64,000 bases of DNA, from assembly GCA_964016885.1 (NCBI GenBank), contig OZ024743.1, positions 96,348,001 to 96,412,000 of the forward strand. The letters run 5' to 3'. The notes under the pieces were generated by a model, which ran no database searches, was not told the origin of the DNA, and saw nothing but the letters and a program-made list of their open reading frames with translations. Numbering within the stretch: the first letter of the stretch is position 1; each line of letters opens with the position of its first letter. Of the stretch, positions 1-64,000 are shown one piece after another. The stretch is from Eledone cirrhosa. Taxonomy: Eukaryota. Made by a program: the position numbers and the translations under genes.

Positions 1-46
1 GGCCTTGTGCCTAAAGTAGAAACAGTTATATTATAAAGGAAAAGAT

Positions 47-2475
47 AACTCCAATGTTTCTTAGTTAAAATAATTATGTTACTTTGTCATTTAATTCTAG
101 AATTTACTTTTAAAGAAATATACAATTAAGATATATGCGGAATTTAAGTAGAAAAATTTAAAATATTATTTTGTATATAATTATAAGGTATTTTATATTA
201 TATGTTTTCAAAGATGAGAATTCTTTTTATATATGTATTTAGATAGTATTATCTACATCAATGCATGTGTTAAATTCTATATAGTGAAAAAACATTATTA
301 CAGACATCATAAGTATATTTAGAAACATTATCAAAATTATCACAAAAAAGATATATTTCAAAATATCATTGAAAACCATTAAAAAGAATATCATTTGAAA
401 AATATTAGATAAAAAGAAAATATCATTTAAAAATCACCGCAAAATCTCGACAAAAACATAGTGAAGAGATATAAAATGTAAACAATATATTCAATAGATT
501 AAAGATACTTCTGAAAGTCATTTTTTGACGATGTCTACAAGAACTGAATAATTCTTTCTTTTTGTTAATAGAGTTTTGGCAGGTAAATATATAAAATATT
601 TCTTCAATACATAAATGACAAATTCTTGAAAGAGCTATATTTCGGTATGCGGGCGCTTTCGAAATCGTTCCCCAAGAGATTGAATAGTCAATATTATTGT
701 CTTTTAAGTACCAAATTAGATGTGAAAGTGATGTAGAAAATTTTTTATCGGATCTATTAAAAGTATGTTTGTGATTATACCAGCGTTCTTTAAATTTTGT
801 AGAAGTGGCTCCTATATAGTTATATATTTTATCTCTAGTTTGTACTGTGCATTTGTATACTAAGTTTTTATCTAGGCAATTATTTTGTAAAGGGAAATTT
901 GATTCGTCTCTACAGTTACATTTTCCAGAGTTATTGTACTATGAAAGGTACTATTATTATTAGTATTAATACTGTTATTAGTAATATTAATAGTTATCTT
1001 GTTTATTTGGTTTGGGTTTAAATTTAAGTTTCTATTATTAATTCTATTTATATTTTGTGCTATGTTCATCGTAGTAGAGTAAGATAGTTTAATAGTATGT
1101 CTGTTAAAAATAGAATGGTATCTATTGGATTTAGGAAAACATTTATCTAATGCTTTGAAAAATAGGTTTGCTACAGGTGTTTCAACGCCTATCGAGAATG
1201 GGGGAGAGTACCAAATAATATTTTTAGTTCTAGTTCTTTTGTTTGATTTACTATTTATGTTAAATTGTTTATTATTATTATTATAGTGAAATTTAGGATG
1301 ATCTTTGCATGTTATTGTTATCTAAGTATTTAATTTTATTCGTGTAGGCAGCTCTATATAAAGCATCATTGTAATATTCTTCCTTGTTATCAAAAATATT
1401 TTTATTAGCTGAAATACGTGAAATTCGTTGCTGGACGCTATTGACAATAGTATTTTTGCATTTCTAGGATGGTTAGAATGGAAGCTTACGTAATTTAGGT
1501 TTTCATTAATCTTATGGAAAGGGTGATATAGACCTGAGATAGGGTTTAAAGTTACATCTAAGAAGTTAACAGTTTTATGATTATTCTCAATTTCTAATTT
1601 AAAGTTGTAATTATTGAAAAATTCTATTATAGATTTCTTTTTCCTATTAAGTTCCTATTAACATATTGCTATGGGTTTTGACTATAAGTAACATATCGTC
1701 GCGATATAAACCTCCGGCTATCTCTGGCATTTTTCTATGTTACATAGAAAAAAAAAGATAAAATTGTATGGATCATATCAGTGATGGGCAAAGAGAGTGA
1801 TATAATTATATTTAATTATTTAATTATATAATCATATATTTTGGTAGTATCTATAAAATAATATGAGAGTTAAGAATGTGTTGAACTGGTAGAATCCCAA
1901 TTTAAAATAAAATAAAAATTGAGATATTCAACAAATTATTGGATCTATTCAAATCATGAGTTATAATATTATATAGATAATATTTATAAGTATATTTTAA
2001 GGTTGTAAGTATATTTTAGTTTATTATATTACAACGGGTTATTTATATAAATATTTATATAAATATGTTTGGTGAGTTGTTATTTTCACTAGATAGATAA
2101 ATTAAATTAAATATTGTTATATATGTTAAGGGTTACGAAAAATTTTGTGTTTACATTTCCAATATATAATTAAGAAAAGGACGTGTTATAAATTTTATTT
2201 GAGAAGATTATTATTTTTTTTTTTTTTCAGAAGATTATTTTGATCCTTCAGATAGTTCAATCAAGATAGGAAACATTCACAAAAATTTATTAAGTCAACG
2301 AAAATAAATATTTATGTAAAGATTTTACGTAGAAGGAGTGTTTAAGCGTGTTATATTATATAGGAAAAAATAACTCCAATGTTTCTTAGTTAAAATAATT
2401 ATGTTACATTTGTCATTTAATTCTAGAATTTAGATTTAAAGAAATATACAATTATGATATATGCGGAATATAAGC
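47..2475. repeat. ~100-bp direct repeat (47-150 and 2371-2475) bracketing the PLE fragment
   Basis: taactccaatgtttcttagttaaaataattatgttac...gatatatgcggaat occurs twice. Confidence 0.7.
510..1740 (-). mobile_element. Penelope-like retroelement (Naiad-like), degenerate RT C-terminal half plus GIY-YIG endonuclease
   Basis: Reverse-strand translation gives GLYRDD (1695-1706), NIIWYSPPFS, HSIFNRHTIKLSYS, CNCRDESNFPLQNNCL..LVYKC..YIGATSTKFKERWYNHK, CHLC and NKKKELFSSCRH, with frameshifts. Confidence 0.85.
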
Positions 2476-3043
2476 ATTTTTAACTATATTTTTTTCTTAT
2501 AAGCATTCCTTAAATTTTCTTACACACTAATATTAATATTAGCGTCTCTTTTTTCTTTTTTTCTTTCTTCTTCCATTTATAAATTATCCTAATAATTATT
2601 TAAATTTACCTAGCGCCTACATATAACGATCTTTTTTCAGCCTTACGTTTCAACCTCATTTACATATTCATCCTGAAGATTTGAAATTTTTCTTTTTTTT
2701 TTCTTTCACTATCCAAACCAAACCGGAACCGATAAGGTCTGGTTTCTTGGGTATGTCACCATTTATAAAACAAATTTTGTATTTATCTGATGAGTGCGTA
2801 CCAAAATTTTGGTACCCTTGAAATATATATAATAAAATAAATATGGTTTTATAAATATAGTTTTCATTTATTAATTTCATTGATATTATACTCCAGAAAA
2901 CCTATAGAGTGCATCGAATCTGTTATAAATAAATTTGCTGAATAACCAACAAATTAAATATCTCTTTGCTTATATATATATATATATATATTTATTCTTA
3001 TCGAGCCCTCTTTGGATTTTAGTCTTCACATTTATTATTATTA

Positions 3044-3947
<904 letters not shown>

Positions 3948-4004
3948 TAGAAATTGAGGTTTTTTTTACAAAATGAAAAATAACCGAGGTGTCCTACACG
4001 AGTG

Positions 4005-4959
4005 AAAGTATAAGGAAAAAAGATAAAATCGAAAATGCAACTGGAGACTTTTTTTAAAAAATATATATATTTAATGGAATAGCAAGGGCTAAAGCAATAG
4101 GCATTGATGAATTACGAAAACAGAAACAAATTCAAGGTACGTCCAATAATCTATCATATATCTCAACACACAACCCAAGAAATGCAAGAACATCCCACTA
4201 TTGAAACAACACAAGAACATCCCACTATTGAAACAAGCCCCAAGAATGAAAAAAGCCCTTGAAACACACAAAATAATCAAAAGCAACTGAAATCACTAAA
4301 AACATTACTCACCAATGCCAATTTACCTACCACAAACACACAACCAACTGTCAAAAAATGTGGTCTCTCTAATTGTGGAACCTGCACTCACCTCATTGAA
4401 GGCAACACGTATACATTTAAATCAGGACAAAATTTTGCTGTAAAAAATCACTTCACTTGCTCATAAAAAATCTAATTTATGCCATTAAATGTAAAGGATG
4501 CAATGAAGATTATATAGGACAAACTAAACTCACACTCAGAAACAGAATGACAGTTCATCGCCAACAATTACGAGATCCAACCACCAGACAGATACCACTA
4601 AATGCACATCTAGACGTATGCTCAAGTAATAAGACATCCAAATTCCAAGTCTTACCATTTTATCTTTGCGCTGACAATACAACAGAACAAATACGAATAA
4701 ATAAGGAAAATATGTTCATTCAAAAATATAGACCAGCATTAAATATAGTTTAATATACATTATGTCAACACCATAACATGCTAACCATCCAAACAGACAC
4801 ATACATACACACACACATAACACCTATTTTAGAAAATAAAAACCAGAACTAAATAAACCTTAACATATGTTAATACTCTAACACCTTACCATGCTAACCA
4901 CAACCTCCCCACACACACATAACTCCCTCCCCCATTTCTACTAACGGAATCATTTTCCT

Positions 4960-4990
<31 letters not shown>

Positions 4991-5983
4991 ATATATATTC
5001 TCTTCATCTTAACATGCTAACCATACTCCCACACACACACATACACACACACACACACACACATAACACCCATACACACACACACACAACTCCATCCCCC
5101 ATTTCTACTAATAGAATCATTTTCCTACACACACACAAAATATATATATTCTCTCCATCTTAACATGCTAACCATACTCCCACACACACATACACACACA
5201 TAACAGCCATATACACACACACACAACTCCCTCCCCATTTCTACTAATAGAATTATCTTCCTACACACACACACACAAGCACACAAATAAACATACATAT
5301 CTCTACTTTCTTTATTTCAATATAAAGTCTGAATTTTGACACCCCATCGAACCAGCCATATTCCCTGAACCAGAACAATACTCCCCATCCCATTTTTCTT
5401 GACAATTAGCTTTTGTTTGGCACAAAATTCTCTAAATGGCTATAAAAAAATTCCAAAATACGGCGCGAAATTTAATGTACTTGTTCACGTGACGGTCATA
5501 ATTTCATTTGTAACCAATCAAATTACATTTATAAAAAAAAAAAGCCTTCGTGAGCCACCTTTTTTTAGGTAAAAAGGAATTCGAACACAAACTGGCGCGA
5601 AAGCTGATGTGCTTATTCATGTGACTGCATCAACCAACCAAACTTCACTCATATATGAAAAAACAACCTGAGACCCCCCCTCCCCTCTTGTTTGAAGGCA
5701 AATATAATAAAAACTTTGTAACGCAAACTGGCGCGAAATTTATTATACTTATTCACCAACCAAATTACTTCTCTAAAAACCTGGCATTTCGAGCCACTCT
5801 TTTCCATATAAAACAGAAGTAACATTCAAAGACCAACCAGATATGAGAAAAACCACAAACCCTCCATCTCAATTCTACTTTTGAAAAGCAGAAGAACTGC
5901 GAAACCAGTAAAAGAACCAAATAAATATATATTTAAAAAAAAAAGAGTCCAGTGCATTTTCGATTTCATTTCTTTTCCTTATA
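4005..5983 (+). mobile_element. Penelope-like element (Neptune-like) 3' fragment: Cys-rich linker, GIY-YIG, 3' pseudo-LTR, inverted terminal copy
   Basis: KKCGLSNCGTC...NLIYAIKCKGCNEDYIGQTKLTLRNRMTVH (ORF 4457-4753); 4008-4072 is the inverted copy of 5925-5983. Confidence 0.85.
5878..5914 (+). ncRNA. Minimal type I hammerhead-like motif, U3-A8 core variant
   Basis: tt TTGAAAA GCAG aagaa CTGC GAAA cca GTA aa at the PLE 3' end. Confidence 0.6.
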
Positions 5984-6061
5984 TATATATATATATATAT
6001 ATATATGTTTATCCTAATCGAGCCATCTTTGGATTTTAGTCTTCACATTTATTATTATTAC

Positions 6062-6098
<37 letters not shown>

Positions 6099-6417
6099 AT
6101 TATTTGTTTGCTAAAATAATCGAATTAAATTAATTCAACAGTTAAACACACATAGGAATAATAAGGTTGTTACTAAAGGGCCAGAAGATTGATAAGTCGA
6201 TCAACCTGTAATCAATGTTTCATTTCTGATGCACCTCATCCCCCCCCCCACCTCTCTCTCTTTCTCTCAGTGATATTTGAATCTACTTTGGCGCTTACTT
6301 TATTCATATATATATATCATTTTGCATGTCAGATTCAAACTTACAATGATTGGCATTATATATATATATATTTATCCTTATTGAGCCCTCTTTGGGTTTT
6401 ACATTTATTATTATTAC

Positions 6418-6450
<33 letters not shown>

Positions 6451-6635
6451 ATATAATTTCTTAAGACAGCATATATATGTGAAGGTATGTATATTTCCTC
6501 TGATAATTTGTAATATTTTTACATAGATTTATATGATATACATACCAACACACATATGCATCATAGAAACGATCGTAAAATGATGAATATTTTAATATAA
6601 GGAACTTGTTCTTTGTTTTTATTTCATTGTTTTTA

Positions 6636-6675
<40 letters not shown>

Positions 6676-6677
6676 GA

Positions 6678-6730
6678 TAACTCCGCCTTAGCCGGTCCCA
6701 AGCCCGGTTGAGAAAGGAGGAGGGTTGGGG
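6678..6730 (+). ncRNA. Twister ribozyme (type P1, no P3) at the RTE 5' end
   Basis: TAA CTCC GCC tta GCCGG TCCCAAGC CCGG ttgagaaa GGAG GAGGG: P2 CTCC/GGAG, P4 CCGG/CCGG, L4 TCCCAAGC and GAGGG match the twister consensus. Confidence 0.85.
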
Positions 6731-9705
6731 CCAGGGGTTAGCAGCCCTGCCCCCGTAAAAACTTTTCACCGCTACAGAAACGACGAGAAAAAACCATTTT
6801 GATACCCAGCGGCGGAAAAGAGAAGACACGTCATCCCTGGATGCAACTATGATGGGGCCGGGTCAAAGCCGAAAGGAGGCCCGACCGTGGATAAGTCCTA
6901 TCTTCAACGCCAAATCAAACACAAGAGTAGGCACCTGGAATGTCCACACGCTCTTTCGGGACGGGCGGATGGAGCAGGTGCTGAAGGAGATGAGAGAATA
7001 TCGCCTTGACATCATGGGCATCAACGAGACGAGGTGGATAGGACGGGGACGACTCGACAGCGGAGGCATGACTATTCTCTACTCCGGTGATGATGACCAC
7101 CATATCCACGGAGCTGCTATCATCCTCACCGGAGATGTATCACGGGCTCTTGTGGGATGGAGGCCAGTGAGGGAACGAATTATTACTGCCAGATTGAGCA
7201 CAAGGTTAGCCAAGGTGACCGTAGTGCAAGTCTACGTCCCGACTGAAGCTGCCTCAGATGAAGATAAGGATACCTTCTTTATCCAACTACAGGATGTCTT
7301 AGAGGAAACACCCAGGTCAGACATTAGGCTGGTGATTGGTGACTTCAATGCCAAGCTAGATGGAGACAGGAGAGAAATGCATTCAGCCATTGGCCCCCAC
7401 GGTTCAGCTGATTCTAGCAATAACAACGGGGAACGGTTGCTGCCCCTGAGCAGTATCAGCAAGCTCTCCATCGGGAATTCATTTTTCACCCATAGGCGGA
7501 TTCACAAGATCACATGGACTTCCCCTGATGGCAACACCAGGAATGAGATTGATTATATCTGCATTGGCACGAGGTGGCGTTCCTCTCTCTTGGATGTTCG
7601 CACCTACCGAGGAGCAGACGTCGGATCTGACCATCATCTTGTGGTTGGAAAAATCCGCTTGAGGTTGAAGAAGAACAAAGCAAATAAGACCGTGAGGCCA
7701 TATGCTGTCGCAAGCCTGCAAGTCCAAGGCACGTCAGAGGGATTCTACCTGGCGATCAGGAATAAGTTCCAAGAACTACAGCACGCACAGAACCGTGAAG
7801 ACCAGTGGCAGATGTTTGCTCAGGCGGTCAGGGCGAGTGCTGATGTAGTTATTGGTAGAAGAAGGGGGACCAAGAGTACAGACGTCTTGACAAAGAAGTA
7901 AAGAAGAGCTGTCGAAAAAACAAGCGCCAGTGGTTAGAAGATCGGGCTGCAGAGGCACAGGTGGCAGCAGATCGAAATGATTCCAAGACGCTGTACCGGA
8001 TCGTCAGAGAGCTAACTGGAGGACGAAGTGGAAGCAGTTTGCCAATCAAGAGCAAAGTTGGTCGGATGCTTGCAGCCAGTGAAGAGCAGGACACAGAGGT
8101 GGAACGAACACTTTCGTGAGGTCCTCAATCAGCCATCTCTCAACACAGTCTTCGAGCATGACTGGGAGGAAGCGAGCTACCGACTGGATGTACGACTAGA
8201 CGACATCACAAGAGCTGAGGTGGCCAAGGCCATCCGCTGCCAAAAGCGGCAGGGCTGGATGAGATTCCTGCAGAGCTTCTGAAGCACGGCAAGGATGTAA
8301 TAGAGGAGCTGCTCACCCATTTATGCAATGTGATTTGGCAAGAAGAGGAGGTGCCGGAGGACTGGGGAAATGGAGTGATTGTACCACTACCGAAGAAGGG
8401 CTGTCTCAGCGACTGCAACAACTGGAGAGGGATCACGTTGCTATCAGTGCCAGGGAAGGTATTCTGCACAGTCATCCTGAACCGGCTGAGAGCAGAAGTA
8501 GATCGTCATCTTCGAGACGAACAGGCTGGCTTCCACAGTGGAAGGTCTTGTTCAGAGCAGATCTTCACTCTCCGAAATATCATTGAACAATGTCGGGAGT
8601 TCCACAAGACCCTTGTCAACTACATTGACTTCAGGAAAGCTTTCGACGGGGTTCATCAGGAGTCATTGTGGAAGATTGTAAGACTCTACGGTGTCCCAGA
8701 GAAATATATTAACATATTCAGGTCGCTGTACCGACATTCCAGGTGCTGCGTTACGACAAAGGACGGAAACACGGAAATGTTTGACATCTTGACGGGTGTT
8801 CGACAAGGCTGCATCCTTTCGCCTTTCCTTTTCCTCATTGTCATCGATTTCATCATGAAGAAGACAATGAGTGACCCTCGTTTTGGCATCAGTTGGGATG
8901 GAAGGAGATTAAGCGACCTGGACTTTGCCGATGACATCGCAGTGATAGGCCATTCCCGAGAAGACCTGCAAGAGATGACAAACGTTCTAAATGACAATGC
9001 AGAGAAAGTTGGCCTGCGCATCAGTTGTGAAAAAACCAAGACCATGTCGACAGGTGACCCTCCAATCATGGTTGGTCAGCGTAACATTGAATGTGTAAAC
9101 CACTTCCAATACCTTGGCAGCAACATCTCTGACGATGGGGATGCTGAGGTGGATGTGCGCACAAGGCTGGGAAAAGCAGCGGCGGTCTTCCAGCGACTCC
9201 GTCCGGTATGGTCCAGGTGTTCCATCGGCAACGCCGTCAAATTCCGTGTTTACATGTCCATTGTAGTACCAACAGCGATATATGCCTGTGAGACATGGAA
9301 GAGTACGGAAAGTGTATGTAACAAGCTTGATGGATTCCACCGTTGTAGCATTCGGACCATATTGAAAATTTCATGGAGAGAACAAGTTAGCAACGAGGAA
9401 GTGATGAGGAGGTCAGGATCGGAGAGGTTAAGGGACATTGTCCGGAAAAGGAGACGGCGATTCGCGGGCCACATCCTTCGTTTGCCGGCATATCGACCTG
9501 CTCATATTGCCATGGATTGGGTACCAGAAGGTGGCAGGAGAGAACGGGGAAGACCACGAAAAACATGGCGGAGCACATTCAGGAAGGATTTGCGGGAGAT
9601 GGGAATTACCTGGAGAGGTGCTAGAAGGGCCGCCAGTAACAGGATCAGGTGGAGGAAGCTAGTCGCCCAATGTTCCACAAGGGACTGGAGGAACTAAGAC
9701 TAAGA
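6679..9705 (+). mobile_element. Near-full-length RTE-clade LINE (APE endonuclease plus RT), frameshifted
   Basis: APE motifs VGTWNV, GDFNAK, IDYI, SDHHLV (6849-7901); RT motifs NWRGITLL, QAGF, GVRQGCILSP, FADD, RGRPRKTW (8330-9697); short TAAGAC repeat tail; inserted in (TA)n. Confidence 0.95.
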
Positions 9706-9900
9706 TAAATATATATATATATCTTTCTCTCAGTGATATTTGATTCTACTTTGGGGCTTACTTTATTCATATATATATCTTTTTGCATGTCAGATTCAAA
9801 CTTAAGATGTCAACATGAATGGGCCTGTTATTTTTATCTAATTACATTTTTTTCCAATTCCATCCCATCCGTTCCCTCAATCTATCTATTTCTCATTCTT

Positions 9901-9936
9901 TCTTCTGATGAAGGACTAGCGTCAGAAACGTTAAGA
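9901..9936 (+). ncRNA. Minimal PLE-type hammerhead motif
   Basis: tctt CTGATGA aggactagcgtca GAAA cg TT aaga: stem I tctt/aaga and palindromic AACGTT stem III. Confidence 0.6.
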
Positions 9937-10128
9937 CCCTCTTCACGCAACATCAAGCCTCAACCTAATATATCCCTTCCATATACTGTACCGATTGTGT
10001 TGTTATTTCTGTTTACCTTTTACATACATATATATATATATATATATAGCTTTCACCATATCTTTAAAATACGGTGAAAGCTATTCTATTTTCTAATTTC
10101 AAATCTGCTCACTGTTTCAAAACATATT

Positions 10129-10173
<45 letters not shown>

Positions 10174-10947
10174 TATTTGTTTGCTAAAATAATCAAATTA
10201 AATTAAATCAACAGTTAAACACGCATAGGAATAATTAGGTTGTTACCAAAGGGCCAGAAGATTGATAAGTCGACCCTAAATATTACTAATAGCTCTAGGA
10301 AAGCCATGAATGACACCACATATTTTAATTTTGATTTTGAAAGTAGGTTTATAATTATCAATTTTTATTATTCTTTTGTAGCTGTCTCGGTGGCCTAGTT
10401 GCAGGAATCATAGACAGTGGTGATCCTGGTCTGAAGTTCAATCCTAGTCAGGAGTAGGGTTCCCGGTAAACCTTTTCAGTTTATTTTCTATAGGTTGTAA
10501 AATAAAAGCTGAAAAAGGTTACATGTACCCGTTGACCATGATTGAAACCAAGGCTAGGATCTCCACTGTCTCTAGTACATACCGCTAGGCCACAGAGACA
10601 ACTACGAAAATACACTCAAAATTCATACTTATAAACCTATTTTCAAAATTTACAAAACAAAGTGTTGTAGTGTCGTTCATGTATTTCTTAATGTTATTGC
10701 TCCTACTTAAGGTCGACTTCTAAATCATTTGGGTGTTCCATAAACTATAACCTCGTTTCGTTTCACATCTATCTAGACTATATTTTAACCTGTAATCCAT
10801 GTTTCATTTCTGTTGCACCCCATTCATCGCCTCAGTCTTTCTCTCAGTCATATTTGAATCTACTTTGGGGCTTACTTTATTCATGTATATATCTTTTAGC
10901 ATGTTAGATTCAAACTAACAATGATTGTCATTATATATATATATATT

Positions 10948-11094
10948 TATTTATTAAAATAACAGATTAAAGTTTAAGCAAAGAATCGCTGCTTTCACCC
11001 TTAACGGGATCTTCTGAAACATTTTCAGAAGATCCCGTTAAGGGTAAAAGCAGTGATTCTTTACTTAAACTTTAATCTGTTATTTTAATAAATA
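10948..11094. repeat. ~146-bp near-perfect palindrome made of two inverted hammerhead-like PLE ends
   Basis: Arms ...aacagattaaagtttaagcaaagaatcgctgctttcacccttaacgggatcttctgaaa and its reverse complement; centre at ~11021. Confidence 0.9.
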
Positions 11095-11178
11095 TTTGAT
11101 CTCCGGTTCTTATATATTTGATATATATTTATCCTTATCGAGCCCTCTTTGGATTTTAGTCTTCAAATTTATTATTAT

Positions 11179-11215
<37 letters not shown>

Positions 11216-11253
11216 GTTTTTTCACCATCTAGAAACGATCGTAAAGCAGTGAA

Positions 11254-11304
<51 letters not shown>

Positions 11305-11307
<3 letters not shown>

Positions 11308-12082
11308 CTCAGGTTGTCGAGAACAATACATAGGCCAGACCAAAAACACCCTCCGCCAACGCATGACTGTCCATAGATCCCAAATTAAAATACGGGAATA
11401 CAGGAAAATTCCACTGAGTGAACACATTGATACCTGTGCCGCCCAAAATCATCCCAACTTCAGAATCTTTCCCCTCTACAAATTTAAAGATAATGCCACC
11501 CACACCCAGCGCATCAGCAAGGAATCTTACTTCATTAACAAATACGGATCCCGTCTAAACACTTCTCCCTAAGACGAACCCACAACATACACACGTCAAC
11601 ATATATACCTACATCAGCACACATCTCTACCCACATATAAACACAATGACATACGTAAACACACATGCTCTATCGTGCAACACAAAAAAATATATGTGTG
11701 TATATATATATATATATAGTGAATATATGTATATATATATATATATAGTGAATATCATTTCACACCTTTTATTGTTAAGATTTTTGATGTTCTATTAAGA
11801 GAACCGATTTTACTGAAAAAATCGAATAATGTACACCATTTTACCAGGGGGCAAAAAATACTGGTCCACACACACACACACACACACACACATTCTCACA
11901 CACACACACACACATATATACACACTCACATACATTAACATACAAAGATACTTATACACACACACTTCTCCGTATAAGACAAAAGCTGAAAAATATCTTT
12001 TGACCTGCTAAAATACCCCCCACTGCTTACAGACACTTTCCTACTGACCATCCCTGCTACCACGAATTACTCTGCTATATAC

Positions 12083-12114
<32 letters not shown>

Positions 12115-12700
12115 TTATCTTAATAACCATTTGACACACATCCCTGCTAACCATTATCACAACACCGAACACCTTACTACTACTACACACACACACACAC
12201 ACACACATATTTGTTGTGAAAGAGTCATTTCTCAGTCTTGGCGCAAAATCAATTTTTTATTCACATGACCTCTACCGACCAATCAAAATTGTTTTGACCA
12301 CAAGAATTTTTGCAAACAACAAGTAGCGCTGGAGCCACTTTTTTAACATAAAAACAGTCTTGGCGCAAAATCAATTTTTTACATTCACATGACCTCTACC
12401 GACCAATCAAAATTGTTTTGACCACAAGAATTTTTGCAACACCAGAGTAGCGCTGGAGCCACTTTTTTAACATAAAAAGAGGTAGAATTCCCAAAACTAA
12501 TCAGATCAGAGCAAACAACACGGACACTCTATCTCAAAATTATTTTTGAAAAGCATTTAGAAATGCGCAACCGGTAAAAACTTAAAAACTTAAAACCACA
12601 ACTGAATACTAACCCATACAATTACTAATACTCTTTTATTCCTAATTAAACCATTTTTCAACTGTGAACAATTTGTCAGCATTTTCTATTCCGTTTACCA
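11305..12700 (+). mobile_element. Second Neptune-like PLE 3' fragment (GIY-YIG plus pseudo-LTR)
   Basis: CSGCREQYIGQTKNTLRQRMTVHRSQI...PLSEHIDTC; 3' layout parallels 4457-5920. Confidence 0.85.
12543..12580 (+). ncRNA. Minimal hammerhead-like motif, U3-A8 variant (GAAA mutated to GCAA)
   Basis: ttt TTGAAAA GCATT taga AATGC gcaA ccgg TA aaa. Confidence 0.5.
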
Positions 12701-14220
12701 ATATATATATACATATATTTATCGTTATCGAGCCCTCTTTGGATTATAGTCTTCAAATCTATTATTATTACTATATATATATACACTATATATATATATT
12801 ATTTGTTTGCTAAAATATTCAAATTAAATTAAATCAACAGTTAAACACGCATAGGAATAATTAGGTTGTTACCAAACGGCCAGAAGATTGATAAGTCGAC
12901 CCTAAATATTACTAATAGCTCTAGGAAAGCCATGAATGACACCACATGTTTTAACTTTGATTTTGAAAGTAGGTTTATAATTATCAATTTTTATTATACT
13001 TTTGTAGCTGTCTCGTTGGCCTAGTAGGAGGAATCATAGACAGTGGTAATCCTGGTCCGAAGTTCAATCCTGGTCGGGAGTAGGGTTCCTGGTAAACCTT
13101 TTCAGTTTTTTTCTATTGTTTGTAAAATAAAAACTGAAAAAGTTTACATTTATCATTTGGCCAGGATTGAACCCGAGGCCAGGATCTTCACCGTCTCTAG
13201 TACATACCACTAGGCCATTAAAATGTTTTGAAAATTCATTCCTATAAACCTACTTTCAAAATTTTCAAAACAAAATGATGTGGTGTCGTTCATGTCTTTC
13301 TTAATGTTATTGCTCCTCCTTAAGGTCGACTTCTAAACGACATCCTCATTTTGTTTCTAGTATCGTATATTTTGGTTTCTAGTAATTCTCTGTGGAATTG
13401 GTTGACCAAATGCTTTGCTTGATTGTTTTATTTTTTTATTTTATTTTATTCTTTCTCTTAGATTTCAGGTATTTTTTTAAAACAAAGCATTGGCTCCTAA
13501 AATACTACAGTTGGCCCTGCAATACTACTGTGGGCTCTTGTAATGCCAGCATGGGCTCCCTGGGGCTCACTTGCCATCAGGCAACCTGGCTAGTCTGCCA
13601 GGTTGCTTGATGGCAAGTGGGTCTGGACCTATCAAGTACCTTCCACATAATCTTATGTGGGACTTATTCCTTCTTTAATTGCCAGGTTGTTTTTGTGAGG
13701 GCCATGTTGGTTCTCATATCAGGTTTCCTGAAGGAGTGGAGATGTGAGTAAAAACATTGTTTAAAATGAACTTACCCTATACCCATATATCTTCGCTGAT
13801 TTCAGAATTTTCTGTGATGTAATGTGTAAAAATGGATTTGTATTTGATATTACAATTCTGTTAGAGAGGGAAGTTCTATTTATTCCTACACGAACAACTT
13901 GGATTTACATGGGGTATATTTTTTGCAGTAATTTCTAATCTCATAGATGGGCCACAAAATAAGATATTTTGATGGAACTGCAGTTGAAGATGTTACTGTA
14001 TCTATGTTGTGGGGGGGGGGGGGGGTCAATTGATTAGACCTAAAAACTTCTTGCCACATTAATCTTTATATCAAGCAAAAAGTGGGGTCTGAACCAGATA
14101 CTTCTTTTTCTGTCAACATTTTTCAAACAAAAGGTTGAGAGAACACATCAATTGTGTTAAGAGTATGACAACTTTACTAATGCCATGATAAAATGCATCT
14201 AGTCATATATATATATATAT

Positions 14221-14517
14221 CATTCATCATTTCATTTTACGTCCACTTTTCCCTGCTTGCAAGGGTGGGACGGGAACTGATTCTGGCTTGATTTCTACAG
14301 CTGGATCCCCTTCCTAACACCAACCTCATTTACAGTGAGTGCTGGGTCCTTTTTTGCCGTGGCACCTCCACAACCACTTTGCAGTGGAATGATAGGGATC
14401 CCAGTCCCTATAATCTCATTTCTACAGCTGAGTAAACTGGAGCAATGTGAAATAAAGTGCCTTGCTCAAGGAAACAACACATCACCCAATGCTCTAACCA
14501 CTAAGCCATGTGCCTCC
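14221..14517 (-). mobile_element. tRNA-derived CORE-type SINE with RTE-like tail (partial copies also at 15217-15455, 48970-49132, 54253-54535)
   Basis: Matches the 37903-38250 copy: ccttgagcaag.cactttatttc CORE-like block and ggacgtaaaatg(atg)n tail. Confidence 0.8.
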
Positions 14518-16017
14518 ATATATATATATATACTATAAATTATGTCCTTAGAATCATTTGATAAGATATATACTCAATTTCCTCTCCCAATTAGCATAAT
14601 CAACCACACAAAAAACCAATTAAACCAAGCTATAAGATTAAAAGGCACCTGTGAAGAAATAATAGATAAATAAACGATAGCCATCTATTTGCGGTCAACA
14701 GCCATAGTATATTTACCCACCATTTCAATATCACGTGGAAATCGATTAAATATATCGTCAACCAATTAGGTATAAAATTAAAGTTAGGAGAAAAAATGCA
14801 TATACACGTACCAGGATTACGTTTCTAACCTTTAGGGTTTCTTTGCTTTCGGAAATATCCTATCAAGGATAAATTTTCAAGCTTCGAACTCATCCGGAAA
14901 CAAACTCACTTGGACAAAGATTTTTCTTAAATAATCCCCGCCTGAAACGAATTCAAAATGGCTAAGAACTGTGACGTGGCAGTGGTCAAGTCAGAAAGAA
15001 TGTGATTGGTGCCTTACGGCTAGTAGGTTGGTTGCTAGAAAGCACAGCCTAATATTGCCTAAATTGCATCTCAACCTTATGGGAGATTATCAAATATATA
15101 GATTTACATATACACAAACTAGACAAAGTCATAGATATGTTTTTGGCAACCATTCACGATGTGGCTCAATGATGAATTAATAAATTAAATAATCAGAGCA
15201 ATATACTATAAATTACTTCCTAACACCAACCTCATTTACAGTGAGTGCTGGGTGCTTTTTTTCCGTGCTGCCTCCACGACCACTTTGCAGTGGAATGATA
15301 GGGACCCCAGACCTATCATCTCATTTCTACAGCTGAGTAAACTGGAGCAATATGAAATAAAGTGTCTTGCTCAAGGAAACAACACAGCACCTGGTCTGAG
15401 AATAGAACTCACAACCTTTCAATTACAAGGCCAATGCTCTAACCACTAAGCCACATGATAGAAACAAGGGTTGCAAGGACTCTGCAATTGTATGAAGAGC
15501 ACACCTCATTAGTGTTGTTGCTACAATAAAAAGCACCCAGTACATTCTCTAAACAGTTTTGTGATAAGAAGGGCTTCCAGTCATTGTATAGTTGCCAAAC
15601 AAAGTATTGAGTTATGATAAAGATATGACAGCCTCCTTAGTGCAGGTGTGATGGTAAAACACACTCAATGCAATCTGTAAGGTGAGATGCAGCCTCTTGC
15701 CCATCTGAGAAGTAAGTGACACCAATTAGATACTGACATGGTTTCTGATGACCCATCCAACATTTGCTAGTAAAGAAAACAGATGTTAAATAACGATGAT
15801 GGTGATGATAATACATATATATCCTTACACACAGATATAAATTATGCTTCATAATGCAGAGATTAGATTCCTTTATGTAGTCAATATTTTTAACATGAGA
15901 GTGTTATCAATTAACTTTCAAATTTCTTCTTCGCCATAGTTGTCATAATTCTCATGCTATTTCTATGAGATCTTTTCTCCATTAGAACTGCATTAAAATG
16001 CTATTATTATTATGATT

Positions 16018-16058
<41 letters not shown>

Positions 16059-16249
16059 AAATAGTAGCTACTATGACTGCTGTCATTACCACCATCACTG
16101 CAGTCACCTGTGTCATCACCATTACCACCATTATAGTTTTATGTAAGAATCTTTGTCTTCTTTCAAACACAAGCTTAATAATAGTTTGTGATTTTGGCAC
16201 AAGGTCAATAATTTTAGAAGAGAGGAAAGTCATAAGACAGTGTACTTCA

Positions 16250-17130
16250 GGACCGGCTGTGGAATGTTGTGCAGGAGTATCGGGTCGATGGTCAGCTTCT
16301 TGCTGTCCTGGTGTCTCTATACAAATGCCTGAGTATTTATTTTTGGATAAATGGTACTAAATTGGTTGGAATTTGCAAACAACATGGTGTTACTTAACTT
16401 GATAGAAGATGATCTCTGATGCCAAGTGCTGCATGGCTGGAATGAAAATCACTGCTGTGAAAACTGAGACACTCATTCTCTCATGGAAGCCTCCGCAGTG
16501 CACTCTACATGTGAATGGAGTTCTACTGAAGCACGTGGGGAAGTTCAAGTATCTCAGGGCCATGTTCATGAGTGATGGAAGGCAGGAGGCTGAATTAAGT
16601 GCAAGAATTGCAGGGGCTGGTGCAGTAATGCACCACCTTCAGAATTCAGTCATCAGAAGAAGCAAGGTAGTTGTAGAGGCCAAACATGTTATCTTCAATT
16701 TGGTATTCGTGCCAACCTTTACCTATGGTCATGAATATGACTGCAAATACAAGTAGCCAAAATGGGGTTCCTCTGAAGGGTCTTAGGAGTAACATTACTT
16801 AATAGAGTGTGTAGCTTGGAGATCAGAGTCACTCCAGGTTGAGCCGCTACTTCCCCAAATTGAGAGATCACAGCTCCGATACTATGGGCATGTGGTTAGA
16901 ATGTCTCAGGAAAAAAATAGTGGAGAGATTTTATGGGCAAAACCGACAGGAGACCCAGAGGTAGAATCCGACCAAGATGATTGGATAACATAAATGAGCT
17001 TGGCTGGTCTTGCTTGGGGATCTAGCCAGATCAATTGGAGATGGTTGCTTCTGACAGGATCCGCTGGAAGGAGTGTTTGAGGACTCTGCCCTATGATCTT
17101 CTCAGGAATAAGTGGGCAAAGAAGAAGAGA
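16250..17130 (+). mobile_element. Degenerate RTE-group LINE 3' fragment
   Basis: KFKYL...ARIAGAGAVM...PTFTYGHE; related inverted copy at 29340-30240. Confidence 0.8.
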
Positions 17131-17290
17131 AAGTCGATTAAATCAACCCCAGTACATTACCTGTACTTTATTTTATCGACCCCGTAAGGATGAAAGGGAA
17201 AGCTAACCACGACAGGATTTGAACTGAGAGCATAGTGTCATAACTCTATGCCTCAAAGCATACTATCCGACACTGTATCAATACTGCCCC
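17131..17290 (-). mobile_element. tRNA-derived Nin/Deu-domain SINE (other copies at 1-25, 19502-19620, 34169-34335, 47345-47530 on +, 56508-56698)
   Basis: Shared ctttcatccttacggggtcgataaaataaagtaccag block, gagttcaaatcc B box and ggccttgtgcctaaagtagaaac tail. Confidence 0.75.
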
Positions 17291-17963
17291 CCCCCCCCCC
17301 AGCTTAATAACGAAAAAGTTATATTAATAAATCCCTTCAAATTCTTGATTATTTAAAAATTCATTTGGAAATTATAGGCAGTATCTTTCATTAGAAGCAT
17401 GGCAATGAAAGGATTAAATAAACAGGGATCTTGGAAGTGAAACCAGTGCTCTAGCCTACAGGTGTGTTGTCTTCTCTGTTGTTTTTCAAGAAATTTTACA
17501 GCAGCTTCTGTTCATTAGAGTTAGCTAGTTTTATATCATCTCAATGCATGCTTATTGAAGCTGCCTATCCCACTTTCTCTGGTTTTTGATTCTGTGTTTA
17601 CCCTCCTTGAGGGTGTGTGACTTAGTGGTTAGGAGTATTTGGCTCTTGTTCTTTTTCACCCCAAACAAAGTAATAAAGCCATTAACATAGAATGGATTAC
17701 TGAGCAGGGAAATGGTCAAGACAGAGAACACTTAATTGAAGGAGTAAGATGATGATGGCTGATGTTACTTATGTATCGTAAATTGGAGTGGTCAGTGATG
17801 GAAGAGGTGTGCGGGGGAAGAAACTATCAGAATAGAATTTAAAATTACATTTAGGAGCTTCAATTGTTAAAAGAATGGGACCCAGCTGCAAATATGTTTA
17901 AACTCATGAAGATGAGGCAAAGCCCCTCAGAACAATTTCCATGAAAATATTTATAAGAAAGGC

Positions 17964-18129
17964 CAGTATCAGATTTAGGACAAATGAGGCCCTTTGATAG
18001 TTAAGTTATGAGGCTCCTTACTTTTGAAAAATTCATCCTGAAAAAGATTTTTGGCAGAAAGATGGGCCCTGCTGGCCAATGGGGCTCTGTGCTTAAGCCC
18101 ACCAAAGCACAGTGGTAAATCTGGCACTG
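17964..18129. mobile_element. Small TIR element (hAT-like MITE) inside a CR1/Jockey-like LINE remnant
   Basis: TIRs cagtatcagattta / taaatctggcactg; flanking minus-strand LESLDKIQRR peptide. Confidence 0.5.
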
Positions 18130-18468
18130 AAAAAGACTGAGATAGAGAGACAACATTTTGACAGTGCGATAGTGATTGAAGCTGACATAAGTCAAGACCA
18201 ATAATGTTGTTGATTCTTCTTTGGATTTTATCCAGACTCTCAAGGTACACAGCAGAAGTACCAGGCCAGATGAATTTGATTCCTAGTGGTGCACTGCGTT
18301 CTTGAGCAAGACACTTTAGTTCATGTTGCTCCAGTCCACTCAGCTGGCAAAAATGAGTTGTACCTATAAGTCAAAGGACCTGTCTTGTCACACACACACT
18401 GCATCACATTGAATGACCCTGAAAATTATATTAAGGGTGCATGTATCTGTGGATGCTCAGCCACTTGC

Positions 18469-18946
18469 CAGTGATGTAGCTAGAGTGCGTGCCGCCCAGG
18501 GCAGCCACTCAGCTTTTTGTGACAGCCTGGGCCGCCACAAAAAATACATATTGCTCAATGACTCACTCTACAAATTAAATATATATATATATATATTAAC
18601 TAGTGTGTAGAATTATATTATGCTGCAGCATTAACCCTTTAGCATTTACACTACTCTATATTTACTATTATATTTTCACGCTAAACATTTTATCTTACAT
18701 AATTATCTCACATAATATTGAATCGACGTGATTTTGATATTATTTATTTTGAGAACAATACTTTAACATCAGTATGAGTGGCCTATTATGGGCAGTTTGA
18801 ACAGAAAGAGGTGAAAGAATTCTGGCCAGATAGGGCCGGTTTAAATGTTAAAGGGTTAAAGGAACACGTATAGCCTACAGCAGACTGAAAATTGCTGTCC
18901 CCCCATAAAAGTGTTACCCATGGTGCGTCACCCTCCCTAGCTACTG
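18469..18946. mobile_element. hAT-like MITE with 8-bp TSD, inserted in a SINE
   Basis: Ends cagtgatgtagctag / ctagctactg; TSD ccacttgc at 18461-18468 and 18947-18954. Confidence 0.7.
18631..18859. mobile_element. piggyBac-like MITE with TTAA TSD (copies at 41154-41382, 62513-62739; partial at 46917-47130)
   Basis: ttaa-ccctttagcattta ... taaatg(c/t)taaaggg-ttaa termini and a shared ~225-bp body. Confidence 0.85.
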
Positions 18947-21392
18947 CCACTTGCACATTAATTTCATGAGCAGGCTATTCCGTTGATTGAACAACTGGAA
19001 CTCTCAGTATCAAAACTGACAGAGATCCATACCATTCTGCGTTTCCTTTCTAAGGCTCTGTACTATGATATCCAATCCTTTCTCACCCAATGCCAACAGC
19101 CTGGAATTCCCTTACTACCTAAGTTTCCTCCACTACAGGTGTCAACTAGTATTTAAACTGAACATCAACTACATTAATCTGGTTGGTAGTGACTTGTGGT
19201 GATCAGGAGTGTAGTCCCTTTCTCCTCTATAACACTATATAGGCAGCAAATAATAAAAGTTGGATGCATATTTGCTTAGAGTGAAATAGTGATGGAAATG
19301 GGATTAGGAAGTAGTAGTAGAGTTTTATGAGGCTGAGGTTGGGTAGTAGGGGGAGTAGACACTATAAGGCCACCCACTCTGGATAGAGAAAGTTAGGGGA
19401 GTCACCATACCTTGCCACAATTTCTATTATAGAAGTGATTGATGGACGTTAGATGTCGGCTAAAGAGTAACATAAAAAATAGCTTCGATAAATGTGTCAT
19501 ATAATTGTTTCTACTTTTGGCACAAGGCCAGCAATTACTCAGTACATTACTGGTACTTTATTTTATCGACCCTGTAAGGATGAAAGGCAAAGTTAACCTC
19601 GGCGGGATTTGAACTCAGACCGATAATTGTGTCATATAATGATGTGGCTTTAGAGTAAAAGGTGCAGTTAAACCTGAGAATGGTGGACATTATAAAGACG
19701 TTACAGGACTACGTATAAGGGAAGAAATTGTGGAATTGCAGACCTAGACGACCCATGTCAGCATAGGAAAAGAGTAGTGAGGATGATGAAACAGCGTCAC
19801 CATAGTCGTAATTTTTAGGTCCGTTTCATGTGTGCATGTGTTAGATGGGTTTTTATCTAGCATAGCTTTCATGTAATGGAATTATATATTAATATGGATT
19901 TTTACGAAATTTGATAATTTGTTTATTCCCATATAATCATAATGTATATATTTCTATAATAAATGAAAATACTGCTAAATAATAATATATATGTACTTTA
20001 CTTTTTAAATAAAAAAAAAATCACGGTTATATAATAAAGCATAATTCTTTTCACGAGAGAAACACGTACATTTGTTCACCATATCAATAAAATTTCCTGA
20101 AATTGTTGCTATATAAAGAAACACACTTATTGCTTGGACACTGTCACTGTCTTGAGGTGTCACAAGATGGTCAAATATATTATATCAACCGCTAATGGAA
20201 AATAAAAACAAAATAAAAAAAAGCTTTCATTCATTTAAACATTTTAAAGATCTGCAAGAAAAAAAAAAAATGAAAGATCTGATGTATATGACTTTGAATT
20301 TTCGTCATTGAAAATTAGATTGACTAACATTATTTGCCGATTATATAAGTTAGTACAGCTGGTGACAAGGAATGTCAGTTGTAATCAAGTAGTCTACCGT
20401 TTGTTGTGGTAGTAGTATCATTGACAGTCACTATGTGGCACTAGTACATTTAAACAGCTAATAGAAATCTCTTATTTAGAACGGCGCTAATATTATTCAA
20501 TATGGTCGGTTGTCATTTATTTCTAAATAACTCCAGGAGCGTGTTTGTGTAGTAAATTGTTTTCTAATTAAGTAGTTTAACATGTGATGTTGTGAGACAA
20601 CCATTCTTAACCATACTCATACATTTACCACTGAATATTGTCATAGCCGGTGTCTTGTTAATTCCTTTCCCAAATATGAATTTATTCCGTCTAAATGCAG
20701 CAATTTTACATTCAACAGAAATGGGGAAATTATCAAATATCAGTTCATACGAATTCTTGGACAGTCCTTAAATATGTCGAGATTTCTACAATAGAGTGCC
20801 CAGATCAATATATTCATTATAATGTATAGATCTAACAATTATCGTATTATGCATGGTCTAGTACTTCCGTAGATTCCAATGTTCTTGGAGATCGACTGGG
20901 TTAATGTGTTTTACAGATTTTGAAAATAATTACAATTATTGCTTCGATTTTGGCAAATTATTATTTATGTTGTATGTACGTATAATGATTGACCCATAAG
21001 ATAACTTTAATAAATAATTCACAACTGCTTTTATACAATGTTTATGTGTCACCCACTCCTATCAAAAGAAAAAAAATTCTGGTCAATTTTATTCGTCCTG
21101 CTTTGGAGAAAATAAAGTGTTTTTATAGAAAAACTCTTGTGCAACTCTACTTCCTAATCCCGACAGAAATTATACTGGTTCCAAAATCGATATATTTAAT
21201 TCTGTAAATATATTTAATTCAAACTTTGACACACACACACAAACAGACATATATATATATATACATCCCAGAATATATGTATGTATATTGATGAATAATT
21301 ATCGTGCAGGTGCGTCCTTTATCTGCAATTTTCGTTTGTGGACTTGGACATTTTCATGCATTGCTGCATAAAGAATTAATATTCTGATCTCT

Positions 21393-21453
<61 letters not shown>

Positions 21454-23388
21454 TCAATACAGATGTACGTGTGTGTAAACGTGTGTATATGTGCGTGCAG
21501 ACATGCGATCGCCTGCAAACGGACAAACGCGTGTTCAAGCAGACACATAGCACGTGTTCATTGGGGCAGACAGAATTAGTTAGTAACAAAGAACAAAAAC
21601 AAATCGCTCTGTTAAGGTGATTTATTACGATAATATTTTATGAAAATAAGCTCTTTTGAATAAGAGAAAATCCAGCAGATGTAAATTTGGTAAATGGAAA
21701 TATTCTTTGTGAATTGACGTGAACAGATATTCTCATTTTTAATTATCTACCGCCTGATTATCAAGACTGGAAAAATTCGTTTATTTCTCCAAGACTCTCC
21801 AAGTACCATTTAGGAGGCTGTATCTCACATGTGCCATAATTTGGAATCAGCTATTCAGAATTCCAAAGCGTGCAACAGTCAGGTTTATCAGTGCCAATCG
21901 CTTGAAATTTACATTTCGACCGTTTTACATTAGTAGCATATTCCGTGTTTTACATATATTCATCCGTACTGGACTTCTTTCTTCCATAGCCTTTTCTTCT
22001 GTATTTGTCTGTTAGTTGCGGTAGCAATTTACACCATATATTTTTTCAGTCTGGTTAAGAGGTAAAACGCATCAGTCGGTCTGTCATTCATTTAGTTCGA
22101 ATAAACACCAGCTTGCTGAATATTATAGAAGAGAGAGAGGGGGGGGGGGGCTGCAATGCTATCCTGTTAGTCTTTTTGTTTTCCTTCTGCTCACAGGTTT
22201 TCTGACTGGCTTCGCTGTTGTCTTCCGTGTTATTTGTTATAGTGATGATAATAGTGATGTTGGCACAGCAGAGGAATTAGTGACCAACAATCACACACAA
22301 CACATCAGTTGCTCTTTGGATCCCCATAAAGAAGGAAATAACCAGGAGCTACATATATCTCTAATTCGTTGTTTATATTTAATATATATATATATGTGTG
22401 TGTGTGAGTGTGTATACCAAAACAATTTCTATTCGATATTTACATATATTCCAACTTCTTCTCTTCTAACCGTTTCTCATTACTCACTGTAGCGATAGTA
22501 ATAGGTGTGTTTCAACACAAACTCTTCTATCAGCTTCTCACCTTCTCCCACCACTCTTCCCCTCTCTCTATTTCCATCTCTCTCCGAGAGATTTCTCTTT
22601 TTTATATTTCTTTCTTCCCCATCTATCCTCTGTTTACCATTAGTGGTTTATACAAGCCCAACTATACAGACAGCAAACCGGAGAAATGTTATTTCTTCCA
22701 TCTCTTATAACAAGCTTTTATGTTAAATTCCAAAAATACGCACTGAATACCCTCGATTTCTATTAACAAATGGGCTTCATTCGTTCTTAGACGAACACAT
22801 ATTTATTACTTCGCCCATTAGAATACTATACATATACAAATGAAGGTTGCATCAACAAAAACTATCGAGCATTCATTCAGTCAGTCATTTTTCTATTCCT
22901 ATATAGGTGTTTATTTTTAAATCGAACAGCTTCCAAATGGAATGATTTATCCGAAAGGTATTCACCCTTTCAACACTTCAACAATATTAATTATCTTTAC
23001 CTCATTATACACCTTGATGCTTTCTCCATCTTTCTTTTAAACCTATATCAACAACAACAAACACTCACGCACTAACATAACGTACACTTGTATTGGAGCA
23101 TTTCCTGCGATATATGCATATATACAATATAAGAAATCGCCACACACGTATGTATATAGATGTAAATTTGTACATGCCTTACACTCGTCTAGCAGGTAGA
23201 CGTGCGCGTGTACGGGTACATACCTCAGCACCTCATTCAAAATTAAAACGAAACATGCACACAAGAGGTCTTTAATTTATTTGAAGAAGAAACAAAACAA
23301 AGAAAACGGAAAAAGTAATAATTAAAAGAAAAACAAGTAGCAGATAAATTAGGAATATACAGTCATCTACCAGCTCGCTCAGGGGGTG

Positions 23389-23476
<88 letters not shown>

Positions 23477-23776
23477 ATATCATTCTAATATCTATATCTA
23501 CCTATAGCTACATGACATAATTACAATCCAGCTTGCTACGTTCTAATATTTTTCTGCATTAGTGTCATTAACACCCAAACAGACATGTTAGCGTTTATGG
23601 CACCAGTTGTCGCCTTGCAGAGGCCACTTACTTGGGCATCATAAGAGAAAACGGAGAGGTAGAGGATACGGAGGACTGTCATTACATAGGAAGATAACTG
23701 CAAAGCAAACATTATTCTCCAAAAATCATTCAGCCTGGCGTCGTCTGGAGAGAGCGCTGCTTTAAAAGAAGAAAAC

Positions 23777-23893
23777 ATGTCCCACCGTTACAGTAAAAGG
23801 ACAGAATCTTTACCAAATACCCTGTCAGGGGCCATGTTTGGAAATGGGCAACACTCTCAGGAGGAAAACCCTAATTATCTTGTTTACAAAAAG
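23777..23893 (+). CDS. RGS7: First coding exon of an R7-family regulator of G-protein signalling (RGS7/RGS6/EGL-10-like)
   Basis: Peptide ends [11 protein letters not shown], resembling human RGS7 DESPNMLVYRK and EGL-10 HPNHMVYRK as recalled; followed by a perfect phase-0 donor AAG|GTAAG at 23894; alternative ATG at 23834; next exon not found in the window. Confidence 0.75.
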
Positions 23894-24027
23894 GTAAGAC
23901 CACGTCTTTTCTATAAGCAAAAAGAAAGAATCGCAGAAGTAAAGGGCGAAGATGAGGGAGAGAAAGAGAAAGTGAAAGTTTGGAAAGTAACAAAGGCTGC
24001 ATCATAGTACCATGCACATTTTCTCTT

Positions 24028-24029
<2 letters not shown>

Positions 24030-24067
<38 letters not shown>

Positions 24068-24169
24068 TATATATATATATATGTGTGTGTGTGTATATAT
24101 ATATATATATGTATATATGTGTGTATATATATGTATATATAAATATATGTATGTATGTATATATATAAA

Positions 24170-24216
<47 letters not shown>

Positions 24217-25398
24217 GTGTATATATAAATATATGTATGTATGTATATATATAAATATATGTATATATGTGTATATATATAAATATGTATATGTATATAT
24301 GTGTATATATAAATATATGTTTGTATATATATAAATATATGTATGTATATATATAAATATATGTGTATATATAAATATATGTATGTATGTATATATATAA
24401 ATATATGTATATGTATGTATATATATAAATATATGTATATGTATGTATATATATAAATATATGTATATGTATGTATATATATAAATATATGTATATGTAT
24501 GAATATATATAAATATATGTATATGTATATATATAAATATATGTATGTATATATATAAATATATGTATGTATATGTATCTATATATATGTATGTATTTAT
24601 ATGTATATGTATCTATATATATGTATATATATACCTTCACATCAAAATTCCTCGTTCTATTATCTCCCGCCTCGTATATCATTGTATACTAAAGAATTAT
24701 ATTTATTTATGCATTCAGGCATGTTGCAAGCTCATTTTTAGGATTTGTCTGCAGGACTTACAGTATATAAACGACTCAGTTCCACTTGTTGGGGGTTAAC
24801 ATTTTATATAAGAATTTTTCAGTTCTTGTACGTTTATTCCAATAATTTTCTCTTTTGGCTTGTTTTTGTTTTGCTTGGCATCGAAGTGAAGGAATTGCGA
24901 GGAATTTATTAGAAAGCATACCTTACTGGTGGAAAATGATGGAATGAATAAAATAAGAATTTGCTATATCTGAACTATTTAGTGGTCTTTTTCAAATGAA
25001 TTCCATTTATTTATTCGCCATCGACGAATAAATTTCATTCATTCATTTATTTGTCACTTCTCTCTATCTCTTCATTACCATTTCATTACCTATATATATA
25101 TATATATGTAGACAGTTGTGAATATATATATATATATTTACAACTGTCTCTCAGATTTTGTATTTATTTGCATATTCTTATATCACTGTATCATTACCAA
25201 ATATATTTGATATCTATGTTTTTAGTCTATTTCCATGTCTGTCCATACGAATATATATATATATGTTTATCCCGGGTTCAATCGGGTGTAACCACAGTAA
25301 GTAAGGTACTCAATACAAAGCAGAGTATAAATATTTAATATAGAAAAGGCTTCTACAGGACTAGAACTGTTTCATTCCGGAGAAATCATCAGGAATCC

Positions 25399-25449
<51 letters not shown>

Positions 25450-25664
25450 ATTTATATATGCATATATGTGTGTATGTAAATATGTATACATCGATGCACA
25501 TACACATGTATATACATCTATCTACTTTCTTCAATATATATAAGTTTATCCCGGGTTCAATCGGGGGGGGGGGGGGTAACCACAGTAAGTAAGGTACTCA
25601 ATACAAAGCAGAGCTTCCTGATGATTTCTCACGAATGAAACAGTTCTAGTCCTGTAGAAGCTCT

Positions 25665-25711
<47 letters not shown>

Positions 25712-26821
25712 ACGTCTAGAGCTAAAACCAGATAATGCAATATTTTAGGGTTCAGGGTTGAAAGGGCCACAGTATTTGCTCAAATATTTGAGGTGGTCTA
25801 AATGAAGTGGGTATAGATGTTTCCCCAAAGTACCCAGATGGACTAAATTATGGTAAGAAAGACTAATGGGGGTAGCAATATCTACTCAAATTCATCACAA
25901 GCCACTGAAACAATGAGGGGTATTAAAAGTACCAGCAGTAATAGTGCTGCCCCAGCATGGCCATGGTACATGAAACAGGTAAAAGAATATATGCATATTT
26001 GATTAATTGCTATTTCATGTATGCATATATATATATGTATTGATATGTGTATGTATGTATGCATGTGTGTGTATGTATATGTATGTATGCATATGTGTGA
26101 TGTGTATGTATGTATGTATGTATGTATGCATATGTGTGTATGTATATGTATGTATGTATGTATGTATGCATATGTGTGTATGTGTATGTATGTATGTATG
26201 CATATGTGTGTATGTATATGTATGTATGTATGCATATGTGTGTATGTATATGTATGTATGTATGCATATGTGTGTGTGTATATGTATGTATGCATGTATG
26301 TATTGATATGTGTATTTATGTATGCATGTGTATGTATTGATATGTGTATTTATGTATGCATATGTATGTATATGTATGTATGTGTATATATGTATGTATA
26401 CATTTATTATGGCTAAGTAGTTAATCTTGTTACTCTGGAGTTTCACCTGCACACTCACAGGGTCATCAGACAAAACATATACCTATATATATATATACAT
26501 CATCATCATCATCATTATATATATATGTATATATATATATACGTATGTATATGTGTGTGTGTGTGTATGTCTGTATAACATACATATAATGATATATATA
26601 TTTACATAATTATATATAAATATATACACATTGTGTGTATATGTATGCATAAATATAGACATATATATGTATCAATATATATATATATCAATATATATAT
26701 ATATATATGTATTGATGATGATATATATACACATATATATATATATACACACACATATATATATATATACACATATATATATATGTGTATATACACACAC
26801 ACATATATATAAATACACATA

Positions 26822-26853
<32 letters not shown>

Positions 26854-26962
26854 CACATATATATATATATACATACATATATATACATATATATATATAC
26901 ATATATATATACATATATATATATACATACATATATATACATATATATATATACACTTATAT

Positions 26963-27013
<51 letters not shown>

Positions 27014-27096
27014 TATATATATATATACACATATATATATATATATACACACATATATATATATATATATACACACACATATATATATATATACAC

Positions 27097-27131
<35 letters not shown>

Positions 27132-27175
27132 CACACATATATATATATTGTTGTATATATAAATGTGTGTGTGTG

Positions 27176-27227
<52 letters not shown>

Positions 27228-27380
27228 CACATATATGTCTGTATATATATATATATACATACACACACATGCATGCATGTATATATTATATATGTGTATC
27301 TATTTGTCTATATATGTGTGTATATATAAATATACGATATTATGTATATATATATATATGTAGGTATATATACATGTAGG

Positions 27381-27415
<35 letters not shown>
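24030..27415. repeat. Large compound TA/CA/TATG microsatellite fields (24030-24632, 26020-26400, 26480-27415)
   Basis: Directly visible; source of the spurious YI/HI/VC-rich ORFs. Confidence 0.95.
25265..25670. mobile_element. Two short non-coding PLE-end-like repeats carrying hammerhead motifs (25348-25398 on -, 25610-25664 on +)
   Basis: CTGATGA tttc nnnn gaat GAAA cag ttctagtc ctg TA gaag; shared gtaaccacagtaagtaaggtactcaatac flank. Confidence 0.75.
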
Positions 27416-27428
27416 GATAGTAATGACA

Positions 27429-28175
27429 TCTACAGGACTAGAACTGTTTCATTTTTTTGAAATCATAAGGATGATTTGCAACAAGTGAAACAGTTCTAGT
27501 TCTATACAACTATTTTGATCAGAAATACATTATCTACCTCCCCTACTTAATGTATGGTGTAGCCTATTGAAATGGAGCCTCTTTCTCTTCCTCTCTGGAA
27601 TACCATATATGTGTGTTGACATATCAGTAGATATATCTATGCTTATATAAATATATATATACAGGTGCATATGTACTTATATATATATATATATAACAAA
27701 GGAATTGTGGTAAGGAACCAGATGGACCATAATGCACCAGTGTCCAGAAATAGCTGTCGAAACGGCTTGAGCTCTGCCGTCGGGGTCATACTTTTTCCTA
27801 TATATAGAGTTTTAATATAGATGAGATTCTACAGGACTAGAACTGTTTCATTACTTAGAAATCATCAGGAATCTGGCTTTCCAAAATAAATGTTGTGGTA
27901 TTTATATCTTTTCAGGTGGTAAGAGAGGGTAGTCCTGTAGAATCTCATCTATATAAAAACTTTTATACTCTATGTATTGAGTACCTTACTTACTGTGGTT
28001 ACCTCCGACTCAACCCGGAATAACTTACCTTATATATATATATATATATACACATGTACTCAATACACAAGCTGAAACCTCAATTAAATAAGGTACTCAA
28101 TACATTAGTAGAGAAGGGACAAAGCTTTCTAGATGATTTCAAAACAAATGAAACAGTTCTAGTCCTGTAGAAGTC
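27429..28175. mobile_element. Further copies of the same hammerhead-bearing repeat (27429-27505, 27824-27874 on -, 27931-28024, 28123-28173 on +)
   Basis: Repeated gaaacagttctagtcctgtagaa in both orientations between (TA)n tracts. Confidence 0.7.
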
Positions 28176-28207
28176 ATTTCTATGTGAAATAAATCATATA
28201 TATATAT

Positions 28208-28780
28208 AGGACGATCAAAATTGATGGTAGTTACGGAGTAGGCAGACCCAGAAAAACCTGGGAAGATTTGATAAATTCCGACCTCACACACTTGCACCTT
28301 TCTAAGACAATGTCACTGGACCGAGATCTTTGGCGCTATGCAGTAATACAGAAGACCCGCCTTGCCTATGTACAAAACGAAACCTACAGTTAGTAGGCAC
28401 CTCTTAACCAAATATACAACCCAAACCATTACCCCTACCCCATCCTCCCACCCCCACTAACACCACCCTCTCTCTGTAAAGTTGGTACCACAACATCCAG
28501 TCCAAATAAATGAGATAATGAGATTGAGATCATGTAGGTGTCACAACAAAAAAACACACAGTCCACGCTATAATGTGGCCGTGTAGGTAACACGGTAAAA
28601 AGTTCCAAGTTCCACACTGTAAATGTGGTTGGTGTTAGGAAGGGCATCCAGCCGTAGAAAACCTGCCAGATAGTCCTATATGAGCAAGACACGGTCACCC
28701 GACCAACCTTGCATCAAGTGGGATAACTCCCGTCTAAACCCATGCTAGCGTGGAAGATGGACGTTAAACGAAGATGATGA
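28208..28780 (+). mobile_element. RTE 3' fragment followed by a SINE 3' part with (GAT)n tail
   Basis: GVGRPRKTWEDLINSDL; ggaagggcatccagccgtagaaa...ggacgttaaacgaagatgatgatg. Confidence 0.65.
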
Positions 28781-28810
28781 TGTGTGTATGTGTGTGTGTA
28801 CACATGGATA

Positions 28811-28865
<55 letters not shown>

Positions 28866-29087
28866 AGGGAGTGTAACTTGGAGTTACTGTAGGTTCACCC
28901 GGGTGAGCTCTCGATGTTTAGGTTCACTTCCGTGTCGAGGTGTAGAGCTAGACGGATTAAACCTTGAGCTGATCAGTGGCGAAACGAACCAATAAACGTA
29001 ATGAAAGAGTAACCAATCGTCCATGTTATTTTATTTCACTATATATATATATATATATATATATAGGTAATTCTCTCTCTCTTTTTT

Positions 29088-29120
<33 letters not shown>

Positions 29121-29339
29121 TTTATATCTTAAATTCTTCTTCTTTGCCCACTTATTTCTGGGAGAGCAATGGATGCAGAGACTTCAAGCATGCCTTCCAG
29201 CAGACCCTGACAGAAGCAACCATGGATGTCATCTACCCCTCTTGCTCACATCTACCCCTGGCTCTCTTGCCAGTAAAATCTATCCATGATTCTTTCCTGA
29301 TATATTTTAACCACATGTTTGTAATATCAGAACTGTGAT

Positions 29340-30260
29340 CTCTCAAACTCTGAGAAATAGACTCAACCTAGACTCAACCTAGAGTGACTCTCTGATTTCC
29401 AACCTATCACTCTATCAAGTAACATTATTCCAAAGACACTTCAGTAACTCAATTTTGGCAGATTTTATTCCTGATCATGTTCTTTTGGTCATTACCCAAG
29501 ATTCATGGGTTCTACCTCTGGGTCTCCTGTCGGTTTTGCCCATAAAATCTCTCCTGTGATTCTTTCCTGAGACATTCTAACCACATGCCCATAGTATCGG
29601 AGCTGTGATCTCTCAATTTTGGGAAGTAGCTGCTCAACCTGGAGTGACTCTCTGATCTCCAAGCTACACACTCTATTAAATAATGTTACTCCTAAGACCC
29701 TTCAGAGGAACCCCATTTTGGCCACTTGTATTTGCGGTCATATTCATTCAGTCATTCCCCACGATTCATGACCATAGGTAAAGGTTGGCACGAATACCAA
29801 ATTGAAGATAACAGGTTTGGCCTTTACAACTACCTTGCTTCTTCTGATGACTGAATTCTGAAGGTGGTGCATTACTGCACCAGCCCCTGCAATTCTTGCA
29901 CTTAATTCAGCTTCTTGTCTTCGATAACTCATGAGCACATCCCCGAGATACTTGAATTTCTCCACCTGCTTCTCACATGCAGAATGTACTGTGCAGGTTT
30001 CCTTGAGAGGACAACTATCTTAGTCTTTGCAGCACTGATTTTCATTCCTGCTGTGCAGCACTCGGCAGCAAACCTATCAAGTACATGCCAGAGGTCACCT
30101 TCTAGTATTTGTATTCAGATAAATAGTGCTCAGTCGAAACCATTCAATATGACTGTCAGACTCCAGCAAGGGTGCGTACTGTCACCTCTCCTGTTCATAA
30201 GGTACATGGACAAGATTGACATGTGCAGCTGGATTGGAAATAGGAGGACTCTTCAGTTGT
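29340..30260 (-). mobile_element. Degenerate, rearranged RTE-group LINE fragment
   Basis: EKFKYLG...PTFTYGHESW on -, and LQQGCVLSPLLFI on +. Confidence 0.8.
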
Positions 30261-30740
30261 GTTGAAGATATAACTGCCTCCCCAGTTCTGGTACACTCTG
30301 TAGAGTGAAGGAATGTGTTTGTTACACAGTCCCCAGTTCATCTGAGGAATCAGTAGCTCCAGTTATGTGCTGACTGTAGAGTGTGAGAATATATGAGAGC
30401 AAGATGCAGGCGGTCTAATCTGTCTGAGAGGGTACTCCAATAAAATGCACCATATGCATTCAGTAAAGTTTGGGAACATATGAAAGAAAGATGCAGGCTT
30501 CTGGCCCATCTGAGAAGTCAGTAGTTCTGTTTAAATAATGAATTGGTCGTTAACGACTTGTCTGACCCTTGTTATCAGGGAAAACAAATGTTAAATGATG
30601 ATATATATGCATGTGGATAGGGTTCATGAATCACAATAAGGTAGTATATAACCCATTGTCTCATCTTATTTCAAGTTAATAAAATTATTATAGTCAAGTT
30701 TATGTATGTATGTATGTATATATGTATGTATGTATGCATG

Positions 30741-31744
30741 TTCTTCTGGTTTTATAATTTCACAAAGTTTTACCAATAGGGAGAGAGTCGGTTTCTAACA
30801 TAGACACAAGACTCTCATTGGAATTTACACAACATCAACTAGGTAGATTGTGTATGCATGTGTAGATATGGATGTTATTGTATGTGTGGATGTGTGTTTT
30901 GAGTTGTATGTGTGCATGTGTATATGCTTTGTATCTGCAGTTATTAGATGCAACATTTTTGGAATGTTTTACATATTTTTACTGTTCCATTAATGGATTG
31001 TACTTGTAATTTCCTAACTAGTTGTGTTCTTTCTGTTCCTGTGAAGCCTAGCTTCTCAAGATTTGTATTGAGGCAGTTACTAACATATCCCAGTGCCCCA
31101 ATAATCACAGGCATAAATCTGAAGGTGTAATCAGGGTGGAGTATCTGCAGATTTCTCATCAGTTCTGCATAAATATTCTCCTTTTCACTAATCTTTCATA
31201 TTATATTGGCATCTGCTGGGCAGCTAATTTCCACTACCGTGCATGCTTTCTTCTTCCTGTCCCATATCATAATATCTGGTCTGTTATGCCTACATTTTAT
31301 TGGGGTTTTTACTGGAACATTCCACCAGTACTCTTTCATATTATGGACATGGATGCCTTCCACATTGTTGTAACTTTTAATGTGTTTATTATCGGGGCTA
31401 TCTTTTTTACGGACTGCATTGTACAGTGCTTTGGCCACTACATCATGCCTCATAGGTAGATAGTACCGTGATGACATCTTTGGGCAGCTGCTGATGACAT
31501 GGGTGATATCCTCGATGTTAGTTCTGCAGAGTCTGCACTTGTTATCACATCTAGGTGTTTTGCCTGCATCCCTATCTCTTTTGTGAATCAGGTATTTTGT
31601 GTTAATCTCCTGTTCTTGGATTGCAAAAGCGTATCTTTCAAAGTGGGAGCCAATATAGCGGTTGTTGGTCCAAGATAGACTACTTTCCTTATCTATATTA
31701 CTTTCACTCTGGAGCTTCCTGGCAACATATCCATGCATGATTTT
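30741..31744 (-). mobile_element. R4/Dong-like LINE 3' fragment (CCHC knuckle plus restriction-like endonuclease)
   Basis: [39 protein letters not shown]; flanked by (TATG)n. Confidence 0.85.
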
Positions 31745-32439
31745 ATGTATGTATGTATGTATGTATGTATGTAGTGGCTAACAGTAACAGCATGAATCAA
31801 CCATTATACATAAAAACACATGCAACAGTTGAGATAACTTCCATAGTATGAAGGTGCATTATTATCATTAATCGATGAACTGATGGACTGTAAAACTGTA
31901 AACATAGTGTGATTAATGATTAGTTTAATCCTTCAAGAAAGCTATTAGATATTGCATCTTTATATTGAGTGTTTGGATGGACATCCAACTGTAAAATATT
32001 GCTTTAATAAGGACCATATAATGAGTATATTTGTCATGAGTCTTGTAAAGGAAAATGGCCTTAGAACATTTGTTATGCTGTATATTGTGAATAATATATA
32101 TAAAATGCCCCCAGTAGGCTCTGTAAATTGGTTGATGTTAGGAAAGGCATCCAGCCATAGAAACCATGCTCAGAGCATAGGATTTGTTAGCTTCTCTAGT
32201 ATGGATGCTATTATAAATTACACCCTGTGTACTCTGTAAACCAGTTGATACCAGGAAGGGCACCTAGCCATAGAAATCATTCCAAGTAGAGGAGGAAGAA
32301 GAGTCTTCAGTTGTATCAAGAACAGCTGAGAAGGAGCAATTCCCATCATTGCTTCTTGGTTTCTTGTTATGAATGATCACAGTTGTCTGCCCATTGTAGT
32401 TATTTTGATATGTACATGAAACAAGATTGAATTACTCCT

Positions 32440-33180
32440 ATATATTCTCAGATCACACCCTGATTGTGGTCTTGGGATTTCAATTTCTCCTCATCCTATG
32501 TAACTTGACTTCAGTATGTCAGTGTTTGTGAGCTGAACGTAGGGAGCATGAACTTTTCCAGAATTAAATTGCATGTTGCTTTCTTCAGCCTACTTGTTTT
32601 TCTTATTTAGGTCTTGCTGTAAGTATATGGCATCATAAAGGTTCTTGGTTGCCTATGCTATTTTTTAATCTTCAGCATAGCTAGTGAAACTGGCTGTCTA
32701 TACAACTGATGGCATGTCTGAAAGATCTACTACAGACACAATGTCACCCAGACAGTCCCCTGAGGGACACCCCTTACTATTTCAGCTCTCATTGCAACTT
32801 CTTGATTTTTTTCTATTATGAAGTCATGCAACCATTCCTCTAGTTTTCCAACTAAGCTGAGGTCGTGAAGGGTCTTTGCAAATTCGAGATACATCACATC
32901 CACATTTGAGTGATTAAACAATTGTATTAATATCCAGTCATAATGCTAAGGAGGCTGTGTATGGAAGTTTCTTCCCAGATGAATACCATACTGGATGTTG
33001 GTTTGCAGTTCATTTTTTTCTAGGAACATGATTAGTTTCTCTCTGATTATTTATCCCATAACTTTGGTGAGGTCAGAGGGCAAGCCTGTAATTTTTAGGA
33101 TCTATTCTACTTCCTCGTTTAAGGATACAACATATACCTTTCATTAATTTTTATGGGAATTTATCATGTGAAAGGATCAC
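32440..33180 (-). mobile_element. Highly degenerate CR1-group LINE RT remnant
   Basis: VDVMYLEFAK (cf. DVIYLDFAKAFD) and GVPQGTV. Confidence 0.6.
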
Positions 33181-33259
33181 AGGCTATATAATTAAAGAAG
33201 TCAATTACAGTGGCTCTATCTGTTGTTGGATGGTGTTCCAGTTGATTGTGTGTGTGAGA

Positions 33260-33497
33260 CAGCTCACACCTATGCAGGTTTAGCTGGCCTCCTCCAAGGT
33301 ATATCTCGTTGGAGGTGTCTTGGGTGATTTAATGATAGGGACTCCAGTCCTATCATCACATTTCTACAGCTGAGTAAACTGGAGCAACATGAAATAAAGT
33401 GTCTTGCTCAAGGAAACAACACATCACCCGGTCCGAGTATTGAGTTCACAACCTTTCGATTGCAAGCCCAATGCTCTAACCACTAAGCCATGCGCCT
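33260..33497 (-). mobile_element. CORE-type SINE variant with a different tail ending in (CA)n (second copy at 39618-39870 on +)
   Basis: Same tRNA head and CORE block, then acccaagacacctccaacgagatataccttggagg. Confidence 0.75.
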
Positions 33498-34479
33498 TTA
33501 CAGTTGATTGAGTTTCCAAAAAGAAAACCTTATTTTTCTGAAAGGAGGAAATGATGTAAAGATTTCACTTTTAGAATTGGTGTATTCATTGCTTGATTCC
33601 AGTCTTTTCAGTGGTGCAAAGCTTACATCTCTTAAATCCATTGACTATAGATTTTTTTGAGAATCCTTCATATCATACTATTTTTCTGTCCTTAAGGCCC
33701 ATATGTGGTTTGCTGAATTAGGGGAGGTTCTCATATCTGAACACCTGAAAGATGAGACATGCGAGTTGTACTTCTCTTTAAATTTTGATTCAACCACTTC
33801 AACATATGGTTTGATGTTCACTTTATTTTAGGTGTGTACAAGGTAACTGTCTGGTCAAATGAGTAACTTTCCTTCTTACATGAACATCCTTGGTTTTCTT
33901 GAGGTTTGAGTTGAGCTGGAATAAAGAACATCATGGAGAATCACTATATTGTTGTTGTGGGGGAATGCTTATTACCTAAGTCCAGATAACTTTTACCTGT
34001 GTCAGTCATAACAATTAATGAGAAAGGCAGCATGAACCAGTTGACTTTTATGGAATTGTTCTTGAATCTTTAGGTTGACAGAGGATAATAAATCTTATCA
34101 TTTAAGTAACAAACTTGGATTCCTCTTTTGAAGCAAGGGGCTGCCTTAGAGGAAGATAGATCAGAAATTAATTGTTTCTACTTTAGGCACAAGGCCAGCA
34201 ATTACCCAGTGCATTACTGGTACTTTATTTTATCGACCCCGTAAGGATGAAAGGCAAAGTCAACCTCGGCGGGATTTGAACTCAGATCGTAAAGGGACGT
34301 AACTATGCTGGAAAGCATGGCGTCCGACCCTCTAATGAGGGCTGATATTGGAGATCAGGTTCTTAAAGAGGAAGAGAGTGACTGGATTCTTTATTTATCA
34401 ATGTTTCTCATTATGGAAAGGTGTGTATGTACCTGTTACCTGTTGTAGATTATTATATCTAATACATACTTTCCATAAC

Positions 34480-35730
34480 TAAAAGCTTAACATATCTGTA
34501 GATAACCAAATTGGATTTTCTAAGTTCAGGAATGATCTAATAAAGCTCTTCAATGACTTTGGTCTAAACATTACCGTTACGACTGACTTAACCAAAATCG
34601 ACTTCCTGGGCAGCACACTAGACCACTAAATGGATAGATACTACCCCTACAGGAAGCCTAATGAGGAAACCATTTACATCCTTAGGTAGTCTAAGACCGG
34701 CCACCTAGCTATGGTTAGAAATTGGATCTAGCTAAAGAAACTCCAGTTTATTGTTTGATAGAAATAGCTTATATTACATTGTTTACATTACAGTGAGACA
34801 CTAGTGAGGAGTGGATTTAGCAAAAGGTTTGTATAGTTGGAGGATCACCCACCCCCCAAAAGAGTTAGAAGAGTAACATAATTTGGTTTAACCCCTATTC
34901 AATCTTGATATTTCCATAAATATAATTAGAAAGTTTTTGTTCCCAATTAGACAAAACTTTTCAAACTACCACAAGTACCAGAAATTCTTCAACTCCCACA
35001 ACATTAACAATTTTGATACCAACACGGCCAAAACTGGCTCTGATTCTATGAAAGAAAACCACCCATTTTAAAATTTAGATTGAAATCTTTCAACATTATT
35101 TTATATAAGAACTATATGTTCAGTTACTATTTTTGTAATGAAATAATTAATAATTTTGCTAAATTCCTCAAACTTCTTCATTAATTAAGTGAAATAAAGT
35201 TCATTTCTTTAAAAATACACACACACCATAGACTTACAGTTAGCTGCTCCTGTCAGGATAGTATCTCTTCCAGCATTCCATGCTACAACAGAAAAAAATG
35301 CACTTACACAGATTCCCATTATAAACATTAACTTGCGACTGATGAAACCATTCCAATTGTCCTCTAGAGGGTGTACATACTGTCTCTCTCACAGTCTGGG
35401 GTTACACCAATAGATAGTATCTTGAGGAATTACACAGGCCTAACATCCAATGAGTTTAAGGACAGATTCACTCAGCATATACACTTCTTTGAGGGAAAGA
35501 ATAGGGAAAATTCCACAATCCTGTCCCATTTCATTTGGACGTTCTAAAACCACGGAAACAACATCTTCAAAATCCCATGAGGTATCCTTCATAGGCATAT
35601 TGTTATTTTCTCAGGGCTCATAATTGCGAATTTTACTTCCATTAGAGGCTGCACATATTGACAAGAAGACTGTAGTATCATTTTGTAGCCACTGGAGATG
35701 TGACTTGTTTCAAACTGCTGGCCTCTGATA
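34480..35730 (+). mobile_element. Degenerate Naiad-like PLE (RT thumb to GIY-YIG), interrupted by a MITE-like piece at ~35010-35210
   Basis: IDFLG..YYPYRKPNEETIYI, NIIWFNP, HKYQKFFNSHNI, NCPLEG, YTGLTSNEFKDRF, STILSHFIW. Confidence 0.75.
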
Positions 35731-36210
35731 CCCAACAAAGACCACCCAAGCTCTACCTGGACCATGTATTTATGCAGGGTGGATAACTCTCCCCTTTGTA
35801 CCTACATATACACATAAACCTACTTAACTCCCACAGTCATAGCAGGTATGTAAACTGCTATTATAAAGCAACTACCTGCTCTCTGATGTTGGAAATTAGT
35901 CACTCTACCAGCTTACCAGAAATGCTGGCACTGTCAGGCCACCTAACTTTTTATGAAACCAGAACCTGAGAAACATTAAGCATGCTGACTATTCAACATC
36001 ACCCTGTGACGAAATCAACCAATAGAGATTTATTTTGCTACCACATCTCCATCTCTCAATGCTCATTCAGAACTCACCTAAAAAATTAGGTGTGTGTCTT
36101 GCTTATATATGGTACCATACAACTGAGGGACCTCCCAACTCTTTGTTTGGCAAGGTTTCTATGACTGGTTGCCCTTCCTATCACCTAAATATATATATAT
36201 ATATATATAT

Positions 36211-37740
36211 ATATTTATTAAAATAACAGATTAAAGTTTAAGCAAAGAATCGCTGCTTTCACCCTTAACGGATCTTCTGAAACTAACAAAGTCAATCTGT
36301 AAACGCAGAAGTGGATATTTCAAAAAACGTTGCAACCGGAGGAAGACAGGAAGACGATACTTTGGTTCGTGGAAACGTTCCCTGGCAAAGAACGGGGAAA
36401 AACGAATATAATACGTCAGTAATAGGAGCGGTGAAAAACAATTACGCGCAAAGACAGAACCACGTTTATGGTATAAAAGAGGTCGTAGACTAATGTTCTC
36501 TTAGGTGGTTCATAGAGATGTTCTCTGGCAATGAACGGAAAAAACGAAGATAATACGTCATATGTGGAGCGTGGAGAAGAATTGCAAGCAAAGACAAAAC
36601 CACGTAAATGGTATAGCTGAAGTCATAGACTAAATTCTAACTAGGAAACCGAATGAATCTCCGCTTCAGAGTTAAGAAAAGTAAATAAATACAATACAGA
36701 GGTAATGGAAATTAAATAAATGCACACACGCATGCAAATACGTACATACACAAGCATACGCAAAACACTTGCCATAGGTATACAAAACCACGCACAAATA
36801 AATATGTATGTGTGTGTGTGCGTGTATACAAATAAATAAATAATTAAATAAACGTATATAAATAAATAAATACGTATATAACAAGCGCACACGCATACCT
36901 ACATGTAAATACACAAATGTTCGGAGACGTAAGTCAACCAAAACATGAAGTACACATATATACACACCCTACATACGTACGAACCTGCAGACTCACGCAG
37001 ACGCAAAACTCCCGTATACACATAACCAAACCATATGTACCAGAATATATAGAAAATTTATACGCTATAACATAATCAATCAAATATACGTATGAGAAAG
37101 TATACGTACCTTCACAAAACATACAGGTAATATATACTTATCTATGCAAATAAGTAATGGTATAAACAAAACATATACTTAGCTACCACATCAAGACGTA
37201 AACTATCCGCGTATAGTTCGTACTATCCGTTAGGGTATAATGTGGGGCTGTAATACAGGAAAGTTTTGTACAATTTATGTTTACAAGCCGAAATTGCCTC
37301 AGATTTTTGTTTAAGATGTGGTCTGTGGCGTAGAGTATTTCCAGGGCCTCAGCGGCGCAGAGGTCACATAGTCTTTTATTTCCGTTATACGATCTAGCCC
37401 TAGCTAGGATCTCCCAGTGTAACTTAAATTGGGTGTGGTTGTCTTTTAGACTCCAGATATAAGCTGAAAGTGACGTCATATTCCTTCTTAGAGGGTAACG
37501 AAAAGAATGGGTATGCATGTAAAGACGCTGCTTGAATCTATTGGCGGATAACCCTATGTAGGCCCTACGGGACGTGGGTGTTTCAACCTTACATTTGTAG
37601 ACAATGTTACTAGAGAGGCATTTCCCGGCTAGAGGGCAATCAACCCGATTCCTACAATTACAGTTAGTACTAACTACAGAGTTGCACGTGTTCCTACGGC
37701 TATTGCTTAAACTTTAATCTGTTATTTTAATAAATATTTG
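36211..37740 (-). mobile_element. Naiad-like PLE 3' fragment with hammerhead-like end and inverted terminal copy
   Basis: CNCRNRVDCPLAGKCLSSNIVYKC..AYIGLSANRFKQRLYMH..CDLC..CKH; 37705-37738 is the inverted copy of 36211-36245. Confidence 0.85.
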
Positions 37741-37806
37741 CTCTACGGGTCTTATATATTTATCCTTATCGAGCCCTCTTTGGATTTTAGTCTTCAAATT
37801 TATTAT

Positions 37807-37847
<41 letters not shown>

Positions 37848-37902
37848 GAGTGTGTATGTATATATCATCATTATCATTGTTTTTACATCCGTCTTTCCTT
37901 AT

Positions 37903-38250
37903 GGAGGCACATGGCTTAGTGGTTAGAGCATTGGCCTTGCAATCGAAAGGTTGTGAGTTCAATTCTCAGACCGGGTGATGTGTTGTTTCCTTGAGCAAGA
38001 CACTTTATTTCAGATTGCTCCAGTTTACTCAGCTGTAGAAATGAGATGATAGGGACTGGGGTCCATATCATTCCACTGCAAAGTGGTCGTGCAGGTGCCA
38101 CGGCAAAAAAGCACCCAGCACTCACTGTAAATGAGGTTGGTGTTAGGAAGAGCATCCAGCTGTAGAAATCAAGCCAGAATCAGTTCCCGTCCCACCCTTG
38201 CAAGCAGGGAAAATGCGGACGTAAAATGAAATGATGATGATGATGATGAT
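37903..38250 (+). mobile_element. Full-length tRNA-derived CORE-type SINE
   Basis: A box tggcttagtgg, B box gagttcaattc, CORE-like block, RTE-like tail and (GAT)n. Confidence 0.85.
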
Positions 38251-38251
38251 A

Positions 38252-38650
38252 TCATCATCATAATCATCATTTCATTTTATGTCTACTTTTTGCCTGCTTG
38301 CAAGGGTGGGACGGGAACTGATTCTGTCTTGATTTCTACAGCTGGATGCCCTTCCTAACACCAACCTCATTTATAGTGAGTGGTGGGTGCTTTTTTGCCA
38401 TGGCGCCTACACGTCCACTTTACAGTGAGTGCTGGGTGCTTTTTTTTTTTTTTTGCCGTGGCACCTCCACAACCACTTTGCAGTGGAATGATAGGGACCC
38501 CAGTCCTATCATCTCATTTCTAGAGCTGAGTAAACTGGAGCAATGTGAAATAAAGTGTCTTGCTCAAGGAAACAACACCCAGTCTGAGAATTGAACTCAC
38601 AACCTTTCGATTGCAAGGCCAATGCTCTAACCACTAAGCCATGTGCCTCC
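38252..38650 (-). mobile_element. Full-length copy of the same SINE, tail-to-tail with the previous copy
   Basis: Reverse complement of 37903-38250 with a small internal duplication. Confidence 0.85.
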
Positions 38651-41600
38651 ATATATATAAAATAACATATTGGAGTAACAAGAAATATTTTTATGTGTCA
38701 TATATGTATCAAAATAAACTGAAACATCTTCTTCAATCACAGTCAGAATTATAAATGACTTTAAAGAATGAACTCAAATCACATATTGGCAACGAAATAC
38801 ATAAGTATGATATAATTAAAAGCTGGAACAATGTTTTTCATAATAATGAAATCTACTTTTTGGGAGGAGAAAGTCCATTAAATCGACCCCAGTGCATGAC
38901 TGGTACTTTATTTTATCAATGGTACTCAAAAAATATCTAATTCCGAGTATTGATACATTAATTATAATTAGCTCCTACTTAAACGTAATTAATGCAGTAA
39001 AATAGTAACTTGCTAATATATAGTGCTGAAGTTATAAAATACTCCAAGTATACATTGTAAAGTGGTTGGCATTAAAAAAGGCATCCAGCCTTAGAAACGA
39101 AGCCAAACATGGAGTATACCAGCAGGTCTCAGTACATGACAACCCATTTAACCCATAATGGTGATGATGATGATACAGCAGAAATTAATATGTCAAATGA
39201 ATATTAATGAAACCATATTTCTTATGCATTACTGTGTTCATGCATTTCAATTAATTTTTGAAATAATCAAGGATTTAGTATGGCTGAACTAGGATTCTTC
39301 TGGAAGGAATGCAGCTCCTTAATTTATAAACTACAGAAGATTTATGATAATTGGAACCATCAAAATCTGCAAAATTTTATAGGATGAATGGTTGTGCAAA
39401 GGGTGACATATAAAACAAGACACTTCTTTTATAATGTTGTCACTGAGCAAGTGATCTATCAAAATAAACTCGAAATTAAAAAAAAGAACTTACATACAAA
39501 AAGGAAAATAGACCCTTAACTCCTCACAGAGTCATAGGGGAGCTGCCCTGACACACAACCTATCTTGGACATTATAAATCTGGCAGAACCCATCTCTCTT
39601 CAGGTCAGAGCACTGTGAAGGCGCATGGCTTAGTAGTTAGAGCATTGGGCTTGCAATCAAAAGGTTGTGAGTTTAATTCTCAGACTGGGTGATGTGTTGT
39701 TTCCTTGAGCAAGACACTTTATTTCACGTTGCTCCAGTTTACTCAGCTGTAGAAATGAAATGATAGGACTGCGGTCGCTATCATTAAATTACCCAAGACA
39801 CCTCCAACGAGATATACCTTGGAGGAGACCAGCTAAACCTGCATAGGTGTGAGCTGTCACACACACACATACAGACAGAGCACTGTTGATTTCTTCTAGA
39901 GAAAGAAAGTGATAAGAGATTAAGGAAGAATCATCTTCAATATTGGACTGTTACTTTATGTATCTACCATGAAAGGATGAAAGACAAAGTTGATCTTGGC
40001 AGGATTTGAACTGACAACACAGGGAACCAGAACAAATACTAAGACGTTTTTAATCTGATACTGTTATAATATCAGCTCATAAACCTTGGAAACGTGGATC
40101 TCATACATAAACATACAACTATCAAACCAAAAAGAAAGCCTTTATGCAAACCTTTGACCTACTAGAAATAGCAGCCAATTCTCTTTAAAATCATAACCTG
40201 ATGTCTTCAAAAAGATAGACATATTGCATTATGCGCTTCTGGATACATTAATCATCTTCATTTGATGTCCATTTTCTCTGATAGCAAGTGTTGGACTAAT
40301 TATTGCAGACCAGCTCAGTGCTTAATCAGAGCTATTGATCTCTCAGATAGGCTGAGGTTCAGGGTGTACATACCAGGTGCATTTTAAAGAGGCACCAACA
40401 CTAGAAACCTTGCGTTAACAGCTGGATATCTTTCCTATCACTAACTACTTTACAGGATGTACTGGGTATATTTTTTTGTGGCACCAATACTAGAGAGATT
40501 AACGTGTTCGTGACCTGACAGAAGATTCTTCTCAACCCATTTTGGCATGGCGTCTATGGTTGGATACCCTTCCTAACACCAAGGGTTTCTAACAAAAAGA
40601 CAAGATGGTCACAATTAGAGTGTTTTTGATCATTGGTATGCCTAGTCAGGGCCTTCTAGGAGCCAAACAGCATCAACAGCACAAGTATCAGGGAAACATC
40701 TACTCCATTGTAGAAGTCAGCTGTTTATTTGATATCAATATGATTAAAATATATGTATGAGAAAAAATATGTTTATGGACTACTAATGCCATATTACTAT
40801 TGGGACAAAAGGGTATGTGCCAATCTTTGTGTATTAAAGTAGGATTGAACTTCAGTTTTAAGTAGAAAGAGTGTAACTTCATAATTTATACATAATAGAT
40901 GATCATAACATAGGGAACATTAAAATTCCTCAAAACTTAAAATGCAAATAATTGTAGAAATCTTTCATTAATTTCCTTTTTCTTTACAACTGTCACCAAG
41001 CAGGCAACTGTTTAAAATTATATGTAATAATGAAACAATTTATACACATTAGATTTTGACATTTTATATATCGTGTTATTTTAAGTACTGTTCTAATATT
41101 TTACTGCCAAGTCATCAAGGTTATAATATAATCTTGTTTCAATCTATTATTTTTTAACCCTTTAACATTTAAACCGGCTATATCCAGCCAAAATTATCTC
41201 ACATCTTTCTGTTCAAACCAGCCATAACTGGTTGCTCATACTTATGTTAAGGTATTGTTCTCAAAATAAATAATATCAAAATCTTGTAGATTCGATATTA
41301 TGTGAGATAACTATGTGAAATAAAGTGTTTACCGTGAAAATGCAATAGTAAATATAGAGTAATGTAAATGTTAAAGGGTTAAATAATTATACATACATAT
41401 ATATAATAACCACTTTGTGTTGGTCACTTAACTGGTCCATCTGTAATGATTGAGAATATAGAAGAGAGAGGGGAAGAAGCAGTGAGAAAGAAAATCAAGC
41501 ATGGGTTGAAAGAGGGTGAAGTAAACTGACCAGAGTAGTGGGCAAAGAGCAAAAGAGAGAGAGAGAGGGTAGGGGGTAGGTGTGTCAGTAGAGAGATCTG

Positions 41601-42219
41601 TATATTCCTAAAGTAAAAAAATAATGAATGCATAATCCCATACACATATAAACAGACATACACACAGAAACAAGTAATTGTCATCTGCTAAGACAACAAA
41701 ACTTAAACCTGGGTATCTTCATCAATAACACCTTTAAAACATGACTGTTACATCACCTGTAATATTTTGCTACTGTCTATGTATGTTATACAACAACTAT
41801 AGAATGATATCAAATACATATTTTATTATGCCCAAAACATTTTATTCACAAGACAGCTGATGAACTCTGGAACAAAATTGATGACATAATCTAGTATATA
41901 GAAAACTTTTATATTATTCGACTTATCAACTATTGAATGAAATCCAAAACAGTCTATTACAGATATATTGTAAAATATTTGACTGGGAAATAAATATTTA
42001 ATATTGCGATATATATGTTGCTGTATTTTGTGCAGAATTCACAGCTCATTGGAGCAGTTACTGTACCTTGTTCACAAGGACTATTGGTTCAAATGTATCA
42101 TTCTTGAGTATGGAAATAAGGATGCTATGTAGTGTATTAAGATTTGTTAAAGTTTTACCAAAATAGTTGAACATATAATAATATCATATATAATGTCTCC
42201 AGTTTCACAGAGAGATAGA

Positions 42220-42258
<39 letters not shown>

Positions 42259-43070
42259 TTTGTTGTATTGGCAAAATAGGTGGAGCACCCAAGAAAACAG
42301 CTGGTGGCATGCTTCGAAATCCCTTTTATGTGAAACATTTGACTTTCATCATTTTTTCCAAGGTTGATCACTAAATCCCAGTTAAATACTGGGCTCAATA
42401 CAATTGATTTCTTCACATTTGAAGTAGTGAAGGTAAATGTTGTAATGGTTAGGGTGATTATAAGACTGTGAACCTTATTTCTAGATCTGGATTCTCAATT
42501 TCCTGTTGTTTTTCATTATAAAATGCTTAAGACACCTCATATATGATGCAACATCATAGGAGGCCATCTAACCTGTATAGGTGTGAGCTGTAAGTTTCAT
42601 TTCATTTTCATTTCTTTGAAAGCATTGCCTCAATATGGCCACAGTTGAATGTCTTGAACACATTAAAGGATAAAATATATATACATATATATCATCCTTC
42701 AAAAATCATTGTTTTTACATCCACGTTTCCATGCTGGCATAGATGGAATGGGATGTTTTGAGGCAATGTTTTACAGATACCCTCCTTGACACCAAACCTT
42801 TTTAGACCTCTTACAACATTCAAATACAGTGTACCTATTTGAAAAACTCGGACACACACACAGACATCTATCTATCTAGGGTGGGTTAAATTCCCGAGAT
42901 CCATGGACAAGTTCTCTCCAGCATCTCTGTCCCTCATTATTGCTGCCATGTCCTGCATCTCCAAGAGTCCAGTGTCTATCCTTAGGACATCAACATATTG
43001 GTCTTCCTCTTCCAGTGTGTCCATGCAGGAGCTCCCACATATTTATATATATATATATCAAGATGGATTC

Positions 43071-43222
43071 AGTACTTGATACTAGGGGTAGTAGGGATAT
43101 TAGAGTATGGTTATAAGAATGAGTCAGGACCCTGAACTAGCTGTTGAAACAGCAAGAGCTCAGCTGTTGGGGTCCTGACTTATTCTTATAACCATACACT
43201 ACTACTCCTAGTATTGAGTACT
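43071..43222. repeat. Long hairpin enclosing an atypical hammerhead-like core
   Basis: Arms gtatggttataagaatgagtcaggacc / ggtcctgacttattcttataaccatac. Confidence 0.7.
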
Positions 43223-43429
43223 CTGGTGAGTTATGGTTAACCAGTTTCTTACTAAACCCATCTTGATTTATATAGCTCCTACTATTGTAGTGAAGCACTC
43301 TTCGACTTATACCACACCTCTATCCCAGAAGTCTGGAACTAGCAAGAGCTCAGCCATTGGGGTCATCACTCATTCTTATATATATGTATGTGTGTTGAAA
43401 AATGTAAGTTGGTTATATTTATAAATTGC

Positions 43430-43900
43430 AGATGTTATATGATGCCTGTGTGAGATGTGCAATGCTGCATGGTAGTGAGATATGGGCAGCAACTGCAGAG
43501 GATATGTGACAGATGGAGAGAAATGAGGCAAGCATGCTCCGTTGAATGTGCAATGTCAATGTGCGTGAGTGACCGAGCATGGATGTGTTGAGAGAGAAAC
43601 TGTGTTTAAGAGGAATAAGTTGTGGTGTGCAGGAGAGAAGGCTGAGATGGTATGGACATGTGATGCACATGGAGGATTACCACTGGGTAAAGAAGTGCCA
43701 AGAAATGCCAGTTGAAGGAAGACGTGGTAGAGGAAGACCACGAAAAACATTGGCGGAGGTGGTGAGAGCGGACCTCAGATCACTGAAGCTCACGGTGGAG
43801 ATGACGAAGGACCATGACAAGTGGAGAGATGCTGTGCTGAATAGGACCCATCCCACCCTTGCAAGCAGAGAAAAGCGGACATAAAATGATGATGATGATG
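43430..43900 (+). mobile_element. RTE/BovB-like LINE 3' end
   Basis: RRLRWYGHV..GRRGRGRPRKT; (GAT)n tail. Confidence 0.85.
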
Positions 43901-46379
43901 CAGATGTTATAGACTAAGCAAATTATTTACTCTTTGTAAATAGGTTTTCGTTACATTGTATAATATAATCATAATTCTTTTCCATCTTGCTTTGTATCTT
44001 ATTGCTAGTATTGATATGTTAATCACACACATTTTCTTTCCTTGTTACTATTGCTTTCTATTTAAAGACCAACGCTTAATTAATATGTGTGTGTTTGTGT
44101 GTCTTTGTCAGAAATATCTGAGCAAGTATATCAATGGAACAGCACTGATTTTCAATGGAAACATTTTAGACTCAGTACATTCTGTTGTATTCTTTTAACA
44201 CACTGGGATTATTTGTCAATTAGCTTATAATGAACCACTTCTTCTTACATTTTAATAATGTCATTGTTATTATCATAATGATAATATGACATTGGTTTTA
44301 ATTTGTAGCTCTTTGTTTTATCTTGCTTAATTTAACACAGATATTGCTGAAATCTTTTCTTTGATTTATTAGTAAGTATAAGTGCTTCATTTAAAATTCT
44401 ATATCCTGAGTTCAAATTGGTTTAAAGATTTTTCAGAGTTTTTCTCTGTTTCTTAATTTTCTTTAACCTTATGATACTGATAAAACTATCACACATTAAC
44501 ATATCTTGACAATTGCTTGGGTGTTTCTACATGATTACTTGTGACAACAAGGACTCATTAGATTATGTAAACTAGGAGACACTCAGAGAAATAAGATAGA
44601 ATGATCATGGCTGGACTAACATTGATCTTTGGCTGAAACCAGCTTTGGGCTAAACAACAACAATATTGTTTTCCTGACAGTTGAATATCTTGGCAGAAAC
44701 TTGTGATAGCTGTGTATAGTTATTATGCAATGCTCAGTAAGATTCAGACTGATTATTGTCTTCCCCAAAATTATTCTTTACTTTGATCCAATTTGTGCTA
44801 CTGTAACATTTGTTTTGATGTATTTCTAGGTACTTTGATAGAAGCAGAAAGATGGTTTTTAAAGTTTTTTTTTTAAATTTCTGTTTTAAAAAAATATTTT
44901 TTAACTGGAAATTATATTCTGATAAAGTATCTCTGACTTGCACAAAAACACAACACAGTATTTTTGTCAAGGCTCTAGCCTATAGCCCACAAAAAATGAC
45001 TGGACAATGGTTTATCAACTTAAGAGTAACTACTCTCAACTGGTTGTACTTAAATCAATAGACTTGAGCCATGCTAAAAAACAACAACAAAATGCTTTAT
45101 CTTTAGTCTCAGTCAGCTAAAAATTATCCTTGGTCATCTTATTAAAAATTCTATTAAAAATCCTGGACAGAATGTTGTTTAACTATTCTAAAAGCTATGG
45201 CAGATAACATCTTACTTTTAGGAAAAATCCCTTCATATTTTTATCTAAGAACTTTTTGTTAGGCTCTATTGAAATCCACAGCTTAATATACTACTAACAC
45301 AACACAAAACAAGGGTTTCAATCTCATAAGGCCAACCCCTTTACAAGTTTCATACTCCTCATGAGGCCCTTTTTTAGGTAATGTTTTATGACCAGATGCT
45401 ATTCTCAGTGTCAACCTTCTTAGTCACCTCTTACAACAAGCAAACATTCAGTGTACCACTTTTAAACTGGATTCACACAGCAATATAATACACATACTTT
45501 ATTTCACGAATCTCCTCTAAATTCTAGATATCTTCTAAATTAACAGAAACTCATGGTCAGTATGTTACAATATGTTATGCAGGGGTTAGTTTTAAAAAGC
45601 TAATAAATTGAGAGACCATGATCCCAATATAAACATTGATATGCAATCTTGTTTGAAATTTGTTTGAAAGTTCATATTTAAAAATAAAATTTTCACTTTT
45701 TCCATTTCTTATTTACTTTCATCAAAGCCTTTTGATATTAACAATTTTGTTTTTTAATGATTATTTATTTAACCTTATAATAATCAAATTCGCCATAATC
45801 TCAACTGTTGCATGTTCAATAGAGTTTGTGTTAAATAATCAATCAAAACCAATGATTCATTGATGCTATTACTGACAAGAGATCTACGTTTGCAAGCTTT
45901 ATGACTCAATATCATTAATAAAGTATTTCATCTTTCTAGGTTTGATAAACTAAAGCAATAGATTTCTTTATTTAATAATGTTATCAACAAAGCAGGTTAT
46001 ATTACATTGAAAAAGGAAATATATTTATCCTCCACAAACACTGACTATTGATTTGAGGTAATTTAATCTGTTAAAGAAGGGTGCTATCCACAGGGTTTGT
46101 GAGACCTTTCCAACTGAATGTATTGCATTTTGTTTATGTCCATGTGTCTCATAAACACTTGAATTTCATAAAATTGTTCTAAAATTTTTACATAAAATTC
46201 ATGAAACTCCTTTGATACCAACAACCCCTTTGATTAACCCCTTTGATACCAACAAGCCTGAAACCACCCCTAATGTAGAATTTACCCCCTTCCCTTATTT
46301 ATATATTTTTTCTTTTTCTTTCTCTTCATTTCCTCTTGTTTTTCTTCTTGTTTGTAAATATACACAACCAAATAAAAAA

Positions 46380-46725
46380 TACCTCTGCACTGCTGTCTGG
46401 GAAGGATCTCAGGGCAGCTACTACGACCGCACTAGACGTGGCTGAGGAAAGGTTGCTGGCCAGGGATAGAGTGTCTCTAATGTTAGCTGGAGGGTCCTGG
46501 ATGCTTGTGGCGCAGCGCTGATAAAACATCCAGTTTGGGCTGGAGTACAGTGTCGCTTGAAGCCAGCACATGTACCATCGCCAAAACGCCGCCCTCAATT
46601 AGTTTGAGGTTGACTCTGTCCCAGAGATGTTTCGTGCTGTTAGAAGTGGACTGCAGGTTCTGTGTCAACACTTGTGGGTAGCATGAGAGCCTAGAGGCTC
46701 GCGGTGAAGGGTCACAGTTAACAGT
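46380..46725 (-). mobile_element. CRE/HERO-like LINE fragment (region N-terminal to the RT)
   Basis: RVNLKLIEGGV..LASSDT..LSALRHKHP, then VVAALRSFP. Confidence 0.55.
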
Positions 46726-49700
46726 AGAAACATGAGAAGGATATAGAGAGAGGATACACATTTTAATAATACATAAATTGTTGACATAAATTAACCCTTT
46801 TGATACTAAATTGCCTGAAGCCACTCCTGGTTTTATGAAGTGGTTGTATTTATCTAAAATCTGTCCATCATAATTTTATGTCAGAACCTTTGTTAAATTA
46901 TGATCTAAACACCAGCTTAACCCTTTAGCATTTACATTACTCTATATTTACTATTGTATTTTCACGGTAAACATTTTACCTCACATAATTATCTCACATA
47001 ATATCAAATCCATGAGATTTTGATATTATTTATTTTGAGAATGTTACCTTAACATCAGTATGAGTGACTGGTTACAGTCGATTTGAAGAGAAAGAGGTGA
47101 GAGAATTCTGGCCAGATATGGCCGGTTTATGTATGCCACCTGGGCACATCCTGAGGATATGATCAACCTCAATTGGTTTTTCTAGATGAAGGTGTATGTT
47201 GCAAGAACCATTACACCCAGTAACTCCCTCATAAAATGTTGATAATGTATCCAAAGTTTTGCATCTCTGAATATGTGAAGAACTTCAACATATTACTATA
47301 ATTGCTCCAGTTTTATTAACATTATTCAATATCAGTAAAACATCAGACATCATGCTTTGTAGCATAGAGTTATGGCCCTTTACGTTCCAAGGTCAAAACC
47401 CGCCGAGAGTAGCTTTGTCTTTCATCCTTACTGGGGTCAATAAAATAAAGTACCAGTAATGCACTGAGGTCGATTTAATCGACTTTCCCCCTCCCCCAAA
47501 TTGCTGGCCTTGTGCCTAAAGAAGAAATCGTTATTATTTGAAAATTATAGGCAGTGTCTTTCATAAGAAATATGGTTAAAAAGTAGAGGTTTGTTTATTA
47601 GCATATTTGTGATGTAATGTGAGTGTGAAAGTGTGAACACTATCTCAAATCAAATATGTGAGAAGTACTTTATTGCAAGGTTAACTTGCACTTTAAGTAG
47701 GATTACTAAATGTTTGAAGCTTAATTATTTTCTGTCTCTGCTGAGGAAATATAATCTGTGACACAACTGTGTCGATGTTGTGTGTGTATATGTATTTATG
47801 AATACTTGTACATATGATTATATGCAGGATTTTATGTATGTTTATGCATGTATGTATGTATTCAAGCATGCATTGATGTATGTGTGTGTGTGTGTGTATG
47901 GTTGCCACTAGAAATCTTCAGAGAAAGTATTTATAAGAAGTGAGAGGGTCTTAGGTGTGTGTTATTCCTAATTACTGTAAGTGTGATATTGTGAATTTGT
48001 TGTTTCCTTTTGAATTTCTATTCCTTTATCATGTTTTTATATTTTTCTTTTTCTTTCCGAGGATTAATTTATACTGAATTTGTTATTTTGACATTTCAAC
48101 TCATTGACATTTCATTGGACGTTTATAATTTTACTGTTAAACTTCCTCCCCAAATTCCACATTCATTCAGCATGATCTATTCTAGACAGTTCTACACAGT
48201 ATTTCCTCATCCTGTTTTAGGAAACTGAAGACTACATGTTTATATATATATTTTTTTATCTTTTATATATATATTCAGCTACTTTAGCATTTGGAAACAA
48301 TAGCAGAAATACAAATCTATTCTGTTTTATTACCATATTACCATTTCTAAGATTGATTAAGAATTTTCAATTTCATTTGTAAACTTCTGAATAGTAATGC
48401 AAATTCTTAAGAATTCTCCTGAATAGGCTTTGTGTTGGCTCAATTTACTTCAACCAAAACATTTTTCTATTAGTATTTTTTTAGCTTCAAGATTCATTGT
48501 TCAACTTAGTAAATACATATAATTGTATTTACATATACATACACTCAAACATCTCTAATGATAAATGTGAATATCTATGTGTCTGGATGACTTTTTGGCT
48601 TATATACTCAGTACACACATGCCTGCGTGCACACATGCACATGCACGCACACACACACACACACACAGAGACACACACACACATGCACAGTGTACTTATG
48701 CTGAGAACAGTGATGACAAATATATGTATCATATTTAAGTATTAAAGTAAATACACTGTTGTGAGACAAGCCAGATTCGATGACGATGTCTTGCTCATAC
48801 AGAACTGGTTTTAGCTTGGGATCTACAGCTGGAAGCCCTTCCTAACACCAAACACATATATATATATATATATATATCATCACCGTTTTATGTCCGTTCT
48901 TCCACGCTAGCATGGGTTAGATGGGTTGTCCTGTTGTGGGCAGTCGGCTGACCTTGTCTTGCTCATACGGGAACTGATTCTGGCTTGATTTCTACAGCTG
49001 GATGCCCTTCCTAACACCAACCTCATTTACAGTGAGTGGTGGGTGCTTTTTTTCCATGGCACCTACACGTCCATTTTACAGTGTTGGGTGGGTGCTTTTT
49101 GCTGTGGCACCTCCACAACCACTTTGTAGTGGGAGGGGATGGGGGCATATTGTCTATATGCTTCAGCTTTGGCTTATACCCGTGAGAAGTCGGGTCTTCA
49201 ATATTACTGTGTGATGCCATATATATATAATTATCTGAATTGTAAGATGCAAATAAACATGCAATTTAATGACTTCACATCTCACAATTAGGGAAGAAGT
49301 TTAATTTCTGTCTCCATTTGCGTGTGTTTCTGAGTGTACCCATGGCCATGTTTACTCAGGTCTGCAAACCATTGATCTTCATACTGTGTTTCCTTATGTC
49401 CCATAACTTTAAGAGATCAATAAGATAAATAGCAATCTGAAATAACCATTGGAGGTTGACATGATCAACTAAACACTTTGAACGTGGAGCGAAAGGATTA
49501 CTGTAGTCCAGTGACAGAAATCAGTAAAACAATAAAGGAACTTATATACCCAATAACTACACATACATGCACATACTGACATATGTACTTACTTTAATTC
49601 ACTCTCACACTCCAAATACCACCTATAATAGGCACACATACGAACACGCACACACTCACAGTTAGATTGAGACATGCGTGCAGACAGGTACACATTTTGA

Positions 49701-49950
49701 ATATACAGGTGCCCTCACATGATCCATTTCAACTGCACACACACGCACCAGTACTCTGCATACATGCTCACATGCAGGAAGACATATACCTCTACACTCC
49801 TGTCCACCCCTTTTCATACGCCCCTACATGTTTATCTGTCTAACCAATTAACTTATCTCCCACTCTTTTCCATTTCATACAAGTGTGAAGCTAGTACGCT
49901 TTAAAGGGTTTCTCTGATAGTTTTCACTATTTTTCATTGTTGATCTTGCA

Positions 49951-49995
<45 letters not shown>

Positions 49996-50001
49996 TCTAT
50001 T

Positions 50002-52575
50002 CTAAGGCGGGTAAAATTCCCGAGATCCATGGACGAGTTCTCTCCAGCGGTCTCTGTCCCTCATTATCGCTGCCATGTCCTGCGTCTCCAACAGACCAGT
50101 GTCTGTCCTTAGGGCATCAACATACGTTAACCTTGGTCTTCCTCTTCTAGTGTGTCCATGTAGGGGCTCCCAAAGGAGCACTGAGTGCAATGTCAACTGT
50201 GGATGTCGGTGAGCATGTCCAGCTAACCTCAGTCTCCTCTGTGTCACTTTTGAGCTGACTTTTGGGATGCTCCCATACAGCTCTGAGTTTTTCATCATTA
50301 TCTCATTTATTTCATGTGTATATATGTATGTGTGTGTGTGTATGTATATATGTGTGTGTGTGTATATATATGTATGTATATATCTAGGGCGGGTAAAATT
50401 CCCGAGATCCATGGATGAGTTCTCTCCAGCGGTCTTTGTCCCTCATTATTGTTGCCATGCCCTGCATCTCCAAGAGACCAGTGTCTGTCCTTAGGACATC
50501 AACATATGTTAACCTCGGTCTTCCTCTTCCAGTGTGTCCATGCAGGGGCTCCCACAAGAGCACTGAGTGTCAACTCTGGATGTCGGTGAGCATGTCCAGT
50601 TAACCTCAGTCTCCTCTGTGTCACTTTTGAGCTGACTTTTGGGATGCTCCCATACAGCTCTGAGTTTTTCATCCTCAGTGTATACTGATTAATGTTCAGA
50701 GTCATCCTCAGCATTCTCGTGTAGCACTCATCCACCATCTGAGTGAGTTTCTTGGTCAGTGTCCAAGTCTCAGACCCATACAGCAGCACAGACTCCACTA
50801 CAGCAATGAAGAGGTGGATTTTCAGGTCTCTACGAAGGTCCAACTTCCACACCGATCTCAAGCTGTGGCACGCCGCCCAGGCCTTGCTCTTCCTCTCAAC
50901 CACATCATCTTCCGTATTCCCAATCTTTGCTCCCAAATACAGGAAGCCCTCAACCAATTCTAGCGGCTTCCCGCCTACATTAGTGATCCCCTCTGGCTTC
51001 TCAACATTCTCTACCAGATATTTTGTTTTAATCTCATTCATTCTCAGCCCCACACTCATCGACACAGTCTCAACCTCCCGCATCAAATCCTATGCCTCTT
51101 CACTGTATTTGTCACCAAAACTATGTCGTCGGCAAATTCAGCATCCGATATCTTTTTCGCCCTAACTCTCCTGCTCTGAGCCGGTGCTACAGTAAAGCCA
51201 GAGTCCTGGTGTTTCTCCAGTGCAAGGCGCATACAATAGTCCACTACAATGATAAAAAGGTAGGGAGCCAATGTATCTCCCTGGAGCACTCCAGCCAGTA
51301 TCTCAAAGAACTCTGTCATCCCATTAGGTGTAATGACTTGGGCTTTGGTGTTGGTGTAGAGCAGTGATATCAGGTCCACTATTTTCTTGGGGATTCCATA
51401 AGCCTGTAAGATCTTCATCAGGCAGTAACGATGCACAGAATCAAAGGCCTTCCTAAAGTCAATGAAAACCATGACCGCAGGAAGGCACTTTGCTCTAGCT
51501 CCCTCTAATATCCTCCTCAGCATCAGGATGTGACTGGTGGTTGATCTACCCTCTCTGAAGCCGTTCTGGTTGTCCCTGAGCTTCTTCTCCATCTCAGGCT
51601 GGATCCTGTTAAGAATCATCCTGTTGAGGGTCTTTGCCACAAGTGACGTCAGTGAGATCCCCCTGTAGTTGTTGGTGTTAGAGAGATCTCCCTTCTTTGG
51701 CACTGGGACGATGTTACTGATCCTCCACTGATTCAGGGCAACTCCTTTCTCCAGTGCCCCGTTACAGAACCCCAGGATGATATCATCAAAATCACACCTC
51801 TTCATCACCTCTGATGCCACTCTATCTTCTCCATGAGCCTTGCCCTCCTTGATCCTCTTCTTGGCTCTCTGAAGCTCCTCTCTGGTGAAGGGCTCTGTCT
51901 CAACATCCAGTTCCTCAAACAGCCGCCTGATCTCCCCAGTGCTCTGGGCTGTGGAGGGTGGCTCTCCTAGCAGGGTCCTAAAATGGTCTAGCCATTTCCT
52001 CTTCCTATCCTCGGGCCCCGTTCCCTGGATTTGACTCGAACACCTTCTCTTCCTCCCTGTGATCTCGTTGATGATCATCCAGCTCTCCTTTCATCCAGAT
52101 CTGTCAATCGCTCTCTCCACACTTCTGATCTTCTCTATCAATGCCTCCTCTCTGACCTCAGTGTAAGCGGTACAGAGCTCTTCCCTCATCACCTCCACAG
52201 TCTCCATCCTTTCATCCGTAGGATCAGCATAGAATTGGTCCTTGGCAGCTTTCAGGTGTTCTCTGGCTGCACACACTTTTGGGTTTGCAGAGCTGACGTG
52301 CTTCCCTTTGTTCTTTTTCCTCGGCACCAGGGTTTCACTTGCTTCCGCCACTGCATTGGTGAAGTGCCCGTACCTCCTCGTCACACTCTCCTCAGTCCAT
52401 CCAATCTCTCTCCTCTGACTCTCCACACAGAGCACTAAACCTGTTTCTCACTTCCACTGTGAACCTCTCCTGTAGCTTATCATCTTCCTTGAAAGCTCCC
52501 CAGTCATAGATTGCTCTCCAGGGCTGAGCCTTGCTCTTTCTTAAGCTCACCCGGACCTCACTCATAACAAGCCGG
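50002..52575 (-). mobile_element. RTE-group LINE, 5'-truncated and frameshifted, with tandemly duplicated 3' end (small related piece at 42876-43040)
   Basis: GSDHRLV, NYRGISL, QNGFREGRST, GVLQGDTLAP, FADD, RRGRPR; 50002-50295 repeats 50384-50672. Confidence 0.9.
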
Positions 52576-52599
52576 TGGTCACTACCCAGTGTACTGAAA

Positions 52600-52634
<35 letters not shown>

Positions 52635-52796
52635 TATTAGAAAAATCTGCTTCATAGAATCGAGACGTATCCGACGACCGAGTGATTTTAGAGTCAGGTT
52701 TGATCACCATATCGATCGTGCCCCGAGAAACAATTGTAATATGTCCAATAAATTCCTTTCATCGCAACACTGATTCTCTTTTTTCTGTGATATATA

Positions 52797-53850
52797 TATA
52801 TAAGTTAAAACAATGAAATAAAAAATCAAGTCATTAGAGATATACTTCACTGCTTTACGATCGTTTCTAGATGATGATAATACATTGTAGCTATACTTTG
52901 TTATTGAACTATGTAAGGTTAGTTACAAAATATCAGATAAAGAGAATATTTACTTCCATGCATATCACCAGCTGTTTTCAAAAGCAATAATAATTTTATT
53001 CAGAATTAGTAGTATGTTAGTATCATGTCCTTATTTGGAGGTAGTTGAAGAACTAACGAATCAAATTGTTTTTTTCATATGGTGTTAAGATGAAAATACA
53101 CTTTATTTGAGGTCATGACCCTTTGAAAGGAATGGTTGAATGGTGTTAATAGTAGAATTGGCATAAATTGGCATAATGCTTGATAGTATTTTAGAGTGTA
53201 TCATATGCTGTATTATACTAAGTGCAATTTACCACACCGTACTATATTGTGTTGGTTAAATTGTATACTATCGCATTACTGTATTTCATTATCTTATTAT
53301 AATTTTCATCTTTTAATATACTATCTTTCCTAGCCATAACCTTAATTTATATTCACCTAAAAACTCAATACAACACTAATCACCATTTATTTTGACATTA
53401 TTTTTAACTTCACTATACCAGATACATTCAACTATCAGTTTGACAATCCCTTTCCTCCTAATAGATGTTTATGCCAAACACCCTTCAACCATTCCTTTCA
53501 AAGGGTCATGACCTCAACTAAAGTGTATTACTTTTCATCTTAACACCATATGAAAAAAAAAAACAATTTGATTCGTTAGTTCTTCAACTACCTCAAAATA
53601 AGGACATGATACTAACATACTACTAATTCTGAATAAAATTATTATTGAATAAAATTATTATTGCTTTTGAAAACAGCTGGTGATATGCATGTAAGTAAAT
53701 ATTCTCTGTATCTGATATTTTGTAACTAACCTTACATAGATCAATAACGGATTATAGCTACAATGTATTATCATCATCTAGAAACGATCGTAAAGCAGTG
53801 AAGTATATCTCTAATGACTTGATTTTTTATTTCATTATTTTAACTTATAT
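52797..53850. repeat. ~1-kb inverted-repeat structure (arms 52797-53146 and 53476-53850), probably PLE pseudo-LTR derived
   Basis: ~350-bp arms are near-identical reverse complements, each with a hammerhead-like motif. Confidence 0.85.
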
Positions 53851-54841
53851 CATGACTCTGTTTTCCTTTTAATGTTTTATTGTTTTCCGAGATTTATCAT
53901 AACCTACAACATTTTCAACATATGGATTACATCGAGTTCTTCATGCAGAATAGACCACACAAGGTCTTTGCTAAAGGTTGTGTCCATGTAGATGTGAGTA
54001 GACACAAACATCCTCACAACCCCTCCTTTCTTTACACAGTGGAACATTCAAGATGTCATGGCTGCAAGGAGAGAGGTTGTTCCAGCACTGGGTTCATATT
54101 TGAAATTTGAACTCAGTTCAGAGCACTGGAATAGAAACCATCATCGTCATCATCATTTTATGTCCATTTTTCCATGCTTGCGTTAAAAATTAAAGTATTT
54201 ACCCTCATACTACAAATTTTCACAATGACCTGTTCACTAGTAAATATACTATATCATCATCATCATCATCATCATCATTTTACGTGCACTTTTCACTGCT
54301 TGAAAGGGTGGAATGGGAACTGATTCTGGCTTGATTTCTACAGCTGGATGCCTTTCCTAACACCAACCTCATTTACAGTGAGTGCTGGGTGCTTTTTTGC
54401 CATGGCACCTACACGACCACTTTGCAGTGGAATGATAGGGACTGAGGTCCCTATCATCTCATTTCTACAGCTGAGTAAACTGGAGCAATGTGAAATAAAG
54501 TGTCTTGCTCAAGGAAACAACACATAACCCGGTCTGATATACATTTAACAAACCCATTTCTAGATATTTTCTGCTAAATCAATGCAGGATGTTAAGAGCT
54601 AACAGAGAAACCAAAATATTATGATTCTGAAATCTAATTTTGAATGTGTCCATTTATTTAGCCTTATAAGTGACAATCATATAGCACTAAATAATTGCAC
54701 TTTTTTTTTTTACAGAGATTTCTTACAATCTAGTTTATTGTTTACATTGTTACTGATAGATTGATAATGATAGATTGAGAAACAATTCGATTATTTCACA
54801 GTACCTCAGGGTAAAAACTTTCTTTTCCTTTGCTACTAATG

Positions 54842-55056
54842 TTAACCCTTTAATTGCCATACTTTCTAATGAAAGACTCTGCCTATTATTTTCATTTAAT
54901 TCTGAAAACAATCAAGAATTTGGAGGGATTTAGTAATATAACTAACTTTCTCATTATTAGACTGGTGTTTGGGATATAACTTAACAAAGGAGATAAATAT
55001 AAACACTTAAAAATAAAGCCAGGTGTGGTTTCAGGCAAATTGGTATCAAAAGGGTG
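54842..55056. mobile_element. Second, older piggyBac-like MITE family (also 57790-58040, 58400-58643, 46790-46920)
   Basis: ttaaccctt...ttggtatcaaaagg/gagttaa termini. Confidence 0.55.
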
Positions 55057-55989
55057 AAATTATAAATTCTTGTTGTTTAACCCTAGGTCAGCTTTATCTT
55101 AACAGAATTATGATTTTCACCAGCCAGTCTCAATTATCTTGTCCTATTTTTTTTTCAGCTATTGTCTATCTAGGATTATACTATTAAATGTGTACTTCTT
55201 AATTCTAAGAAGCTAGAGATAACATGAAAGATATTTAGCTTTTGATTTTTACTGTTCAAGGAGCATATAGAGGCTTTCTTTTCCTTTGTTAAATTATGTT
55301 TGTTAATAATTGTGTCTAATCATAACAATTTATTCATATCCATCTATTTGTAAATTCCATCTCTGTCTATAATATATTACATGTAAATATATGACATGAA
55401 TTATGTAGGTTTGTGGGAACTTTCAGTAGTTTCACTACTCAAGCCTATATATGTCTAACATTAAATAATGAAAATTATATAAAAGTTAATCTACATAGCT
55501 TATAACCTTGCTTGCATGTTTATCAGTAGGTCAGACCTTATATGCCTGACATTGACTATCAATGCATTTTACGGATTCCACACTTAACCTTCTTTGCATT
55601 GGTTCTACTTAGTTGTTATTCTAAACCATATTCTTGTTATCAATCCAGAAAATAGGTCATTCAGGATTTCGTTTCCAAATTGTATCCACTGTTAACTTAA
55701 ACTTTATTCCAATCTCAATATCTAGGTTGCTTTCATTTCAAACTCTAATCTTTTTCTTTAACCCTTTTGAAATCAAAATACATGAAACTACCACTTTTTT
55801 AAAGTCTTTATATTTGGCTAAAAAAACTTTTATCATAATTTAATGTAAAATTATATAATAAGGTAAAATCTGTCCAAATTTTTTATTACTTTGAAATTAT
55901 TTGATAATCATAGGTATTTCTTTTTTCATTTGAAATATGGTAATGAAAGAACTAAAAATACTCTTCACAGGAAGCAAACTTCAGACTCA

Positions 55990-56945
55990 GAATCTTTGTT
56001 GATACATATTGAGATTTATGGAATGGTAGCAGCCTGTCTGAAGAAGGAGCCCCACGAGGTTGGGTGGCTTTTGCAGCAGGTCTTGCTGGCCATTGTCCAC
56101 AGAAATATCTTTGTCATTTTGTCCATGGTGTGCAGCCGAAACACCGCTCTGACTTATGTGTAGTATCTATCATTCTCTTCCCTTTCTTTCGTTGCCTAAT
56201 AATCCTTTCTCTTCTCTCCTTTTCCTCTCATAACATTTATAGTCCTTTGCAATATTTTCTTTTTTTTATATATTTGACTAAATATTAAATTCTTTATTAT
56301 TTTTATGTAATTTTGAAATAAAATAAATTACATAAATAAAATAAATATAATATATATACATTGTCAAAAATTATGAAATGTGACTAATATTAAGAGGAGC
56401 ATACAGGTCTGTATAGCTAACCTTTTTGTTACAACATTTCTGTTAAATGACATTGCCAATATGTTTCAAATAATTTTGAAAACACTCAAGAATCTAGATA
56501 GATTAAATAATTGTTTCTACTTTTGGCACAAGGCCAGCAATTACCCAGTGTATTACTGGTACTTTATTTTATCGACCCCATAAGGAGGAAAGGCAAAGTT
56601 AACCTCGGCGGGATTTGAACTCAGAATGGCAAGGGCCGTAACTCTATGCGTCAAAGCATGGCGTCCGACCCTCTACCGATACTGCCAATCCTCCGCCCTA
56701 GATAGATTAAATAATATAACTTGAATAGGGTACACAAAATATCAGTCTTTCTCCGACAGGTTTGCGGTCGAGTCTGTAGCAGTGGAGACTTCTGGTGTCC
56801 TTAGCCCTGGGGTCACCTCCCTGCTCACCAACATTGGCACAGTTGGCTACCCACAGGTGTGAGCCTTGCAAGCTGGGATGGCTCTTCCAGCATATCTCCC
56901 TCACCATCCTCTGGAGGAAATGACTTGTTCCATTGTGTTTGGACC
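55990..56945 (+). mobile_element. Two CRE-like restriction-like-endonuclease C-terminal remnants (55990-56160 and 56745-56945)
   Basis: EPHEVGWLLQQVLLAIVHRN; VAVETSGVL...LGWLFQHISLTI (cf. AVET.G..WL.QR.S.A..RGN). Confidence 0.55.
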
Positions 56946-59318
56946 TGGTGTATATATGTATATATTTATTTACCACATCACATTGATACTTCACATACAT
57001 TTCAGTTTAAATAACCTTAAATAGAAGATAATGTCGGTCATACCGTTTATATCACCAATTATATAAAATTATAGTGGAAGATTTTTTGATAAATATAAAC
57101 ATTTAAACATTTATGTATAATAGAATTAAGAGGTTTCTGCTATGAAAAATAAGAGATTCAATTTGTAAGCATGTGGTTTGAGGTTCAGTTCCCCTGAAAG
57201 TATCTTTTATATTTTCAGTTTGAACAATGTCTTGTGAGTGAAAAGCTTGTCATGTATATTTATATATATTTGTGTGTGTGTCCATCTTTGTGTTTACATT
57301 TGCTGTTTGTTTATGTCACGTAACTCAGTCGTTTGACAAATAAAAATCAAATCAATAAAATAAGTACCAGACTCGAGAAAATAATTACTGGGGTTGATAT
57401 GATCAACTAAAATCCCTTAAAGGTGATGCTCCAGCATGGCCATGGTACTTTAACCAGTAACAGAATAAGAATAATATATATCAAGATTGGCTTTGACTAA
57501 ATTGGATTTAAAAGCTAAGATAGTTGAATGGAGAAAATGTTAATTACTTAGAAGTCAAATTGTGAATTTGAAACCTGTCTTATATTAATTATTTTATTAC
57601 ATGAATGATTGCACTTTACCTGTTATTATGTACTAATTGAGAAATTAGATATTAGAAGAAGGATAATTCAACAAAATGTTAATATCACAATTCCTTACTT
57701 ATTGCAGTGGTTCATGTTCTTTTCCTTTGATAAGCACTATTAAAATGTATTGAAACATAGTAATACAATACGCAAGCAAGCTTTAAATCTTAACCCTTTT
57801 ATTTCCATATTTCTATTGAAAGTCAGTTCTTTTAATTTTCAAATAATTTTTAAATACTCAAAATTTTTGGGGTGATTTTGTAATATAATAAACTCTTTAA
57901 TTATTAAGTTGGCATTTGAAATATAACTTTACAAACGTTCTTACATGAAATTACATTGGAAGGTTTTTAGATAAATATGTAGCTTTGTATTTTGGTGGAC
58001 GTAGAGATGGTTTGGGGCAGTTTGGTATCAAAAGAGTTAAATGTTGTTCACCTTTGTCTCAAAATGAAATTTATCTCAACAAATTTTTGTTTGTCTCATT
58101 TACAGAGATGAAAATACATTTACTCTTTTGATAAATCACCTTAAGCTTTCTTAAGATATGTTTGAAACACCAAATTAATAATGAAAAAGTTTGTAATATT
58201 ACTAAATCCATCCATCAAATTTTATTAATTTAAAAATTATTTTAAAATCATAGGCAGTGTCTTTCATTAAAAATATGGTAATGAAACGTCTAATGAAATT
58301 CATTTCATTTACAGAAATGAAAATATAACATTAACAGGTATGTTCAATGATCATATACTAACATCGTTTTCAATTCATTCTGATACAACAAAGTGTTTTA
58401 ATCCTTTTTATGCCAACTTGCCTCAAACTACCCTTAGTTCTAAGACACAAACCCACACATTTTAATGGGTTTCTATTTAAAATATATTCTTCCAATTCAA
58501 TTGTATATAAGAATGTTTTAATATGTTACAGGTAACCTCTCAATAAGGAAGTAATTAGAAATTTTAGTAAATCCCTTCAAATTCTTCATTAATTAATTGA
58601 AATGTAGTATATTTTATTTGGAATAGGGTCATGAAAAAGTTAAGGTTATGTTGCCTGCAAAAACAGGAGTTAGCCTTGCAGGTCGAATGATGGGCTTTGT
58701 ACTCTGCATGAAGGTACATTTTAAGGCAATGTCTTACAACCTGATGCCCTTCCTTGCACCAAAACTTTTAGTTACCTCTTATAACATGCAGAGATAATGT
58801 GTACCTATTCTAAGCCAAATAGAGATAGTTATCTCAATTCATTGTAATGAACTGTATTATATATTTGCAAGCTGTATACATTTTGATTCCCTATCAAAGC
58901 CCAAGGTCTTCTAGCTCATATAAAAATATACTCCATTCATGAAAAGTAAAAGAAAAAAGAATACACCAAAATAAAATAAATTATAAAATGATTTTTTTTT
59001 TACCATTATAGAGTTCACTATTTTAATGAACTAATTAATTATACCTGTACATCTGAGACTTTATTTGGTAGTTTGGCCAGAAGTCAAGGTAAAAGAAATT
59101 GGATTGCTTCTGATTATTGAGACAACTGCTTACAGTATATTAATTTATAAGCTTCATGAATACACACATGTACATATATATGTGTGTATGTATGTATGTA
59201 TGTATGTATGTATGTATGTATGTATGTATGTATGTATGTATGTATGTATGTATGTATGTATGTACATATATATGTATGTACATATATATGTATGCATGTA
59301 TGTATGTAGGTATGTATG

Positions 59319-60420
59319 TTCTTCTGGTTTTATAATTTCACAAAGTTTTACCAATAGAGAGAGAGTCGGTTTCTAACATAGACACAAGACTCTCTCATTG
59401 GAATTTACACAACATCAACTAGGTAGATATGTATGTATGTCTGCATGCATGTGTGTTTTGAGTTGTATGTGTGCATGTGTATATGCTTTGTATCTGTACA
59501 TGTGTATATGCAGTTATTAGATGCAAAACTTTTGGAATGTTTTACATATTTTTACTGTTCCATCAATGGATTGTACTTGTAATTTCCTAACTAGTTGTGT
59601 TCTTTCTGTTCCTGTGAAGCCAAGCTTCTCAAGATTTGTATTGAGGCAGTTACTAACATATCCCAGTGCCCCAATAATCACAGGCATAAATCTGAAGGTG
59701 TAATCAGGGTGGAGTATCTGCAGATTTCTCATCAATTCTGCATAAATATTCTCCTTTTCACTAATCTTTGATATTATATTGGCATCTGCTGGGCAGCTAA
59801 TTTCCACTACTGTGCATGTTTTCTTCTCCCTGTCCCATATCATAATATCTGGTCTGTTATGCCTGCATTTTATTGGGGTTTTTACTGGAACATTCCACCA
59901 GTACTCTTTCATATTATGTACATGGATGTCTTCCACATTGTTGTAGCTTTTAATGTGTTTGTTATCGGGGCTATCTTTTTTACGAACTGCATTGTACAGT
60001 ATTTTGGCCACTACATCATGCCTCATAGGTAGATAGTACCGCGATGACATCTTTGGGCAGCTGCTGATGACATGGGTGATATCCTCGATGTTAGTTCTGC
60101 AGAGTCTGCACTTGTTATCACATCTAGGTGTTTTGCCTGCATCCTTATCTCTTTTGTGAATCAGGTATTTCGTGCTAATCTCCTGTTCTTGGATTGCAAA
60201 AGCGTATCCTTCAAAGTGGGAGCCAATATAGCGGTTGTTGGTCCAAGATAGACTACTTTCCTTATCTATATTACTCTCACTGTGGAGCCTCCTGGCAACA
60301 TATCCATGCATGATTTTTTGCTGATAGGCATGCAGTTTTTCATCCATGGATTCACTGCGATACTGCTGAGCGACATCCCTGGGTGTGAGTTTTTGATTAT
60401 CACACAGGGAATATCTCTCA
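59319..60420 (-). mobile_element. Second R4/Dong-like LINE 3' fragment with uninterrupted CCHC and endonuclease reading frame
   Basis: C-terminal ~295 aa of ORF 59517-61310; highly similar to 30741-31744; same 3' junction with (TATG)n. Confidence 0.9.
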
Positions 60421-60527
60421 ATGTATGTATATTTGTAGGTATGTACATATATGTATATACATATACATATATCTGTATGTATTTGTATATATGTACATGT
60501 ATATATGTGTATATATATATATGTATG

Positions 60528-60564
<37 letters not shown>

Positions 60565-60687
60565 ATATATATATATATGTGTGTATATATATATATATGT
60601 GTGTATATATATATATATATGTGTGTATATATGTATATATATGTATATATATATATATGTATATATGTATATATATATATATGTATG

Positions 60688-60721
<34 letters not shown>

Positions 60722-61335
60722 TATGTGTATATATATATATGTATGTATATGTATATATATATATATATGTGTATATATGTATATATATATATGTATGTAT
60801 ATGTATATATGTATATATATGTATATATGTATATGTATATATATATATATGTATGTATATATGTATATATATGTATATATGTATATGTATATATATGTAT
60901 ATATGTATATGTATATATATGTATATGTATATATATGTATATATGTATATGTATATATATGTGTATATGTATATATATGTATATATGTATATGTATATAT
61001 ATGTGTATATGTATATATATGTATATATGTATATGTATATATATGTGTATATGTATATATGTGTATATATATATATGTATATATATATATGTATATATGT
61101 GTATATATGTATATATATATGTATATATGTGTAAATATGTGTATATATGTATATATATATGTATATATGTGTATATATGTATATATATATATGTATGTAT
61201 ATATATGTATATATGTGTACATATGTACATATATATATGTATGTATGTATATATATATATATATTTATATATACATATGTGTGTATGTGTCTATGCATAT
61301 GAATGTGCATACATATATATATATATATATATATA
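60420..61335. repeat. ~900-bp compound (TA)/(TG)/(TATG) microsatellite
   Basis: Directly visible. Confidence 0.95.
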
Positions 61336-64000
61336 CATCATCATCATCATTCAATATCTGCTTTCCCTGCTAGCATGGGTGTGTGTCTGTGTGTGCATGT
61401 GTGTGTGCATGTGTGTGTGTACAGTTGATAAGAATAGAGCACTCAGAAACAAATCATTAATAGTAAACTGTTAAGTAGTGTCTGTGAAAAATCCGGGCTG
61501 TTTCTAGCTATTTATTAATCATCATTGAAGACTGAGTTGGGAGAAAATGTCTAGCTATTTTATTGACAAGATTTTAGAATTGATTTGTTAAATAAGTAAG
61601 TACATTTAAAATTACTAAAGGTGTATACTAAATTGTTCAATTAGTAGATAATGACTTTACCAAATCATCATCATCATCATCATCATCTTATGTTTGTTTT
61701 CCATGCTGGTATAGTTTGGGTTGGTCATCATGGTCTGAGATAAGACATGGTCAAATAAACACATCTTGATCATGTCTTTTATATTTTAGCATTATTTCTA
61801 CTGTCAGGTGCTATTCTTCATGCCAGCCACTTTACAGAGTGTACTGGGTGTATTTTATCATTAGACCAGTACAAGAGAGATGTTGTCATGTGCTTAGCTA
61901 GACTAAAAAGAACTTTCTACTCTATATGAATGTAAAATAATATAAATAAAAGTAAAGTTACTAATGAACCATTTTGATACGAAACAGCCTGCCACTGCCT
62001 CTAGTTCTATGATAATAATAATAATAATGAAAGTATTGTGTACAGTGCTCAGCTGCACTAATTCAAAACTGTATTTCAAAGTGTCTATATTCATTTAAAT
62101 ACATTTCCTTCTAATTCTATATAAGACACAAGATTTAGAGAAACAGCTCAGCTTGTTAAATAGTATCAACATAAATACATTCACACACACACGTACACAC
62201 ACGTACACACACACGTACACACACACACACACCAGGTGCATGACAGGCTTCTACAAAATTTTACAAAATTTCACCCATGACTAAAGTAGAAGATACTTGC
62301 TCAAGATGCTATGCATTGGGACTGAAACTGATGTGACAGAGTTGTGAAATGACCTTTGTACCAACACAGTCATAGCTGACTCACTAACTACAGTTTTTAA
62401 TTGATATCCAAGGCAGTAAATTGGGAAAGTTCTAATGTATGGCAAATGCCATTAGATATTTGTTCTGACACTATGCATTCTGAGCTCAAATTCTGCCATG
62501 ATTAAATTTCCCTTAACCCTTTAGTATTTAAACCGGCTGTATCTGGCCAGAATTGTCTCACCTCTTTCTGTTCAAACTGATCGTAACTAACCACTCATAC
62601 TGATGTTAAGGTATTGTTCTCAAAATAAATAATATAAAAATCTCATAGATTCGATATTATGTGAGATAATTGTGAGATACAGCCTTTACTACAAAAATAC
62701 AATAGTAAATATAGAGCAATGTAAATGCTAAAGGGTTAAGCCAGAATTGTTAGTGTATGAGACAAGATGTTCTGTGGTATTTGGTTTGGGTTTTCGATTT
62801 CTGAGTTCTTGAGTGGTAGACTGAATCCATCACCTGGATAAATAACTCAATCTGGTTCTTAGGTGAATTTGGGCCAGGTCTCTAGTTTTATATGAATGTT
62901 TTATATGCTTCCTACCAGTCTCAGAAAGTTGTAAAAAATAAAAAGGATCATGATCGTTGTGTTTCCATCTCTGAAAAATGTTTAGATTACTTGTTGAAAC
63001 TGTTTCCCTAATGTTCACCATTCTTTTAGGAATGAGTAATAGCACCATAAATTTGGTTTTCATAAATTCTATGAATCAAATATCTATTTTTTTTTTTCAC
63101 TCTAACTTTTTTCCCATGTTTTTCTTATAAACTGCATTTTGATGCTCCTCTTTTGCTTTTGGAATTAATGAAACAACAGATGTGTTGGCAATAATTCATG
63201 TTAGGAAATTTCCCACCTGCTCTCAGCAAGTTGAGTATAAGGGATCCCTCTAATACTATCCCTCGTTAACTATGGGTTATACATAATAGAGTTACAATCT
63301 ATTTCATGATGGTTGGTAGGCCATGGTGCAGTTTAAACTTGGAATACAAAGGGCCAGAACAAATACTACAAGGCAATTTGTTTGGCACACTAATAATTAA
63401 ACTAGTCAACCATCCTAGAATGCAAAGAAACAATAAATACTGCAGAGCAGCTTATCAAATGTTATCCTACTTCTGTCAGTTTTCTGCCTTAATCTTTCTC
63501 TGCACCTTTCATCATCATCATTACTGTTTAACATCCATTTTTCCATGCTACCATGGGTTATACGGCTTGTCCATTTGAGGCAAGTTAGGTCCAGTGGCTG
63601 TGTCTTGCTCACATAGAACTGTTTCTGGCTTGGTTTCTACAGCTGGATGCACTTCTTAATGCCAATTTTTCTATATTAACTTGATATCTGGATGAGTTTA
63701 GGAAAACCAGACAATTGCATCAATTCTTGGAACAATTGTTTGAGAACATCATCTTTCTGTTTCCATGCTGGCATGAGTTGTGTGATTCATCATGGCCCAA
63801 GACAAAAAGGGTTAGATAAACATGCCTTGCTTGACCATTGTGGTAAATATGTAATTTTCAATACTTTTTAGCTAGTAGAGTTCCATGAGTGATGCAAAAA
63901 TAGCTCCTTCTTCTACAAATAGAGGGGTGGAATGGGGATGATCCTATGAAGCTGTATTATCCCTCATAGTTTGTTGATATTTATTAGTTAAAAAAAAAAG

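What the first reader, a model, noticed from the sequence alone, without database searches (positions are those of the whole stretch)
6678..6730. Twister ribozyme whose cleavage site defines the 5' end of an RTE LINE
Seen: the element starts at T|AACTCCGCC...GCCGGTCCCAAGCCCGG...GGAGGAGGG directly after an AT-rich microsatellite flank. Established: this matches the twister consensus (cleavage between U and A of UAA), and twisters head RTE/Perere-3 elements in Schistosoma. Inference: cleavage falls at 6678/6679, and the 5' strand of P1 comes from host flank (only A-U plus G.U, 2 bp). The element would then release its own RNA from read-through transcripts, with activity depending on the insertion site.
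Basis: partly seen in the sequence, partly recalled or inferred. Interest (0 to 1): 0.8.

Follow-up and report, generated by a model that had tools for sequence, protein, structure and literature searches.

The report
Twister ribozyme heading a mollusc LINE
This broken jumping gene of a mollusc (likely a cephalopod) begins exactly at the predicted cut site of a twister-type self-cutting RNA, as do most related copies in the genome, so the element likely trims its own RNA free, a trick already published for a flatworm's element and here seen in a new animal group.

Summary
Observation confirmed. 6674-6728 matches Rfam twister-P1 (49.8 bits, E 2.4e-10, under the 67.2 cut-off; P3 is absent), with both catalytic residues and both pseudoknots intact. 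The predicted cut, U6678|A6679, is the first base of a 3.03-kb APE+RT LINE with a (CTAAGA)n tail. Of 34 loci holding the 5' region, 25 start within 3 nt of the cut and none shares sequence upstream of it. Seven 5'-inverted (twin-priming-like) copies also stop at positions 1-5, a flank-independent sign of the RNA's end. The host is a mollusc, likely a cephalopod. The principle is published for Schistosoma Perere-3, and this scan noted it in other genomes. 'Activity depends on the insertion site via P1' is weakly supported: P1 is dispensable in published assays, and here its 5' strand lies in 7 unduplicated junction bases. Cleavage and transcription are untested; a competing helix and inactive cephalopod candidates in one published screen are caveats. 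Two leads: related species appear to carry an abundant 5S-rRNA-headed SINE with this twister minus its cut site, and this genome holds a single twister-headed element with an open frame but altered RT catalytic residues.

The parts
6640..6671 (.). (TA)16 microsatellite at the end of a common host repeat; likely target site
   Evidence: host repeat with 1,186 first-look candidates, whose examined copies end in (TA)n followed by varied sequence
6672..6678 (+). 7 junction bases (GACAGAT): not element, not duplicated at the 3' end; supply U-1 and the 5' strand of P1
   Evidence: absent upstream of the other 33 loci; TSD search finds only TA matches 8 nt away
6678..6679 (+). predicted scissile bond U|A; A6679 is the first base of the element and the predicted general acid
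   Evidence: alignment; start positions of copies; role from PMC6154101 and PMC11662667
6674..6728 (+). type-P1 twister without P3: P2 6681-6684/6716-6719, P4 6692-6695/6704-6707, pseudoknot pairs 6685-6686/6702-6703 and 6697-6699/6722-6724, A6700.A6721, general base G6720, P1 3' strand 6725-6728
   Evidence: RF03160 49.8 bits, E 2.4e-10; complementarity checked (pseudoknot register recalled from twister structures)
6727..6754 (+). GC-rich hairpin directly after the ribozyme; predicted to take half of the P1 3' strand; a hairpin at the same place in copy L041 and in the second family
6755..6848 (+). rest of the 5' UTR up to the first in-frame ATGs (6849, 6852)
6930..7634 (+). APE endonuclease domain (PF03372) in frame 6759-7901
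   Evidence: E 6.7e-13
7858..7873 (+). site of a roughly 110-nt deletion relative to other copies; further small indels follow, so this copy's single ORF is broken
   Evidence: (table 4)
8390..9124 (+). reverse transcriptase domain (PF00078) in frame 8219-9697
   Evidence: E 3.3e-32
9694..9705 (+). 3' tail of two CTAAGA repeats overlapping the stop codon; no 3' UTR beyond it
   Evidence: same tail in most copies
9706..9722 (.). right flank, interrupted (TA)n; with the left (TA)n it may hold the TSD, whose length cannot be read

Best explanation
[quoted passage not shown] Steps: (1, inferred) a host transcript reads into a full-length copy; (2, inferred) the twister folds and cleaves, leaving 5'-HO-AACUCC; (3, shown by its products) the APE/RT protein inserts the RNA by target-primed reverse transcription, often into (TA)n tracts, and copies that reach the end start at that AA; (4, shown in sequence) the bases 5' of the cut come anew from each junction, so P1 is rebuilt by chance against a U/G-only 3' strand (UUGG), and TA targets often restore the canonical AU|AA; (5, from published assays) P1 quality should tune activity little. 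This copy's ORF is broken, but its ribozyme core is one of 3 of 34 still wholly intact.
For: Rfam hit with all catalytic positions. 34 loci with the 5' region: first match at element position 1 in 20, 2 in 4, 3 in 1, 5 in 3, 7, 8, 15, 21, 23 and 113 in one each (one of the position-5 copies reaches position 1 with a gap). All-against-all of 300 nt upstream in 26 non-inverted loci gives 2 pair hits, both out of register with the junction; one is a host repeat with 6 hits in this window, the other also flanks unrelated loci (seen by eye). 7 of 34 are 5'-inverted, and the inverted part ends at position 1 (4 copies), at 1 within a 6-nt overlap (1), 3 and 5; L089 has a 12-nt TSD around the whole structure. 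Where both ends and a non-TA target exist, the TSD abuts the AA (L043 12 nt with one mismatch, L055 7 nt). No excess G at -1, which a copied cap would give: T9 A4 G1 C1 in 15 non-inverted copies, 0 G in the 5 inverted ones starting at position 1. A second element, 42% identical in RT, differs at 3 of the first 46 bases and also starts at the AA. In run X4 (a second organism) 7 contigs end loose at 6677-6680. Precedent with in vitro and in vivo cleavage: PMC8501958.
Against: No cleavage or RNA data. The score is under Rfam's cut-off. Nested folding prefers a 9-bp extended P4 (-19.9 kcal/mol) over the native-compatible stems (-13.3), a possible trap for the C6687-G6691 turn. In PMC11662667 none of the twisters found active came from cephalopods; which sequences were tested could not be seen (supplement unreadable). 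The 5' set was found with a query starting at 6679, so position 1 is the maximum by design; the weight rests on the lack of upstream sharing and on the inversions. Two of the 7 inverted copies lack the 3' tail and two are complex.
Confidence: 0.8

Rival explanations
1. The 5' end is a transcription start of an internal promoter in the 5' UTR; the twister fold is kept for another job (protecting the end, recruiting ribosomes or the element's protein) and cleavage is incidental.
For: Pile-up at +1 and inversions ending at +1 show the RNA's end, not how it was made. The trypanosome L1Tc leader is both promoter and ribozyme (PMC3383444 abstract in listing). The apparent SINE in related species keeps the fold without the cut site.
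Against: The end coincides to the base with the scissile bond in two families 42% identical in RT; both catalytic residues are kept; no cap-derived G at -1 (cap G in L1/SVA: PMC2912911 passage).
Confidence: 0.1
2. The ribozyme worked in the ancestral family, but this sequence misfolds (extended P4, upstream (UA)n hairpin) and cleaves poorly unless the flank or a protein helps; activity would then vary with the site, through misfolding rather than P1.
For: Extended P4 is 6.6 kcal/mol more stable than the native-compatible nested stems. Upstream P0 hairpins halved cleavage, 0.85 to 0.40 (PMC11662667 section 33), and (UA)n folds into a hairpin here. No active cephalopod twister in that screen.
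Against: Nested folding ignores the two pseudoknots and Mg. The extended helix is present in L044 too and its bases are conserved across the family, which nonetheless produced many copies ending at the cut.
Confidence: 0.08
3. Chance resemblance: a GC-rich 5' UTR that happens to score against the twister model.
For: Below the gathering score.
Against: E 2.4e-10; core identical to tested S. mansoni twisters; exact coincidence of cut and element end.
Confidence: 0.02

Closest known systems
Twister 'T-variant' ribozymes at the 5' end of Perere-3 in Schistosoma mansoni (Liu et al. 2021, PMC8501958; abstract, Results parts 1-3 of 4 and Discussion read)
   Same: Type-P1 twister at the first base of a single-ORF APE+RT LINE; identical P2, L4, GAGGG and UUGG; 5' strand of P1 from outside the element; TSD next to the AA where readable; 1A to 4A variants at the junction; short repeat tail.
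   Different: Host is a mollusc. P3 is replaced by a 5-nt turn. Strong bias for (TA)n targets (17 of 37 on each side against 5.9% background) whereas Perere-3 was described as not site-specific. About a quarter of copies are 5'-inverted. Tail is CTAAGA, not GTAA. No cleavage data here.
P3-less type-P1 twister Osa-1-4 of Oryza sativa (PMC6154101 passages)
   Same: Minimal form without P0, P3, P5; same core.
   Different: Osa-1-4 has a fully paired P1 of its own; here P1 is 2-3 bp and half of it is foreign.
HDV-like ribozymes at the 5' end of R2, RTE, Ingi/L1Tc LINEs (PMC3774820 abstract; PMC5786205 parts 1-3 of 5)
   Same: Self-cleavage frees the element's RNA from a longer transcript; cutting at the exact end goes with variable 5' junctions.
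   Different: Other ribozyme class.
Twin-primed 5'-inverted L1 insertions (PMC2912911 passages)
   Same: Inverted 5' part, direct 3' part, adjacent break points, TSD around the whole; 10 of 40 here against about 30% in L1.
   Different: RTE-type element of an invertebrate; the inner end of full-reach inversions marks a ribozyme cut, not a cap.
Bipartite RTE-derived SINEs such as CoeSINE5, HaSE3 with 5S heads (Kojima 2018, PMC5786205)
   Same: For the lead in related species: small-RNA head, piece of RTE 5' UTR, RTE 3' end.
   Different: Kojima notes that SINEs tend not to hold the LINE's very 5' end, perhaps because a ribozyme would cut the head off. The lead appears to keep the ribozyme body from position +3 and lose only the cut site.

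Membership tests
Twister ribozyme, type P1 | Stems P2 and P4 with conserved L4 | tested here: met
   identical to S. mansoni entries
Twister ribozyme, type P1 | Two pseudoknots and the A.A pair | tested here: met
   G-C, C-G; three C-G; A.A. Complementarity only; register recalled; no covariation shown
Twister ribozyme, type P1 | A+1 (general acid), A+2, G (general base) | tested here: met
   A6679, A6680, G6720
Twister ribozyme, type P1 | Stem P1 (conserved but dispensable) | tested here: inconclusive
   2-3 of 4 pairs, low pairing probability; dispensable
Twister ribozyme, type P1 | Site-specific self-cleavage | not testable with these tools
   needs a bench assay
Rfam RF03160 as curated | Score at or above 67.2 bits | tested here: not met
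   49.8 bits; the model carries P3, an optional stem present in 78% of twisters. Not filed as an Rfam member; filed under the twister class by the features above
RTE-clade LINE | One ORF with APE then RT, no ORF1, about 3.2 kb | tested here: met
   copy L044 is 3,158 nt; most full-length relatives are single proteins of about 1,000 aa. Clade features recalled
RTE-clade LINE | Very short 3' UTR ending in short tandem repeats | tested here: met
   (CTAAGA)n tail
RTE-clade LINE | RT groups with reference RTE elements in a tree | not tested
   no named RTE reference among the hits; one hit is named 'craniofacial development protein 2-like', a label recalled as typical of RTE ORFs
Perere-3-type twister-headed LINE | Full-length copies begin at the cut and P1's 5' strand varies with the site | tested here: met
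Perere-3-type twister-headed LINE | TSD directly next to the cut | tested here: inconclusive
   met in L043 and L055; unreadable in TA targets; in the window copy 7 unduplicated bases intervene
Perere-3-type twister-headed LINE | Co-transcription with upstream host sequence | not testable with these tools
   no RNA run to lay
Twin-primed inversion (sister copies) | TSD around inverted plus direct parts, adjacent break points, overlap of a few bases | tested here: met
   L089, L180, L209, L183, L197 have TSDs; break points adjacent in L088, L089, L192, L206. No TSD found for L084, L090, L178, L192
SINE3 (lead in related species) | 5S rRNA-derived head with internal promoter | tested here: inconclusive
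   only 30 letters of a consensus seen; 16 of 21 match the 3' end of the host 5S gene by eye; promoter boxes not seen

The most novel reading that the evidence does not exclude
In related species this twister leader was captured behind a 5S rRNA head to form a very abundant SINE, and it was defused rather than discarded: the cut-site bases are gone, six new bases pair with the old P1 3' strand, and the rest of the fold is kept together with the LINE's last 45 bases. The twister would then have a second, non-catalytic job in retrotransposition (binding by the LINE protein, or RNA stability), and LINE versus SINE would be a natural active/dead pair for testing it.
Probability: 0.4. Interest if true: 0.65.

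Novelty: new member of a known kind. Interest (0 to 1): 0.4.

Why it matters
Twisters are among the commonest self-cleaving RNAs, and in the papers read here the one worked-out biological role is at Perere-3 of S. mansoni. Two more twister-headed LINE families in a mollusc show that the pairing is not peculiar to schistosomes. The inverted copies give a new, flank-independent way to read the RNA's 5' end from DNA. An intact core from a likely cephalopod is a cheap test case, since one large screen found no active cephalopod twister. The principle is not new, so the finding itself is of moderate interest; the SINE lead and the RT-altered element are the parts a specialist would not expect.

Tried and rejected
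Rfam at gathering level on the whole window finds only two tRNA-like hits. The second RT fragment in the window (about 50,400-52,600, minus strand) is 5'-truncated and shows no twister. Exact-pattern searches gave 9 and 16 places, all in loci already found; they are lower bounds. The 5S-headed SINE was sought in this genome with a 16-nt motif: 36 hits against 15 control hits; 25 were fetched and none had twister or 5S sequence nearby, and 12 5S loci carried no twister. Idea that the 7 junction bases belong to the upstream host repeat: rejected, 19 other copies of that repeat continue differently. Sequencing runs: no RNA holder listed. Run X1 repeats flanks seen in this genome's loci, so it is not independent support. 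One search mixed in five loci on the wrong strand; those rows were ignored and the alignment was not used. Within-family covariation is uninformative, since copies decay neutrally (92.5% mean pairwise identity among 13 long copies). The DNA upstream of related proteins from other animals was not read, so the spread of the pairing stays open; 2 of 135 held proteins begin with a peptide like a read-through of the twister core, a hint only. PDB holds no RTE-type protein among the hits. Literature: ten searches listed no paper on a twister in a mollusc LINE or in a SINE; subscription journals and Repbase were not searched. The supplement of PMC8501958 had no hit for Octopus, mollusc or SINE (accession-only lists would not show). 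The searched supplements of PMC9115989 held no twister core motif; files 5-8 were not searched. The supplement of PMC11662667, which may list cephalopod twisters, could not be read. PMC4795812 is not held.

Full report
What is there. The sequence at 6678-6730 is as described. cmscan aligns 6674-6728 to the whole twister-P1 model with 49.8 bits, E 2.4e-10. The score is under Rfam's cut-off of 67.2; the model has a P3 hairpin that this RNA replaces by five bases, and P1 is imperfect. P3 is optional (78% of twisters; PMC6154101 passages). P2, L4, GAGGG and UUGG are identical to the S. mansoni twisters tabulated in PMC8501958. The two pseudoknots, the A.A pair, A+1, A+2 and the general-base G are all present (the pairing register is recalled, the complementarity computed). 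The scissile bond is U6678|A6679. Downstream lie a hairpin (6727-6754), an APE domain and an RT domain and a tail of CTAAGA repeats ending at 9705. The ORF is broken by a deletion of about 110 nt near 7865 and by small indels.

Host. The genome is 3.0 Gb and holds arrays of molluscan hemocyanin (39 matches to PF14830). One unit scores 659 and 650 bits against single-unit chains 4yd9_C and 1js8_A, and 460 and 372 against 8tnv_A and 1lnl_A. I recall the first two as cephalopod and the others as gastropod, so 'cephalopod' is likely, not shown.

Where copies start. A search with the first 222 nt gave 34 matches at 33 loci; a pattern search added one. Of these 34 loci, counting the window, a second-family element (L070 = L121) and one decayed copy, the first matched element position is 1 in 20, 2 in 4, 3 in 1, 5 in 3, and 7, 8, 15, 21, 23, 113 in one each. 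The query began at 6679, so the test is what lies upstream. Among 26 non-inverted loci, 300 nt upstream gave 2 pair hits, neither in register with the junction; one is a host repeat with 6 hits in this window, and the other also flanks unrelated loci (by eye). Where the target is not a TA tract, the TSD abuts the AA (L043, L055). The four position-2 copies have a single A shared with the TA flank; such 1A variants were inactive in S. mansoni. A sample chosen by the 3' end (40 scored of 269 candidates) has 29 5'-truncated copies, 10 inverted and only the window copy full-length (37 newly fetched, plus L089, L090 and the window).

Inversions as an independent marker. Seven of the 34 loci have element sequence in the opposite orientation right before the AA. 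Read as insertions they are [inverted 5' part][direct 3' part], the twin-priming pattern of L1 (PMC2912911 passages). The inverted part ends at position 1 in L084, L086, L089 and L090, at 1 within a 6-nt overlap in L088, at 3 in L087 and at 5 in L085. L089 is clean: 1-572 inverted, 563-end direct, 12-nt TSD. L086 and L087 lack the tail; L085 and L090 are complex. Here the neighbour of the AA is element sequence, not host flank, so the stop marks the end of the RNA template. It does not show how that end was made. A capped start would tend to leave a G at -1; there is 1 G in 15 non-inverted copies and none in the 5 inverted ones that start at position 1.

Target and P1. In the 3'-chosen sample 17 of 37 left flanks and 17 of 37 right flanks are TA-rich, against 5.9% of 20-mers in the window (p 6e-12). 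In 8 of 15 non-inverted copies that begin with AA, the two bases before it are AU, which restores the canonical cut triplet and one pair with U6725. In the window copy, (TA)16 stops at 6671 and seven bases follow that are neither in other copies, nor repeated at the 3' end, nor part of the upstream host repeat. They allow A-U, G.U and, past a mismatch, C-G; the downstream hairpin is predicted to take G6727-G6730. A flank effect through misfolding remains possible, since upstream hairpins lowered cleavage.

Against. Nested folding extends P4 to 9 bp and beats the native-compatible stems by 6.6 kcal/mol. The same screen found no active twister from cephalopods, and I could not see which were tested. 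There are no RNA data. Only 3 of 34 cores are wholly intact under a strict pattern: the window, L044 and L070. Long copies are 92.5% identical in pairs, so the family is not young.

A second family. L121 starts with a twister that differs at 3 of the first 46 bases, exactly at the AA, between TA tracts, yet its RT region is 42% identical to the window's. This conservation is the best evidence of selection on the ribozyme. L121 is single-copy by 5' and 3' searches and has one open 1,042-aa frame. The APE motifs look intact by eye, but RT residues invariant in 12 relatives are changed, including two of the three catalytic aspartates (D to N, D to E) and a deleted GFR motif.

Related species. The element is present in runs of four coded organisms. 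In X4, 7 contigs end loose at 6677-6680. In X6, X8 and X14 the picture differs. Summed depth over 6690-6797 is 14,000-100,000 in X8 and falls to about 1,000 beyond 6804 (depth is not copy number). Contigs join about 6798 to about 9662, the last 45 bases of the LINE. 119, 95 and 31 contigs share one loose end before 6681 (agreement 0.72-0.74). Its first 21 letters match the 3' end of the host 5S gene at 16 of 21 (by eye). The next nine include ACGCCC, complementary to the family's GGGCGU at 6728-6733, and leave only two bases before P2 where a working twister needs about six; loss of either A abolishes or nearly abolishes cleavage. Some records run from 6681 to 6798 with extra letters before and after (records 9, 25, 26). 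This reads as a 5S-headed SINE with a defused twister, the case that Kojima's argument anticipates (PMC5786205 parts 1-3). It rests on a 30-letter consensus of short contigs and was not found in this genome, so it is a lead.

Comparison and verdict. It works like Perere-3 with its T-variant twisters (PMC8501958), where cleavage was shown in vitro and in yeast. It meets the sequence features of the twister class and the layout of RTE LINEs; the Rfam cut-off is not met and the RT tree was not made. Ten literature searches listed no twister in a mollusc LINE or a SINE (see Tried and rejected). Earlier notes of this scan describe the same arrangement in other genomes and twin-primed RTE copies; I did not check them. 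Verdict: real, a new member of a known kind, interest 0.4.

Noticed in passing
L121:1001-4170 (G000:C27:7637669-7640838, +): Single-copy RTE-type element with an intact twister at its first base, an open 1,042-aa frame and intact-looking APE motifs, but changed RT catalytic residues. Either a domesticated gene or an element moved by another family's RT.
   Followed up: partly
runs X6, X8, X14 laid on window 6681-6798 and 9662-9705: Apparent abundant 5S-headed short element with the twister body lacking its cut site, joined to the LINE tail; some contigs end instead near 6761 in A-rich sequence.
   Followed up: partly
L068:801-975: Short two-part copy in this genome: element positions 23-134 joined to the last 54 nt, between TA tracts; the same two ends as the short element in the related species, without a head.
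   Followed up: partly
L084-L090, L178, L180, L183, L192, L193, L197, L206, L209: 5'-inverted insertions are common in this family: 10 of 40 copies chosen by the 3' end.
   Followed up: yes
window 6732-6733 and 6749: Three changes in this copy (GT to CA, A to G against most copies) together give a perfect 5-bp arm in the downstream hairpin, as a template switch in a quasi-palindrome would.
   Followed up: no
L057:801-896: Tandem duplication of the first 96 nt; both units start at the AA.
   Followed up: no
L047, L049, L051 junctions: Copies truncated inside the ribozyme carry extra 5' bases that resemble the element's own tail repeat, partly inverted.
   Followed up: no
proteins P0046, P0047: Their N-termini read VVPVPSLEKGGG, like the window's twister core in one frame, hinting at twister leaders in distant relatives (35% identity to L121).
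   Followed up: partly
window 50,400-52,600 (-): 5'-truncated LINE of another family with an RT domain (E 6.7e-28) and a duplicated 3' end.
   Followed up: no
window 38580-38643 (-) and 39624-39687 (+): Two near-identical tRNA-like heads about 1 kb apart in opposite orientation, at the Rfam cut-off; likely tRNA-derived SINE heads.
   Followed up: no
window 6480-6645: Copy of a common host repeat (1,186 candidates, 95-98% identical) that often occurs as inverted pairs about 200 nt apart and ends in (TA)n; MITE-like.
   Followed up: partly
window 10,380-10,610 and 10,980-11,095: Long imperfect inverted repeats seen in the sequence.
   Followed up: no
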